Shown piece by piece: positions 1-55,181 of a stretch of DNA of 55,181 nucleotides. The stretch spans positions 1 to 55,181 of the forward strand of contig JASFYY010000067.1 of NCBI GenBank assembly GCA_045046875.1, in the 5' to 3' direction. The notes under the pieces are model-generated. The model searched no databases. It was not told the origin of the DNA and was given only the letters and a program-made list of their open reading frames with translations. Within the stretch, counting starts at the first letter, position 1, and each line of letters starts with the position of its first letter. Both the position numbers and the translations under genes were made by a program. Origin of the DNA: Verrucomicrobiota bacterium. Its GTDB lineage: Bacteria; Verrucomicrobiota; Verrucomicrobiia; Verrucomicrobiales; DEV007.

Positions 1-660
1 CAACTGGATCAAGAGGATCGCGTGAGCGAGAATCAGATTTCAAAGTTCTGGCATGACGCACTCAAGCCTTACGGCGCTCAAGCGAAGCACTGGGAGCATT
101 CGGAGGACCCCTTGGACTCCGTGATGAGCTACCTACCCGCCAACTTTAAAAATAAAAAAAATGAAGCCTACCGATGGAAGACGCAGCCGTGGTTTGTACA
201 AACCTTTAGGACGAAAACTGGAATGTGGCTCGTTTGCCTAGATGGGAATCCAAATAAATTTGAAAGTGAGGCCTATCAAGATCTCGCGGCGTTACATTCT
301 GCGATGGTGAAATATTTGGAGAAGAGTGACGGTATTTGGCCTCACCCCGACCAAGATGCCTACGAGAGTGAGCTGAACTACTCGAACTTCTGGATCGAGA
401 GTCTCAAGCCATACGGAGCCGAGAAAAAACATTGGGTGCACTCGAGCAAGCCTTCGGCCTTTGGAATGGATTATATGCCTTCTATCTTTGATGGTAAGAA
501 GAACACTGCAAACCGGTGGGAGAAACAGCCGTGGTTCATACCGAGGTTCAAAGAACAGAATGGAATGTGGGTTGTCCGTCGAAATGGGGAGCCGCGAATT
601 TGGAAATCTGGGACAGTTCCGGCAGGGCAACCTGATGCGAAATTGCAGGAAAACGACTGA
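1..660 (+). CDS. Cassette 1: hypothetical protein with tandem ~110-aa Trp-rich repeat (5'-truncated)
   Basis: Frame 1 is open from base 1. Two copies of FW..LKPYGA..KHW.HS..P....Y.P..F..KKN.A.RW..QPWF...F....GMW.V...G.P. The stop is immediately followed by attC1. Confidence 0.8.
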   Translation, partial: QLDQEDRVSENQISKFWHDALKPYGAQAKHWEHSEDPLDSVMSYLPANFKNKKNEAYRWKTQPWFVQTFRTKTGMWLVCLDGNPNKFESEAYQDLAALHSAMVKYLEKSDGIWPHPDQDAYESELNYSNFWIESLKPYGAEKKHWVHSSKPSAFGMDYMPSIFDGKKNTANRWEKQPWFIPRFKEQNGMWVVRRNGEPRIWKSGTVPAGQPDAKLQEND

Positions 661-790
661 GCGAACAAGAGAGAGCAGGTAATTCCTTCCCGCGCATTAG
701 TTCTCTTGCCTTTTGGCTTCGATTACATCACGATTTTATTTAAAGTGACAGGGCTTCGTTCCAAGAATGACCTGTCTCGAAACGTTCTGC
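660..790 (+). repeat. attC site 1
   Basis: AGCGAAC...GTTCTGC. Arms GAGA(G)CAGGTAATTC / GAATGACCTGTCTC with an extra G, and a 5-nt spacer before GTT. Confidence 0.8.
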
Positions 791-796
791 CCCAAA

Positions 797-1276
797 ATGA
801 ATTTACTAAATGGAAAAACGAAATATCTCGCGGTCGGTTCATGGGCGCTTTTGGTCGTGGGATGTATATGTTTTTTCACCACTGAAGTTATATGGTCAGT
901 TTTATTTATTCTTGGGGGCTTTTGGTTACGTACTGCACTGCCTACAAAAAACTATGACCCAGATAGAAAATCAAATCTATCCCAATCGCTCAAGTATTTC
1001 GGGGTCTTTTTTTTAGTAAGCGGTATATGTCAGACGCCTCTAATTAAGAGCGCGATGCATCAGGCGTTTAATGAAATTAGGGAAGCTTCCTTTCCTTTGC
1101 CTGCGCTATATATCATTGGAGGATTGGGGTGTTTGATTTCGAGGGTGATATTTTTAGATTGTAAATATTTAAAATCCGTTCCAGAAGCAGATATAGAGCG
1201 ATACTACAAATTAAATAACACAGAACAAAACGCAGCAGAGCAACCCGCTCCTCCTCCTCAGTCAAAATCTAAATGA
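797..1276 (+). CDS. Cassette 2: hypothetical membrane protein
   Basis: ORF with ~4 hydrophobic segments. ATG 797 follows R'. The C-terminus (EQNAAEQPAPPPQSKSK) is encoded by the left arm of attC2. Confidence 0.75.
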   Translation: MNLLNGKTKYLAVGSWALLVVGCICFFTTEVIWSVLFILGGFWLRTALPTKNYDPDRKSNLSQSLKYFGVFFLVSGICQTPLIKSAMHQAFNEIREASFPLPALYIIGGLGCLISRVIFLDCKYLKSVPEADIERYYKLNNTEQNAAEQPAPPPQSKSK

Positions 1277-1346
1277 AAACTTTAACCCTAAACTTGAACA
1301 CGAAAGCTCGCTGCCAGTAGCGGGTTGCCTGTGCTCGACGTTCGCT
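1220..1346 (+). repeat. attC site 2
   Basis: ACAGAAC...GTTCGCT. Arms GCA(G)CAG(A)GCAACCCGCT / AGCGGGTTGCCTGTGC. Close paralogue of attC10. Confidence 0.9.
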
Positions 1347-1352
1347 GGGAAA

Positions 1353-1778
1353 ATGAGCCAAGTTCTTAACATTCGATTCTCCAAAGACGCAGTCGAAATG
1401 TTGGAAGAGTTTATAGACGGCTGGAATACGATTGGAACCAGTAAACTTATAAACGAGCATTTTTATGAACTGAATTACGACGATCAGAGCGACAGCCTTT
1501 CTATTGGACTTGAAGAAGATTCAAGTCTCCTCATTCAAGGCTATACGACTGATATCAGCTGGGGTTATATCGAGCAATTTTCTAAATCTAACAATGGAGA
1601 GATTTCATGCGAAGGAGCTCCGTTGGCTGATGAGCGCGAACTCACTGAATCAAAGCTATCCTTTTTCGGAGCCATAATTTCGATTGGCGGTTTAATTGTG
1701 CTTGTTGTTTTATGGCCATTCATGCTCATCTATGCTTTATTAAGGTTACTTTTCACGATCGTAATAAGCCGCAAATGA
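1353..1778 (+). CDS. Cassette 3: hypothetical protein, acidic N-domain plus C-terminal membrane anchor
   Basis: 141-aa ORF between attC2 and attC3 with a hydrophobic C-terminus. Confidence 0.75.
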   Translation: MSQVLNIRFSKDAVEMLEEFIDGWNTIGTSKLINEHFYELNYDDQSDSLSIGLEEDSSLLIQGYTTDISWGYIEQFSKSNNGEISCEGAPLADERELTESKLSFFGAIISIGGLIVLVVLWPFMLIYALLRLLFTIVISRK

Positions 1779-1791
1779 TCCTCAGAAAAAC

Positions 1792-1917
1792 AGCGAATAA
1801 AACGCTGCTCACCAAGCACTGAGCCTCCTCGTTATTAAAAATCAACATGACTTTAAACACCAACATCTTCGTTCACACTCGTTCCCAGCTCAGTGCTGGG
1901 TGAGCTCGACGTTCGAC
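1792..1917 (+). repeat. attC site 3 (R'' ends AAT instead of AAC)
   Basis: AGCGAAT...GTTCGAC. Arms GCTCACCAAGCACTGAGC / GCTCAGTGCTGGGTGAGC with a TCGAC spacer. Confidence 0.85.
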
Positions 1918-1924
1918 AAAAAAA

Positions 1925-2335
1925 ATGAACCGTAAATTAAAATTTTTCGTAACTCTTATCCTCTTTATCACAACGCCCTACTTAAAGTCGGAAGAAAAAC
2001 TCGTAGATTTCAAAATCCCAATCACTCAGCAGCTTGCTAAAGAGCTCCAGAAAAGATGCGGAAAGCTTCAACTCCCTTTGAGAGAAGTTGTGATGGGTGT
2101 GGGAATTATATTTCATCAAGGATCCTCTATCCAAATAGATAGGGAAAATTCTGTAATTTCAGGCCGTCTTGCGCATTCTGAAGCAATGCTTGTATTAGCT
2201 CTCAGTGCGCATTTTGCCTCCTCGTCGGAGAAGGAAATTAAATCCTATTTTGATGATATCGACGAATCTCATTGCTTCGACCCTAAAAAAACAACGACGG
2301 AAAAGGTCGAACAAAAGTCAGTACCGAATCCCTGA
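1925..2335 (+). CDS. Cassette 4: hypothetical exported protein
   Basis: Signal-peptide-like N-terminus. The C-terminus (VEQKSVPNP) runs into attC4. Confidence 0.75.
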   Translation: MNRKLKFFVTLILFITTPYLKSEEKLVDFKIPITQQLAKELQKRCGKLQLPLREVVMGVGIIFHQGSSIQIDRENSVISGRLAHSEAMLVLALSAHFASSSEKEIKSYFDDIDESHCFDPKKTTTEKVEQKSVPNP

Positions 2336-2431
2336 GCCGCCTCGTAGTTATGATTCACTTTGATTTTAACCATCAAACGCTTCGTCAACGCGCGCTCCCA
2401 CTCAGGGATGCGGTGTGACTCGACGTTATGT
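2306..2431 (+). repeat. attC site 4
   Basis: GTCGAAC...GTTATGT. Arms AGTCA(G)TACCGAATCCCTGAG / CTCAGGGATGCGGTGTGACT. Close paralogue of attC8. Confidence 0.9.
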
Positions 2432-2838
2432 GCAGAAAATCACATCTTCTGTTTTTTGCTGTTTTATTTTTCATAACAGCTTGTAAAAGCATCACGTCAG
2501 GAGGAAAAAATGATTTCTCTGACTTTATCCAGGATTCTGACACGTTTACCGTTGTGATCTATGATGGTGGACATATCACTAACAGGTATCCACTATTGAA
2601 ATCGAGTGTCGAACACCGAAAGCTTAAGGAATGGTTGAAAAGCAATGAATCCGGATGGGAAAAATCAGGATTTAGAAGCCGTTATACCACTTACGCGCCT
2701 GACATACTTATTTCATCAGGACTCAAAAAAATTAATTTTATCAAAGGCGGTGTGATCATATTTATTCCGAACGTCGGCCAATTTGAACAAGCGACCGAAG
2801 AAAGTGATTTAGTATTCTTGAGACGTCGAAACACATAA
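2428..2838 (+). CDS. Cassette 5: putative lipoprotein
   Basis: Hydrophobic leader with lipobox-like ITAC. ATG lies inside the R' box and the stop TAA lies inside the R'' box of attC5. Confidence 0.75.
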   Translation: MCRKSHLLFFAVLFFITACKSITSGGKNDFSDFIQDSDTFTVVIYDGGHITNRYPLLKSSVEHRKLKEWLKSNESGWEKSGFRSRYTTYAPDILISSGLKKINFIKGGVIIFIPNVGQFEQATEESDLVFLRRRNT

Positions 2839-2946
2839 CAAATCGTGGCTGCGAACAGGCTACCCGCTGTGAGTTGAAAATTCATACATTAACCTTGAAC
2901 ATAAAGCGCGTTCTCAGGTAGACTGTCGTAGCACTCAAACGTAGGA
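2833..2946 (+). repeat. attC site 5 (R' = GTAGGA, one T short)
   Basis: ACATAAC... Arms GTG(G)CTGCGA(A)CAGGCTACC / GGTAGACTGTCGTAGCAC. Confidence 0.8.
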
Positions 2947-2956
2947 GGAAGGGAAA

Positions 2957-3637
2957 ATGATTTTTAATATTGTCGTTATTGTTCCATTTTTGATCACTCT
3001 ATTCTTTTGGCTCAGGGGGCTGTGGAAGCAGTGTATAAGTGATGTCATTGTCTCTCTTATTACATTGGGCGTCGCAATCGGAGCATATTTTTATGCATAC
3101 CAATATATTTCCTTTGTCGGTATTCCGTGGTCTTTTCTTTTGATTTTGGCCATTGGAGGAGGGGTAGTTGTTGCCCTAAAGCGTAAGGAAGGCGGCGGTA
3201 AAGCCTATGTTCTAGCACCCATCATTGCTGTGTGTTTAAGCGGAGTAATGTTTCTAGGTGAACAGAAATGGAATGCCTCTGAAAATTCCATCCTTGTTAT
3301 AACCCCATATCGTGCTGCCGGGACTTGGGTTTTTGATGATCCAGGAGCAGGTCTTAAAGCAGAGCCCTTTATTTCAGGCATGCCAGAAATAATTGATGAG
3401 TTAATTGCAGAGGCAAAGGTTGCTGATGCAAATAAAGGTTTCAGGATGATATTTTCCAGTCAACCTTTTCCTAACCACCAATCAGAAATAACTTGGGTTC
3501 GTCCTGAATCAGGTGGCAACTGGTATTATTCGGAAGAGTATAAGCTCGAAGGTTGGCTTTGCCCTGCTTTGTTCAAATATTTCAGGAGAGCTCCTCGGAT
3601 AATATATGTGAAAGCTGAGGGGATAAAAGATTCCTAA
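2957..3637 (+). CDS. Cassette 6: membrane protein fused to DUF6717-like domain
   Basis: N-terminal ~4 TM segments. C-domain NSILVITPY..GTWVFDD..GL..EPF..G....ID...EGWLCPALFKYF resembles DUF6717 (from memory). GGAGG RBS upstream. Confidence 0.75.
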   Translation: MIFNIVVIVPFLITLFFWLRGLWKQCISDVIVSLITLGVAIGAYFYAYQYISFVGIPWSFLLILAIGGGVVVALKRKEGGGKAYVLAPIIAVCLSGVMFLGEQKWNASENSILVITPYRAAGTWVFDDPGAGLKAEPFISGMPEIIDELIAEAKVADANKGFRMIFSSQPFPNHQSEITWVRPESGGNWYYSEEYKLEGWLCPALFKYFRRAPRIIYVKAEGIKDS

Positions 3638-3692
3638 CAAGAGCTTGCATGTGACGTCGCATGCGCGCCGCACATGAAGATTGACGTTAGAC
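3632..3692 (+). repeat. attC site 6 (short, 61 bp, classical-looking)
   Basis: TCCTAAC...GTTAGAC. Arms CTT(G)CATGTG(A)CG / CGCACATGAAG. Confidence 0.9.
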
Positions 3693-3713
3693 CCCAAAAA
3701 TAAAACTACTGTA

Positions 3714-4103
3714 ATGCGCTGCATCATCTTTTTAACTATTGTATTGACAATAACATTGATCTCGACCTCCGCTGAGACAGTGCGTGAGCGACTGGCCTCA
3801 GATCCTAAATTCCCCATCTATACTGTGGTTTTCGGTATTACCGTGGTGACTAAGGGCAAATTTGACAGCTTCAGTATATCCAAAATCGTTGATCCCAAAT
3901 CCGGAACCACTGACTCGGTTAAAATTCCTATTTCAAAGCAATTCGTGGCAGCTACTCGAAAGAAACTTATCGAGATGAAGGTATACGAGCCCAGACTCAA
4001 GGATGGGAAGCCAGTGGAGTTTTATACTTATGTATATTATTCTCCAGACTATCCAAAGGTTGTGATAATGGATTTGGACGTCTCCATTGAAGATCAACCG
4101 TAA
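3714..4103 (+). CDS. Cassette 7: exported protein, possibly TonB C-terminal-like fold
   Basis: Signal peptide and YEPRLKDGKPV motif reminiscent of TonB_C. ATG 3714 preferred over TTG 3681, which lies in attC6. Confidence 0.65.
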   Translation: MRCIIFLTIVLTITLISTSAETVRERLASDPKFPIYTVVFGITVVTKGKFDSFSISKIVDPKSGTTDSVKIPISKQFVAATRKKLIEMKVYEPRLKDGKPVEFYTYVYYSPDYPKVVIMDLDVSIEDQP

Positions 4104-4104
4104 G

Positions 4105-4210
4105 GTCTAACAAGTAGGTAGAGGAAACGGCGATCACTAGCCTTGACTCTGTGAAGCCAATCGTAATATGATTGGCAAGAGGCAAATCCTCTGCCCGTTT
4201 TCAGTTGTCA
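4105..4210 (+). repeat. attC site 7 (degenerate right arm)
   Basis: GTCTAAC matches the cassette's GTTAGAC. GGTAGAGGA/TCCTCTGCC can pair. Candidate R' GTTGTCA at 4204 has irregular spacing. Confidence 0.5.
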
Positions 4211-4249
4211 GCCCATTTTAACTTTGATACTATGGAAGCAACGCTAACA

Positions 4250-4375
4250 GTCCAACAATAGTCCGCGCCGAATCCCTGAGCCGTAATGTAGTTATGATTC
4301 ACTCTAATTTTAACCATCAACTTTTGCGTCAATGCGTGCTCCCACTCAGGGATGCGGGGTGACTTGACGTTTGCA
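4250..4375 (+). repeat. attC site 8
   Basis: GTCCAAC...GTTTGCA. Arms CCGAATCCCTGAG / CTCAGGGATGCGG. Aligns end to end with attC4. Confidence 0.88.
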
Positions 4376-4379
4376 ATAA

Positions 4380-5060
4380 ATGCTTCGTAAAGTAACACTG
4401 GCCCTAAATGCGATCGTGGTCGTTTTGTCTCTCACTCTCTTTTGCTACACGTTTTTCGCAAGGCCGCATTTGACCGAGCACACGAGGGCATTCGTTACGG
4501 AAAAGACGCTTTCGTATTCCAAGCCGCTTGTGGATCTGATGCGAGCAGGTATCGATTCTCCACTCTCTCAGAAGTTCATTTCAGAAGAGCTTCGTTCGCT
4601 AATTGAAGAGGAGCTTAAGCTCTACGATTCAAATTCCGCAGAATATGTGACGGCGCTGACCTCAGCACGAGCTGAGTCATTAGGCACAGGTAAGGTCGCC
4701 AAGTTTAAAGAAAAGATTCGAAGCTATTACCAATCGACTCTGAGCTCATTGGTTTGCGACCTCAGAATATTTTCAGGTTCCAATATTGTGGCAGGCTTCT
4801 TCGCGATGTGGCTCCTACTGACCAAGGGATTCAGGCGGAGTGACAAGGTGGCCGCTTTCTCATTCGTGGTTTTTGCGGCTGTAGCATACAGCACCTATAG
4901 CTACATTGACGGAGTTTCATTTTTACGGATTTTGCTCAAGAGCCACCTCGGATGGTGGTATCCTGCTGGTATTGTTATAATGATTTTGGCGCTGGTCCTC
5001 GAGTATGGCCTAAACAAGGAAACAGATGCAGAGCAAGGCGTCGATCCTCTTCCTCTATGA
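4380..5060 (+). CDS. Cassette 9: hypothetical membrane protein
   Basis: N-terminal TM segment plus 3 C-terminal TM segments. The C-terminus (AEQGVDPLPL) is encoded in attC9. Confidence 0.8.
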   Translation: MLRKVTLALNAIVVVLSLTLFCYTFFARPHLTEHTRAFVTEKTLSYSKPLVDLMRAGIDSPLSQKFISEELRSLIEEELKLYDSNSAEYVTALTSARAESLGTGKVAKFKEKIRSYYQSTLSSLVCDLRIFSGSNIVAGFFAMWLLLTKGFRRSDKVAAFSFVVFAAVAYSTYSYIDGVSFLRILLKSHLGWWYPAGIVIMILALVLEYGLNKETDAEQGVDPLPL

Positions 5061-5088
5061 GGATGGCTCGGACGTTGATACGTTTGCG
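5028..5088 (+). repeat. attC site 9 (short, degenerate; R'' ends AGC)
   Basis: GCAGAGC...GTTTGCG. GGCGTC/GACGTT and ATCCTC/GAGGAT pairing, 5-nt spacer before GTT. Confidence 0.6.
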
Positions 5089-5095
5089 TTAATAA

Positions 5096-5785
5096 ATGAA
5101 AGTTGCTCTCAAACCATTTACATCAAAGCAAACTCAAGAACTTGAGGGGTATATTGCTACTTGGGTCAAAATCGTGCGTATAGCAGCGTATGCCGTTTTA
5201 GTTGTTTTTACCGGTCTTATTTTCAGAGGGTTTTCACAAATCCTTTTTACCAAAACCTCGAATACACTCACCGATATTTTTTGGGTCTTACCAACCGCAG
5301 CGTTTGCATTATATATATGGATTCGTTCGGGTAAATGGACAGGAGGCAGGCAATTTCATGATGCCGTCAAAAAAGATATTGCAGGAGGGAACGCGCGTGT
5401 CTTAAGCGTCAAAATTACTGATGCGATTTTAATTGAAGAACAAGAAGATGATGGCCCTTCATACATTATTTTAAGCACAGAAGGAGAAACCGTTTTTTTC
5501 TCTGGTCAGTATTTAGATAGACTACAGGCGAAAGGCTTCCCTTGGTCTGAGATTGAAATTGTTGAGGCTCCGGAATCGAAAGTGTTTTTTGGAATTAAAA
5601 AGAAAGGAGCTCGTATAAATCCTTCAGTGAATCGCATGCCTCTCGAATATGAGGAAGCAAAATCAATGGGAGCGTTTGATAATGATTATCAAGTTCTTAA
5701 TGTGAAATTCGAAACCTTGAAGCGCAAAGCACAACAAAACGCAGTAGAGCAATCCTCTACTAGCCTTCGGTCGAAACCCAAATGA
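5096..5785 (+). CDS. Cassette 10: hypothetical membrane protein
   Basis: Two TM segments plus a soluble domain. The C-terminus (AQQNAVEQSSTSLRSKPK) is encoded in attC10. Confidence 0.8.
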   Translation: MKVALKPFTSKQTQELEGYIATWVKIVRIAAYAVLVVFTGLIFRGFSQILFTKTSNTLTDIFWVLPTAAFALYIWIRSGKWTGGRQFHDAVKKDIAGGNARVLSVKITDAILIEEQEDDGPSYIILSTEGETVFFSGQYLDRLQAKGFPWSEIEIVEAPESKVFFGIKKKGARINPSVNRMPLEYEEAKSMGAFDNDYQVLNVKFETLKRKAQQNAVEQSSTSLRSKPK

Positions 5786-5856
5786 AAACTTTAACCAATT
5801 AACCTCTTCGCCAACACTCGCCCTCGCTAGGGGGTTGCCTGTGCTCGACGTGTTGC
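5729..5856 (+). repeat. attC site 10 (terminal; R' reads GTGTTGC)
   Basis: GCACAAC... Arms GCA(G)TAG(A)GCAATCCTCTA / TAGGGGGTTGCCTGTGC with a TCGAC spacer. Paralogue of attC2. Confidence 0.85.
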
Positions 5857-6076
5857 TCTCAGCATCAGAGCATCAGAGGTTCGAAAACTGTGAGTCAAAT
5901 TCCTTGCGGAACTCGACCTTTACCAATGCGAGGACTTTGGCTCCTTGATTCATTCGGCTTTTCAGGTTGCCTGTCTGACTTGGTTCAACCCTTATTGAGC
6001 TTTCGTCGGAAAAGGAGCCGAAGGCAGACGGGAGTCAATGTCCGATTTCCTGTTACTTACCTGCATGGAAGGTGAG

Positions 6077-6670
6077 TCACATATCTTTCAGCAAGCTCTT
6101 ATTCTTCCACAAGTAACCTATCCCTGACCAGACGGTGAGGATGAGGGTGGTGGCGATGAGCAGGTTGCCGACGATGGTGGGGCCGAAAATTTTCGAGTCG
6201 AACAAGGCGTCGAGCCATTGCAGGCCGGGGTCTTCCGAAGCGAGAAGAACCAGGAAGTAGATCACGGTGATGATCTGCCAGATGGTTTTGTGCTTGCCGA
6301 GTTTTTCTGCGGCCAGCACTTTGCCCTCGGCGGCGGCGACCAGGCGTAGACCGGTGACCATGAACTCGCGGGCTAGAATAGCGATCACCACCCAGGCGGG
6401 AAACAGGGCGCGGGTGGATTCGAGGGAGCAGAGCATGACAAAACCGGAGGCCATCAGGACTTTGTCGGCGAGTGGATCCATTAATTTGCCGAAGTCGGTG
6501 ATGAGATTGTGTTTGCGCGCCAGGTAGCCATCGAGGAAGTCGGTGATGGCGGCGATGCTGAACAGCAGCAGGGCGGCGGTTTTTCCGTAGGGCAGATCAA
6601 TGGATAAAGCGGCGACAAAAAAGCCGGTCAGGATCAGGCGGCCGACTGTGAGTTGGTTGGGCAGGTTCAT
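6077..6670 (-). CDS. pgsA: CDP-diacylglycerol--glycerol-3-phosphate 3-phosphatidyltransferase
   Basis: MNLPNQLTVGR start and the CDP-alcohol phosphatidyltransferase motif DFLDGYLARK...FGKLMDPLADK. Confidence 0.95.
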   Translation of the reverse strand: MNLPNQLTVGRLILTGFFVAALSIDLPYGKTAALLLFSIAAITDFLDGYLARKHNLITDFGKLMDPLADKVLMASGFVMLCSLESTRALFPAWVVIAILAREFMVTGLRLVAAAEGKVLAAEKLGKHKTIWQIITVIYFLVLLASEDPGLQWLDALFDSKIFGPTIVGNLLIATTLILTVWSGIGYLWKNKSLLKDM

Positions 6671-6677
6671 GGCAGGA

Positions 6678-7085
6678 TTAAGCGGAGGTTTCGGCGAAAA
6701 CAGGGTTTTTCCAGATAGGCACGGTTTTTTTGATCCGTCTGAGGTATTCGCGAGAGATGTCGAAAGCAGCCTGACTGTGGGCGGTTTGCACCCGGATGAG
6801 GATCGAAGCGTCTCCTGCGGCGACGAAGCCGATGCGGTGATGGATGGCCACCAAGTGCTCGGGGTTTTCCTCCAGCATGGTCTCGACGATCTTGTTGAGC
6901 TCCGTCCCCGCCATGTCTGGATAGCAGGAATAGTCGATGCCGGTGATGATACTACCGTCTTCTTCATCGCGCACTACACCGTGGAAACGGATGTCGGCCC
7001 CGTGTTTGCTAGAGGGCGGGAAGCCCGCCTCCACCTCGAGGACGGTTTTTTCAGAAATAGAAACTTTTAAATCACTGCTTGCCAT
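6678..7085 (-). CDS. moaE: Molybdopterin synthase catalytic subunit
   Basis: GA..F.GVVRD, Y..MA, HHRIG, and IKKTVPIWK motifs. Confidence 0.9.
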   Translation of the reverse strand: MASSDLKVSISEKTVLEVEAGFPPSSKHGADIRFHGVVRDEEDGSIITGIDYSCYPDMAGTELNKIVETMLEENPEHLVAIHHRIGFVAAGDASILIRVQTAHSQAAFDISREYLRRIKKTVPIWKNPVFAETSA

Positions 7086-7193
7086 TTTTTGAAGCTGGGT
7101 AGTGTGCTATACGGTTTGATGTGGCGGAAAATGATCCCGACATGGTCTTGGGCTAAAGCTAGCACGAATCAGCAGCACACAAAAACAGATATC

Positions 7194-8612
7194 ATGAGTA
7201 AAAGCGACTTTGGATTGATTGGTCTCGCAGTGATGGGACAGAATTTGGTATTGAATGTCGAAAGCCGGGGCTTTCAAGTATCGGTTTATAACCGAACCAC
7301 CTCAAAAATGGAAGGTTTTGTCGCGGAGAATCCGGATAAAAATCTGGTGGGAGCAAAATCGCTGGAGGAATTTGTCGAAAGCCTCGAACAGCCCCGCAAG
7401 GTGATGATCATGGTGCAGGCGGGTGGTCCGGTGGATGCGGTGATCGAAGATTTGATTCCGCTATTGGACAAAGGTGATTTGATCATCGATGGCGGCAATT
7501 CGCTTTACACGGATACTGAGCGTCGTTCGGCCTACTTGGAGCCTACTGGTTTGCTGTTCATCGGCACGGGGGTGTCGGGCGGAGAAGAAGGTGCGCTGAA
7601 AGGCCCTTCGATCATGCCGGGTGGGCCGGAAGCGAGTTGGGAAGTAATCAAGCCGGTGTTTGAGGCGATTTCGGCTAAAGTGGATGGGGTTCCCTGCGTG
7701 ACGCATATCGGTCCGGGAGGAGCGGGGCATTATGTCAAGATGGTGCACAACGGCATCGAATACGGCGATATGCAGTTGATCTGCGAAGCGTATCAAATTT
7801 TTAAAACCGCTGGATTCACCACGGATGAAATGGCTCAAGTGTTTGAGGACTGGAATAGTGGCGATCTTGAATCGTACTTGATTCAGATCACCAGCAAGAT
7901 TTTCACCATTAAGGACGAAGAGACCGGACAAGCGATCATCGATGTGATCATGGATCGTGCGGGGCAAAAAGGCACTGGGCGCTGGACCGTGATGAGTGGT
8001 GTGGAGAACGCGATTGTGATTTCGACCATCAACGCAGCGGTGGAAGCGCGTATTTTGTCGGCGAAAAAAACCGAGCGTGTGGCGGCGGCTCCGAAATTTG
8101 ACGGACCGACTGCGAAGATCGAAGGAGATAAAGCTGAGCTGGTGAAAAAGGTAAAGGATGCGCTGTATGCGTCGAAGATCGTTTCTTATGCGCAGGGTTT
8201 GGACATGATGCAGAAAGTGGGCGAGGAGCACGGCTGGGGATTGGACCTCGGTTCGATCGCCCGGATTTGGCGTGGTGGTTGTATTATCCGCGCGCGTTTC
8301 CTCAATCGCATCACCGAGGCTTATGAAAACAACCCTGAGTTGAGCAATCTGATGCTCGATCCGTTTTTCAACAAGGTCATGAATGAGACTCAGCAGAACT
8401 GGCGTGATGTGGTGGCTCTGGCAGTGAGCAATGGGATTCCGGTTCCTGCTTTTTCGGCTTCACTGGGTTATTACGACAGTTACCGCAGCGAGCGTCTGCC
8501 GGCGAATTTGTTGCAAGCACAGCGTGACTTTTTCGGAGCGCATACTTATGAGCGCATTGATAAACCTGCAGGCGAGTGGTTTCACACTGACTGGCCGGAG
8601 GTGATTGATTGA
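7194..8612 (+). CDS. gnd: NADP-dependent 6-phosphogluconate dehydrogenase
   Basis: GLIGLAVMGQNL, VKMVHNGIEYGDMQ, LPANLLQAQRDFFGAHTYER. Confidence 0.98.
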   Translation: MSKSDFGLIGLAVMGQNLVLNVESRGFQVSVYNRTTSKMEGFVAENPDKNLVGAKSLEEFVESLEQPRKVMIMVQAGGPVDAVIEDLIPLLDKGDLIIDGGNSLYTDTERRSAYLEPTGLLFIGTGVSGGEEGALKGPSIMPGGPEASWEVIKPVFEAISAKVDGVPCVTHIGPGGAGHYVKMVHNGIEYGDMQLICEAYQIFKTAGFTTDEMAQVFEDWNSGDLESYLIQITSKIFTIKDEETGQAIIDVIMDRAGQKGTGRWTVMSGVENAIVISTINAAVEARILSAKKTERVAAAPKFDGPTAKIEGDKAELVKKVKDALYASKIVSYAQGLDMMQKVGEEHGWGLDLGSIARIWRGGCIIRARFLNRITEAYENNPELSNLMLDPFFNKVMNETQQNWRDVVALAVSNGIPVPAFSASLGYYDSYRSERLPANLLQAQRDFFGAHTYERIDKPAGEWFHTDWPEVID

Positions 8613-8671
8613 GGAAGGAGGTAGAATTCAGGATTCGGAATCTCGAGAGTTTGATTTTGGATCCTGGCCAG

Positions 8672-8746
8672 GGCAAGCGGAGCGCTCGCCCTACAAAATG
8701 TAGGTTTTGAGGGACTGTGAATTGTAGGGCGGGCGCTTCGCCTGCC
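8672..8746. repeat. GTAG-headed REP-like palindrome doublet
   Basis: GGCAAGCGGAGCGCTCGCCCTAC (8672-8694) and GTAGGGCGGGCGCTTCGCCTGCC (8724-8746) in inverted orientation between convergent genes. Confidence 0.75.
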
Positions 8747-8763
8747 TTGCAGGGCATGTTTTT

Positions 8764-9990
8764 CTACAGCCCGCGGTGGATGTGCTCTAGGGCGAGCACG
8801 GCGTAGGCGGTGACGAGGACGGGGTCGTCTTCCCACCAGCGTTTGGAGCCTTGGTTGATCCATGAGCCGTTGCGCTGTTGATCGTCGAAAAGTTTCAAGG
8901 CGAGTTTTTCGCGCCATTTGATTTTGCTGCCGTCTTCCAGGGTCAGGGTATCGGTGCCGTAGAGGGCGAGGGCTTTGGCCATGGTGTGGTAGTAATAATA
9001 GAGACCCTGGGATTTGAGTCCGGGGTTCTCGTCGATGGAGAAATTCTGTGACAACCAGGTCAGAGCTGCCTGCATGCGTGGATCTTGTTTGTCCATGTCG
9101 GCGTAGATGAAGCTTAACATGCCGGCGTAACCCATGCTGCCGTAGGAGCGCAAGGCGACCTTGCCGTCGGCGGTTTTTTGTTCGCCGGCTTTGGTATCGC
9201 CGGGGAAATAGACAAATCCTCCGCGGTCTTTTTCGTTAAGAGCGTAGTCGTCACCGAGCATTTTAACGGTCTTTTCAGAGTTCTGGCATTTTTCAACGAA
9301 CTCGATGGCGGCTGCCCAGTCGAGGTCGAATTCTCCTGCTCCTCCGGCAGTATCTGAGAGGTATTGTTTGGAATAATGCAGGGCTTCCAAAGCAAGGTGG
9401 GTATTGGAGAGATCCGAGTGGGCATAGGTGCCGCCGTAGCCGATGCCGCCGTCGAAGACATTGTCGGTTTTGCCGCGGGCATCGAAATCGGATTGCTGGT
9501 TGATGAGAAATTTGCGTGCTGAGCGGATGATGGGTTCGCTGTCGGAATCGCCGCCTTGCATCAGCGCCATCATCGACAGAGAGGTGTTGTAAGTTGCCAG
9601 TCCTTTGCCGTAAATGCCGCCGTCGCTTTTTTGTTTGCTGATGATAAAAGCGAGACCTTTTTTGATTGCATCAGGCAGTTTGGCGGCCGGGGTATCGGTC
9701 AGTGCGGGGTCACCGGCGATGGCGGCGACTGCAAGCGCGCTGAGTGCAGGCTGATCGGTTTCGCTCCAGGCCCCACTCTGTGGGTTCTGGTGTTGTTTCA
9801 GCCATTTCACGCCTTTGTCGATGGCGTGTTCGATCTCCAAGCGGAGTGAGAGATTTCCTTGAGCTCCCGGTTTGGAGGTAATCTTTTTTTGTGCCGATGA
9901 CCAACCCGGGCTGAGGGAGATGATCGCGCAAAGGGTTAATGCATAAAAGGGGCGGGTGAAAGAGGGACTAAGAAAGGTATCGGTTTTCAT
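8764..9990 (-). CDS. Exported prenyltransferase/squalene-cyclase repeat protein
   Basis: QW-like repeats (LKQHQNPQSGAW, SKQKSDGGI, DDQQRNGSW), DLSNT motif, signal peptide. Confidence 0.85.
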   Translation of the reverse strand: MKTDTFLSPSFTRPFYALTLCAIISLSPGWSSAQKKITSKPGAQGNLSLRLEIEHAIDKGVKWLKQHQNPQSGAWSETDQPALSALAVAAIAGDPALTDTPAAKLPDAIKKGLAFIISKQKSDGGIYGKGLATYNTSLSMMALMQGGDSDSEPIIRSARKFLINQQSDFDARGKTDNVFDGGIGYGGTYAHSDLSNTHLALEALHYSKQYLSDTAGGAGEFDLDWAAAIEFVEKCQNSEKTVKMLGDDYALNEKDRGGFVYFPGDTKAGEQKTADGKVALRSYGSMGYAGMLSFIYADMDKQDPRMQAALTWLSQNFSIDENPGLKSQGLYYYYHTMAKALALYGTDTLTLEDGSKIKWREKLALKLFDDQQRNGSWINQGSKRWWEDDPVLVTAYAVLALEHIHRGL

Positions 9991-10002
9991 GGTGTGGGGC
10001 GA

Positions 10003-10857
10003 TTATTTGCTGGTCGGTTGCGGTCCCTTGTTGGGGCTCAAAATAAGTGTGATGGGGGTTCCCATGGAGGGCGCGACTTCGGCATTGGTGACCCAACGCT
10101 CGTCATCGTCCGATCCGGGGCGGAAGCTGTTGATGAGTGAACCGTTGTCGATGTAAACCGCGATCAGGGTGCCTTCTGATTCGGCGATGAAGGTGCCTTC
10201 GTAAATGATGGAGCCACTATAAATCCATTGGTCAGGTGACATTTTTGTCTGGGTTTTTAAATCGCGGATAAGCTCATTGATTTGGAAGCGCCGTGGTTTT
10301 TCTACTCCGTCGCTTTTTTCCGTCCATTCCGCAGCGATGCGCAAGGCGCTGCCTCGATCAGCTCTACCTGCCGCGCCCTTTTTCTCATCTTCGGGGTAGA
10401 GTGCATCGAAGATGTCGCCAACACCTTCGGTGTAGTGGCAAAGTTTGAGTGCGATTTGTAATTGGGCGGGTCTGACTTTGGTGCTGAGCAGGCTTTCGTG
10501 GATTTTACCTTCATCGGTGACCAGCACATATTCCAGTAGTCCTTTTTCCAGATTCATGGTGACAGGAAAGCGTATTTCCCGGGTCTTGCCGTTGAAGGTG
10601 ATGTCTCCCAGTTGGTAGAGATTCTCGCCGATTTTTTTGACGCTGGCTTTTGCGTTCTTAGGATCGGCTTTGTCTTCAGCGTGAAGATCGGAGGAAAGGG
10701 GGGCGAGGATCCATGAACTCAGGAATGCTATCAGACAGAGGTATAGCTGGACGGGCTTCCGTGGGGTGGGTGGTATGTTGGTCAATCTCACAATCAAATG
10801 ATAGCTGGCTCTGTGTAAGGATGCCAGCAAACTTTTCTCTGTTCCAGGACTTGCCAT
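10003..10857 (-). CDS. YdjY-like domain exported protein (start uncertain)
   Basis: GLLEYVLV...GKIHESLL and WIYSGS motifs as in YdjY-type proteins. Co-oriented upstream of the cyclase-repeat gene. Confidence 0.65.
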   Translation of the reverse strand: MASPGTEKSLLASLHRASYHLIVRLTNIPPTPRKPVQLYLCLIAFLSSWILAPLSSDLHAEDKADPKNAKASVKKIGENLYQLGDITFNGKTREIRFPVTMNLEKGLLEYVLVTDEGKIHESLLSTKVRPAQLQIALKLCHYTEGVGDIFDALYPEDEKKGAAGRADRGSALRIAAEWTEKSDGVEKPRRFQINELIRDLKTQTKMSPDQWIYSGSIIYEGTFIAESEGTLIAVYIDNGSLINSFRPGSDDDERWVTNAEVAPSMGTPITLILSPNKGPQPTSK

Positions 10858-10885
10858 GTTTACAAAAATCAGTTAGATCATTGCC

Positions 10886-11323
10886 ATGCCTACTACGTAT
10901 CAATCAACTATTGTTAAAGCCTCTTTGCAAGATGTCTGGGATCGGATCAGTGATTTCCATGATTTATCATGGGCTCCTGAAGTGATCACCAAGTGTGAAA
11001 AAGTGGGTGATGTCGATGGTCATGAAGTCGGGGCAAAAAGAGTATTGAATGACGCTTTCCATGAAACGGTGACCCGTATAGATGCCGGGCAGCATGTGTT
11101 TGAGTACTCGATTGACGACGGCCCGAGTCCGGTGTCGCCGAATGATGTGAGTAATTATCTAGGCGTGATCCGGCTCAAACCGGTGACGATGAGTGCGGGC
11201 GACGAAACTTTTGTTGAATGGTCATCATCGTGGGATTCCGACAGCTGCGAAGCGGTTGATTTCTGTTGTGGTATCTACGTGGCTTTGTTAGGCGGATTGA
11301 AGGCTTCGTTCGAAACCGCTTAG
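10886..11323 (+). CDS. SRPBCC (polyketide cyclase/dehydrase-like) family protein
   Basis: A....VW..I.DF..L.W, VGAKR, YSI pattern. Confidence 0.85.
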   Translation: MPTTYQSTIVKASLQDVWDRISDFHDLSWAPEVITKCEKVGDVDGHEVGAKRVLNDAFHETVTRIDAGQHVFEYSIDDGPSPVSPNDVSNYLGVIRLKPVTMSAGDETFVEWSSSWDSDSCEAVDFCCGIYVALLGGLKASFETA

Positions 11324-11336
11324 TGGTACGCTGCAG

Positions 11337-14018
11337 ATGATGTTTTTTCGCCTTGCCTGGCAGGATAGAGGGTTGCGAGTGCTGGCACTTGTTGTGCTGT
11401 CGCTGCTAGGCAGCTGTCTGCAAGGGCTAGCCGTTGATATCGAGATTCCCCGTGAATCACCACCGGGTTGGGTGGAGCCTCTGCCTGTGGAGGTCGACGC
11501 AAAGTCTTCCCAGAATTCGGGTGACGGGGGCATTTGGTATTTGTTGGCTGACATGCAAACTGATGTGGCGAGTCAAACCCGGTATTATCATTACGCTTAT
11601 CGTTTCCTTTCAGAATCGGGGGTGCAGGAATACTCGGAGCGCAGTTTTGCCTTTGACCCAAGGTATCAGAAGCTGGTTTTGCATCGCTTGCGAATTCACC
11701 GCGATGGGAAAGTGATAGACCGCTTGTTGGATCAGAGCATCAAGACACTGGAGCGTGAGTCGGGTTACGAGGAGCAATTGTATGATGGCAAGCTGACCAG
11801 TGTGGCTTTGTTGAAAGATATCCGGGTGGGTGATGTGTTGGATTACGCTTATTCGATAGAAGGGCGCAACCCTATTTTTGCCGGGCATTTTTCCACCACC
11901 CAGCAATGGAGTTGGGGCACGACCTTGCATCGGGCTCGTTACCGTTTGCTGTGGGATAAAGAGGAGGAGTTGTCTTTTCGAATGGAGAATAGCGATGCCG
12001 AGCCAGTGGTCACTGCACGTGGCAAAGGGCAGGAGTATGTGTGGGAGCAATGGGATAGCAATCCGGTTCACGAGGAATCGGGTGTGCCGGGTGACTACAG
12101 TGCGTATTCGTGGATAGAGCTGAGTGACTATCGTTCTTGGGATGAGGTAAGGACGTGGGCGCGGGCTTTGTATCATTACCCCGAGGTTTTCCCCGCTGAA
12201 TTGCAGCAGCAGATGAAGAAGATTCGCCTTTTGCCTAATGATGAACAAAAGGCTTTGGCTGCCCTGGGTTTTGTTCAGGACAACATACGTTATGTGGGCA
12301 GCTTTATGGGTGAGCATTCACACAAGCCCTACGACCTGGATACGATTATGAGCCGTCGTTTTGGTGACTGTAAAGACAAGACCCTGATTCTGGTGGCGGT
12401 GTTGCGGCAGTTGGGGTTGCAAGCCGCTCCAGCATTGTTGGACACGGATTTCCGCGGAAAAATTGTCGATTGGTTGCCGAGCCCGTTTGCTTTTGATCAT
12501 GTGGTGACCCGGCTGGAGCTGGCGGGCAAGGTGTATTGGTTGGATCCGACAAGAAGTTTCCAGCGTGGAGACTCTTTGGATAAGATTTATTTTCCTGATT
12601 ACCGCAAGGCTCTGGTATTGGATGACAGCAAGGGAGGGTTGGAGGAAATCAAATCTCCGGGTTTCCTGGGTGCAAAAACAGAGTTGGAGGAAGTGTTCAC
12701 CTTTGATGATTATAAAGGAGGCGCGCGATTGCAGGTGGTGACTGATTATTACGGCCGTGATGCCGATCAAATAAGGGCTTATTTTTCGAGGAGCGGCGAA
12801 GAGTCGATCAAGCAGGATTATATTGAATATTACGCTAACGACTATTCAAGTATTGAAATTGTCGGAACGATCAAGAGTGAGGATGATGAAGACGCCAATC
12901 ATTTCAAGGTGAGCGAAAATTATCAGATCAACGATTTTTGGGAGAAGAATGACGGGGGGGAATACTGGGGGGGGACTTTTTTTCCGAGGATGCTAAATAA
13001 TGAACTGTATTCTCCAACCCGTAAGAATAGAAAGATGCCTTACGGCATCAGTCATTTTCGAGATGTGACGCACAAACTTAAAATTGTGCTGCCGTCAAAA
13101 TGGGAGGATGAGGTCAGTGAGAGTGACGTCGATAACCCCGCATTTACTTTTGACTATGCGGTGGAGGCAGAGAGCAATGTGACGGAAATCAGTTATCGTT
13201 ATGTGAGTAAAAAAGATACGGTTCCGACAAAAGATGTCACTGCGTATGTAGAGGCGATCGACAAGGTGAAGGACGTGATGGGTTATGAAATCACCATTCC
13301 GGAATCCTATCGGACTCTCGCGGGGCAGGATTTGAGTGTGGAGGTGAACCTGGATGAAAATACGGAGGAGGAAGATTATCAACCCAATTGGCTGGCGATC
13401 ATTATTGCCTTGGGAGCGCTGTTTGTAGGATTACTGGCGTCACTAGGTTTTTATTTTTGGAATCCTGCAGCTCCTTCCCCAGGCTTGGCGGGCAAGCTGG
13501 GTGATAAGGAGTTGTTTGGTTTGGGCGGCTGGTTGGTGGTTGTGGCTTTGGGACTTTTTATCCGGCTTTTGCTGCGGGCAGTCAGTTTGATCGGCGATTT
13601 TGGAGATCTTGATCTGAGCGTATGGAATAACGTGACTACGGCCGGTAACGAATATTACCATTGGATGTGGGCACCTGCGATTTTAGGTAAGGTGATCTGG
13701 GATTTGTTTGTATTGCCTTTGGAGCTGCTACAGATTGTGTTGTATTTTCAGAAACGGACTTCTTTTCCGAAGCTGCTAATGGTGGAGATGTTTTTCCTAG
13801 TCGTTCAAGCAGCTGTTTTTGGAGTGATCTATCAGAGCTTGCCAGGTATAGAAGAAGGAGCCACAGAGGAGTCGCTTGGCAATTTCCGTTCTGCTCTTAT
13901 CGCGGCTTGTATTTGGATTCCGTATCTACTGGTGTCCAAAAGAGTTCGCAATACCTTTGTTGAGCGGCGAGGCAGGCAGGTCACTCCACCACCACTGGCC
14001 GTCAGCGCTACTGTTTAG
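11337..14018 (+). CDS. DUF3857 + transglutaminase-like protein with C-terminal DUF2569-like membrane domain
   Basis: RVGDVLDYAYS, FVQDNIRY, GDCKDK and FDHV triad motifs. C-terminal GLGGWL...WIPYLLVSKRVRNTF. Confidence 0.85.
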   Translation: MMFFRLAWQDRGLRVLALVVLSLLGSCLQGLAVDIEIPRESPPGWVEPLPVEVDAKSSQNSGDGGIWYLLADMQTDVASQTRYYHYAYRFLSESGVQEYSERSFAFDPRYQKLVLHRLRIHRDGKVIDRLLDQSIKTLERESGYEEQLYDGKLTSVALLKDIRVGDVLDYAYSIEGRNPIFAGHFSTTQQWSWGTTLHRARYRLLWDKEEELSFRMENSDAEPVVTARGKGQEYVWEQWDSNPVHEESGVPGDYSAYSWIELSDYRSWDEVRTWARALYHYPEVFPAELQQQMKKIRLLPNDEQKALAALGFVQDNIRYVGSFMGEHSHKPYDLDTIMSRRFGDCKDKTLILVAVLRQLGLQAAPALLDTDFRGKIVDWLPSPFAFDHVVTRLELAGKVYWLDPTRSFQRGDSLDKIYFPDYRKALVLDDSKGGLEEIKSPGFLGAKTELEEVFTFDDYKGGARLQVVTDYYGRDADQIRAYFSRSGEESIKQDYIEYYANDYSSIEIVGTIKSEDDEDANHFKVSENYQINDFWEKNDGGEYWGGTFFPRMLNNELYSPTRKNRKMPYGISHFRDVTHKLKIVLPSKWEDEVSESDVDNPAFTFDYAVEAESNVTEISYRYVSKKDTVPTKDVTAYVEAIDKVKDVMGYEITIPESYRTLAGQDLSVEVNLDENTEEEDYQPNWLAIIIALGALFVGLLASLGFYFWNPAAPSPGLAGKLGDKELFGLGGWLVVVALGLFIRLLLRAVSLIGDFGDLDLSVWNNVTTAGNEYYHWMWAPAILGKVIWDLFVLPLELLQIVLYFQKRTSFPKLLMVEMFFLVVQAAVFGVIYQSLPGIEEGATEESLGNFRSALIAACIWIPYLLVSKRVRNTFVERRGRQVTPPPLAVSATV

Positions 14019-14838
14019 CGGTCAGCTTGGCAAGGGCTGCCGCCATGCGTCGTCCAAGATCGGTGCAGCCTTTGAGTGCGAAGTGAACATTGGCTTTGCC
14101 TTCACGGTCGGCTTCGAACTGCAGATCGTTGGACGGCACGACGACGAAGAGGGGATCTTGTTTGGCAATTTGATCTAATGTGAGGTTGATGTTTTTGCGA
14201 CCGTCATTGAGTTCGCGGATGTGGGCAGCGACGATCGGCAGATCGGCTTTGATGTCGTGGCGGAAGCGCCAGAACAGCTTGGGCAAACTGTCGGCGTATT
14301 TTTCAGCGGGGAATTTGGAGTCACTTTCGCCTTGGTGCCAGATCAGGCCTTTCACGTTCCAAGTGAGGCCGTGATCTTTTTCAGCGGACTGTTTGGCGTG
14401 AGCGAGGTATTTGAGGAATTTGCCATAAAGGCCGCTGTTGTGGACTTTGCCATTGGCGGGATCGTCGCCGGGATACCAGCCCTTGCCGCTTTTGTCCCAA
14501 ACACCAGCTCCGCAACGACAGTATTGAATGAAAATGATGTCGTCATCCGAAAGCTGACGCAGGGAGTCGGCGAGCCCGTAACCCATGCGTCCTTTAGACA
14601 GGGATTTGAGCACGGTGAATTCTGATTGCTCGGGTTCGGAGACACATTGCATGCCGTAATAATACACTGGGTGTTTGTCGGATTTGGCCGGATCCCCGGC
14701 TGCGAGATTGCTGAGTCGCCAACCGTTGGATTGACCGGCGACGATGTAAACATCGATCGCTGATGCTTTTTGGTGGGACATCAAAATGAAAGCGAGCGTA
14801 GCGGCGAGGAAAAATAGTTGGTGCTTTGAGATATTCAT
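14008..14838 (-). CDS. Sialate O-acetylesterase (SASA/CE6-like) family protein
   Basis: AGQSN, WHQGESD and VHF motifs; signal peptide. Confidence 0.85.
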   Translation of the reverse strand: MNISKHQLFFLAATLAFILMSHQKASAIDVYIVAGQSNGWRLSNLAAGDPAKSDKHPVYYYGMQCVSEPEQSEFTVLKSLSKGRMGYGLADSLRQLSDDDIIFIQYCRCGAGVWDKSGKGWYPGDDPANGKVHNSGLYGKFLKYLAHAKQSAEKDHGLTWNVKGLIWHQGESDSKFPAEKYADSLPKLFWRFRHDIKADLPIVAAHIRELNDGRKNINLTLDQIAKQDPLFVVVPSNDLQFEADREGKANVHFALKGCTDLGRRMAAALAKLTAKQ

Positions 14839-14873
14839 TGCTGAAGTTTGCTAGGGTTTGCGTAGGCTTAGGC

Positions 14874-16277
14874 ATGAAACCTGCGCTAAGAAGCTTTCAA
14901 ATACAAATGCTCATCTGTGTTGCCTGTGCGTTGCAGGTAACAGTGGCTTGGGTGCATGCTGATACGTGGTATGTGAATAATGTGAAGGGGGATGATGGCC
15001 ATAATGGTCATGATGGTGCGAGTGCGGACTTGCCATTTCGCACTCTGGCGAAAGCGGTGAAAACAGCCCGGCTTTCCGATACGATTTCGATTGCCAATAC
15101 CGGCGAGGTGTATCAGGAGCCACTGGTTTTGTCCCATCTCGGAGGGACTCCGGCCAAGCCGATGATTATCGAAGGCAATGGTGCGGTGATCAGCGGTTTG
15201 CGGGACATTGAGACGGGGCAATGGGTGAAAAAAGGGGAGTTGTATGAAATCGTGGGACCGCAGCCTTATGGTTGGCCGATGCTGGTTATAGATGGTAAAC
15301 GCAGTCCGACAGGGGATGTGGAGGCGTTACAGCCTGGCCAGTGGTCGTGGTTGAGAGTAAAAGGGGACGACAAAAACGGAGCATTGAAATTTCGACCGGC
15401 AGCGGGCAAGACTCCGTCGGACTACCGGTTGCAGGGTGGGTTTGAGTCATCCGGGGTGCGGGTGGCTTCGTCAAGTTACTTGGTGATCAGGAACCTGGTT
15501 ACGGAATTTCATTCGAATGATGGTTTTAATATTCACGGGGATTGCCGCAGCAATGTGTTCGAAAACATTGAGGGGCGCTTTAATGGGGATGACGGTTTCA
15601 GCATTCACGAAGCGGTGGAGGCAGTGGTTCGCAATGGGTATTTTCATCACAATGGCTCGGGTATCGAGGATGTGAATTTGTCGCGGTCGTTTTATTCAGG
15701 GATTCGGGTGCATGATAACAGTCGGCTGGGTATATTATTCATCGGCGCTTTTCACAGCGCAGTGGATGTGGAAGTTTATAATAACCCGAGTAATTTCAGG
15801 ATCACGCCGGGAGTTACCAAACATTTGTTGGGTGGAGAGTTCAGCCCGATTCAAGGCACTTCGGTTTATTTGCAGAATGTGATTTCCCATGGTGGCGGCT
15901 CGGGAGCGGTGATAACGGATCGGGCGAGGGTGATGATTACCAGCTCGATTTTCAGTGGCTCTAAAATTGGTATCGATGCGGGAAAAGGAAGCCGGGTGCA
16001 TTTGACAAAAAGTGTGGTGGCCAACTGTGGGCAGTTGGAGTTGCGCTTGAAAGGGCAGGGTTTTTTCGGAGAGGCTAATGTGTATTTTCCCGGGCGTTAT
16101 GAGCTGGGCAGTGAAAAATTTACGCCTGGGCAATGGGCTGATTTTAAAAAAGCGGCGGGGCATCATGAGCAGGCCTTGCAGCAGGACCCGGTCTTGGACG
16201 AAAATTTTGTGATTGGGGAAAAGTCTTTGCAGAAAATCGGTAAATACAAGATCGGGCCGACGGCTTTGTATAAGTGA
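14874..16277 (+). CDS. Exported right-handed parallel beta-helix protein
   Basis: TWYV...GDD...PFRTL.KA start and NDGFNIHG/DDGFSIHE beta-helix repeats. Confidence 0.8.
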   Translation: MKPALRSFQIQMLICVACALQVTVAWVHADTWYVNNVKGDDGHNGHDGASADLPFRTLAKAVKTARLSDTISIANTGEVYQEPLVLSHLGGTPAKPMIIEGNGAVISGLRDIETGQWVKKGELYEIVGPQPYGWPMLVIDGKRSPTGDVEALQPGQWSWLRVKGDDKNGALKFRPAAGKTPSDYRLQGGFESSGVRVASSSYLVIRNLVTEFHSNDGFNIHGDCRSNVFENIEGRFNGDDGFSIHEAVEAVVRNGYFHHNGSGIEDVNLSRSFYSGIRVHDNSRLGILFIGAFHSAVDVEVYNNPSNFRITPGVTKHLLGGEFSPIQGTSVYLQNVISHGGGSGAVITDRARVMITSSIFSGSKIGIDAGKGSRVHLTKSVVANCGQLELRLKGQGFFGEANVYFPGRYELGSEKFTPGQWADFKKAAGHHEQALQQDPVLDENFVIGEKSLQKIGKYKIGPTALYK

Positions 16278-16341
16278 GTCAGGGTGGAGATAGGCGGTAT
16301 CCAATGCCCACTGGGCGTGCTATGGTGGGTAAAAGCGAAAC

Positions 16342-16563
16342 ATGGATGTTCCAGAGATCATAACTTGTGTCGATTGCGGTCAGAAAGCGCACCGCCTGTC
16401 TTATCCGCCCGAAGAGGGCTGGCAGGATGGCGATATCGTGGCGTACCGCTGTTCGGGTTGCATGGATCGCTGGGATCTGGTGATTGGTGACGGTGATGAT
16501 GGGGGGCGTGATCCAGAGGCAATTTTTGATTTCCGGCAGTGGCTGCAGGATCGCAATTCTTGA
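16342..16563 (+). CDS. Small zinc-ribbon protein
   Basis: CVDC...CSGC pairs; in an operon-like position. Confidence 0.7.
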   Translation: MDVPEIITCVDCGQKAHRLSYPPEEGWQDGDIVAYRCSGCMDRWDLVIGDGDDGGRDPEAIFDFRQWLQDRNS

Positions 16564-16574
16564 TTTTTATAAGT

Positions 16575-17006
16575 ATGGGTAATGAGAATAACAGCAGCGA
16601 AGTGATCTGGGTTCTCTATGACAGTGATTGCCCGTTGTGCACTTTTCAGATGAAGTCATTGACCTGGTTGGATTGGCTCAACCGGATCAAGTTTTTGCCG
16701 ATCAAGGATCCACAGTCGGCAAAGGTGGTGCCGGGTTTGACCCGCGAGGATTTGTTGGAAGCAATTCATTGTGTGACGGCGGATGGGAAGATTTACCGTG
16801 GGGCGAGGTGTATTCGATTTTTGGGCATGCGACTACCTTTGTTAGTGCCGCTGTCATTGTTTTTGTGGATTCCTGGTGTGATTTGGATCGCTGAAAAGTT
16901 TTACATGTGGATCAGTGATAACCGTTTGTTGTTGAGCAAGCTGTTTGGCTGCAAAGGTGCTTGTGTGATCATGCCAGAGCGCAAACGCGATCAGGCGGAC
17001 TCGTAG
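16575..17006 (+). CDS. DCC1-like (DUF393) thiol-disulfide oxidoreductase
   Basis: LYDSDCPLC motif. Confidence 0.85.
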   Translation: MGNENNSSEVIWVLYDSDCPLCTFQMKSLTWLDWLNRIKFLPIKDPQSAKVVPGLTREDLLEAIHCVTADGKIYRGARCIRFLGMRLPLLVPLSLFLWIPGVIWIAEKFYMWISDNRLLLSKLFGCKGACVIMPERKRDQADS

Positions 17007-17034
17007 GGTTGAAGGGGGTGGATAGGTGATTTGT

Positions 17035-17964
17035 ATGAATCGATTATATGAAAAAGCATTAGTGTGTTTCAGCGTGGCCAGCTTGCTGGTTTTTTCCCAG
17101 CTGCCATGTTCGGCAAAAGAAACGGTCAAGCTGTTAACGGTGGGCAATAGTTTCGCGATTAATGCTACGCAATACTTACCGGATCTGGTGAAGAGTTTTC
17201 CTGATTGCGAGTTGTTATTGGGCGCGGCGAATATCGGAGGGGCTCCTCTGGATAAACACTACAAGCTGGCGATCGAGTCGGAGACGGATGGAAATATTAA
17301 ACCCTACCGGTATCGTAAAGCCGGGAGTAAGGAGAAGTCCCGCAAGGTCAACCTAAAGGAAATTCTCGCAGCAGAAAAATGGGATGTGATTACGATTCAG
17401 CAATACAGTGCTTACAGTTTCAAGCGGGAGAAGTTCGTTCCTTATTTTAAAAATCTGCATGACTACATCAAGAAGCAGGTCCCGCAGGCCCGCATCATGG
17501 TGCATCAGACCTGGGCTTATCGTGCGGATGATGCGAGGTTCCGTAAGCAGGAGTTCAAGCAGGCGGACATGTATCGTTTGTTGACTGAGAATTACCGCTT
17601 TTTTGCTAAAAAATCTCAATGTGCCATTCTGCCTTCGGGAGCAGCCTTTGACTTGTGTCGCAAAAAACAGCAACCGGCGTTTTCTTTTCCCGATCCGGAT
17701 TTTGATTATGCTGATCCGGTAAAAGGAAGTCTGCCAAAACAGGAGGGCTCGTTGAATGTCGGTTGGCGCTGGAGCAAAGGGAAGTTTAGCTTGGATGCGC
17801 ACCACGCCAATGAGCGAGGGTGTTATCTGGCGGCGTGTGTTTGGTTTGAGAAGTTATTTGGCAAGGATGTGCGGCAGACAGATTTTGTTCCTGACGTTTT
17901 GCAAAAAGCGGACGCAAAATTTTTGCAGCAAATCGCACATGAGACAGTGGCGAGCTTTGAGTAG
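17035..17964 (+). CDS. DUF4886 / SGNH-like exported protein
   Basis: LTVGNSF, WDVITIQQ, HQTWAY, DAHHAN..GCYL. Confidence 0.8.
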   Translation: MNRLYEKALVCFSVASLLVFSQLPCSAKETVKLLTVGNSFAINATQYLPDLVKSFPDCELLLGAANIGGAPLDKHYKLAIESETDGNIKPYRYRKAGSKEKSRKVNLKEILAAEKWDVITIQQYSAYSFKREKFVPYFKNLHDYIKKQVPQARIMVHQTWAYRADDARFRKQEFKQADMYRLLTENYRFFAKKSQCAILPSGAAFDLCRKKQQPAFSFPDPDFDYADPVKGSLPKQEGSLNVGWRWSKGKFSLDAHHANERGCYLAACVWFEKLFGKDVRQTDFVPDVLQKADAKFLQQIAHETVASFE

Positions 17965-18027
17965 CCAGCCTTAAAGCTAAAACTGGCAGTGGAAGCGGGG
18001 CGTTTTCTATGTTAGCGGTTGAAGCTT

Positions 18028-21000
18028 ATGAAAATCACCCGCCCCATTTTTGTGTTGCTTGCCTTTGTATTGCTGTGGTCGCCGGCATTAGTTCACTCGG
18101 CTGAAAAGCTTCCTATATTGTTAAAAGAGGATTTTAATCGGGGTTCTGCGCGTTGGGATACGACGGATGATGCTGCCTGGAGGGTGCGTGAATTTGGCAA
18201 GCCGAGCAGTCGGGTGCTCGAATTGTATGGAGCTTCCAAATACACCCCCCCCTTTCGCAGCCCGGTGAATATTGCTTTGTTAAAATACCATACGGTGGGG
18301 GATTTTGAGCTGACGGCTAAGGTGCGCACCACCAAGGAGAGTTACGGTCATCGTGACATGTGTCTGTTTTTTGGTTATCAGGATCCCGCCAATTTTTATT
18401 ACGTGCATTTGGGTCAGAAAGCGGATGATCACGCTAATCAAATTTTCATCGTCAAGGAAGCTCCGAGGACGAAGATTTCTGAAAAGAGCAGCGCGGGCAC
18501 GCCGTGGAAGGATGACACTTGGCATCAGGTCAAAATTGTGCGTGAGGTTAAGAGCGGGTTGATCGAGGTTTATTTCGATGACATGAAAAAGCCGATGATG
18601 GTGGCGCATGATAAGAGCTTTGAATGGGGTAGCATCGGGCTGGGGTCTTTTGATGATACCGGAATGTGGGATGATGTGGAGCTGCGTGGGATCAAGGTCA
18701 AAGCGAAGGGGGGATCGGCCCACGCTGATCCAAAAACCTTGAAATACGATAAATGGACGTCAGATTTTCAGATTCACAATGCGATTGCTTTGAGCTTTGA
18801 CGAAAAGGGGGTGGCTTATGTGACCGGAGCACGCCGCCGGGTGGCGCAGGATCTGGCGATTCGGCAGGAGTGGATGGTGGAGGATTTGAAGTTGCGTTCG
18901 GTGGACGACAAACGGGCTTTTTATCATCGTGAGTTATCACCGGAAAAAGGGCAGAGTGAAAACAGCAAAAAGCAGGTGGTGGATCACAATAAGGACGGTA
19001 GTCATGATTGGCGAGATCTGACGGTGTTGAGTGATACTATCTATCGCCTAGAGGATAGCAATGGTGATGGCAAGGCAGATAAAAAAACGGCTTATGCTAC
19101 AGATGTGAAAACGGAGATCACGGGTAGCATGGCGGGGGTGTTATACTATGATGGGGATGTGTATGCGACGGCTTCACCAGAGTTGATGAAGTTTCGTGAT
19201 ACGAATGGTGACGGGGTGGCGGACAAACGTGAATCCATCGCTCACGGATTCGGGGTGCACGTGGCCTATGCGGGCCATTACATGCACGGATTGAATGTGG
19301 GGCCGGATGGGCGCATCTACTGGACGATCGGGGACAAGGGCATCAACGTGACTTCGAAAGAGGGCAAAAAATACGAATACCCGCATGAAGGCAGCATGAT
19401 GCGTTGTGAGCCGGACGGTTCGAATTTCGAGGTGTTTGTGCGCGGCTTGCGTAATCTGCAGGAACCGCGTTTTGATGCTTATGGCAATTGGTTTGGGGTG
19501 GATAATGATGGCGACAGCCCAGGGGAGATGGAGCGTCTGGTGTATTTGGTGCAGCATATGGATGTGGGCTGGAGGATCAATTGGCAGTATTTCAAGGGGA
19601 ATTATAATTTTTGGACCAGTGAGGATATGTACAAACCTTACTTTGATGGTCAGCCGGGGCATATTGTGCCGACGATCAAAAATTATGTCAATGGGCCTTC
19701 GGGTTTTGCGTGGAATCCTGGCACGGCGTTGAGCCCGGAGTATAAGGATTATTTTTTCATCACTCAGTTTTCATCGGGGTATCAGAATGCCTTTCAAGTG
19801 AAGTCCAAAGGGGCTTCTTTTGAGATGATCAATGATCACATTATTGGTAACGGCGTTCCTTTGGTGGGGCTGAACTGGGCACCAGACGGCGGTCTGTATG
19901 GAACGGATTGGGGTGGCGGTTATACCTTGAATGATGAAGGTGGGGTGTGGAAAATCGATGTGCCAGAGTATGCTAACTCGAAGCAGCGTAAAGAAACGGC
20001 GCAGTTATTGGGTGAAGGAATGGGCGAGCGTAAGATTGAGGGCTTGGCGAAGTTGTGCGGTCATGCGGATCAACGGGTGAGGCTGGCGGCGCAGTTTGAA
20101 TTGGTCAAGCGGGGACAGGGTGAGTTATTGGAGAAAATGGCTTTGAATGAAAATCAGTCACAGATGGCCAGGATACATGGGCTGTGGGGTTGGGCGCAGT
20201 TGCAGCGTAAGGCAAAGGTGCGCAAGCCGGGAGCGATCCTTGATTTGGCGATAGACAAGGATGCTGAAATGCGGGCGCAATTTGCCCGCACGATTGGAGA
20301 TATGGGAGCGATCGAGGGCGATGCGACGGCTGAGAAATTAGTTCGGTTGCTGCAAGATGAGAGCGATCGGGTGGTTGGTTTTGCTGCGATTGCCCTGGGT
20401 AATTTGAAGGCGAAAAAAGCCTTTCCAGAACTGTTGACCTTTGTTGAGGGGATTCAGCGCAATCAAACTTATCTCAGGCATGCGGCGGTAACCGCTTTGC
20501 AGTTTTGTGCGACACCTGATGAGTTAGCGGTTTTGAGGAAGGATGAGAACCCCGTGGTGCGACATGTGGCGGTTTTGGCTTTGCGACGAGTAGGCGGAGC
20601 AGGTGCGGCAGAATTTTTAGCGGACAAAGAAGAATACATCGCGACAGATGCGGCGCGGGCGATTCATGATGATGATTCGATCACAGAGGCTATGCCTGCA
20701 TTGGCAGCGTCTTTGACCTCGACGGAACATCAGAATGAAGCTTTCATTCGCCGTGCGGTGAATGCTAATTTTCGCTTAGGGGATCCCAAGTCGGCAGAGC
20801 GGTTGGCGGTGTATGCTTTAAAAGAAGGCGCGCCGCTTGAAATGCGCCTGGATGCTTTGCAGGCACTGTCCTTGTGGGTGCAACTTCCCGAAATCGATCG
20901 CATCGAAGGCCGTTATCGCGTTTTGGTGAAGCGGGATTTGGTGGCGGCTGCCAAATTGGTCGAATCACATTTGACACCTTTACTGGCAGATAAGGTGTCG

Positions 21001-21957
21001 CAGATTCGTGAGCTGGCGATGAGGTCAGCGACCACGCTCAAGGTGCCCATTGATGCGCAGGTTTTGCTGGTCGTGGTGCAGGGCAAAGATAATGCATCGG
21101 CTTTGCGGTTGGAAGCGCTTAATGCGTTGGAGAAACAAGGCTCGACTCAGTTGGCGGAGGCGATTGATGCGGGAATGTCTTCTTCATCGCGTCGCTTGAG
21201 GATTCGCTCGCTGCAATTACTGGCGGAGAGCCGCCCGGACAAGGCGATTGAGCGTGCGATTGCGATTTTGGACAAGGATGGTGATGTGTTTGAAAGTCAG
21301 CAGGTTTTTGTGACACTGGCGGTCATTGGCAATGAAAGAGCGGATCAAGTATTGACGACTTGGGCGCAGAAGTTGGCAAATGGTGGAGTGAAACCAGAGC
21401 TGCTGCTCGACGTGATCACCGCATCGCAGGCAAGGCAGGAAGCAGCACCGAAGATCAAAGCGGCGCTTGTGGAATTTGGTAAAATCCGCAAACCCGGTGA
21501 TTTGGTGGCTTCGTATTATGAATGCCTCGAGGGAGGTGATGCGGAAAAGGGCAAGGATATCTTTATGAATCACATCGCGGCGCAATGTGTGCGTTGTCAT
21601 CGGTATAATAAGGGCAAAGGCAGCACCATTGGTCCGAATTTGAAGTCGGTGGGTAAGGAGAAAGATCGTCGTTACATTTTGGAATCCGTGTTGAATCCGC
21701 AGGCTGTGATCGCTCCGGGTTACGGCACGATTTCGTTGACCTTGAAAAATGGAGACATCGTGGCGGGACAGTTTCGTAAGGAGACCAAAAAGGAGATTGA
21801 AATCCGTGATGCCGACAACAAAACGATCAAAGTACCGCTGGATCAGATCAAGGAACGCAGTCCGGTGATCTCGACCATGCCGCCAATGATCGCTCTGCTT
21901 AAAAAACATGAGATTCGGGATGTGGTGGCTTATTTGGCTACTTTGAAGGCTAAGTGA
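18028..21957 (+). CDS. PVC-type membrane-bound dehydrogenase-like protein with HEAT repeats and c-type haem
   Basis: N-terminal lectin/DUF1080-like domain, beta-propeller (D.NGDG.AD, GPDGRIY, GLRN), HEAT repeats, CVRCH haem motif, GPNL, STMP. Confidence 0.88.
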   Translation: MKITRPIFVLLAFVLLWSPALVHSAEKLPILLKEDFNRGSARWDTTDDAAWRVREFGKPSSRVLELYGASKYTPPFRSPVNIALLKYHTVGDFELTAKVRTTKESYGHRDMCLFFGYQDPANFYYVHLGQKADDHANQIFIVKEAPRTKISEKSSAGTPWKDDTWHQVKIVREVKSGLIEVYFDDMKKPMMVAHDKSFEWGSIGLGSFDDTGMWDDVELRGIKVKAKGGSAHADPKTLKYDKWTSDFQIHNAIALSFDEKGVAYVTGARRRVAQDLAIRQEWMVEDLKLRSVDDKRAFYHRELSPEKGQSENSKKQVVDHNKDGSHDWRDLTVLSDTIYRLEDSNGDGKADKKTAYATDVKTEITGSMAGVLYYDGDVYATASPELMKFRDTNGDGVADKRESIAHGFGVHVAYAGHYMHGLNVGPDGRIYWTIGDKGINVTSKEGKKYEYPHEGSMMRCEPDGSNFEVFVRGLRNLQEPRFDAYGNWFGVDNDGDSPGEMERLVYLVQHMDVGWRINWQYFKGNYNFWTSEDMYKPYFDGQPGHIVPTIKNYVNGPSGFAWNPGTALSPEYKDYFFITQFSSGYQNAFQVKSKGASFEMINDHIIGNGVPLVGLNWAPDGGLYGTDWGGGYTLNDEGGVWKIDVPEYANSKQRKETAQLLGEGMGERKIEGLAKLCGHADQRVRLAAQFELVKRGQGELLEKMALNENQSQMARIHGLWGWAQLQRKAKVRKPGAILDLAIDKDAEMRAQFARTIGDMGAIEGDATAEKLVRLLQDESDRVVGFAAIALGNLKAKKAFPELLTFVEGIQRNQTYLRHAAVTALQFCATPDELAVLRKDENPVVRHVAVLALRRVGGAGAAEFLADKEEYIATDAARAIHDDDSITEAMPALAASLTSTEHQNEAFIRRAVNANFRLGDPKSAERLAVYALKEGAPLEMRLDALQALSLWVQLPEIDRIEGRYRVLVKRDLVAAAKLVESHLTPLLADKVSQIRELAMRSATTLKVPIDAQVLLVVVQGKDNASALRLEALNALEKQGSTQLAEAIDAGMSSSSRRLRIRSLQLLAESRPDKAIERAIAILDKDGDVFESQQVFVTLAVIGNERADQVLTTWAQKLANGGVKPELLLDVITASQARQEAAPKIKAALVEFGKIRKPGDLVASYYECLEGGDAEKGKDIFMNHIAAQCVRCHRYNKGKGSTIGPNLKSVGKEKDRRYILESVLNPQAVIAPGYGTISLTLKNGDIVAGQFRKETKKEIEIRDADNKTIKVPLDQIKERSPVISTMPPMIALLKKHEIRDVVAYLATLKAK

Positions 21958-22034
21958 ATAGGGGAACCACTAATGGACACGAATAAGAAAGAAAGAGGGG
22001 GAATGGGTGAAGTCTCAGTGGAGCACATCTGCCC

Positions 22035-22107
22035 CACGCAATGCCATTGCGTGCCACATTCAACATTCACTTTCGCTGTCCATCGTGGCCCGGATTGGCA
22101 ATCCGGG
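22035..22107. repeat. GTGG-headed REP-like palindrome doublet
   Basis: CACGCAATGCCATTGCGTGCCAC (22035-22057) and GTGGCCCGGATTGGCAATCCGGG (22085-22107). Same geometry as the doublet at 8672-8746. Confidence 0.65.
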
Positions 22108-22349
22108 TAATTTTCGAACACGGACGGCCATGAATAATCCAATGGTATTACGTTTCGCTTCTCAATACCGCGTAAGTGATCATGCTTTACCGTTGAGGAG
22201 TCTTTCGAGTGATATCCTTTGGAGAATGCCCAAGCGGTAGATGTGGAATGTGTTGTGATGGAAATGGAGGATTTGTTGTTATTCCTGATTGACGGGGGCG
22301 CTTCTTCTCTGCACCTTTCTGGCGAGTATTTATCGAATAAAAAAATATC

Positions 22350-22934
22350 ATGAAAATCACACGCAAACATTTCTTTCTTATCGCGGCGACGGCATTGCTG
22401 GCGGGCATTTCTTCTTTGTCGGCTCAGGATAAAAAATTGCCTAGGGTTTATTTTGACATCGAAGCTGACGGCGAAAAGCTGGGTCGGATCGTGATGGAGT
22501 TACGCTCCGATGTGGTTCCGAAAACGGCAGAAAACTTTCGTGCTTTGTGTACTGGTGAAAAAGGTTTTGGTTATAAAGGCAGTAGTTTTCACCGGGTGAT
22601 CCAGAACTTTATGGCTCAGGGAGGAGACTTTACTAATCACAACGGCACAGGCGGGAAATCGATTTACGGCACGAAGTTTGCCGATGAAAACTTTGATCTC
22701 AAGCACACTGGAGCGGGAATTTTGAGTATGGCGAATGCGGGACCCGATACCAATGGCTCGCAGTTTTTTCTTTGCACTGTGAGAACCGAATGGCTCGACG
22801 GCAAACACGTGGTGTTTGGCCAAGTGGTAGAGGGCTTGGATGTGGTGAAAAAAGTCGAAGCTCTGGGATCACGTTCGGGTGCGACCAGTAAAAAAATCAT
22901 CATTAAAGATTGTGGCGAACTGAAATCCAAATAG
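22350..22934 (+). CDS. ppiA: Cyclophilin-type peptidyl-prolyl cis-trans isomerase (exported)
   Basis: [61 protein letters not shown]. Confidence 0.95.
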
Positions 22935-22981
22935 GATTTTCCACATCAATAACTATGGTGCTTGAATTAAGCGCCGTGACC

Positions 22982-23011
22982 AAAAGGGCGCTTTTTAAAG
23001 TGCCCTTTTTT
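22982..23011. terminator. Bidirectional intrinsic terminator
   Basis: AAAAGGGCGCTTT-TT-AAAGTGCCCTTTTTT hairpin between convergent genes. Confidence 0.75.
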
Positions 23012-23013
23012 GT

Positions 23014-24729
23014 TCAGTCTGTCAGCGGGGTGACTTTCACATCGTCGATATGGTAACGGCCAACTGAAGCGGCGCTGGACCAGATCATGACTTTCATTGA
23101 TGCCATGCCTGGGGGAATGGTGAAGGTTCCGGACAGCGTTTCCGACCGACCGACTGAGTTGGATGAGGCTTTGAGGTGGGTGATCATTCCTTTGCCGCTG
23201 GCTGTTGCATTGGGGTAACCGCTGATATAAAGGGCGATGCCACCTTTGTCGGCGTTCAGGCAAATCACTTTGCTTTCAATTCGGTAGCGCTGCCCTTCGG
23301 AGACAGCAATGGTGGGCGAATAGGCGCGGCGATGATCCTTTCCAGGGCCTGTCATCTTGAAGCGCAGGGATGAAGCTGATTTGGATTTTCCCGGAGCAAA
23401 GGAGACTTCGTCGTTAGAGAGCTTCCAGTCCGTCGCTCCGTCGTCAAAAGTCCAGCTGTAGGCTTTGCCGGGTTTGGCTTTTGTTTTATCTTTCACTTTG
23501 GGTTTGGGGGTTTTGATGCCGGCGGATTTTACCAAGAAGGCGACGAGTTCATCGGCGATGAGTTGATGACCTTCGGCATTGGGGTGGGCTTGATCGACAA
23601 AGAAGTTTTCTATATCAGCGCGACCGATTTTTTTCATGATCCGGTTGAGATCAAAAACGGGCAGTTTGCGTGCAGTGGCGATTTCCCGGATGGCGTCGGC
23701 GTAGTCGTCCATCATCACAAAACGTGGACCGGTGCCGGGAGTGGTGGCAAAAGGCAGGATGGAGCTTTTGCCCTGGGTTTGATTGATGGCGCCTTGGATG
23801 TAATCGTCCATCGATTGTTTGAAATAAGCTTTGGTGTAGATATTGCTCTTGTCGTTGTAACCATACATGACGGTGATCAGGTCAGGGGCATCTCCGACAA
23901 AATCACGGGCCAGCCAGGCTCGCCCATCGGTGGACTTGGCACCGCCGACGGCACGACTTTCGACGATGATATCATCGTAGCCCAGCCATTCGCGCAGCAG
24001 GTTCTGAGTGAGCACGGCGTAGCGCTGGGTGCTTTTGTTGGGGAGTCCTGAACCAGCCGTGATGGAGTCTCCGATGCAAACGATGTGAACCGGTTGCCGG
24101 TTTTTGAGGCGTTGAAGCACTTCAGTAAAGGGGCGGGCAGCTTTGTCAGGGCTATTTTTTTCGACCTGCTCTTCGATCTGAATTTGATCGATGCTGTAGC
24201 TGTGGGCTGGAATTTTATCGTTATTAAAATAGATCGACCAGCGACTGCCAAAACGCAGGGCTTTGATTCCGCTGGGCGGCAGGGCTCCTGCTTGGTTCAA
24301 TCCGTCATAAGCGCCGTTGGGTATCAGGTCCGACCAGCGCAGGGTGATCTTGTGCCATTCGGTATTTTTGAGTGGGAAATAATAGATGTAAGAATAAGCT
24401 CCGCTGGAGTGATCCCCGACGGAGATACAGCCGAACAAATCCGAGCCATCTCCCTTGACCATGAAAGACAGCCCTTCGTATTGATCCCAGGCAGGACTGC
24501 CTTCGAGCGGACGCGCGCTGAGCTGCTTGAATACCATGCCGGGTAGAGATACGTGGATCGCCCCTTCACCGACCGCTGCCGAATTCGCTTTTTTGTAAGA
24601 CGCGGTTTTGGTGGTGACTTTCCAGCCACTTAGATTTTCAAAATCCTCTAAAACCACCGGGGCACCGTATATGGGGGCGAAAGTGAGAAGAAGGGATGTC
24701 AGGCTAAGAAAGGGGGTCAAACGGGTCAT
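23014..24729 (-). CDS. SGNH/GDSL hydrolase flanked by carbohydrate-binding-like modules
   Basis: GDSIT, G.ND and D..HPN.EGH motifs. N-terminal CIA30/CBM11-like and C-terminal CBM4/9-like regions. Confidence 0.82.
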   Translation of the reverse strand: MTRLTPFLSLTSLLLTFAPIYGAPVVLEDFENLSGWKVTTKTASYKKANSAAVGEGAIHVSLPGMVFKQLSARPLEGSPAWDQYEGLSFMVKGDGSDLFGCISVGDHSSGAYSYIYYFPLKNTEWHKITLRWSDLIPNGAYDGLNQAGALPPSGIKALRFGSRWSIYFNNDKIPAHSYSIDQIQIEEQVEKNSPDKAARPFTEVLQRLKNRQPVHIVCIGDSITAGSGLPNKSTQRYAVLTQNLLREWLGYDDIIVESRAVGGAKSTDGRAWLARDFVGDAPDLITVMYGYNDKSNIYTKAYFKQSMDDYIQGAINQTQGKSSILPFATTPGTGPRFVMMDDYADAIREIATARKLPVFDLNRIMKKIGRADIENFFVDQAHPNAEGHQLIADELVAFLVKSAGIKTPKPKVKDKTKAKPGKAYSWTFDDGATDWKLSNDEVSFAPGKSKSASSLRFKMTGPGKDHRRAYSPTIAVSEGQRYRIESKVICLNADKGGIALYISGYPNATASGKGMITHLKASSNSVGRSETLSGTFTIPPGMASMKVMIWSSAASVGRYHIDDVKVTPLTD

Positions 24730-24829
24730 GGCGTGGATTGTGGAGGGTAAAAATGATGTGTATTGCTGGTTCAGGATTCATGGGTGAGGGATAAAAGTCA
24801 ACCGCAAGCAATGATATTGCTTGCGGTTT

Positions 24830-24901
24830 GACCCCTTTCCAGACCCCTTTCCAGACCCCTTTCCAGACCCCTTTCCAGACCCCTTTCCAGACCCCTTTCC
24901 A
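24830..24901 (+). repeat. 12-bp tandem repeat (GACCCCTTTCCA) x6
   Basis: Six perfect copies read directly from the sequence. Confidence 0.97.
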
Positions 24902-25206
24902 CTCTTCCCATAGCCCCATTTGCATACTCAGCCCCAGTTTCCGATTTGTTAAACAACAATCATTTTGTAAAGGGTGTGACCCCAGATTTGGTCAGGCGGG
25001 ATCGGTGAGTTGCTTGGGGTTTGACCCCATGTTTATAAGAACTCTATTTAATTGTTATTGTTAGGAATTTGCTTTTCATCCGTGTCAGGTGTCTGTTCTC
25101 ATGAGTCTGGACTGGATGCATAACGCATAGGTGGCTACGACACGATTCGTGGAACGTAGGCAATGAAAAATTGCAGGGAGGATTAATTAATAAAAACATA
25201 AAAATT

Positions 25207-26961
25207 ATGAGAAGAATATTACACCTTGCTTTTACGGCAATGCTTTTGACCGGATGTGGGCAATCACCTGAAAAGAAAAGTTCTACAGAAACAGAGAAGG
25301 CTGAGCAGAAAAAGCCGAATATTTTATTGTTGGTAGGAGATGATACCGCATTTGGAGATATTGGTGCTTTTGGTTCGGAAGTTAAAACGCCGAATATGAA
25401 CAAACTTGCCGATGTGGGTATTCGATTTACGAACTTTCACGTATCTCCGGTTTGCTCGGTTACCAGGTCAATGCTTCTAACTGGGAATAATAACATTGAA
25501 GTAGGTCTAGGAGCTTTTGATTATTCTGTTTATCCTCCAACCAGAGGGAAAAAAGGTTATGAAACTTATTTAACTGCTGATGCAGTAACTATTTCCGAGC
25601 TTCTAAAGGATGATGGTTATGAAGTTTACAAATCCGGGAAATGGCATTTGGGCGGTGAAAAACCGGGGAGTAAAGGGCCGTTAGGGTGGGGCTTCACTAA
25701 GGAATTTGGTATTTATTCTGGAGGTTCAAACCATTGGAATAATTTGGCAATGACACCTGACTTTAAAGATCCCAACGGACTTAATGTGAAGCGGGTGGAG
25801 GAGTGGACTCTAAATGGAGAGCCCTACGAGAGACCTGAAGGAATCTATTCTGGTGAAATCTATACAAATCAAATGTTAGAATTCATTAAAGATGGAGTAA
25901 AAAAGGACAAACCTTGGTTTGCCTATTTAGCGTTCACCACAGCACATTTCCCTATTCAGGCGCCAGAAGGCTTGATCATGAAATATTATCCTAAATATCT
26001 GGAGTTAGGTTATGCGGGATTAAAAAAAGCTAGATATGAGAGCCTTAAAGAGCATGGGCTAATTTCTCATGAGGCAAAAGAAGCCCCATTTAATAACTTA
26101 ACCAAAAAATGGGAAAGCTTGCCACAGGAAGAAAAAGAAAAACAAGCCAAAATAATGGCAACTTATGCAGCTATGATTGAGGACCAAGACAATCGTATCG
26201 GTCAGGTTTTAGATTATCTCAAATCATCTGGTCAATTAGATAATACATTGATTGTTTATGTGACCGATAATGGCCCTGAAGGACTGGAACCGACCAATCC
26301 AAAAACAGGTAATCCAGAATTAGCCAAATGGATTGAGAATCAATTTGATCCTTCATTTGAAGCTATAGGAACGGCTAATTCAGAGAACGTTATCGGGACT
26401 TCTTGGGCTAATGCCGCAACAGGTGGCTTACAATGGTGGAAATGGTTTATTGGTGAAGGCGGGATTAGAGTTCCTATGATGATCGTGCCGCCGGGTGCTT
26501 TTAGTTCAAAATATGCTCGCGCTGGAGAAAAATCCAATGCCGTGGCTTATGTGAAAGATATTCCAATGACAATTTTGGAATATGCAAATATCAAACACCC
26601 CATGACAGAGTATAAGGGGAGAAAAATCGTGCCTCCAAGTGGAATAAGTATGAAGCCATTTTTAGACGGCAAATCTGAGGGTGTTAGAACCGAGAAAGAT
26701 TGGTGGGCATTTGAACTATTCGGCAACGGATACGTAATGCAGGGAGAATTGAAAGCGATGAAAGTAAGAACAGGAATGTTTGGTGATGGTGAATGGCACC
26801 TATACAACGTTGTAAACGACCCTTCAGAAACACAGCCATTGGAAAAAGGAAATCCTGAAAAATTAAAAGAAATGGTTGCCTTGTATGAGTCCTATACTGC
26901 AAAAAATAATATTATAGAGGTAGATAAAGATTGGAATCCATTTCAAGGGGCTAGCGAATAA
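25207..26961 (+). CDS. Arylsulfatase (formylglycine-dependent S1), lipoprotein, low GC
   Basis: CSVTR FGly motif, GKWHLG, DNG, EGGIRVP; lipobox LTGC. Confidence 0.92.
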   Translation: MRRILHLAFTAMLLTGCGQSPEKKSSTETEKAEQKKPNILLLVGDDTAFGDIGAFGSEVKTPNMNKLADVGIRFTNFHVSPVCSVTRSMLLTGNNNIEVGLGAFDYSVYPPTRGKKGYETYLTADAVTISELLKDDGYEVYKSGKWHLGGEKPGSKGPLGWGFTKEFGIYSGGSNHWNNLAMTPDFKDPNGLNVKRVEEWTLNGEPYERPEGIYSGEIYTNQMLEFIKDGVKKDKPWFAYLAFTTAHFPIQAPEGLIMKYYPKYLELGYAGLKKARYESLKEHGLISHEAKEAPFNNLTKKWESLPQEEKEKQAKIMATYAAMIEDQDNRIGQVLDYLKSSGQLDNTLIVYVTDNGPEGLEPTNPKTGNPELAKWIENQFDPSFEAIGTANSENVIGTSWANAATGGLQWWKWFIGEGGIRVPMMIVPPGAFSSKYARAGEKSNAVAYVKDIPMTILEYANIKHPMTEYKGRKIVPPSGISMKPFLDGKSEGVRTEKDWWAFELFGNGYVMQGELKAMKVRTGMFGDGEWHLYNVVNDPSETQPLEKGNPEKLKEMVALYESYTAKNNIIEVDKDWNPFQGASE

Positions 26962-27119
26962 TTATGGAGTGTGATCTTTCCCTGAAGTGGTAAATACGAG
27001 AGGTCACATCTGAATTGCTTGGAGTTTGACCTCCAAGCTAGATCTAATTTGTCGGGTGAATCGTAGCTTGCAGGGCGGGCGGGATTCTCTATGGTTTGCA
27101 GCATTCATTAGAAAAAATT

Positions 27120-28430
27120 ATGACTATTTTATCACGAACAGGACTCTGGCTAGTAATGGCGATGGCGCTTTTGGTTTCGACAGGAACTTCTTTTGCTCAG
27201 GAGGCGGTTGAGGCGACTGAAGCCGCGGCTACTTTGGATACCGGCGATACGGCCTGGATGATTGTGGCGACAGTGTTGGTTTTGTTGATGACCTTGCCGG
27301 GCTTGGCGTTGTTTTATGGGGGTTTAGTGAGATCGAAAAATATTCTCTCGGTATTGGTTCAATGCATGGTGTTGGCGGCGGTGATGTCGATTGTGTGGGT
27401 GGTTTATGGTTACACTTTTGCGGCGGGGGCGGGCAATAGTTTTATTGGTGATGGCAGCATGATGATGTTGAAGCACCTCTTCAAGGATTCGGAGAACGTT
27501 TTGCATGGCACGATTCCGGAAAGTATCTGGGTCACGTTTCAGATGACGTTTATCATGATCACTCCCGCTTTGATTGTAGGGGCTTTTGCTGAACGGATGA
27601 AATTTTCAGCCATTCTGATTTTCACTCTTTTATGGACTACTTTTTCGTATATCCCGGTATGGCACATGGCTTGGGCTGAGGGTGGCCTGTTTTATGAATG
27701 GGGAGTGTTGGATTTTGCCGGCGGCACGGTGGTGCATATCAATGCAGGGATCGCTGGCTTGGTGGCTTGTATCATGGTGGGCAAACGCAAGGGTTACGGC
27801 AAGTTGCAGATGATGCCGCACAATGTGCCTTTCACTGTCATTGGGGCTTGCTTGCTGTGGGTGGGTTGGTTTGGTTTTAATGCGGGTAGTGCGGGTGCCG
27901 CCAACGGTTCGGCGGGGATGGCGATGTTGACCACTCAAATTGCGACGGCGGCGGCAGTGCTGTCCTGGTTGGTGGTGGAAACGATCGTGACAAAAAAGAC
28001 TACCGCTGTGGGTGCGGCTACCGGGGCGGTGGCCGGATTGGTGGCGATCACGCCGGCTTGTGGGTCAACCGGGGTGGGCGGAGCACTCATTATTGGAGCT
28101 CTTTCGGGAGCGGTGTGTTATTTCTGCGCGACGACGATGAAACGCAAACTGGGATACGATGATAGCCTCGACGTATTTGGTGTGCATTGTGTGGGTGGTA
28201 TTTTGGGAGCGGTTTTGACCGGAGTGTTTATTCGCGATGGTATTGATGCGGCGGATAATCAGTTGATGATCCAGATCAAAAGCGTTGCGGTCACGGCTGT
28301 TTGGTCGGCGGTGGTGGCAACGATTGCTTTGTTGATTGCCAAATATACGGTTGGTCTCAGGGTTCCTGAACAGGAAGAGTCCGAGGGGATCGATACTCAT
28401 ACCCATGGTGAAGCTGGGTATAACTTGTAA
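27120..28430 (+). CDS. amtB: Ammonium transporter
   Basis: GDTAW, PGLALFYGG, DFAGGTVVH, GWFGFNAGS, DDSLDVFGVH. Confidence 0.97.
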   Translation: MTILSRTGLWLVMAMALLVSTGTSFAQEAVEATEAAATLDTGDTAWMIVATVLVLLMTLPGLALFYGGLVRSKNILSVLVQCMVLAAVMSIVWVVYGYTFAAGAGNSFIGDGSMMMLKHLFKDSENVLHGTIPESIWVTFQMTFIMITPALIVGAFAERMKFSAILIFTLLWTTFSYIPVWHMAWAEGGLFYEWGVLDFAGGTVVHINAGIAGLVACIMVGKRKGYGKLQMMPHNVPFTVIGACLLWVGWFGFNAGSAGAANGSAGMAMLTTQIATAAAVLSWLVVETIVTKKTTAVGAATGAVAGLVAITPACGSTGVGGALIIGALSGAVCYFCATTMKRKLGYDDSLDVFGVHCVGGILGAVLTGVFIRDGIDAADNQLMIQIKSVAVTAVWSAVVATIALLIAKYTVGLRVPEQEESEGIDTHTHGEAGYNL

Positions 28431-28544
28431 TTGAGATGGGGGGGCGGTCAAATTTGGAAGAGTTTGGACCGCAGTCGTAGCGAAGTGAAGACAGCCGGAG
28501 GGAACTACCCGAAGACAAATGGGCGAGGATAAGAGAAGCGTTTT

Positions 28545-28573
28545 AACCGCGGATAGCACGGATTAACGCGGAT
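28545..28573 (+). repeat. Dispersed 3x(9-10 nt) CACGGAT-type repeat
   Basis: AACCGCGGATAGCACGGATTAACGCGGAT; nearly identical to 41248-41276. Confidence 0.8.
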
Positions 28574-28604
28574 AAGATAGAATGAGAAGTTAGGAAAGGG
28601 TAAG

Positions 28605-28958
28605 TTATTTTGCGGGTGATTGGGTTGCTGGGGGGAGCTTCCATTGGCCGGATTCTGATTGGGGGAATTCGAGGCCGCCTAGGTCATCGTCATATTGCCA
28701 GTGAATTTTAAGTTTGTCAGTGCTTGAGCCGAGGATGAACGAAGCGGCAAAATCGAGTGTTCGTGATAAGGCTTCCAATGGATCGACTCCGGGGAAATGA
28801 ACAGCTTCTGGGTATAAGTGATCTATGGACCAATCACATCGCCAACAAGCGCTGTTTTCATCAAAATAGAGGCGGTTGATGCGCAGGAAGCCGGTGTATT
28901 TTTCGCCTTCTTTTTGAAATGTTAACTCGCGGGTGATAGCGAGGAGGATTTCTTTCAT
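28605..28958 (-). CDS. Small hypothetical protein (DUF6968-like)
   Basis: W.C.W.I...GVDPLEAL pattern recalls DUF6968; 117-aa ORF. Confidence 0.6.
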   Translation of the reverse strand: MKEILLAITRELTFQKEGEKYTGFLRINRLYFDENSACWRCDWSIDHLYPEAVHFPGVDPLEALSRTLDFAASFILGSSTDKLKIHWQYDDDLGGLEFPQSESGQWKLPPATQSPAK

Positions 28959-29045
28959 TGCGCGTAACTCTTTAGCTTGGTAGCTGAGGTGCTTTATAAT
29001 TCATATGCCTATTTCTAAATCAAAGGAATATGATATTTCATTAAA

Positions 29046-29116
29046 ATCAGTGTTCATCGGTGCCCCTCAGTGGTTAAGAAATAGTTCAACCACTGATTTC
29101 ACTGATGGACACGGAT
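29046..29116. repeat. Inverted pair of CACGGAT-type repeats
   Basis: ATCAGTGTTCATCGGTGCCCCTCAGTGGTT (29046-29075) and AACCACTGATTTCACTGATGGACACGGAT (29088-29116). Confidence 0.8.
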
Positions 29117-29157
29117 GTTTATTTTGGCAAGGAGGCCTGGATATTTGGGATTAGGGC

Positions 29158-30681
29158 TTATTTTTTGGCGGGTTCTTTTCCCTTTGCTGGTTGGTGGAAC
29201 TCTGACCAGGCTTCCCAACCGTGGGGCTTTCTGCCGACGTAGTCGATGGTGTCGAAGAAGGCGGCATTGCCATTCAAGCGAGGATCCCCTTCGGCTTTGA
29301 GCATACTTTCCATTTGGTTGCGCAGCTTTTTGACCTCGTTTTTGTATTCGTCATTGGTGGCGAGGTTTTCCATGCATCTGGGATCAGAGCCGATTTTGTA
29401 GAGTTCCTCTGCGGGGCGTTTGCCGAACGACATACGGTAGTATTTATCAAACCGGCTGAGGATGGTGCTTTTGGTTGGGCTGTCATCGACGTTGCGGTAG
29501 CCGGTCTCCGGATTGCCGGCTGGCCAGCGGTCGGGCTCGTAGTTGCGGATGTAGAGAAACTCACGGGTGCGGATGGCGCGCACGGGGTAACCGACATCAT
29601 TGGGACGTCCGATATCGTGACGCTCCTTGCCGATGAGTTGAACATTCCGCGAGGGGTCGATCAGTCCCTCTTTGTCCGACAGCAGCAGATCCAGGAAGCT
29701 TTTTCCGGTCATCTGTGGGTGGGGTTTGAGGCCCGCGGCTTCCATGATCGTGGGGGCGTAGTCGCGCACGTTGATGAAGTCGTGGATGACACGTCCCGGC
29801 TTGATTTTTTTGCCCCAGCGCACGGCCAGAGGTAGATGGAAGCCGTCTTCGAGGATCTGCCCTTTCACCCGGGGAAAGGGCATGCCGTGATCAGAGGTCA
29901 CGATGATGAGGGTGTTTTCCAGTTCACCGATTTCCTCCAGATGATCGACGATACGCCCCAGGTGTGTGTCGAACCACTCAACCTCGACGGCGTAATCCAG
30001 TAGGTCACTGCGCACGGTGCGATTGTCTGGGAAGTAAGGAGGGACTTCGACATCCTTGAGATTTTTCCCTTCTTTGAGCCCAGCTCCATCTTCGTAAGTG
30101 CGGTGCGGTTCGTAGGCGCCATACCAAAAACAAAAGGGCTGTCCGGGTTTCCCTGCCTTGAGGAATTCTTTGAAGTTAGCTGCGTAGTCCAAGTTGGCAA
30201 TGCCACGGTGCGGGGCGGGTTCCCTGATTTTCTGGTATTCCTTACCTGCCGGGTTGTGTTTATATCCGGCCACTCTGTAGTCACCCGGCCCCCAACCTTT
30301 ACCGGTCAGCCCGACATGGTAACCTGCTTCTTCCATCAGCGCGGGGTAAACTTTGAATTCCTTGGGGAAAATGGTCATGTGGTTGACCGCTTCTTTGAGT
30401 TGCCACGAATTGCGACCGGTCAGAATGCTGGCGCGGCAAGGGCTGCATTTGGGATTGGAGGTGAAGGTATTGGTGAAGCGCACGCCTTCGTTGGCGATGC
30501 GGTCGAATGAGGGGGTTTTGACCCAGTCGCAACCGTTGACTCCGGCGTGTTCGCCGGACCAGTCATCGGCGATGGCAAAGACGATGTTGGGCCTTTGTTC
30601 TTTTTCTTTTTGGGCGTGACTGGAGAAAGTCAGGCAAAAGAGCAGAGCTAAGAGGGGGAATGTAAGGAAATGGCGATTCAT
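29158..30681 (-). CDS. Sulfatase (S1, N-sulfoglucosamine sulfohydrolase-like)
   Basis: PNIVFAIADD, CSPCRASILTG, TGKGWGPG, SDHGMPFPRVKG. Confidence 0.92.
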   Translation of the reverse strand: MNRHFLTFPLLALLFCLTFSSHAQKEKEQRPNIVFAIADDWSGEHAGVNGCDWVKTPSFDRIANEGVRFTNTFTSNPKCSPCRASILTGRNSWQLKEAVNHMTIFPKEFKVYPALMEEAGYHVGLTGKGWGPGDYRVAGYKHNPAGKEYQKIREPAPHRGIANLDYAANFKEFLKAGKPGQPFCFWYGAYEPHRTYEDGAGLKEGKNLKDVEVPPYFPDNRTVRSDLLDYAVEVEWFDTHLGRIVDHLEEIGELENTLIIVTSDHGMPFPRVKGQILEDGFHLPLAVRWGKKIKPGRVIHDFINVRDYAPTIMEAAGLKPHPQMTGKSFLDLLLSDKEGLIDPSRNVQLIGKERHDIGRPNDVGYPVRAIRTREFLYIRNYEPDRWPAGNPETGYRNVDDSPTKSTILSRFDKYYRMSFGKRPAEELYKIGSDPRCMENLATNDEYKNEVKKLRNQMESMLKAEGDPRLNGNAAFFDTIDYVGRKPHGWEAWSEFHQPAKGKEPAKK

Positions 30682-30764
30682 GGGAGAAAGGTAGGCGAGG
30701 GTTTTAGCCGTGCAATGCTTTTGCTTCATTGTGGCGCAAATGGGTTTTTGTTCTACATTGCGGA

Positions 30765-31994
30765 GTGAAGCAATCAAATAAATTCCCAATCAATCGGCGC
30801 TCCTTTGTGGCAGGTTCTTTAGCAACAGTGGTCAGCGCAGCGGCAGCTTCGTCGCTGCGGGCTGCCGAAGCGGAGAGAAAAATGAGAGTGGCAGTGATCG
30901 GTCATACGGGGCGGGGGGATTACGGACATGGCATCGACAAGGTTTGGTTGCGGGTACCGCAGGCAGAGATCGTGGCGGTAGCGGATCCTGATGACGCTGG
31001 GCGTGTTAGGGCACTTAAGCGTTTGCAAGTAGAAGCGGAGGGCGGGTTTGCTGACTATCGTAAAATGCTAAGCGTGGTCAAACCGGACGTCGTCGCTATT
31101 GGCCCGCGTCACATCGATCAGCATCGTGATATGGCAGTGGCGGCAGCGCAATTCGGTGCGCTGGGGATCTATATCGAAAAGCCTTTTTGCCGAGATCTCG
31201 CCGAGGCGGATGCGGTGGTGCAGGCTTGTGAAAAGAGTGGAACTCGCTTGGCGATAGCGCATCGCAATCGTTATCATCCGGTTTTGCCTGTGATCAAAGC
31301 TTTGCTCGAAGACGGTGCGATTGGGCAATTTCTTGAAATTCGGGTGCGTGGCAAGGAGGATCAACGCGGAGGAGCGCTTGATTTGTGGGTATTGGGTTCG
31401 CACTTGCTCAATCTGGCGGATTATTTTGCGGGATCGGCAGTGGCGTGTTCAGCGAGTTTACTGCAGGACGGTCGTCCAGTGAAAAAAGAGGATGTGGTTG
31501 AGGGGGCGGAGGGCATTGGTTTGTTAGCAGGCAATGAAGTGCACGCGCGATTTGAGACGCAAAGCGGGGTGCAGGTCTTTTTTGATTCAGTAAAAGGGGC
31601 AGGGACTAGGGAAGCAGGCTTTGGTCTGCAATTGATCGGCAATGAGGGGGTGATTGATATTCGGGCAGACAAGGAGCCTTTGGCTCATATCCGCAAGGGT
31701 AATCCGTTTTTACCAAAATCCGCTAGCCAGCTGTGGATGGCGATCACTAGTGCAGGCATAGGAAAAAAGGAACCGATCACCGATATTCGGGCACAGGTCG
31801 CCGGGCATTTGGCGCCCGCCGAGGACTTGTTGGCGGCAATTCGGGAAAAACGTGCTCCGCTTTGCAGTGCCAAGGATGGACAGGTGCTGGTGGAAATGAT
31901 CATGGCGGTGTTTGAGTCCCACCGTCTTGCAGGTCAACGAGTTGCCTTGCCATTAAAGAACCGGGAGCAAAATCCTCTGGCAAATTTGAGTTGA
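30765..31994 (+). CDS. Gfo/Idh/MocA oxidoreductase with Tat signal
   Basis: NRRSFV twin-Arg motif, VAVIG, IEKPF. Confidence 0.88.
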   Translation: MKQSNKFPINRRSFVAGSLATVVSAAAASSLRAAEAERKMRVAVIGHTGRGDYGHGIDKVWLRVPQAEIVAVADPDDAGRVRALKRLQVEAEGGFADYRKMLSVVKPDVVAIGPRHIDQHRDMAVAAAQFGALGIYIEKPFCRDLAEADAVVQACEKSGTRLAIAHRNRYHPVLPVIKALLEDGAIGQFLEIRVRGKEDQRGGALDLWVLGSHLLNLADYFAGSAVACSASLLQDGRPVKKEDVVEGAEGIGLLAGNEVHARFETQSGVQVFFDSVKGAGTREAGFGLQLIGNEGVIDIRADKEPLAHIRKGNPFLPKSASQLWMAITSAGIGKKEPITDIRAQVAGHLAPAEDLLAAIREKRAPLCSAKDGQVLVEMIMAVFESHRLAGQRVALPLKNREQNPLANLS

Positions 31995-32094
31995 GAGCCG
32001 TTTCACAGAATCTCACGCGTCAGCCTTGGTGGCGCAAATGCGTTATCTTTTGCATTCCTCTTTGCTTGCGCTGAGGCTATGCTTTGTATCTGAA

Positions 32095-33645
32095 ATGATT
32101 TTCAACAATCCCCGAGTTCTGTTGCCATCCTTCTGCCTCCGCTTCTTGCGGCTGTGTTTGGTTTTTTGTGTCTTATTGGCCGGGCAAGCCCAGCTCAAAG
32201 CGGCTGAAACAAAAAAGCTCAATTTTATTTTTTTGCTGGCTGATGATCTTGGTTATATGGATGTGGGTTTTAATAATCCCAATACATTTTATGAAACCCA
32301 ACATCTGGATCGATTGGCGCGGTCGGGGATGATTTTCACTGATTTTTATGCAGCCTCCCAGGTTTGTTCTCCTACCCGGGCTAGCATCATGACGGGCAAG
32401 TACCCGGCGCGGACCAATACGACTAATTTTTTCTGCGGTAAGCGGGCGGAAAAGTTTCTGCCTGCAGAGTATGATTGTCGAATGGAGCGAGAAGAGCTTA
32501 CACTGGCCGAGGCGCTCAAGGAGAATGGCTACAAAACTTTTTTTGCCGGTAAGTGGCATCTTGGTCCGAATGAGGGGCACTCGCCGACTGATCAGGGTTT
32601 TGATATTAATAAAGGAGGTGGAGAAAACGGGCTCCCGCGCAGTTATTTTTCACCGTATAAGAATGTGACCAACCTGCCCCCTGGTCCGGAGGGGGAATTC
32701 CTTACCAATCGATTAGCGAAAGAGGCCGTGCTTTTCCTCGAATCCTCAGCCAAGTCGGATGATCCCTTTTTACTCTACTTGTCCTTTTATTCGGTTCACA
32801 CTCCGCTGATGGCACCCAAGGATTTGGTAGCGAAGTATAAGTCTAAAGCCGAGCGCATGGGTTTGACCGAAGAGAGTGGCAGGTGGGGCAGTGAGCGGCA
32901 ACTGTTTTTGAATCAGAAAGAGGATGTGAGAAAGGTTCGCATTCGTCAGGATCACGCGACTTACGCAGCCATGGTCGAGAGTCTGGACACAGCGGTTGGC
33001 AAGGTGCTGGATAAACTGGAGGTTTTGGGCATGAGAGATAATACGGTGGTGATTTTCATGTCGGATAATGGAGGCACGGCAACTTCGGAGGGCTGGCCGA
33101 CTTCGAACCGTCCGCTTCGCGGAGGCAAGGGATGGATGTATGAGGGCGGCATTCGCGAGCCGGTGATTGTTCGCTGGCCCCAGGTGACCACGCCTCAGTC
33201 TCGCTGCGAGGTTCCTTTGATCAGCACGGATTTTTATCCGACGATTTTAGAAATGGCCGGCCTGCCGCAGAAAAAACAGCAGCATGTGGATGGCAAAAGT
33301 TTTGTAAAATTGTTACACGACCCTTTTGCGCACTTCGATCGTCCGCCGCTGTTCTGGCACTACCCGCACTATAGTAATCAGGGAGGTTTTCCTGCCAGCG
33401 CGGTGCGGGTGGGGGATTTCAAGCTCATTGAGGATCTTGAGGACGGGGAGTTGGAGCTCTACAATTTAAGGGATGATATGTCGGAGCATAATAACCTGAT
33501 TCAGTTGTATCCAGAGCGGGCAGAAAAGATGTATCGTATGCTGGGTGACTGGAAGAAAAAAGTGGATGCCAAAGCTTTGCGAGCCAACCCAAAAACTGGG
33601 AATGTGAATCCTGGTCGAGGCTCTAAGTCGATGAAGGAGCTTTGA
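32095..33645 (+). CDS. Sulfatase (S1)
   Basis: ADDLG, CSPTRASIMTG, GKWHLG, SDNGG, YEGGIREP. Confidence 0.93.
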   Translation: MIFNNPRVLLPSFCLRFLRLCLVFCVLLAGQAQLKAAETKKLNFIFLLADDLGYMDVGFNNPNTFYETQHLDRLARSGMIFTDFYAASQVCSPTRASIMTGKYPARTNTTNFFCGKRAEKFLPAEYDCRMEREELTLAEALKENGYKTFFAGKWHLGPNEGHSPTDQGFDINKGGGENGLPRSYFSPYKNVTNLPPGPEGEFLTNRLAKEAVLFLESSAKSDDPFLLYLSFYSVHTPLMAPKDLVAKYKSKAERMGLTEESGRWGSERQLFLNQKEDVRKVRIRQDHATYAAMVESLDTAVGKVLDKLEVLGMRDNTVVIFMSDNGGTATSEGWPTSNRPLRGGKGWMYEGGIREPVIVRWPQVTTPQSRCEVPLISTDFYPTILEMAGLPQKKQQHVDGKSFVKLLHDPFAHFDRPPLFWHYPHYSNQGGFPASAVRVGDFKLIEDLEDGELELYNLRDDMSEHNNLIQLYPERAEKMYRMLGDWKKKVDAKALRANPKTGNVNPGRGSKSMKEL

Positions 33646-33667
33646 GGGGAAGAAGATAGGAGATATT

Positions 33668-35089
33668 ATGATTCGATTGATTTTGATAGTTGCTTTGTTT
33701 TGGTTTCAGGGGACAGAGCGGACATCGGCGAAGCCAAATGTTTTGTTTATTGCCGTTGATGATTTGCGACCCGAGTTGGCGTGTTATGGTAAGAGTCATA
33801 TCAAATCGCCTAACATTGATAAGTTAGCGCAGACGGGGTTTCTTTTTGAGCGAGCTTATTGCATGGTGCCGACTTGTGGCGCATCCCGAGCCAGTTTGAT
33901 GACAGGGGTTCGTCCGGCGCGTGGGCGTTTTATGTCTTATCTCGCGTCGGCTCAGAAAGAGGTGCCGGACGTCATGACTCTGAACACCCATTTCAAAAAC
34001 AACGGTTATCACACGGTGTCCAACGGTAAAATTTTTCATCACCGTGAGGATAATGCGAGCGGTTGGTCGGAAGAAGTTTGGCGTCCGACGGGCAATGGGA
34101 TCGGTTATCGGCTTGAGGAAAATCAGAAGATTCACAAAGAGCGCAAAGCAATGAAAGGCAGGCGGAGACGGGGCCCACCCTATGAATCAGCGGATGCCCC
34201 TGACCTGGACTACCCGGATGGTCAGATTGCTGAAAAAGCGATGGCCGATCTGCGGCGGTTGAAAGACAAAGAAGAGCCCTTTTTTCTGGCTGTAGGTTTT
34301 CTCAAACCTCACTTACCTTTTGTCGCGCCTAAAAAATATTGGGATTTGTATGATCATGACCGCATCCAATTGCCGGAAAATTATTATCCGCCGAAGGATG
34401 CGCCTAAAGAAGCGGTGCACAGTTCAGGTGAATTGAGAGCCTATGCAGGGGTTCCTGCCAAGGGGCCGGTTTCAGATGAGATGGCGCGCAATATGATTCA
34501 TGGCTATTACGCCTGTGTGAGTTTCACCGATGCCCAGGTGGGCAAAGTTCTAGATGAGCTGGAGAAGTTGGGATTGGCTGAGGATACCATTGTGATTCTC
34601 TGGGGAGACCATGGCTGGAATTTGGCGGAGCATACGATGTGGTGCAAACACAGCTGTTTTGAGACTTCGATGCATGCGCCATTGATCGTGCGTGCGCCGG
34701 GAGTGGGGAAACCCGGGCAGCGCACCCGGGCGCTCACGGAGTTCATTGATATCTACCCGTCACTGAGTGAGCTCGCTGGGTTGCCTTTGCCGGATCATTT
34801 GCAGGGCAAGAGTTTTGTTCCCTTGCTGAAAAATCCTGACATGCCTTGGAAGTCGTCGGCGATCGGGCGTTTTGTGAATGGCGATACGATCCGCACTGAC
34901 CAGTTTCGCTTCAGTGAATACACCAATAAAAACGGAAAATTCAGTGCCAGGATGCTTTATGATCACCAGCAGGATCCGGATGAAAACGTGAATATTTCAG
35001 AACAAAAGCAGCAGGCTGAAACGGTGAAGCAGCTGACGATTGATTTGCACAAGGGCATGGGGAAGAGAGCGCTATCGAGCAAGAAGTAA
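33668..35089 (+). CDS. Iduronate-2-sulfatase-like sulfatase
   Basis: PNVLFIAVDDLRP, CGASRASLMTG, GKIFH, KPHLPF, WGDHGW. Confidence 0.92.
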   Translation: MIRLILIVALFWFQGTERTSAKPNVLFIAVDDLRPELACYGKSHIKSPNIDKLAQTGFLFERAYCMVPTCGASRASLMTGVRPARGRFMSYLASAQKEVPDVMTLNTHFKNNGYHTVSNGKIFHHREDNASGWSEEVWRPTGNGIGYRLEENQKIHKERKAMKGRRRRGPPYESADAPDLDYPDGQIAEKAMADLRRLKDKEEPFFLAVGFLKPHLPFVAPKKYWDLYDHDRIQLPENYYPPKDAPKEAVHSSGELRAYAGVPAKGPVSDEMARNMIHGYYACVSFTDAQVGKVLDELEKLGLAEDTIVILWGDHGWNLAEHTMWCKHSCFETSMHAPLIVRAPGVGKPGQRTRALTEFIDIYPSLSELAGLPLPDHLQGKSFVPLLKNPDMPWKSSAIGRFVNGDTIRTDQFRFSEYTNKNGKFSARMLYDHQQDPDENVNISEQKQQAETVKQLTIDLHKGMGKRALSSKK

Positions 35090-35098
35090 AAAGCCTGG

Positions 35099-35821
35099 TC
35101 ACTCGCTGGTTTTGGCTGATCTCAGGAAGTGCCCGTCACGCAGGAAGGCCACCGTTTGCAAGCCGACCGTTTTGTTATTCATGATGAAGGGGTGGTTGCT
35201 CTTGACCACAATATGATCTGCCATGCCTTGGACCTTGGTGTGCTGTATGGATACTTTTCCATCGTCGGTGCCTTTGATCATCAGACTATTGATCCAGTTG
35301 ATCGAGCAATTACCAGCGATCACTCCGAGGGGAAAATTTACTTCTCCTAATAAGCTGGGAGTGGAGTTTTTGCCGGTGCCTAGTTCCCCTCCGGCAGGGC
35401 CGTGGATGTATTGGAATAAGCGCAAATGGCCCAGGCGGTCGACGACTTCACTGCCTTGGTTTGGAGGTGCTAGCATGACCACTTTACCGAGCTGCGCTAC
35501 TTTGTGTGACTTTAGGTAGGCCCGGATCAATATACCTCCCATCGAGTGGGTTACAAAATGGATGCTGGTACTGTTCTGTTTTTTGCATTGTTCCACAGCC
35601 TTGCCGATGTATTCATCGCTGAGCTGTTTTACCGAGCCGGAACGGGAGGGGTAAGCCAGGTTCAAAACCTGATAACCTGCGTCGGTGAGTTTGCGTTCCA
35701 TGGTTTTCATCGAACGGGGGCCGCGGCACAGGCCGTGCAGAAGGATCACATGTTCACTGGCATTGGAACTCATGCTAAACAGGGTGCAAAGATAAAAAAT
35801 GGCAATGAAACGAAGGAACAT
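35099..35821 (-). CDS. Alpha/beta hydrolase (lipase-like)
   Basis: LLHGL, THSMGG nucleophile elbow, PPNQGS, DDGKVS, HPF. Confidence 0.88.
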   Translation of the reverse strand: MFLRFIAIFYLCTLFSMSSNASEHVILLHGLCRGPRSMKTMERKLTDAGYQVLNLAYPSRSGSVKQLSDEYIGKAVEQCKKQNSTSIHFVTHSMGGILIRAYLKSHKVAQLGKVVMLAPPNQGSEVVDRLGHLRLFQYIHGPAGGELGTGKNSTPSLLGEVNFPLGVIAGNCSINWINSLMIKGTDDGKVSIQHTKVQGMADHIVVKSNHPFIMNNKTVGLQTVAFLRDGHFLRSAKTSE

Positions 35822-35833
35822 GGTTAAGCGCAG

Positions 35834-36874
35834 CTACAGCGAGAGATTGGGGTCGATGTCTTCATCTAGAACGGAGGGTGGCACCCCGATGGCGAGTTTG
35901 GCGGCGGCGGTGTAGGCGATCATCGCGGCGTTGTCGGTACACAGAGCGCCTTCCGCCAGTTGCAGCTCATAATTTTCATTGGTGCAGGCTTGTTGAAAAG
36001 CGGCTCGAAGACCGCTATTGCAACTGACACCACCGCTGACGCAGATCAAGTTTTCTCCACATTGGGCGGCGGCTTTGAGGGTTTTTTTAACCAGAACGTC
36101 GGTCACTGCTTTTTGAAAAGAGGCACAAATGTCGGGCAGCTGGGTTTCCAAGGGCTCGGATAGTTTGGGCAAGAGGTAGCGCACGCTGGTTTTCAACCCA
36201 CTGAAACTGAAAGCAAAATCGCCACTGCCAATCATGCTGCGTGGAAAGTCGAAGGCCTGGCAGTTGCCATCCGCAGCAAGACGATCAATTTCGGGGCCTC
36301 CGGGGTAGGGCAGCCCGAGCATTTTGCCTACTTTGTCAAAGGCCTCGCCCGCAGCGTCATCGCGGGTGCGGCCGAGCAGCTGGTAGTCGCCGATGCCACG
36401 CAGATGGATCAGCATGGTGTGGCCACCACTGACGATCAGGGCGACGCAGGTGCGCGGGCCGTCCTCGCTGCCGATGAACGGTGAAAGCAGATGGCCTTCA
36501 AGGTGGTTGATGGAATAAAAGGGACGTTGTAGAGCGAGTGCCAGTGCTTTGCCGGTGGTATTGCCGATCAGCAGGGAGCTGGCCAATCCGGGGCCTGCGG
36601 TGGCAGCCACGGCGTCGATCTGGGTGATGTCTAAGTTGGCTGACTTCAACGCGGTGCGGATCAGTGCAGGCAAAGTCAGGTTGTGATTGCGAGACGCCAC
36701 TTCGGGAACCACGCCGCCATAAGGTTGATGCAATTTTATTTGCGAGGCGACTTCAGATGCCAGAATTTGTTGGGTGCCGCGGGCAATGGCAACAGCGGTC
36801 TCATCGCAGGAGGTCTCGATGGCCAGAACAAGCGGCAGAGGTTCCGCCGTTTGTTTATTGGGATGTTTTGTCAC
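35834..36874 (-). CDS. tsaD: tRNA N6-adenosine threonylcarbamoyltransferase
   Basis: LAIETSCDET, GGVVPEVASRNH, NHLEGH, VSGGHT, DDAAGEAFDK, CTDNAAMI. Confidence 0.97.
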   Translation of the reverse strand: MTKHPNKQTAEPLPLVLAIETSCDETAVAIARGTQQILASEVASQIKLHQPYGGVVPEVASRNHNLTLPALIRTALKSANLDITQIDAVAATAGPGLASSLLIGNTTGKALALALQRPFYSINHLEGHLLSPFIGSEDGPRTCVALIVSGGHTMLIHLRGIGDYQLLGRTRDDAAGEAFDKVGKMLGLPYPGGPEIDRLAADGNCQAFDFPRSMIGSGDFAFSFSGLKTSVRYLLPKLSEPLETQLPDICASFQKAVTDVLVKKTLKAAAQCGENLICVSGGVSCNSGLRAAFQQACTNENYELQLAEGALCTDNAAMIAYTAAAKLAIGVPPSVLDEDIDPNLSL

Positions 36875-38537
36875 CTTTTTTTTCTTCAGGCTTGGGTTGG
36901 GCGGGGGGATCAGTTTTGGATTTGGGGGTGGCAGGCGTGTTAGTAGGTTTTTTTTGAGTCTTTGGCGGAGCCGGTGTTTGGGTGGTGGGGGCTGGAGCGT
37001 CTTTTTTGGTGGATTTTGGATCAGATTTTTTAGCGTCAGCGGGAGGATTTTTTTTCTTAGTATCCTCAGCTACCTTTGTTTCACTTTTGCGTTTGGCATA
37101 GACCAAGGCGCCCTTCATCGCATCAACGGCACGATCTAGTTGGCGGTCATGGAAATTTTCAGCTTTTTTGCGCTCGGCTGGAGAAAGCGTATCTCGTTGC
37201 CACCAACGCATCAACTGTTGTTCCTCATTAGAGGTGAGTGTCGAGACGATGTTGGGGAATACTCCGTTTTCATGAATGGTGCGGCGGCTCGGGGTGTAGT
37301 ATTTGGCTGTGGTCAGGCGCACCGCGGTGCCATTGTCCACTGGCATGATGGACTGCACCGAGCCTTTGCCAAAACTGGTTTCTCCGACGATGATGGCACG
37401 GTTCAAGTCTTGTAAAGCTCCGGCGACCACTTCGGATCCGCTGGCGCTTGAATGATTGACCAATATAGCAACGGGGTAGGTGCGTTGGCGGCGTTTGCTG
37501 CCTGGCGTGCGGTAGGGTTTGATGATGCCTAATCCTTCGCGGCCTTCGGTGGTAAGCACCAAAGTACCAGGGGCAACAAATTCGCCACTGACAGAGATGG
37601 CACTGTGCAACAGTCCGCCAGGGTTGTTGCGCAGGTCGAGAATGAAGGCTTCCATGCCCTGGTTTTCCAGTTTGTCGAGCGCGGTAGAAAATTCTTCAGC
37701 GGTGGGTTCACTGAATTGCAGGATGCGGGCGTATCCAATTTTATGTTTTCCTGTTAGTGTTTTGGCAAGAATGCGAACGTCCTTGACCGTTTTTTGTTTG
37801 ATGATTTCACGAACCATTTCGACTTCAAAAACCTTCTTGGTACTGGGGCGACGCAGCGTGAGTTTGAGGCTCTCTCCTGGTTTACCTTTGAGCAGAGCCA
37901 CCGCTTCCGACAAGCCGACGTCTTTGATCAGAAAGGAATTGATTTTGATGATCTGATCTCCGGGAAGCACATTGGCTCGAGCCGCCGGGCCGTCTTCACG
38001 AACGGTGACGATGGACAGTACTTCATTGCGAAAAGAAATAGTGATGCCGACCCCTTCGTAGGTGCTGCCGGTGTTTTTTTTGAGCTGCTCAAATACTTTG
38101 GCGTGCATGAACTGGCTGTGTGGATCCAGGTCGGCCAGCATGCCTTCGAGCGCACTGCTGATCAGTTTTTTATAAGTGGTTTTATCGGGGTCGACATAAG
38201 ATTGTCTTACCAATTCCAGCACCCGGGTGAACAACTGGATCTGTTCAAAAGCATCGTCTTCGTCGGGAAGAGTTTTTTTAACTGTTTTTGCAGTTTTGGT
38301 TTTGGCGGGAATAGCCTTGTCCGTTTTTGCCGGCGCATCAGCTGCCGGAGCAAGTTTTTTGGCTGGGCTGACCTTTTTGGGAGCGGGTTTTGCAGGAGCT
38401 TCTTTTGCCGGTGTTTTATCCGTAGCCGCCTGACTGAATCCCGGCGAGGGGTAGGTGAGTATGACCAGACCGAGGGTCAGGGCAAAAAAAATCGCCATTT
38501 TTGTCATCCAAGAGCTGCAGGCATTCGACCGTTTCAT
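36855..38537 (-). CDS. ctpA: S41 carboxyl-terminal processing protease (PDZ domain)
   Basis: LDPHS, GVGI PDZ, DLRNNPGGLL, SASGSE, SFGKGSVQ; low-complexity Lys/Pro/Ala tails. Confidence 0.92.
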   Translation of the reverse strand: MKRSNACSSWMTKMAIFFALTLGLVILTYPSPGFSQAATDKTPAKEAPAKPAPKKVSPAKKLAPAADAPAKTDKAIPAKTKTAKTVKKTLPDEDDAFEQIQLFTRVLELVRQSYVDPDKTTYKKLISSALEGMLADLDPHSQFMHAKVFEQLKKNTGSTYEGVGITISFRNEVLSIVTVREDGPAARANVLPGDQIIKINSFLIKDVGLSEAVALLKGKPGESLKLTLRRPSTKKVFEVEMVREIIKQKTVKDVRILAKTLTGKHKIGYARILQFSEPTAEEFSTALDKLENQGMEAFILDLRNNPGGLLHSAISVSGEFVAPGTLVLTTEGREGLGIIKPYRTPGSKRRQRTYPVAILVNHSSASGSEVVAGALQDLNRAIIVGETSFGKGSVQSIMPVDNGTAVRLTTAKYYTPSRRTIHENGVFPNIVSTLTSNEEQQLMRWWQRDTLSPAERKKAENFHDRQLDRAVDAMKGALVYAKRKSETKVAEDTKKKNPPADAKKSDPKSTKKDAPAPTTQTPAPPKTQKKPTNTPATPKSKTDPPAQPKPEEKKGDKTSQ

Positions 38538-38603
38538 GGGAAACTAATCGGTCAGGCTGCGCCAAATTACAAGGCTTGGCCTCGATGAATTTCAAATCAC
38601 TTA

Positions 38604-39017
38604 TCAAGCGAAGCTGATGAGCCCCTGCCAGATCAGAATCACGTAGATCACTTTGGTGCCAATGTGCAGCCATTGATCAAATTCAAAACCGGTTCCTCCC
38701 TCACACTTCACGTAGTCGATCAGCCAGTGAACGATGAATTCGATGAAGGCCAGCAGCGGGCTGGTGGTAACAACCCACACGGCACCAGCCTGGATCAGAC
38801 AGTGAACACTGAGGCAGTATATCCACAAGCGCGGGGTGACAGGGTATTTGCCGCCTGCCGGAGGTTGAAACCTGCGGTTTTTGGTGATCGAGAGAAATTC
38901 GCCTTGCAGCGGGAAGTCAGCCAGCGCATGGCCGATCATAAGGGCAAAAAATACCACCGCTGCGGATAGCGGTGGCCAGGATTCTGCGCCGGTTTGCGGC
39001 AACCATTCAGACAACAT
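38604..39017 (-). CDS. DUF3307 family membrane protein
   Basis: GHALADFPLQ, HWLIDYVK, DQWLH. Confidence 0.85.
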   Translation of the reverse strand: MLSEWLPQTGAESWPPLSAAVVFFALMIGHALADFPLQGEFLSITKNRRFQPPAGGKYPVTPRLWIYCLSVHCLIQAGAVWVVTTSPLLAFIEFIVHWLIDYVKCEGGTGFEFDQWLHIGTKVIYVILIWQGLISFA

Positions 39018-39193
39018 AAGGCAAAAAAAGGGCTAAGGGGTTTTGAGGAATATCGGTAGGGGATATGTGCGGATGTATCTGGGGAATATTCCATCTTTGT
39101 GCGCAAGCGTCAAGTTCGTGACTGATGCCTGTGTCAGAGAGGGATTTGGTGGAGAGTCCTGGTTTAATTCTTTTTGCCTATGGCTCTATTAAA

Positions 39194-39565
39194 TTAAGGG
39201 TGTTCAGGTTTACGTTTGTGGATGCCTACAGAATTACCGTCAGGATCACGAACAAATGCCATGTGACACACCGGGGTCTCTATCGGGCCAAAGTTGAATT
39301 CCACCTTGGCGGCTTGCAGTTCGGCAATCGCTGCGTCAAATTCCTCGACTTCCAGGGATACGCTGCAGCCATCCCTGCTGGGATTCATTCCAGGCGCAAG
39401 ACCAATGGCGAGAGTCCCGCTACCGATATCATATTCCACCCAATGGAGGTTTTCCGCTTGGTGGTCCATCGTTGCGGTTAGTCCCAGCACACCTTCGTAA
39501 AATGAACGTGCCCGGGCCATATCTGTTACTGGGTAGCAGGAGAATGCTATTTCGCTTATTTTCAT
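39194..39565 (-). CDS. VOC/glyoxalase family protein
   Basis: V.DMARARSFYEGVLGL...RDPDGN. Confidence 0.9.
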   Translation of the reverse strand: MKISEIAFSCYPVTDMARARSFYEGVLGLTATMDHQAENLHWVEYDIGSGTLAIGLAPGMNPSRDGCSVSLEVEEFDAAIAELQAAKVEFNFGPIETPVCHMAFVRDPDGNSVGIHKRKPEHP

Positions 39566-39708
39566 AGAATGATGTTTTGTTGTTTTCCTGAGTATAAGTT
39601 TTAACACTCAGGCGCAAAATTCGCAATGCTGATTATTAGGGAGCCAGTTAAAGTGAATGCGCTCTATTATGCTTGCGTATCACAGCGAGTAGAAGAGATT
39701 GTTAAGTG

Positions 39709-41142
39709 ATGAAAATCCTCCCCTACCTATTGTTACTGCTTCTATGCACATCCACGGGTGTTCGAGCTCAATCAGGCCTTCGTGCAGGGACTGCTGCGGT
39801 TGATATTTCGCCGACTGTTTTTCCGATGCAACTGCGCTCGGGGAAATCCAAATATGTGCATGACCCGTTGCATGTGCGCGCGCTTGCTTTTGAAAATGGC
39901 GAAGGGCGGGTGGTTATTGCCTTGATAGATGCTATTGGAGTCGGCCGCGAGATGGCGGATGAAGCTAAGTTGATAGCAGCAAAGAAGACCGGGTGGAAGC
40001 CAGAGCAAATGTTGGTCAGCGCAACTCATACCCACACCGCACCCAAAGGGGGCGACACTTCCGCGGGGCGGATCGCGTATGAAAAAACTCGCCGCAAGGG
40101 ATTGGCTCAGGCGCTTATACAAGCCATTGAATCGCTTGAGCCGGCAAAGGTGGGATTTGCTTCGGATGAAGAAGCTAGCGAGGTTTACAATCGGCGATGG
40201 TATTTGAAGCCGGGCACCATGGATAAAAATCCCTTGGGAGGTTATGACCAGGTACGCACCAATGCAGGAGGTGACAGATTGCTGAAGCCTGCGGGTCCGA
40301 CGGATCCAGAGGTGTGTGTGGTGGACGTCCGGACTCGTCGCGGGCGTGCGCTCGGACTGATCGCAAATTACTCGCTTCATTATGTGGGTGGTATTCCGAG
40401 GGTAACTGAAGAGAATGGAAGAGTGGTAGGCATGGCCTCAGCTGATTATTATGGGGAGTTCGCCAGGATCATGCCGTTTCGAGTAGGAGGGTCGAAGCCG
40501 CCGGGGAATTTTGTGGCGATGATGACCAATGGGACCAGCGGCGACATCAACAATATTGATTTTTACAGAAAACGCTCACCGCGTGCTCCTTTCGAACAGA
40601 TTCAGGTTGTCGCTAACAAAACAGCGGATGCGGCCTGGCGCGCAGTCAAAAAAATAGAGAATTATGAGCAAAATCCGAAGGTGGCTATTCTTCAGCGCGA
40701 GGTGGTTTTGAAATACCGGACGCCTTCCAAAGAGCAGGTGGCCAAAGCGATTGAGTTGATGAAGCTGACACGTAAAGAGCGTGATGCGATCAACAAACGC
40801 ACCGGTTCGGTAGCGAGCAATACGATTTCTTACGCCAGCCCGGACAAGGAAAGAAATGAAAGTGTGATCATCCAGGCGGTTCGTATAGGGGATCAGGCCA
40901 TCGTCACCATGCCTTTTGAGGTGTTGGTTGAAATCGGGCTTGAGCTAAAAGAGAAGAGCCCGTTTCCTCATACTTTCACCATTGAATTGGCTAATGGGGG
41001 TTATGGTTATCTGCCTCCACCGAATCAGCATAAACTAGGTGGCTACGAAACCTGGCTGGGCACTTCGCGTTTTGAAAAAAACAGTTCGGTTATTCTGGTG
41101 AAGAACCTCTTGGAAATGCTGGCAGAGTTAAAGGCATTGTGA
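39709..41142 (+). CDS. Neutral/alkaline ceramidase-like exported amidohydrolase
   Basis: AGTAAVDISP, HDPL.VRAL, SATHTHTAP, NYSLHY, ELANG..GYLP...GGYE. Confidence 0.8.
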   Translation: MKILPYLLLLLLCTSTGVRAQSGLRAGTAAVDISPTVFPMQLRSGKSKYVHDPLHVRALAFENGEGRVVIALIDAIGVGREMADEAKLIAAKKTGWKPEQMLVSATHTHTAPKGGDTSAGRIAYEKTRRKGLAQALIQAIESLEPAKVGFASDEEASEVYNRRWYLKPGTMDKNPLGGYDQVRTNAGGDRLLKPAGPTDPEVCVVDVRTRRGRALGLIANYSLHYVGGIPRVTEENGRVVGMASADYYGEFARIMPFRVGGSKPPGNFVAMMTNGTSGDINNIDFYRKRSPRAPFEQIQVVANKTADAAWRAVKKIENYEQNPKVAILQREVVLKYRTPSKEQVAKAIELMKLTRKERDAINKRTGSVASNTISYASPDKERNESVIIQAVRIGDQAIVTMPFEVLVEIGLELKEKSPFPHTFTIELANGGYGYLPPPNQHKLGGYETWLGTSRFEKNSSVILVKNLLEMLAELKAL

Positions 41143-41247
41143 ATGGCCATCAGCGAGATCCGATGATAGGACACATTCACATATTCTAGTTGATGAGGTA
41201 TGTGACTGCATTTGAGCTCTAGAATAGATTTCAAATTCAAAGAAATG

Positions 41248-41369
41248 AACCGCGGATGCCACGGATTAACGTGGATAAGAGAAATGATTTTCCTGCTGAA
41301 TTAAACTTTAACGTCAAGCCGACTATCCTTCCTTATTTATTATCCTGTAGATCCGTGGAATCCGTGGTA
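41248..41369. repeat. Inverted pair of CACGGAT-type repeats enclosing a 65-bp non-coding spacer
   Basis: AACCGCGGATGCCACGGATTAACGTGGAT ... ATCCTGTAGATCCGTGGAATCCGTGGTA. Confidence 0.78.
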
Positions 41370-41524
41370 AAAAATAATTGAGAGAGGAAAAGCGATCTGC
41401 AAAAAAAATACCCTCACTGAGAGATGGGGGACTTTCTCCTTTCCTAGCACAAAAAAGCCTGCTTGGCAGCCTCTGCTTCTTGCATTCCGCAGCAATTTTG
41501 CCGCGGAGCCTTAAAGCTTGCAGC

Positions 41525-42658
41525 TTAGCGCTCGCTCATCGCGGGGATCGGTTGATCCTCGGTTGGTCCGGTATAAAGCGTCAGGGGGCGATACAGACGG
41601 CTGTCGTCCAATTGCTCCAACACTTGGGCTGTCCAACCTGCGGCGCGGGAAATCGCGAAGATCGGGGTGAATAAATCAGTCGGGATACCCAGAGAGTAAT
41701 AAACCGTGGCGGAATAAAAATCGACGTTGGCTTCGAGGCCTTTTTCGTTGCGCATGATCTCGGCGATGCGTTCGGACATGACCAGCCATTTGCTCTCGCC
41801 GAGTTCTTCGGTGAGCTTGGCAGCCATTTTGCGCAGATGCGGCGCGCGCGGGTCGAGCACTTTGTAGATGCGGTGACCGATGCCCATGATTTTTTCTTTT
41901 TTGTCGAGTTTGTCCTGCACCCAGGCATCGACTTTGTCCGGTTCGCCGATTTCTTGCAGCATGGTGATCACCCCCTCGTTGGCTCCCCCGTGCAGCGGTC
42001 CTTTGAGGGTGCCGATGGCGGAGGTGATAGCGGAGTAAATGTCGCTCAGTGTGGCGATGGTCACCCGAGCGGAAAAAGTCGAGGCGTTCATGCCGTGGTC
42101 GGCGTGAATGATGTAAGCCACGTCGAGCGTCTTGGTGGCTTCGACGCCGGGCTCTTCACCGGTGATGAGGTAGAGAAAGTGTCCGGCTTCGGACAAGTCC
42201 ATACGCACTTCAGGAAGGTCAAGCCCTTGGCGAGCGCGGTGAAAATATGCGACGATCAGCGGGATCTTGGCGATGATGGCCAGCGAGCGCTCTTCGTTGA
42301 GCGGGCGATCCTGATTATTGCCGCGAGTGTCGTAGAGACCGAGCATGCTGACACCGGTTCGCACCACGTCCATCGGGCCGGCGTCTTTAGGCGCGGCTTT
42401 GATGAAATCGATCACGCCCTGTGGCAACGAGCGCAGATCACGCAAAGTTTTTGTCAGATCAGCCAGTTCGCTTTCATTGGGTAATTTGCCCCGATGAAGC
42501 AAGTGCACCACTTCTTCGAAAGTGGTTTGCTCAACCAGATCGTTGATGTTGTATCCCAGATAACGCAGGATGCCCGCTTGCCCTTGAACGTCACTGAGTT
42601 TTGATTCGTTGGCGATGACTCCGGCGAGCCCCTTGGCGTATTCTACTGTATCTGACAT
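41525..42658 (-). CDS. gltA: Citrate synthase (short, type I/2-methylcitrate-like)
   Basis: HADHGMNASTF, GPLHGGANE, MGIGHRIYK..DPRA, NVDFYS. Confidence 0.92.
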   Translation of the reverse strand: MSDTVEYAKGLAGVIANESKLSDVQGQAGILRYLGYNINDLVEQTTFEEVVHLLHRGKLPNESELADLTKTLRDLRSLPQGVIDFIKAAPKDAGPMDVVRTGVSMLGLYDTRGNNQDRPLNEERSLAIIAKIPLIVAYFHRARQGLDLPEVRMDLSEAGHFLYLITGEEPGVEATKTLDVAYIIHADHGMNASTFSARVTIATLSDIYSAITSAIGTLKGPLHGGANEGVITMLQEIGEPDKVDAWVQDKLDKKEKIMGIGHRIYKVLDPRAPHLRKMAAKLTEELGESKWLVMSERIAEIMRNEKGLEANVDFYSATVYYSLGIPTDLFTPIFAISRAAGWTAQVLEQLDDSRLYRPLTLYTGPTEDQPIPAMSER

Positions 42659-42704
42659 TTTGTTATGGGTAATCTATTAGAGGTCTTTTTTTTGCGAGGG
42701 GTCA

Positions 42705-43577
42705 TTAACCCAGCGCTTTGATCAGGGCTGCACCCATTTCAGATGGGGTCTCGGCCAAAGTGATGCCAGCGTCGAGCAGGGCTTCCTGTTTGGCTTCGGC
42801 GGTGCCTTTGCCGCCGGAAATAATCGCTCCTGCGTGTCCCATGCGTCGTCCTGGAGGCGCGGTCGCTCCGGCGATGAAAGCGGCAACGGGTTTGTCGCAG
42901 TTTTCCTTGATCCAAGCGGCGGCTTCTTCCTCTTCGCTTCCGCCGATCTCTCCGATCAGGATGAAAGCGCGGGTATCGGGATCTTCAGTGAGAAGTTTAG
43001 CGGCGTCGAGGTGAGTCATGCCGTGGATAGGGTCTCCGCCGATGCCGATGCAAGTGCTTTGGCCGTATCCGGCTTCGGTCAGCTGCCACACGGCTTCGTA
43101 AGTGAGCGTGCCGGAGCGGGAAATCACGCCGATGTCGCCGGGATTGTGAATGTAACCGGGCATGATGCCGATTTTGCACTGTCCGGGAGTGATGATGCCG
43201 GGGCAGTTGGGACCGATCAAAATGCTGTCACTGTGAGTGAGTTTGGTTTTCACCCGCATCATGTCGGCAACAGGGATGCCTTCGGTGATGGCGACCACCA
43301 GCTCGATGCCGGCGTCGATGGCTTCCATGATCGAATCCGCAGCGAAGGCTGGCGGCACGAAGATCATGGTGGCGTTGCAGTCGGTTGCTTCGCGGGCTTC
43401 CACCACGGTGTCGAAGACCGGAACCTTGTCGTCAAAATTTTGTCCTCCTCTGCCTGGGGTGACTCCGGCAACCACATTGGTGCCGTATTCGAGGCAACCA
43501 CGGGTGTGGGTTGCGCCAGAATTTCCTGTGATCCCCTGAACCAGGAGCCTTGTATCGTTGTTTACCAGAACCGACAT
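42705..43577 (-). CDS. sucD: Succinate--CoA ligase subunit alpha
   Basis: [29 protein letters not shown]. Confidence 0.97.
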
Positions 43578-43598
43578 GATGTAATAAAATAAATAGAA

Positions 43599-44789
43599 TT
43601 AAGCTGATTTAGCGACAGATTCGACGGCTTTTTTCGCCGCGTCACCTAGATCACTTGCGGTGATGAGGTTGATGCCGGATTCTTCGAGCAGTTGGCGCCC
43701 TTTTTTGACATTGGTGCCTTCGAGACGAACGATCAGTGGCATGTTCATTTCGATCTCTTTGGCTGCGTTGATGATGCCTTGGGCGATCACGTCGCACTGC
43801 ATGATACCACCGAAAATATTGACCAGAATCGCTTCGACCTTGGGGTCACCGGCGAGGATGCGGAAAGCTTCGCGCACTTGTTCTTCGGTCGCGCCGCCAC
43901 CGACGTCGAGGAAGTTGGCGGGGTCGCCGCCGTAGTGTTTGATGATGTCCATGGTGGCCATGGCGAGACCGGCTCCGTTGACCATACAAGCGATGTTGCC
44001 ATCGAGGCCAATGTAGTTGAGGTCGAATTTCGAAGCGGCAACTTCGCGCGGGTCTTCCTCCTCCGGATCGCGCATAGCGGCGATTTCGGGGTGGCGGAAC
44101 AGGGCGTTGTCATCAAAACCAAACTTGGCGTCCAGCGCAAGAGCTTCACCGTCGGTGGTCAGCACCAGCGGATTGATCTCTACCATCGAGCAGTCAGTCG
44201 CCATGAACAGATTGTAAGCGGCGGTGAACAATTTTGCCGCAGGGCGCATTTGTTTGCTGTTGAAACCGATTTGCTTGGCGATTTTGCGAGCTTGGTAGTC
44301 TTGCAGACCGAGCGTTGGGTGAATCGGCTCGTGAAAGATTTTTTCAGGGGAGTTTTCCGCGACATCTTCGATGTCCACACCTCCTTCGCTGCTGCCGACG
44401 ATGACAACGCGTTCGGTTTCGCGATCCATCAGGATGGCGAAGTAAAATTCCTTGTCGATATCGACTGAAGCAGCCACCAGCACTTTGCGCACCAATTTGC
44501 CCTCTTCGCCGGATTGGTGGGTCACCAGGACTTCACCGAGCATCTTGCCTGCGATTTCACCGGCTTTTTCTGGTGAGTCACACAAGTGCACGCCTCCTTG
44601 GAATCCACTTTTGAAAGTTCCTTTGCCGCGCCCTCCGGCATGAATTTGAGCTTTGACAACCACCGTATCGGTGCCGAGTTCGCCGGCGATTTGCACGACT
44701 TGCTCCGCCGTTTCCGCAACGTGTCCGGCAGGAGTGGCGACTCCGTATTTATCAAAAAGTTCCTTGGCTTGGTATTCGTGAATATTCAT
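43599..44789 (-). CDS. sucC: Succinate--CoA ligase subunit beta
   Basis: [38 protein letters not shown]. Confidence 0.97.
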
Positions 44790-44908
44790 GGGTGCTGCAG
44801 CGATGATCGCAAGCGGGCGCAACTTAGAGAGCCAGCGCTTTTCGTCAAGGATCGAATCTGCTCCTTTTTTGTGGTATTATTATAAAAATCGCCCTAGTTA
44901 GGGTCACT

Positions 44909-45760
44909 ATGGTTTTTGTATGGATTTTGACAGTGCTATTGGTGGTCGGCGTGTTTGGCTATGTCATGTTTTTGCTTTCCAGGGGCCCGCGGCGGCGTGC
45001 GAAGCGGGAGAAGATCGTGGAGCAGCCTTTTCCAGAGGAATGGCAGTCGATCGTCGAGCGGCGTTGTAAGTTTTATGAAAGGATGCCGCTGGATCTGCAG
45101 CAGACCCTGCAAAAACATGTGCAGGTATTTTTGGCCGAGAAAAAATTCGAGGCCTGTGGGGATTTGCGAGAGGTGACGGACGAGATGCGGGTGGTGATCG
45201 CGGCGCAGGCCTGTGTGTTGCTGATCGCCTTGCCTCAACACGACTATTTTGGGGAATTGCGGTCGATTTTAGTGTATCCCGGAGCTTTTCATCGTGGGCG
45301 CGAGCGTTTGTTTGCTCTGCCTGACGAAGATGCGGCAGAGGGTAGTCAGGTATTGCTCGGTGAATCGTGGAGCAGCGGTTCGGTGATCCTCGCTTGGAAG
45401 AACGCTTTGCGCGGGGCTTTGAATGAAGATGACGGGCAGAATGTGGTGATGCATGAATTTGCCCATCAGTTGGATCAGGTCGACGGCCGTGCTGATGGTG
45501 CGCCGATTCTCAGGCGGCGGGTGGATTATAAAGATTGGGCGCGGGTTTTGGGCAAAGATTATGAGAAGTTGGTGAAGTTGACCGAAGCGGGCAGGCGCGA
45601 CGTGATCGACGCTTATGGTGCGACGAACCCGGCGGAGTTTTTTGCGGTGGCGACCGAGACTTTTTTTGAGCGTCCACGACGTTTGAGAAAAAAACATCGT
45701 GAGCTGTATGATGAGCTTAAGGAATATTACGGTCTCGATCCGGCTGAGTGGACGGGGTAG
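44909..45760 (+). CDS. mtfA: Zinc-dependent peptidase M90 (MtfA family)
   Basis: VIAAQAC, ILVYP, HEFAHQLD, YGATNPAEFFAVATETFFE. Confidence 0.9.
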   Translation: MVFVWILTVLLVVGVFGYVMFLLSRGPRRRAKREKIVEQPFPEEWQSIVERRCKFYERMPLDLQQTLQKHVQVFLAEKKFEACGDLREVTDEMRVVIAAQACVLLIALPQHDYFGELRSILVYPGAFHRGRERLFALPDEDAAEGSQVLLGESWSSGSVILAWKNALRGALNEDDGQNVVMHEFAHQLDQVDGRADGAPILRRRVDYKDWARVLGKDYEKLVKLTEAGRRDVIDAYGATNPAEFFAVATETFFERPRRLRKKHRELYDELKEYYGLDPAEWTG

Positions 45761-45772
45761 GGGGAGAGGGTG

Positions 45773-46250
45773 AACCACGAATGGACACGAATAGACACGA
45801 AGGAATGATAAGAAGGGGAGGAAGACTTTAGTAGGGAGGGGGGAGATGAAGCGGCCGTAGGGCGGGTGCCCCCACCCGCCGAGAGGGGTGGAATACGGTG
45901 ACCGTGCGAAGGAATGAAATGAGGGAGGGAAACCACTGATTTGCACTGATGGAATACAGGAGAAGAGAAAAGGGAGAGAGTTTATATGGATAGGCAGGAT
46001 AGTTAAGCTGCTGACAGCTATGCGTTTCGCCCCTTGCAGGGCTGGAAGAGTTGGCTTTTTTATCCAGCGCTTCGCACTGGGCTGTCTCATTGAGCACCGT
46101 TGGTGCAAAAGAGAGGAAAGTGAACTAGTTCTGTAAGGACAAAATGTGATGCCCCGGTAGCGAAGTGCCGGGGTTAAATTGGTCATATTGCCAGCGCTGA
46201 GCTGCAGCGTAGCGGTACCGGAACGAAGTGGAGACCGCCGGAGGCAACGG
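45773..46250. repeat. Intergenic cluster of mixed repeat families
   Basis: AACCACGAATGGACACGAATAGACACGAA (45773), GTAGGGCGGGTGCCCCCACCCGCC (45857-45880), AACCACTGATTTGCACTGAT (45931), GCCCCTTGCAGGGC...CCAGCGCTTCGCACTGG...GCACCGTTGGTGC (46029-46106), CGAAGTGGAGACCGCCGGAGG (~46224). Confidence 0.7.
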
Positions 46251-46490
46251 GCGAAATGATGTTGATGGGTGATAAGGTAGCTTTGAATAAGCGAGGGCCA
46301 ACTTTTTTGTCCTGCTCCCGATAGGGGGGGCTTACGGGAGCTTCCTTCTTTCGCCAGGCAAGGGTATAAAGGATCTGCAACTTGTTGCGTTGAAGTTTTA
46401 TGGGTATGCGGAAGGCGTCAATCCGTGCCACGATGTGGGACGTAATGGAATTGAGTGGCGGGGGTGCGTTTCTAGAGATAGATGGACTGC

Positions 46491-49400
46491 CTATTCCTTC
46501 TTTTTACTGTCCGGTTTTTCGTCTTTGAGGATGCGGGAGAGTTTGATTTGTTTGAAGGTTACGGGGTATTTGGTGTTGGCCAGGGTGAAGCTGCCGTCGT
46601 CTCCTTCGAGGCCCTTTTTTTCGTTGGCGATCAGGAGTTTTTCGCCGTTGACGTAGAAGATGCTCATGTCACCGCGGCGCATGATTTTGAGTCGGTAATC
46701 CTTGCCGGGTTCGACTTTGCTTTTGTGTAGTGTGCCTTTGCTGCGTTCGTCGCCGTTCACCCGGTAAAGCAGCCAGAAGCCGTCGCTGCGCAGCAGTATT
46801 TTTGCACCGCGAAAACTAATTCCGCCCCAACCGCCCGGTTGGTCGCTATGAGGAGTGAGGGTGGCTTCGACGATCATGTCCCCTTCGAGTTGGCGATTGA
46901 GTTTCACGCTTTGGGAACTTTTGCCCCCGAGGGTCATTCCGTCTTTGTCGAGCAGGTTGGATTTGGCGGGTAATTCCCAATTCTGCTCGCTTTGTTGAGC
47001 ATTGCTGAAATCCTCGTTGAATTCAGGTGTGGTTTTGACCGCTTCTTTGATCAGTTGCGGCAGCACCCGGATCGCTCGGGAGTGGATACGGCGGTAGGCG
47101 TCGGCGTAGTGGCCGGTTTTGTTTTGCTGTTTGATCTTTTGCAGCATTTCCTTGGCGAGCTCAAATTCGCCGTTCCATTTTTCCAGATAAACAACGGTTT
47201 TGCTGATTGAGGCTTGTTGTTCGTCCAGCCATTTCTGGTTCTCCGGCTGCAAGGTCATTTTTACTTTTACCGCTTCGACCTGCTGACCCTTGATCAAATA
47301 AGCACGCAGTTGGTAGGGCTGGAGAGTTTGTCTGAGATGACCATGAGACATGGCCAGATCTGAAGCTTCGCCGAGATCGCGGATGCCCTTGATGGGTTTG
47401 GAAAAAGCGATCTCGGTTTCCACTGGCCACGGCAGCAGGTTGACTTGGTAAAGATAGGTTCCTTTGGCGGTGGTCATGAATCGAGCGGTGACCGGATCCT
47501 GCATTTGCGGCACGTCTTGGTAACGACCAGCTGGCAGGGCGCGGAAATTGCGGATGAATTCGCGGCTGACCTCTTCCCGTCCCATGGTGCCGAGCGGTTG
47601 GGCGCCGGCGAAGATGGTCTCAGGATTCTGGGCAGCCATGGCGATGGAGAAATTAGCGAGAAAATTTCGCCCTGCGGCTTTGGGATCCGAGTTCTGGAAG
47701 TAGGAGGCGTATTTTTCGGGATTCAGGGAATTCATGAAGGACTCGAAATAGACATAATAGAGTGAGGAGACTCCCTGACCCTTGTTACGGAAAGGGCGGA
47801 ACAGTGAGGTGTTGGTGGTCAGCTCGAAGTTCAAATTTTGGGCGTTGTGAGTCCAGTGTTTGTCATGGCGAGATTCGGTGGGCACGATCAGCGGAGTGAT
47901 GCTGACGGAATCAATGGCGTCGATAGCATCGAGGTCCAGTGCGAAGTGTTGGTAACAGTGGTCTTTGAGATCAAAACTCTCGACACTTTTCTCTTTGCTG
48001 TGGCGGGCCTGCTGCCATTTTCGAGTGAGGTTGATATTCAGGCGCGCACCTTTTTTGGCCTGTTGCAAACGGGTGCTGATTTCCAGGATCATGTTGCGGT
48101 TGATCTGCTCCCGCCAGGTCAGCCATTCGTTTTTCCCTGGGCCAGTGAGATAGTCATAGCGTTGGGAAAAACGCTTAGGGTCTTTGTTGTCCACCGGAAC
48201 CTTGTTGCCGCTGTCTTTTTCAAAAACCGCTATGGTGTAGTCGCCGTAGCCTTTTTCCAGGTCGGTAAAAAAGACCGGGGTGTGCATCCATAGGTTGATG
48301 CCTTTGAACGCGGCATGGCCGCCGAAGCGTTTGAGGATATCATCGATCTGCGAGAGGAATTTTTTTCTCACCTCGGGGTGAGAGGGGTTATTGCCGTAGG
48401 AGTTGGGCGCGCCATAGACGATGACTTTGCCATGGTTATTATAAATGAAATGCCCAGCTTCGATTAAGGGCTTTTGTTCTTCCGGGGATCGGTTGAGGTC
48501 ATCGGCGATGGTGTAGAGGTTGATGGCGGGGAAAAAACTTTGCTGGCGATCTTCCATCATATCCAAGAGCAAGTTGATCCAACCGGTCACCCGCATACGG
48601 CCTCCGGCGTTGTTGACCGGAGCGCGGTCGAGGTGACTCCAACTGTAGCGCAGCACGGGATAAGAGAGGGCGTTCTGTCCGGTGTAGTCGTTGTAGTCGA
48701 GCAGGTTTTCGAAGATTTGCAGGGCGTGAGTGTAACGCAGTGCGGAAGATTTTTGAGGAGCCATCAGAATCTCGAAGCTTTGGTCTTCGTCGAGGTGACC
48801 GATGTTGCGTGTGGGCAGTCCTCGGGGGATTTCGATTGCCAGTTTGGGCAGGCGTTTTGCCAGGGTGTAGATTTTCAATCTCGACACCGCGGCGGGCAAA
48901 CCATCGACCAGGGTGCGCACTTCGAACAGATAGTGTTTGGATTCGGGATAAAAGAGGTAGCGGGTTTTTTGCATGAAACCGCTGTTGGGGTATTCCCCAC
49001 CGACCTGCACTCCGCCGGACAGGCGGTCGCGGTGCTGTTTTCTTTTGGATTGTGTGAAGAGGTAAAAAGACATCGCGCGTTCTTTGTCGTCCGGCCATTC
49101 GATCTCCACCACCAGCGGTGCTCCGGTGATTTTGAGTTCGGGCACTTCCACTGCGATGCGGTCCCACTTTTTGTCTCCGGCTTCCACGTAGGATCCGTGA
49201 CCAGCGAGTTTTTTTACTGACGAAGGCACGTTCTCTCTGAAGTCATTTTGTTTGAGCGTCAGGTCGATATCGACCAGGCATTCTCCTAATTCCAGGCCTT
49301 CACTCGAAGTGGCGGCGGCTTTTTGTGGTTGGTAGGAAGTGATAGGAAAACTGCGTTGCCAGTTTCCTTGATCGGTTTCCACGCGGCATTGCAGGCGGTA

Positions 49401-50396
49401 GTCGCCGACTGCCAATTCGGGCACTGGTAATTGGATATTCCGGGAGCTGTCGGCGGGGATTTGCTGTTGCCAATGGGCGAGGCTGTTTTGATCCTTGTCT
49501 GAGATCAGATCCACAGTGAGTTTTTGTTTGCCTTTGGATGAAGGGGGGAGGGTGCTGTTGATATCGAGATTGATCTGCTCTATTTTTCCAGCGCGCAGGA
49601 ATCGGCGTTCGAGGGTGAAGTTGATCGGGGCGTATGCTCTGAATTGGGATTCGATCTCGATCCGATCGAGGCAAGTTGAATAAATTTTAAATTCATCAAA
49701 AGCCGCTTCAACTACCTGGGTCGGACTTTCTCCACCGAGGATGAAATAAGTGATGTCATCGAGAGCGACCTGCCCGCTGCGATAGACGGGCATGCCGTTC
49801 AGGTAGAGGCGGCGGCCGTCTTTTTGGTTCCAGCTCACAGCGATATGCCACCAGTCGTTTTTCATCCAGGTGTTGCGGGATTTCCATTGCAGGTTGGGAG
49901 AAACTTTGCCATCCGCGGCGGCGAGATCACAGCGCAGCCAGTTCCACATCCACAACCAGATCTTGCGCTGGTTTTGTTTTTTGCCGTCAATTTCAGTGGG
50001 TGCGAAGGCGGAGAAAAAACGGTAGTTTTCATCCTTGTTGCTTTGATCTGCGGCGAGCCCGTCCCAGTCGGGTTTGACCCAGAATGAAACCGTGCCGGCT
50101 TGTGAGGCGAAAAGTTGATTGGCCTCGTATTTGAGCGAGGAGGCGATTTTCTTGCCGTCCTTTTCTCCTTGGCCGAGATAGAGCGCCGAGCCGTGCACGC
50201 CTTCGACAAAACGCAGTTTTTTTTGCGCAGCTTCTATGGGCGATTGTTTTTTTCCATCGCGCAGCAGGGCTTCGGCGGTGTTATCAAAAGAAAGCTGGAA
50301 GACCGGTTCAGTTGTTCCAGGTGCTGCTTGCAGTTCGGTGGGCGTGTGAAGAACCAGCAGGGTGATGCCGCTGAGCAGAGAGAGGGAAAATTTCAT
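46491..50396 (-). CDS. Large exported protein: LamG-like domain + putative glycoside hydrolase TIM barrel + C-terminal lectin-like domain
   Basis: Signal peptide; GTVSFWVKPDW, WWHIAVSW and DEFKIY (LamG); NPSHPEVR..F...GINL-type GH-like core. Confidence 0.7.
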   Translation of the reverse strand: MKFSLSLLSGITLLVLHTPTELQAAPGTTEPVFQLSFDNTAEALLRDGKKQSPIEAAQKKLRFVEGVHGSALYLGQGEKDGKKIASSLKYEANQLFASQAGTVSFWVKPDWDGLAADQSNKDENYRFFSAFAPTEIDGKKQNQRKIWLWMWNWLRCDLAAADGKVSPNLQWKSRNTWMKNDWWHIAVSWNQKDGRRLYLNGMPVYRSGQVALDDITYFILGGESPTQVVEAAFDEFKIYSTCLDRIEIESQFRAYAPINFTLERRFLRAGKIEQINLDINSTLPPSSKGKQKLTVDLISDKDQNSLAHWQQQIPADSSRNIQLPVPELAVGDYRLQCRVETDQGNWQRSFPITSYQPQKAAATSSEGLELGECLVDIDLTLKQNDFRENVPSSVKKLAGHGSYVEAGDKKWDRIAVEVPELKITGAPLVVEIEWPDDKERAMSFYLFTQSKRKQHRDRLSGGVQVGGEYPNSGFMQKTRYLFYPESKHYLFEVRTLVDGLPAAVSRLKIYTLAKRLPKLAIEIPRGLPTRNIGHLDEDQSFEILMAPQKSSALRYTHALQIFENLLDYNDYTGQNALSYPVLRYSWSHLDRAPVNNAGGRMRVTGWINLLLDMMEDRQQSFFPAINLYTIADDLNRSPEEQKPLIEAGHFIYNNHGKVIVYGAPNSYGNNPSHPEVRKKFLSQIDDILKRFGGHAAFKGINLWMHTPVFFTDLEKGYGDYTIAVFEKDSGNKVPVDNKDPKRFSQRYDYLTGPGKNEWLTWREQINRNMILEISTRLQQAKKGARLNINLTRKWQQARHSKEKSVESFDLKDHCYQHFALDLDAIDAIDSVSITPLIVPTESRHDKHWTHNAQNLNFELTTNTSLFRPFRNKGQGVSSLYYVYFESFMNSLNPEKYASYFQNSDPKAAGRNFLANFSIAMAAQNPETIFAGAQPLGTMGREEVSREFIRNFRALPAGRYQDVPQMQDPVTARFMTTAKGTYLYQVNLLPWPVETEIAFSKPIKGIRDLGEASDLAMSHGHLRQTLQPYQLRAYLIKGQQVEAVKVKMTLQPENQKWLDEQQASISKTVVYLEKWNGEFELAKEMLQKIKQQNKTGHYADAYRRIHSRAIRVLPQLIKEAVKTTPEFNEDFSNAQQSEQNWELPAKSNLLDKDGMTLGGKSSQSVKLNRQLEGDMIVEATLTPHSDQPGGWGGISFRGAKILLRSDGFWLLYRVNGDERSKGTLHKSKVEPGKDYRLKIMRRGDMSIFYVNGEKLLIANEKKGLEGDDGSFTLANTKYPVTFKQIKLSRILKDEKPDSKKKE

Positions 50397-50437
50397 CCGC
50401 GAGGGTAGGTCGTCCCAGCGGTGGAGACAAGCGAAGA

Positions 50438-53400
50438 TCAATCCTGGTAGTAGATCTTTACATAATCACTGGCGTTGAGGGGCAGGGAAAAAGCGATTTG
50501 GTTTTCGTTCTGCTGGAAGTTGATTTGGCCGTGATAGATGCTTTCGACGGATTTGATTGGGCGGTCGACTTTCAGAGTGAAGTCCGCTTGGTTAATTTCC
50601 TCTAAGGTGTAATTGGAGAGAGGAATGATGATGCCTTGGGGAGCGTGCATGACCACAGCGTCCACCAGCGGAACGGAGCAGGTCAGCGGCGGGGTGACCT
50701 TTGCTGATCGCACGGGAGTAAGGATGAAATCGCGCACATCAGCGGGGTAGTCCCAGGGATTTCGGGAGCGCTCGAGGCGGGTCTTGGGTTCAATGGCGAC
50801 GAGATCTTCTGCTGAAATAATGACCGGAGGAGCGGGGTGGGCTGAAGCTGGGCTTTGTTTGACTTTGGGGCCTTGTAATTTGATCCGCGCGGCTTCGGCT
50901 TTTTTGATGTAGTCGAGGGCGGGAAGGAATCCGAGGCAGAAGACTTTCCCTTTACCTGTTGCAGCAGAAACGGCAGCGGGGGTGCCGTCTTGGAAGGTTG
51001 CCAGAATATTGGATCCGTCTTTGGCGGTGAGAGCTTGACGCAGCGATAAGGTATCCATGGAAAGGCCGTCGGCTTTCACACTGTCCTGGGACTTGAGGGT
51101 GTATAACCCCGAACCGGACGAGAGGTAAGCTTGCAGGGTTTCGACGCTTGCGCGTTTGGCGGGAAGCAGCGCATCGAGGGTGTGCAAGGGGCGGTTGTAT
51201 TCGTCACGGCTGGCGGCTGCGGCGGTGAGGAAAAGGGTGCCGCCTTGTTCGACCCAGTTTTTTAGTTGGGCGGCGGTGGTTCGGGTGAGGTTGGGGCCGG
51301 AGAGGTAACAGACTTTGTAATCCTTGAGCAAATTATCATCGACTTGCTGTTCGGAAATAAAATCCACCGGGATCTGGGCATGGGCGAGTGCCATCCAAGT
51401 GTGCATGCGGTTGAAGCCGTAGGCAGAATTGCGTTTCAGCATCCAGGCGTCGGTGGAGGATGAATAGAGGATAGCGACTTCGGCGGGCTTGGGCATGGCG
51501 GGTAACAGCAGGTCTTCCGCGCCGCCGATTTCTCGCACCACTTCGGCGTTGGCGCGCCAGGTGTGCGGGTGAGCATACCAGGTGTGGCTTTTCCAGAAGG
51601 GACCGCCTTCGTGACTGCCCCAGCTGACGCCGTAGGAGAAGTTTTTCAGGATTTTGACTCCGCGCGCTACTTCGCTGGCAGCTTTGGTTTTGATGTCCCA
51701 GGGTTTGCGTCCGGCGTGGGCGATGAGGTAATGACCGATGGTCTGTCCACGTTGGCGGGCCGCGGCACGCATCAGATCGACGTTGAATGCGCCGCATTGG
51801 TAGCTCGACGAACCGTTGGCCCAATCTTCTCCCCAGATGGCATTTTGGCCGTCGTCATTGAGCAGTTCGAAGTAGTCAACTCCCTGACCATAAAAGTTAG
51901 CGGTGTAAGTCGCGCCGTCGCTGAAGTTGACCAGAGTGGGGAAGGAGCGACCGTAGGCTTCTTTGATGATGTCGCGTTGGGTTGCCATAAAGTCACCGAG
52001 TGCGCGGGTGCGGAAGCGTTGGGTGAAATAATGTAGCGCGGGGAATTGATCGCGTTCGTTCTCGGCGACGGGTTTCACTTCGTTCCAGTTGTTGACCAAT
52101 AGATCGGCGGGAGTATTGCCGAGTTTTTTCAACCAGGCTTGGAAGGCTCTGAGGTAGCTCGGATCTTTGGCGATGAAAGCGGAGGGCTGACCGGTGGGTT
52201 CGTCGGTGAGAAAACAATAGACCACGTCGTCGAGCTTTTTTTCTTCTTTTTTGAAAATTTTGACTCGGGCAGCGATGTTCTTTTTCATCTTCTCGGTATC
52301 AGGATTGCAGAAGGAACCGTCTTTCATCAACCAGATGCCACCACCAAGATAAGATTTTTCCCGGTTCGAAAAGCCAAAATAGTCGAGGGTTTTCCACTCG
52401 CGATCTATGACGGATTGGTCGGGAAGGGTTCCATAACCGCCAATCTGGACGCTGACAAAAAACGGGAAGCGTTGCGGTTTTTTTCCCATGGTCGGCCAGG
52501 GGAACTGGTCGGCACGTTTGCCGGTTTCCTGAGCAAACTCGGCATCGCGTTTGAGCCGGCTGCGATTGAGCGGTGTGCTTAGGTTGGGTGGCACCACCAC
52601 CACCAAGCCGCCGGGCGTGCTGTCGGCATCCATGGTGCGCACGATGGATTTTTGATCGGGAGCGGAGGCAAATTCGAATTTGGCCAGCAGGCGTTCGGCT
52701 CTGTTTGCGTAGCTGTAACGGGCGGAGAAGTTGAGGATCGCTCCGTTGTCTTGATAGAGCATGGGGGTGATGTTGCACCAGGGCGTTTGCTCGCCGGATT
52801 TGAGCAGCTCCTCTTTTTTGGGCCGCAAGCCGGGCTGGGCACCAGCTTTGGATAGGCTGAAGTGTTGATACCACGGGGAGCGGTGGTGGTCGGCAAAAAC
52901 ATGGATCTGCAGCAGTTTTTCATAAATGTCGCCGAGGGTGATTCGCAGCCAGGTTTGTGGACCGTAGGCAAGGTGGTCAGGGATCAGATTTTTGTCGCTG
53001 GTGAGCAGCAGGCAGTCCACGTGGCGCACGTAGCCGGTGCTGTTTTTATTTTGATCCTTGCTGAGAGTCAGGGTGATCTCGCCTGCGGGCAAATCGAGAT
53101 CGAAGTGATCCCAGGCGTAATCCCAGTCCTGGATGTCTTTTTTGATTTTGTTATCAAAGGTCTTGCTGCCAAGGGTTTTGTCGTTTTGTGATACGCTCAG
53201 ATTGAAGTTTCCGCGCCAGCGGGCGTGGTAGTTGTGGCGCAACCAGATGCGGTAAGCGCCCGCCTGTTTGATGTTGAGAATTTTGTGCGCGGTGGAGTTT
53301 TTGGCTCCGGTGGCTCCGTGTAAGGTGGTCGCCAGCGAGGCGCGCCGGGCTTGGGAATTGTTTGAAATTTTCCAACCGTCACCGGAGGGAGTGAAGGTTT

Positions 53401-53473
53401 CGGCTTCGATGAAGTGGGTCTGTGCTGAGGCGGCGGTGACAAACAGGGATAGAATGAGGGCGAGGGTTTTCAT
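50438..53473 (-). CDS. Exported protein with GH42-like core and beta-galactosidase trimerisation (GATase-like) domain
   Basis: Signal peptide, EAE-type CBM start, LTDEP, AEVAILYS, IPVDFISE, LKNWVEQGGTL, GKGKV. Confidence 0.72.
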   Translation of the reverse strand: MKTLALILSLFVTAASAQTHFIEAETFTPSGDGWKISNNSQARRASLATTLHGATGAKNSTAHKILNIKQAGAYRIWLRHNYHARWRGNFNLSVSQNDKTLGSKTFDNKIKKDIQDWDYAWDHFDLDLPAGEITLTLSKDQNKNSTGYVRHVDCLLLTSDKNLIPDHLAYGPQTWLRITLGDIYEKLLQIHVFADHHRSPWYQHFSLSKAGAQPGLRPKKEELLKSGEQTPWCNITPMLYQDNGAILNFSARYSYANRAERLLAKFEFASAPDQKSIVRTMDADSTPGGLVVVVPPNLSTPLNRSRLKRDAEFAQETGKRADQFPWPTMGKKPQRFPFFVSVQIGGYGTLPDQSVIDREWKTLDYFGFSNREKSYLGGGIWLMKDGSFCNPDTEKMKKNIAARVKIFKKEEKKLDDVVYCFLTDEPTGQPSAFIAKDPSYLRAFQAWLKKLGNTPADLLVNNWNEVKPVAENERDQFPALHYFTQRFRTRALGDFMATQRDIIKEAYGRSFPTLVNFSDGATYTANFYGQGVDYFELLNDDGQNAIWGEDWANGSSSYQCGAFNVDLMRAAARQRGQTIGHYLIAHAGRKPWDIKTKAASEVARGVKILKNFSYGVSWGSHEGGPFWKSHTWYAHPHTWRANAEVVREIGGAEDLLLPAMPKPAEVAILYSSSTDAWMLKRNSAYGFNRMHTWMALAHAQIPVDFISEQQVDDNLLKDYKVCYLSGPNLTRTTAAQLKNWVEQGGTLFLTAAAASRDEYNRPLHTLDALLPAKRASVETLQAYLSSGSGLYTLKSQDSVKADGLSMDTLSLRQALTAKDGSNILATFQDGTPAAVSAATGKGKVFCLGFLPALDYIKKAEAARIKLQGPKVKQSPASAHPAPPVIISAEDLVAIEPKTRLERSRNPWDYPADVRDFILTPVRSAKVTPPLTCSVPLVDAVVMHAPQGIIIPLSNYTLEEINQADFTLKVDRPIKSVESIYHGQINFQQNENQIAFSLPLNASDYVKIYYQD

Positions 53474-53517
53474 GGGGACTTGATACTAGAGGCATATTCT
53501 GGCATTAAAAAGGATCT

Positions 53518-54390
53518 ATGAAAAGCTTGCATGAGAAAGTAGCCCACTGGTGCGTGAGTATCAGCTTTGTTTTACCTTTATTATTAAGCTCGTGTGTGAG
53601 CGACGGTGTGGGAGCTTCGGGGCAGGGGGCGTCGTCGTCCACGACTGGTGGCGGGCGGGGGATTCAGCTTAGCCGGTCGGAGGCCAATGCAATTGGGAGG
53701 AAGATCTGGCAGAATGAATGTGGCGGCACGGTGTCGGGGCTGACTTCGTGGAATGCGGGCGAGGATTTCCCTTCACTGGGCATCGGGCATTTCATTTGGT
53801 ATGTGGCTGGGCGGCGGGGACCTTTTGAGGAGAGCTTTCCGCAGTTGATCTCTTATATGAAAAAACGGGGCGTGAACATGCCGGGTTGGTTGGCGGGGCA
53901 AAAGGGCAGTCCGTGGAGGTCGCGAGCGGAGTTTAAAGATCAGGTGAACTCGTCGCAGATGAAGCAGCTGCGGACTTTTTTGTCGCAGACGGTGGCGGTG
54001 CAGACGGATTTTATTGTGCTGAGACTGGAACGGGCTTTGCCGAAGATGATGGCGGCGACGTCGGGTGGGGATCAGAAAAAACGGCTGCAGGCTTATTTTT
54101 ATGCGGTCGCTGAGTCAGGGCAGGGGGTGTATGCGCTGATTGATTATGTGAACTTCAAGGGAGAGGGCGTGAAGAGTGGTGAGAAATACAAGGGGCAGGG
54201 TTGGGGGCTGCGCGATGTGTTGTTGGAAATGCGCGGCCAGCCGAGAGGCGCGGCGGCGGCGAATGAGTTCAGTGAGGCGGCCAAGCGGGTGTTGCAACGG
54301 CGGGTGAGAAATGCGCCGAGTGGACGCGGGGAATCACGCTGGTTGCCGGGTTGGATGAATCGTTGCGAAACGTATAAACGCGGGGTGTGA
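53518..54390 (+). CDS. Conserved hypothetical lipoprotein
   Basis: Lipobox LSSC; IWQNEC...SWNAGEDFPSLGIGHFIW and DYVNFKGEG conserved-looking blocks. Confidence 0.75.
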   Translation: MKSLHEKVAHWCVSISFVLPLLLSSCVSDGVGASGQGASSSTTGGGRGIQLSRSEANAIGRKIWQNECGGTVSGLTSWNAGEDFPSLGIGHFIWYVAGRRGPFEESFPQLISYMKKRGVNMPGWLAGQKGSPWRSRAEFKDQVNSSQMKQLRTFLSQTVAVQTDFIVLRLERALPKMMAATSGGDQKKRLQAYFYAVAESGQGVYALIDYVNFKGEGVKSGEKYKGQGWGLRDVLLEMRGQPRGAAAANEFSEAAKRVLQRRVRNAPSGRGESRWLPGWMNRCETYKRGV

Positions 54391-54611
54391 TTGGGGGCGA
54401 AGTGGGACGCAATGGTATTGCCTGCGAGGTGCGTGGTTCGGGGAAACACGGATTGGGTTTGAGAAAATCGCACGCTTATTTTGGCGAAGCTTGCGCATAA
54501 CTTGTGGTGTTTGACCTTGACCTGCAAGGGAAGGACTGGCATAAAGGGAGATTATTTTTCAGGCGCATCAATATAGATCGCTGCCTTTCCCAACTCACAT
54601 CTCCTTATCCT

Positions 54612-55181
54612 ATGATATATCGTATCTATAATGCTGTATTTTTGGCAGTCACGCTATTGAGCTTATCTGCTGTGCAGGCGCAGGAGGGTGAGGACGCGGT
54701 TACGGCTGCGGGCAGTCAGGAACTTGATTCTAAAGATGTTTCAGCCAAGGCGGTGGCAGTGAGTGAAGTGCAGATGGGTTGGACGACTCAGGCGGTGCTT
54801 TCTTCTTACACTGGTGACAGCCATGCAGAGGGTTATATCGACCTGTTGATCCCTTTGTTGCAAAACGACAACGGCATGCTTTTTCTCTATCCTCGTTTTG
54901 GATTGAGCAGCGACATTGACCCTGGTTACAGCATGGGACTGGGAGTTCGCCATTATATCCCGGCGATTGATGCGATTATCGGTGCCAACGTTTTTTACGA
55001 CCGCTACGCCAGTCCTGGTGGAAATTATTACAATCAGCTTGGTTTGGGGCTCGAAGTGTTGACCCGCTGGGTGGATGCGCGTTTTAACTATTATATTCCT
55101 GATAGCAGCCCGAATGTGATCGATTCACAGAATGTGCGCTCTCGTTCGGTGGCCACATCGTCCGCCTGGGGACAGCCTTAT
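54612..55181 (+). CDS. Inverse autotransporter (intimin/invasin-type) beta-barrel protein, 3'-truncated
   Basis: Not in the ORF track because there is no stop in the window. Manual translation: MIYRIYNAVFLAVTLLSLSAVQAQ...DLLIPL...SMGLGVRH...IGANVFYD...NQLGLGLEV...DARFNYYIP. Confidence 0.82.
   Translation, partial: MIYRIYNAVFLAVTLLSLSAVQAQEGEDAVTAAGSQELDSKDVSAKAVAVSEVQMGWTTQAVLSSYTGDSHAEGYIDLLIPLLQNDNGMLFLYPRFGLSSDIDPGYSMGLGVRHYIPAIDAIIGANVFYDRYASPGGNYYNQLGLGLEVLTRWVDARFNYYIPDSSPNVIDSQNVRSRSVATSSAWGQPY

Follow-up and report, generated by a model that had tools for sequence, protein, structure and literature searches.

A cassette array in a Verrucomicrobiales genome, probably a satellite array headed by an attI without an adjoining integrase gene

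The DNA analysed here (the window) is contig C67, 55,181 nt, of the Verrucomicrobiota genome G000. Other C numbers denote further contigs of G000; G001, G003, G004, G005, G024, G029 and G033 are genomes of relatives, and X1 is a sequencing run of a near strain. In the first part of the window (1..5856), ten attC-like sites part nine ORFs of the same strand, as the initial annotation had it. The features are listed below, with attC edges set by hand in place of the automatic ones; closure is the complementarity between the R' opening a cassette and the R'' closing it.

1..660, + strand: cassette 1 ORF, truncated by the contig start; contains two ~114-aa repeats and has no family
660..790, + strand: attC1, 131 bp; strain X1 has a joint at its crossover G (784)
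797..1276, + strand: cassette 2 ORF, running into attC2
1220..1346, + strand: attC2, 127 bp; GCA[G]CAG[A] type; closure 6/7
1353..1778, + strand: cassette 3 ORF, 141 aa; hydrophobic segment at the C-terminus
1792..1917, + strand: attC3, 126 bp; R'' ends in AAT; closure 6/7
1925..2335, + strand: cassette 4 ORF, 136 aa
2306..2431, + strand: attC4, 126 bp; closure 7/7
2428..2838, + strand: cassette 5 ORF, 136 aa
2833..2946, + strand: attC5, 114 bp; closure 7/7; R' one T short
2957..3637, + strand: cassette 6 ORF, 226 aa; four hydrophobic segments and DUF6717
3632..3692, + strand: attC6, short, 61 bp; strain X1 has a joint at its crossover G (3686)
3714..4103, + strand: cassette 7 ORF, 129 aa; closure 7/7
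4105..4230, + strand: site 7, chimeric, made up of two broken attC halves; no R'
4250..4375, + strand: attC8, 126 bp; decayed paralogue of attC4
4380..5060, + strand: cassette ORF after attC8, 226 aa; no family
5028..5088, + strand: attC9, short and degenerate; edges uncertain
5096..5785, + strand: last cassette ORF, 229 aa; no family
5729..5856, + strand: attC10, 128 bp; a decayed attC2 paralogue with GTG instead of GTT
6077..6670, − strand: host flank gene, CDP-alcohol phosphatidyltransferase (pgsA-like), the synteny anchor; moaE and gnd follow

The array is AT-rich compared with the rest of the contig (GC 43.3% vs. 51.6%), and seven of the ten sites are 114–131 bp long and come from a family of ~126 bp. 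The proposed paralogue pairs were recovered at 75% (attC2 and attC10) and 84% (attC4 and attC8) identity, the cores are indeed partly non-canonical, and TCGAC or TTGAC stands ahead of the GTT at six of the ten sites. R'' (AAC) and R' (GTT) ends, L boxes, an unpaired spacer and an extrahelical base in L'' are present, as in integron cassette arrays, except at site 7, which joins the left part of one family to the inner portion of a second. A putative "cassette 8" without ORF was rejected.

A simple hydropathy scan found a hydrophobic segment in eight of the nine cassette ORFs. Novel membrane and exported proteins had been suggested; the only family among the nine is DUF6717 (Pfam). None of them matched NCBIfam or PADLOC (9/9), and Rfam gave no match in window positions 1–6200. 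The SLT_beta match of the cassette 5 ORF (E 0.051; 14 bits, cut-off 27) was treated as noise. A longer homologue of the cassette 1 ORF was sought and none was found; its atlas neighbours are unnamed PVC proteins.

Genome-wide, the attC family is 126.1 ± 3.6 bp long (n = 46). The first of the extrahelical bases is a bottom-strand C in 41 of the 46 clean family sites, a second unpaired A follows it in 24, and the spacers are 5/6 or 5/5 in 41. In the window, the unpaired base 9 nt past R'' is a top-strand G in all seven long sites and also in attC6, so the reading of a G often followed by A holds. The arms match at 11.3 of 14 positions with up to two bulges, a freedom that inflates the figure, and at 7.3 of 14 without bulges. 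The attC profile gave 58 matches at E < 1e-3 over 18 contigs of G000, which is far above chance. Because of its noise (7 matches in 30 kb of control DNA), a de novo attC scanner was left out of all counts.

The integron cassette array with a lineage attC family was thus borne out, in a Verrucomicrobiales genome. The family is order-wide rather than narrow, with sites in 31 of 40 relatives. Across the phylum, model R1 found it in 2 of 120 other genomes, a weak negative with 29 candidates scored per genome. R1 is a sequence-only profile, since RNAalifold gave no pair on alignment A2, where the 5/5 and 5/6 subfamilies slip register. The family is absent from the 11 taxon models in the accessible part of PMC8352920.

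Complementarity of R' to its own R'' had been claimed for each cassette, which proved too general. Closure reaches 6–7/7 in five of the nine pairs in the window (cassettes 2, 3, 4, 5 and 7) and fails in the three distal pairs (4/7, 2/7 and 3/7); cassette 6 gives 3/7 ungapped and matches only with a 1-nt deletion allowed. Over 34 adjacent pairs genome-wide, mis-edged ones included, mean closure was 2.71/4 against 1.64 shuffled (0/10,000), and the control, R' and R'' of the same site, gave 1.73. Unconstrained folding of the bottom strand reached z ≤ −2.5 against dinucleotide shuffles at five of the ten sites, chimeric site 7 among them; attC1, attC5, attC8 and attC9 did not reach it, and attC10 was marginal (z −1.6).

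The order of cassettes is not fixed between strains. A single 3,216-bp contig of X1 carries window positions 2892–3688, 1,113 other bases, positions 4–781 and then 3684–4214, which gives the cassette order 6-X-1-7. The joints are the crossover points of attC1 and attC6, unrelated sites of 131 and 61 bp. In this comparison, joints between paralogous attCs with a side below 45 were disregarded, uncovered parts carry no weight, and runs X2–X4 yielded short pieces only. In addition, DNA 97% identical to cassette 2 occurs in G003 within another array, where the attC body differs. Based on the X1 joints and this second occurrence, cassettes move as units between the G and the TT of GTT. What the reordering demonstrates is that the array has been active after the two strains diverged; it does not demonstrate action in trans.

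IntI genes are present in the genome. The proteins from C117, C27 and G001 passed the TIGR02249 cut-off and aligned with VchIntIA across the IntI-specific insertion. The G000 assembly shows no intact intI: the C117 gene has two in-frame stop codons, and of the C27 gene only the last ~185 codons are there, the 5' part being absent from the assembly. The C117 and G001 genes are transcribed towards attI, and the attC behind C117 intI is 87% identical to attC5. A "small cassette" behind C27 intI was rejected, its hairpin being a dispersed repeat.

The pgsA flank indicates where the head of the array may lie. At locus L056 (the same DNA as G005:C241, counted once), a DUF4013 gene is followed by ~270 bp, an attI, four different cassettes and pgsA; the first cassette closes at 7/7, and this array has about five attC sites. 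At G003:C52, the DUF4013 gene adjoins pgsA with no array between them; the site is empty. The DUF4013 orthologue of G000 (94.7% aa) is on C122, which stops exactly at an attI GTT, 272 bp past this gene. The attI module on C122 is 93% identical and belongs to the attI family found directly behind C117 intI and the intact 470-aa intI of G001. No intI adjoins the attI at the putative head on C122 or at the orthologous G005 locus. C122 and C67 are separate contigs with an unassembled junction, and from synteny we infer that they join. By synteny, the array would have its attI, with a motif common to intI-linked attIs, and no intI at that place.

It should be noted that a sedentary chromosomal integron is defined by more than 19 attC sites or presence in 100% of the genomes of a species (PMC4889954), as against ten sites visible here with the head part missing. 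With at least two attC sites and no intI nearby, the array falls within the definition of a CALIN, its head side being an unassembled gap. Of the two initial readings, CALIN is favoured and the tail of a chromosomal integron disfavoured, and the array seems to have retained an attI of its own.

Ten attI-like heads were found in G000, together with ten contigs on which array tails run into different host genes. Six heads are of type 1, three are of type 2, matching the attI of the divergent intI of G003, and one, on C11, is unrelated; one of the ten adjoins an intI. The type-1 profiles (two-sequence, then seven-sequence) matched only the six heads (E ≤ 5e-29; next unrelated match 0.5), type-1 heads having belonged to the training set of the seven-sequence profile. 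In seven genomes, 23 of 30 attI loci had no intI match upstream, the scope of this examination being 22 of 25 attI copies outside G000, or 23 of 30 over all. First cassettes closed at 4/4 at 19 of 28 scored heads (11 of 19 orphan and 8 of 9 intI-linked; seven heads without a family attC downstream were left unscored), with a mean of 3.29 against 1.79 shuffled (0/10,000 shuffles). Eight of the 19 orphan heads stayed below 4/4, one of them through a 1-nt edge offset. At three of the six type-1 attIs, the contig ends exactly at the GTT, as is expected if the first cassette varies within the population.

Two closed genomes confirmed the dispersed arrays. In G029, the head of an array without intI is a 98-nt attI copy with 95% identity to that of an integron 241 kb off, and the two arrays have a 517-bp cassette in common at 99.6%, with differing neighbours. 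G033 contains 15 attI copies at nine loci and no IntI above the cut-off, so such networks can be frozen. Heads inside arrays were found on C128, on G004:C390 and in G033.

Based on the above results, we consider it likely that the array in the window is the distal part of a satellite array headed by the intI-less attI on C122, with the integrase elsewhere. An attI docking module would lie directly behind the DUF4013 gene, and an integrase encoded elsewhere would insert cassettes there. The same enzyme would excise and reorder cassettes via the ~126-bp attC sites in their folded bottom-strand form, and the chromosome would carry about ten heads and arrays drawing on one attC pool. As the array is one of about ten around the chromosome, one enzyme, presumably acting in trans, may serve many capture sites. 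The C122 head may carry a promoter; the search there gave one site against 1.3 expected, which is not significant. A TTTACA-16-TAAAAT-like promoter box was the best match in 16 of 31 heads, C122 not among them.

More tentatively, the promoter–attI head could be a propagating module, copied in each lineage to new sites and arrays, so that one C16-adapted integrase feeds at least ten independently expressed capture sites Verrucomicrobiales-wide; we regard this as possible but doubtful. Head homology mostly ends ~145–155 nt upstream of the GTT, 17 of 31 modules have their nearest neighbour in their own genome, and G004 and G024 have genome-specific head clades (starred). Three ~530-bp head copies, 81–85% identical, stand behind unrelated genes. 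A scenario in which intI was deleted once and the type-2 module then copied was weakened, the common 5' motif being a dispersed repeat.

Alternatively, every head may have lost its own intI, leaving frozen arrays in which strain differences come from homologous recombination between paralogous attCs. Decay of intI is seen (the C117 stops, a split gene in G005, a C-terminal remnant in G004, and C103 DNA in common with the end of C117 intI, a remnant not significant as protein), distal window sites are decayed, hybrid attCs exist, and integrase inactivation is reported as common in the accessible text of PMC3108266. However, the X1 joints lie at GTT crossovers of unrelated sites and not within homologous arms, contigs break at the attI GTT, and orthologous orphan heads have different, cleanly closed first cassettes. 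Furthermore, intI remnants are missing at 23 of 30 heads, a search for IntI C-terminal remnants at orphan heads gave nothing beyond E 2.5, and the empty site of G003 is too small for an integron. We therefore find frozen relics unlikely; an origin by intI loss as such is compatible with a satellite array, and the conflict concerns only "frozen".

It is quite unlikely that the array belongs, as its tail, to a complete integron with intI in an unassembled gap, for example the cut-off divergent C27 gene after a rearrangement. The DUF4013 gene and pgsA are adjacent in two relatives, C122 offers a head, and nine other tails are open to C27; the array is probably not such a tail, even though it runs off the contig start, C27 ends within an intI pointing away from its own missing head, and the orthologue in G003 is a divergent integron. 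The C27 flank is not syntenic with relatives: it differs from their hemD neighbourhood, so flanks may have been exchanged when arrays rearranged with each other, and the hemD comparison gave no assignment of its array. It is highly improbable that off-target insertion at a short genomic GTT (attG) seeded an ordinary CALIN whose head looks like attI by chance or selection. Cassettes do enter secondary sites (bioRxiv 2022.09.11.507474), and C122 is the most diverged type-1 copy, 61–63% identical to its nearest non-orthologue; against this, the profiles match nothing in G000 but the six heads, and the same ~100-nt motif stands behind intI genes of other species.

Publications already cover CALINs, integrons of Verrucomicrobiota and a single CALIN headed by attI; genome-wide multi-copy attI heads were not found in the published literature. 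CALINs are attC clusters without an integron integrase, half of them with intI elsewhere in the genome (PMC4889954), and mobilisation by a distant IntI has been proposed for them (PMC4889954, PMC9668308). The array shares with them several attC cassettes, no adjoining intI and intI elsewhere. However, they are defined by attC alone, and the four origins listed in the accessible part of PMC4889954 omit a retained or copied attI head, whereas the array here seems to be headed by a cognate attI repeated about ten times. The CALIN of Shewanella prophage M16-3 (PMC9892861) likewise begins at a copy of a complete integron's attI, but it is a single case in a prophage, while here the heads are chromosomal, in many copies and of two or three attI types, at conserved loci, full or empty depending on the species. 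Xanthomonas CALINs (bioRxiv 2025.06.18.660453) also occupy fixed chromosomal sites (seven loci) away from intI, and intI inactivation is frequent there; unlike here, attI heads are not reported in the accessible text. In Treponema-type integrons (PMC3607928), intI reads towards attI, as on C117 and in G001, but the accessible text states one attI per integron, and the phylum and attC family are different.

In the standard model, one attI beside intI allows expression of only the front cassettes of one array. If our proposal is true, about ten front cassettes could, thanks to the many heads, be expressed and updated together in a cell, and CALINs would have to be reread, since many may be live platforms. 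These may escape current tools, which do not model attI; IntegronFinder is blind to non-class-1 attI (PMC9024848). VCR sites (PMC5027507) are similarly long and homogeneous (VCR2, 133 bp), with extrahelical bases at positions 16 and 20. In contrast, position 16 is C here instead of the usual G, and the pool is spread over at least ten loci, with no one large array beside intI. The accessible text of PMC3053210 gives one natural site with C at position 16 and reports that C raises excision by several integrases. The present case adds an attC family with C at this position and supplies the intact, cognate IntI of G001, several attI variants that occur naturally, and both full and empty loci. In the stretch IRIWQGKGG of VchIntIA, the W, which we take to touch the extrahelical base, corresponds to H in the G001 IntI.

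The array opens contig C67, which makes up the whole window and comes from a 5.59 Mb assembly (163 contigs, 94.7% complete), and the nearest relatives of the flanking gnd are Verrucomicrobiales or Verrucomicrobia. GC content is 43.3% in the array (1–5856) vs 51.6% in the remaining window.

1–5856, + strand: cassette array, which stops 220 bp short of a convergent pgsA-like gene; moaE and gnd lie beyond

The initial annotation described attC-like hairpins between single same-strand ORFs, and 10 sites and 9 ORFs were indeed found, together with the proposed paralogue pairs attC2/attC10 (75% identity) and attC4/attC8 (84%). The length range of 114–131 bp applies to 7 of the 10 sites. Closure, in which the opening R′ core box complements the R″ of the same cassette, had been claimed for every cassette; it is present at 6–7 of 7 in five of the nine pairs and in cassette 6 only with a 1-nt gap, and is lacking in the three distal pairs. 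Bottom strands fold better than shuffles in 5/10 sites, and site 7 consists of two broken attC halves fused. Based on this pattern of closure, folding and fusion, the proximal part (sites 1–6) is largely intact and the distal array is decaying. Several R′ cores (2941, 4369, 5082 and 5850) appear one base short or rearranged relative to their R″ partner, with decay, imprecise recombination or assembly error as candidate causes.

DUF6717 in cassette 6 is the sole annotation among the cargo, and 8 of the 9 ORFs contain a hydrophobic segment. Six ORFs end within the left arm of their own attC. ORFs running into the left arm have C-terminal tails in common, e.g. EQNAAEQPAPPPQSKSK (1220–1276, 2306–2335, 5729–5785), and such attC-encoded tails may be a marker of cassette proteins in the order Verrucomicrobiales. 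An intergenic repeat of ~60 bp at 5996–6054 has copies on contigs C50, C115, C55 and C77.

We suggest that the window array is probably a satellite that lacks an integrase gene but has an attI of its own, at which an integrase encoded elsewhere would load and shuffle cassettes in trans. At locus L056 of a relative (this DNA is also G005:C241, and the two are treated as one case), a DUF4013 gene is followed by attI, then by four cassettes, all unrelated to those of the window, and then by pgsA; no intI is present. In another relative (G003:C52) the insert is absent and the DUF4013 gene, frameshifted there, directly adjoins pgsA. In the studied genome, contig C122 carries the orthologue of the DUF4013 gene (94.7% aa) together with the gene upstream of it (98.4% aa) and terminates exactly at the GTT of an attI matching that of L056. 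From this synteny we infer that the window array begins on C122, the joining gap being unassembled. The initial annotation had offered the tail of a chromosomal integron or a CALIN; the tail of a complete integron is quite unlikely, and seeding of a CALIN from attG is very improbable.

The distal decay could also be that of a frozen relic, which we consider unlikely in view of cassette movement. In one run, labelled hydrothermal vent metagenome and from a near strain (96% identity over the flank 6077–7991), a single contig has cassette 6 followed by 1,113 bp of other sequence and then by cassettes 1 and 7, and its joints coincide with the crossovers of attC6 and attC1. Since these two attC sequences are unrelated, the rearrangement fits site-specific rather than homologous recombination. 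Cassette 2 was found again in a different array of G003 (97% identity).

Ten heads were found in the studied genome, and intI adjoins one of them. Type-1 attI has six copies (C117, C103, C122, C125 and two on C128), and type 2 has three (C142, C135, C12), which match the attI of the divergent intI of G003; the type-2 module (~530 bp, copies 81–85% identical) lies behind unrelated genes. C11 bears a third, unrelated type with first-cassette closure of 7/7. Array tails enter different host genes on 10 contigs. Contigs C122, C125 and C128 stop precisely at the GTT of their attI, as does C31 in relative G001; C142 extends two bases past it. The attI copies at these ends have only 13–14 identical bases in common, too few for a repeat-caused assembly break, and the first cassette therefore appears to vary in the population at these heads.

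The type-1 attI model matched 5/5 other genomes of the genus and 1/35 others. Among 30 loci examined out of 41 listed matches, intI or a remnant lies upstream at 7 and none at 23. Orthologous heads behind trxA without adjacent intI in the studied genome and G005 bear different first cassettes. First-cassette closure is perfect in 19 of 28 scored heads (11/19 among those lacking adjacent intI), seven further heads without a family attC being excluded. A TTTACA-16-TAAAAT-like box is the best match in 16 of the 31 heads compared, the C122 head not among them. Loss of intI is documented at some heads. Heads may also have multiplied by copying, as suggested by those that sit within arrays and by genome-specific clades in a tree with 17/28 branches unresolved. 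An in-frame ATG is present in some type-1 attIs (L001:2597; L019:2604), which allows the first ORF to begin with an attI-encoded leader (MLLRTVPYYTV / MLFRTVPYYTV); the C122 attI has none.

Two proteins of the studied genome exceed the TIGR02249 cut-off. The C117 intI is transcribed towards its own attI, behind which lie the first cassette and an attC with 87% identity to attC5; the gene has two in-frame stops. Its orthologue in G001 is uninterrupted over 470 aa and aligns to VchIntIA (E 3.5e-67). The C27 intI is truncated by the contig end, its 5′ part being absent from the assembly. IntI was found at E≤1e-40 in 23/40 relatives. IntI proteins at L001:1051–1420 and L019:1033–1500 carry an N-terminal extension of ~150 aa with no Pfam match. 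Near the C27 intI and a type-2 head are GTAG-led REP-like hairpins and a MITE-like hairpin repeat of ~140 bp (C27:44340–44480; C36, C80 and C161).

Two closed genomes remove the assembly caveat on dispersed arrays. In G029, intI genes adjoin two arrays. A third array lacks intI, and its head copies an attI 241 kb away with 95% identity over 98 nt; this array and the integron 241 kb away have a 517-bp cassette in common. In G033, no IntI exceeded the cut-off; attC sites occur at at least 8 loci, and 15 copies of an attI-like module (E≤2e-10) are spread over 9 loci, with perfect closure on the first family attC in 3/6 scored.

Integrons in Verrucomicrobiota (PMC4889954, PMC8618304), co-directional intI (PMC3607928) and a single attI-headed CALIN (PMC9892861) are already reported; CALINs, and trans mobilisation as a proposal, are likewise in print. 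A full-text search covering few subscription papers returned no description of genome-wide multi-copy attI heads without adjacent intI or of the ~126-bp attC family, whose sites in these genomes supplements may list.

A profile search found 58 family attC sites (E<1e-3) across 18 contigs of the studied genome. Among 46 hand-selected, clean-edged sites, which measure 126.1 ± 3.6 bp, 41 have a top-strand G as the first unpaired base, 9 nt after R″, as initially noted; it is kept despite varied flanking pairs (first position G:C 29, A:T 6, T:A 6). The bottom strand thus has C where an attC has "usually a G" (PMC5027507); PMC3053210 gives one natural C site and C as functional. Across the genome, closure over 34 adjacent pairs averages 2.71/4 vs 1.64 shuffled (0/10,000 shuffles as high). 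The sequence-only family model matched 31/40 relatives (22/24 within the host's family) and 2/120 genomes in a shallow phylum sample; the attC family is therefore order-level.

The same cassette 2 ORF (97% identical) has an attC2-type site in the window (780–1346) and an attC4-type site in G003:C114:46148–46709 (L131). The switch falls at R″ and bears on acquisition or swap of attC bodies by top-strand or homologous exchange. A group II intron 3′ end (Rfam RF00029) is fused to the middle of a family attC, in cassette orientation, at the C26 end (L029:6365–6441), an array start; the C57 end, likewise an array start, has a second copy, recognised by sequence alone. Isolated or eroded family attCs lie inside contigs at C54:78900–80500 (in an island carrying a resolvase), C59:33400, C86:970, C133:81770 and C8:22200. 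Cargo of other arrays in the studied genome includes a PIN-domain gene (C81), a Schlafen AlbA_2 gene (C19) and a kinase (C159).

Follow-up and report, generated by a model that had tools for sequence, protein, structure and literature searches.

Mini-ORFs in the loops of long Verrucomicrobiales attC sites appear to be maintained for their translation

RESULTS

An integron cassette array in a Verrucomicrobiales contig

The window analyzed here is the whole stretch of 55,181 nt, and a Verrucomicrobiales integron cassette array occupies its positions 660–5855. The ORFs and recombination sites between 22 and 5855 are as follows:

22–660 (+): cassette 1 ORF at the contig end, with uncertain start; its stop TGA adjoins R'' of attC1; no Pfam match
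660–790 (+): attC1, long; loop without ATG; crossover between G and TT at 784
797–1276 (+): cassette 2 ORF; final 17 codons (1223–1276) within attC2
1220–1346 (+): attC2; R'' ACAGAAC, R' GTTCGCT
1273–1320 (+): attC2 mini-ORF, 15 codons; start overlaps the tail stop as ATGA; end 19 nt short of the crossover
1353–1778 (+): cassette 3 ORF; stop 13 nt before R''
1775–1822 (+): 15-codon ORF over the cassette 3 stop; runs into the 5' arm; cassette-specific
1792–1917 (+): attC3; R'' variant AAT
1847–1903 (+): attC3 mini-ORF, 18 codons; ends 7 nt before the crossover
1925–2335 (+): cassette 4 ORF; tail 2309–2335 within attC4
2306–2431 (+): attC4
2350–2418 (+): attC4 mini-ORF, 22 codons; ends 6 nt before the crossover
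2428–2838 (+): cassette 5 ORF; TAA stop within R''
2833–2947 (+): attC5; R' is GTAG
2874–2921 (+): attC5 open frame behind TTG, 15 codons
2957–3637 (+): cassette 6 ORF (DUF6717); Shine–Dalgarno (SD)-like AGGAGG upstream (2943–2948); TAA stop within R''
3632–3692 (+): attC6, short type
3714–4103 (+): cassette 7 ORF
4105–4249 (+): degenerate attC7 and gene-less stretch
4250–4375 (+): attC8; 82% identical to attC4
4294–4362 (+): attC8 mini-ORF, 22 codons
4380–5060 (+): cassette 9 ORF; hydrophobic; tail 5031–5060 in attC9
5024–5087 (+): attC9, short, degenerate; boundaries approximate
5096–5785 (+): cassette 10 ORF; tail 5732–5785 within attC10
5729–5855 (+): attC10, final site of the array; R' is GTG, not GTT; no cassette behind
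5782–5802 (+): attC10 mini-ORF, 6 codons; shortened by a 1-nt insertion

The gene pgsA follows attC10 in convergent orientation. On the bottom strand the sites follow the R''–L''–L'–R' order of an attC hairpin that has extrahelical bases and a crossover between G and TT, and compensatory changes were found at 13 of 17 predicted hairpin pairs (40 sites). Single co-oriented genes lie between the sites, the cassette ends are complementary and the fourth R base is matched in 182 of 207 cassettes. A scan for the hairpin arms recovered 7 of the 10 attC sites of the window; attC7 and attC9 are degenerate, as is the R' of attC10. Long sites measure about 126–128 bp. A single contig of a relative (run X1) joins position 781 to 3684 through five shared letters that span the crossovers at 784 and 3686, and cassette 6 stands there ahead of cassette 1, so that cassette order differs at the crossovers. 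No integrase was found within the examined part of the window, which starts at the contig end; the integron integrase model TIGR02249 gave two matches above cut-off, both on other contigs, one with an internal TAG and the other cut by a contig end. A Pfam scan of nine cassette ORFs returned DUF6717 in cassette 6 as its single match, and the hydrophobic product of cassette 9 is probably a membrane protein. Judged from its sequence, the locus is an ordinary integron cassette array.

The initial annotation had described four cassette ORFs that end inside attC and six mini-ORFs across the sites. The four tails are real (ends at 1276, 2335, 5060 and 5785), and the mini-ORFs of attC2, attC3, attC4, attC8 and attC10 as well as the ORF over the cassette 3 stop all translate at the coordinates listed. 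attC2 and attC10 form one family with an ATG in 18 of 19 members, and the 6-codon ORF of attC10 derives from the 15-codon family ORF by a frameshift. In attC5, an 11-nt deletion relative to a copy on contig C117 takes away the A of the ATG. The 22-codon ORFs of attC4 and attC8 had been noted as equal in length; their coordinates stand, but as the two sites are copies with 82% identity the equal length counts once, not twice.

Most long attC sites carry an ATG followed by an open frame

Long attC sites from 55 genomes, 304 in all, were searched for an ATG at +36 to +56, and all mini-ORF counts given below refer to long sites. A loop ATG is present in 211 of the 304 sites compared to 23% in dinucleotide shuffles. 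Weighted by family, the value is 56% against 24 ± 4% in shuffled sequences, where the maximum of 100 shuffles was 36%. The frame behind the ATG is open to the 3' arm in 97% of cases (74 ± 3% when shuffled), while the other two frames are open in 49 and 66%; the family-weighted values are 97, 51 and 50%. The same picture emerged with one site per family (ATG in 35.3 of 63; frames open in 33.9, 18.0 and 17.8), with sites chosen without the covariance model (39 of 51; 38, 18 and 15) and with long sites beyond the family set (12 of 27; 12, 6 and 9). In a genome of another class (G181) the arm scan called no attC, and ORFs on the reverse strand were found in 16–18% of sites compared to 15% in shuffles.

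The ATG mostly lies 40–51 nt behind the AAC of R'', in differing contexts, and the mini-ORFs have a median length of 17 codons and run down the 3' arm; in 189 of 211 the end falls within the 24 nt up to the crossover. This arm is paired in predicted RNA folds, and since the mini-ORFs stop within it, their translation would open the stem.

A minority of loops resembles promoters

No ATG was found in 93 of the 304 long sites. A sigma-70-like promoter pattern is present on the sense strand of 47 of the 304 loops, 41 of them without ATG; the pattern was picked post hoc (−35 TTGAC, 17-nt spacer, −10 TAnnnT) and follows the sigma-70 consensus. It occurs in 36 of the 37 members of three related attC families, always with a spacer of 17, and in these families TTGACT, the TA and the final T are 100% conserved, with 63–83% conservation in the middle. 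In 25 of the 304 long sites an ATG, the promoter-like pattern and an open frame behind GTG or TTG are all missing. A general sigma-70 scan of positions 600–6000 gave 9 sites compared to 10.5 expected, and the family-weighted scan of attC loops gave 5.4% against 2.7 ± 1.8% on the top strand and 3.3% against 2.7% on the bottom strand. Promoters are thus not in general excess; the signal is limited to a few families and depends on the TAnnnT pattern. Two sigma-70-like sites in the region of attC7 and the gene-less stretch (4143–4172 and 4205–4233) are consensus matches alone.

The frame appears to be under selection, the peptide does not

Within 13 families comprising 185 sites, variation at the ATG columns is 3–5% compared to 24–37% in the five upstream columns. 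Mutations gaining a stop in the mini-ORF frame numbered 15 against 47.7 expected, while the other two frames gained 46 (32.5 expected) and 37 (36.1 expected), and indels were found in 2 of 185 sites within the ORF compared to 15 of 185 upstream. The shared ancestry of the sites means that these pooled counts overstate significance; with each site counted once the test is modest, at 10 in-frame stop gains against 20.8 expected (P = 0.007) and 16 against 18.4 and 18 against 16.2 in the other frames. In the same 13 families variation showed no codon-position signal (0.157, 0.162 and 0.171). From the conserved ATG, the depletion of in-frame stops and indels and the missing codon-position signal it looks as if translation is selected and the peptide is not. 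A comparison at terminal sites, asking for an intact mini-ORF depending on a gene within 45 nt downstream, was null (117/130 versus 43/49, P = 0.79); this would be expected if cassettes reshuffle, but it does not speak for a benefit downstream.

Part of this pattern could also have a DNA-level reason, namely that ATG(A) serves as a protein site, in folding of the recombining strand or as a −35 relic, and that the open frame was inherited from a common ancestor. An A follows the ATG in 150 of 165 cases, one ATG family has ATGACT where the promoter-like families have TTGACT, and loop ancestry is common to all long sites, all of which would fit. However, stops are depleted specifically in the frame of the ATG, and this holds in three phases. 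The open frame tracks the ATG whichever of the three phases it has to the crossover (98% of 106, 97% of 88 and 88% of 17 sites), and the ATG itself moves between +40 and +51 in changing surroundings. Moreover, a −10 box follows the ATG hexamers in 0.7% compared to 2.6% in the background, and an inner loop stem is weakly above shuffles (5.04 versus 4.49 pairs). We regard a DNA-level origin as rather unlikely.

Distances to the next cassette speak against a direct relay

The initial annotation had proposed that one ribosome passes from the gene through its tail and the mini-ORF to the next cassette, which would otherwise be untranslatable for want of a ribosome binding site. The first joint of this chain is seen in part of the cassettes: the ATGA overlap of tail stop and mini-ORF start is a real coupling geometry, found in attC2, attC10 and 35 of 92 frame-0 read-through cassettes and absent from most others, the ATG phase fits such an overlap in 110 of 211 sites, and a relay model has been published (as presented in PMC8876359). 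The second joint found no support. The distance from the mini-ORF stop to the next ATG has a median of 29 nt with overlap in 4 of 163 cases, and attC4 (9 nt) and attC8 (17 nt) form the short end of the range; instead of an overlap or a gap well below 20 nt, as termination–reinitiation would have, the typical gap is too distant for a direct hand-over, as about 20 nt almost abolishes re-initiation according to PMC10666635. Within attC families stop/start coupling was no commoner behind read-through genes than behind earlier-stopping genes, and each of the 15 indels found upstream of the ATG changes the frame of the tail.

Nor is a rescue of genes that lack a ribosome binding site supported. Their ATGs lie 13, 13, 14, 3, 16, 28, 11 and about 15–24 nt past the crossover, broadly within the range of 3–28 nt noted before, and cassette starts are generally A-rich, SD-less and mostly 13–17 nt behind the crossover; cassette 6 with its AGGAGG is an exception to the claimed lack of SD. 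SD motifs are not enriched in front of host genes either (2% of 241; 9.5% compared to 8.2% at a control position, n = 1749, with an assumed anti-SD because the assembly yielded no recognisable 16S 3' end), and Akkermansia is named among the SD-scarce organisms in PMC10783764. An A at −3 precedes 13% of mini-ORF starts compared to 39% of host genes, and de novo initiation at mini-ORFs may thus be weak. Altogether a direct relay appears unlikely, and we infer that hairpin opening or mRNA protection is the likelier role.

C-terminal tails

Genes reading through into attC are distributed over the frames as 100/27/7, compared to 53/43/46 for earlier-stopping genes, and translated tails end by +54 in 89 of 92 cases compared to 69 of 99. 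The tails arise because R'' is mostly GAAC or CAAC and not TAAC, so that genes in the stop frame run to the next stop. Matching GTTC starts are found in 121 of 129 GAAC cassettes, and GAAC is therefore not simply a freshly mutated stop. In a search for the same gene with TAAC and GAAC ends, too few full-length pairs emerged when cassette proteins were compared all-versus-all, two metagenome scans gave no locus, and the arm scan called no attC at 13 homologues of cassette 9 in genomes.

That tails or mini-peptides are functional products (a tag, as had been suggested, or a small regulator) would suit the strong frame-0 preference and the shared polar A/Q/E/P/D/G composition of the tails, but is very improbable given the lack of codon-position signal in the mini-ORFs, a tail pN/pS that is the same when translated (0.78) and untranslated (0.72 and 0.89), homologues of cassette 9 with no tail or many unrelated ones, 26 cassette 10 homologues without its tail and a 6-nt deletion in the attC9 tail of a close relative. 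Neither amino-acid constraint nor retention in homologues was thus observed, and the tails look like short, polar, tolerated by-products. The EQ-type polar tails that recur at the C-termini of hypothetical proteins from Verrucomicrobia can be explained as attC sequence; they offer a quick marker of cassette origin and should not be taken as a protein motif.

DISCUSSION

We consider it fairly probable that long attC loops carry a translated mini-ORF whose translation into the 3' arm opens the stem and aids the next cassette. Ribosomes would start at the loop ATG, either de novo or, where a read-through tail precedes it, by re-initiation at the ATGA overlap. On entering the 3' arm they would open the mRNA stem and thereby free the A-rich, SD-less start of whichever cassette comes next; they would also keep the gap of roughly 130 nt occupied, and a translated gap would limit decay or polarity by Rho, which is present. 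The act of translation would matter and the peptide would not. Of the translation across attC envisaged in the initial annotation, mini-ORFs that look maintained and stop in the 3' arm are thus retained, and the direct hand-over is given up.

Together with the promoter-like loops, a wider reading is possible, which we put forward tentatively: in Verrucomicrobia the long attC loop could be a standing expression module that travels with its cassette and acts on the next one in one of two states, with translation restarted in about 70% of sites (ATG and open frame) and transcription in about 15% (sigma-70 promoter). A single base, ATGACT versus TTGACT, may separate the two states. If true, reshuffling would give scattered arrays a new operon-like expression pattern without recourse to the integron's Pc promoter, and long attC loops would be conserved for this reason although recombination has no need of them. 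With an ATG majority and a promoter-like minority at the same place, both the expression of cassettes far from Pc and the retention of long conserved loops in some attC sites become accessible to single-base reporter mutants.

Taken together, the sequence patterns suggest that attC sites help to express the next cassette. Short attC ORFs are already published for class 1 integrons; the lineage-wide evidence for selection and the promoter state are new, and among titles and abstracts of openly accessible papers we found none that describes attC mini-ORFs throughout a lineage or promoters in attC loops for Verrucomicrobia. In the class 1 case (Jacquier et al. 2009, as summarized in section 3.2 of PMC8876359) translation of a short ORF prevents the stem–loop and raises expression of the next cassette. 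PMC11511950 reports that an untranslated stretch before attC lowers downstream expression and that deleting attC changed it little in most of 10 class 1 cassettes. Our mini-ORFs are like the class 1 ORFs in lying within attC and crossing a hairpin arm. They differ in that the class 1 example is a case study called anecdotal in PMC11511950, whereas most long sites here keep a start codon and an open frame, with sequence-based evidence for selection, an SD-scarce host and often a read-through tail feeding them.

Other known systems share parts of this design. ORF-11, ORF-17 and ORF-18 of attI1, as described in section 3.1 of PMC8876359, likewise end tens of nucleotides before the cassette start and count through the translation event and not the peptide; however, they are located in attI, come with an SD of their own and act on nothing but the first cassette, while the mini-ORFs lack an SD and belong to the attC of every cassette. 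Promoters in gene-less cassettes or bridging attC, according to the accounts in bioRxiv 10.1101/2023.11.21.568050 and PMC2945992, are also array-internal and drive downstream cassettes, but the pattern predicted here is contained entirely in the attC loop, at a constant position and throughout whole attC families. Finally, mycobacterial MIRU repeats, in the description of PMC12548453, are mobile repeats whose short ORF carries translation across the insert; their ORFs overlap the next start by −4, whereas here the two are usually separated and the element is a recombination site.

Organization and mobility of the array

Ten attC-like sites (attC1–attC10; cassette n is the ORF ahead of attC n) lie between co-oriented hypothetical genes at window positions 660–5855, bounded on the 5' side by the contig end and on the 3' side by the convergent pgsA. 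In an arm-only scan of the source genome, eight other contigs also carried long sites of this kind, and in a comparison of forty long sites 13 of 17 predicted bottom-strand pairs showed compensatory changes. On one contig from sequencing run X1 cassette 1 is joined to cassette 7 at both crossovers (G|TT) and cassette 6 precedes cassette 1; thus the sites recombine at the predicted points. Particular features of the window are (forward-strand coordinates):

22–660, cassette 1, whose protein has an internal two-fold repeat (direct repeat 219–251/561–593) and no Pfam match
2428–2500, 5' part of cassette 5, which begins inside the outer attC arm R', 3 nt past the crossover; by eye the N-terminal sequence resembles a lipoprotein signal with terminal Cys
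2833–2947, attC5, which has lost 11 nt between TGAAA repeats and with them the loop ATG; the frame behind an in-frame TTG is still open
4105–4249, degenerate, gene-less attC7
8669–8749, an inverted repeat of 28 nt past gnd (86% complementary), REP- or terminator-like in appearance

The source genome, whose closest named relatives belong to Verrucomicrobiales, holds two integron integrases, both off this contig. One (contig C117:19327-20271) contains an internal TAG and has an attC downstream on the same strand; the other (C27:44699-45247) is truncated where its contig ends, oriented such that it could lead into the window array. Small attC clusters are dispersed in this genome, often at contig ends (C11, C19, C25, C43, C54, C57, C76, C103, C117 and C159), with one inverted site on C43.

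Short ORFs in the attC loop appear to be under selection

The initial annotation had listed peptides translated from the attC sites, and all its peptides and distances were correct when recomputed from the window sequence. attC4 and attC8 are copies within one family, as are attC2 and attC10. The mini-ORF (an ATG and open frame within the loop) of attC10 is truncated by a 1-nt insertion absent from most matching contigs in two runs, which may represent other copies of this family.

For a broader view we ran a covariance model; it gave hits in 115 of the family's 134 genomes and in 14 of 151 genomes drawn from the phylum, the latter including the source genome. Regions were fetched around 115 of the hit contigs among the matches listed and near integrases, and attC sites were called by their arms alone, disregarding the loop. 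The 369 calls represent 361 unique sites in 55 genomes; 57 unique sites were removed by length and N filters, and the loop tests used the remaining 304 N-free sites, in which AAC and GTT are 112–118 nt apart and which form 63 clusters at 70% identity.

A loop ATG at +36 to +56 was observed in 211 of the 304 long sites, compared to 23% in shuffles and 38% on the reverse strand. The ATG frame was open as far as the 3' arm in 97% of cases; for the two remaining frames the figures were 49% and 66%, and for shuffles 74%. This excess persisted with family weighting (97/51/50%), with one site per family and when the three largest families were left out (108/54/53 of 111). Because most regions had been picked through model matches, we repeated the count on 51 model-independent sites, where 39 carry the ATG (open 38/18/15 of 39). 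Outside the family set 12 of 27 long sites carry the ATG (open 12/6/9 of 12). Five betaproteobacterial sites of 118–121 nt, too few to set a range, have no loop ATG. Whichever of the three phases relative to the crossover the ATG occupies, the open frame goes with it and is therefore not a single inherited frame.

Across 13 families no neighbouring triplet is as well conserved as the ATG, in-frame stop gains occur at a third of expectation but are not reduced out of frame, and indels are scarce within the ORF, with codon positions equally variable. Counted by site, 10 stop-gain sites vary against 20.8 expected (P = 0.007). Several ATG-less families have GTG or TTG at the corresponding place with an open frame.

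Promoter-like loops

Three families, related to one another, comprise 37 sites, of which 36 carry TTGACT, exactly 17 nt and TAnnnT, with invariant consensus positions and a variable middle; these families are probably of single origin (loop identity 62–70%). A pattern of this kind, defined post hoc with the data already viewed, occurs in 47 of 304 sites from 21 genomes (shuffles 1.65, maximum 4 in 60; bottom strand 1), and 41 of the 47 have no ATG. One ATG family has ATGACT at the place of TTGACT. Upstream of host genes the spacer distribution has a mild peak at 16–18, and a stricter general promoter scan of attC loops gave no clear excess. Sigma-70-like loop promoters, nearly exclusive with the ATG, were noted in attC families 25, 22, 24 and 61 (the last TTGAAC-16-TAnnnT). 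None of the intact attC sites of the window has a promoter-type loop. Ahead of cassette 9, the attC7 stretch carries two sigma-70-like sites on the sense strand and may be a promoter remnant, although the scan that yielded these sites gave overall no more matches than chance; a similar half-site follows a cassette 9 homologue at locus L314.

Stem opening is favoured over ribosome hand-over

The initial annotation proposed a ribosome relay for cassettes without a ribosome-binding site. The relay concept is known from class 1 integrons, but direct hand-over fits poorly with the gap between mini-ORF stop and next ATG, whose median is 29 nt, with overlap in 4 of 163 cases; termination-reinitiation is described as nearly abolished at about 20 nt (PMC10666635). 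Cassette starts mostly lie 13–17 nt past the crossover. Nor do the cassettes appear to need rescue: genome-wide start regions of the source genome equally show no Shine–Dalgarno (SD) enrichment and Akkermansia is classed as SD-scarce (in PMC10783764), so that SD-less starts are normal in this host. The host start regions are A-rich and G-poor. The SD-like motif ahead of cassette 6 arises because R' of attC5 lacks one T.

Since the gap is too long for reinitiation and SD-less starts are normal here, we favour the view that translating the mini-ORF would open the mRNA stem and cover the mRNA. The mini-ORF ends at most 24 nt before the crossover in 189 of 211 sites, and in predicted RNA folds the arm holding these ends is paired, whereas most of the ATG region is free of pairing. 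Rho is present in the source genome (two Rho-like genes, C89:51332-52543 and C4:34035-35129, one exceeding the family cut-off), and in class 1 arrays an untranslated stretch ahead of attC is described as reducing downstream mRNA (PMC11511950). Against stem opening and covering, however, an intact mini-ORF is independent of a following gene, and PMC11511950 describes little effect of deleting attC in most cassettes examined.

Tails of read-through cassettes

Among the 369 calls the outer arm R'' opens with GAAC in 234, with TAAC in 85 and with CAAC in 47. Among 361 cassettes the gene stops before R'' in 142, at its TAA in 52 and reads in in 140, with no gene called in 27. With TAAC sites excluded, read-through genes divide among the three frames as 100/27/7, the usual TAA frame (frame 0) being foremost in 28 of 39 genomes; frames of earlier-stopping genes are random (53/43/46), and other Verrucomicrobiota give 18/6/0 for read-through. 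Translated tails (median 15 residues) ended by +54 in 89 of 92 cases, compared to 69 of 99 in the comparison set.

The suggestion that these tails form a peptide tag was not borne out. Tail codons have a pN/pS of 0.78 when translated compared to 0.72 and 0.89 in untranslated sites and are without protein-level constraint; after their conserved core cassette 9 homologues have no tail or various EQ tails, and cassette 10 homologues lack its tail. We read the tails as tolerated by-products held short. A complementary GTTC start was found in 121 of 129 GAAC cassettes, so either the two ends moved away from an ancestral TAA together or this is how cassettes are assembled; a gene present in both end states (TAAC and GAAC) was sought among cassette proteins, metagenomes and cassette 9 homologues and not found. 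At loci L288–L293 of genome G214 the attC sites are short (48–49 nt) and, by eye, their only frame-0 stop lies in the 3' arm, so that a read-through tail alone would span the whole hairpin.

Comparison with known integrons

In class 1 integrons short ORFs in attC relieve the hairpin (Jacquier 2009, as given in section 3.2 of PMC8876359), and ORF-11/17/18 of attI1 are described there as acting in like manner; PMC11511950 terms short ORFs in attC anecdotal. Gene-less cassettes that hold promoters, and a promoter that bridges an attC, are also already on record (bioRxiv 10.1101/2023.11.21.568050; PMC2945992). Our literature search, mostly at the level of titles and abstracts, found no report of ORFs or promoters recurring across the lineage in attC loops of Verrucomicrobia. 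Compared to these systems, the new content is the lineage-wide selection signal together with the promoter-like alternative.
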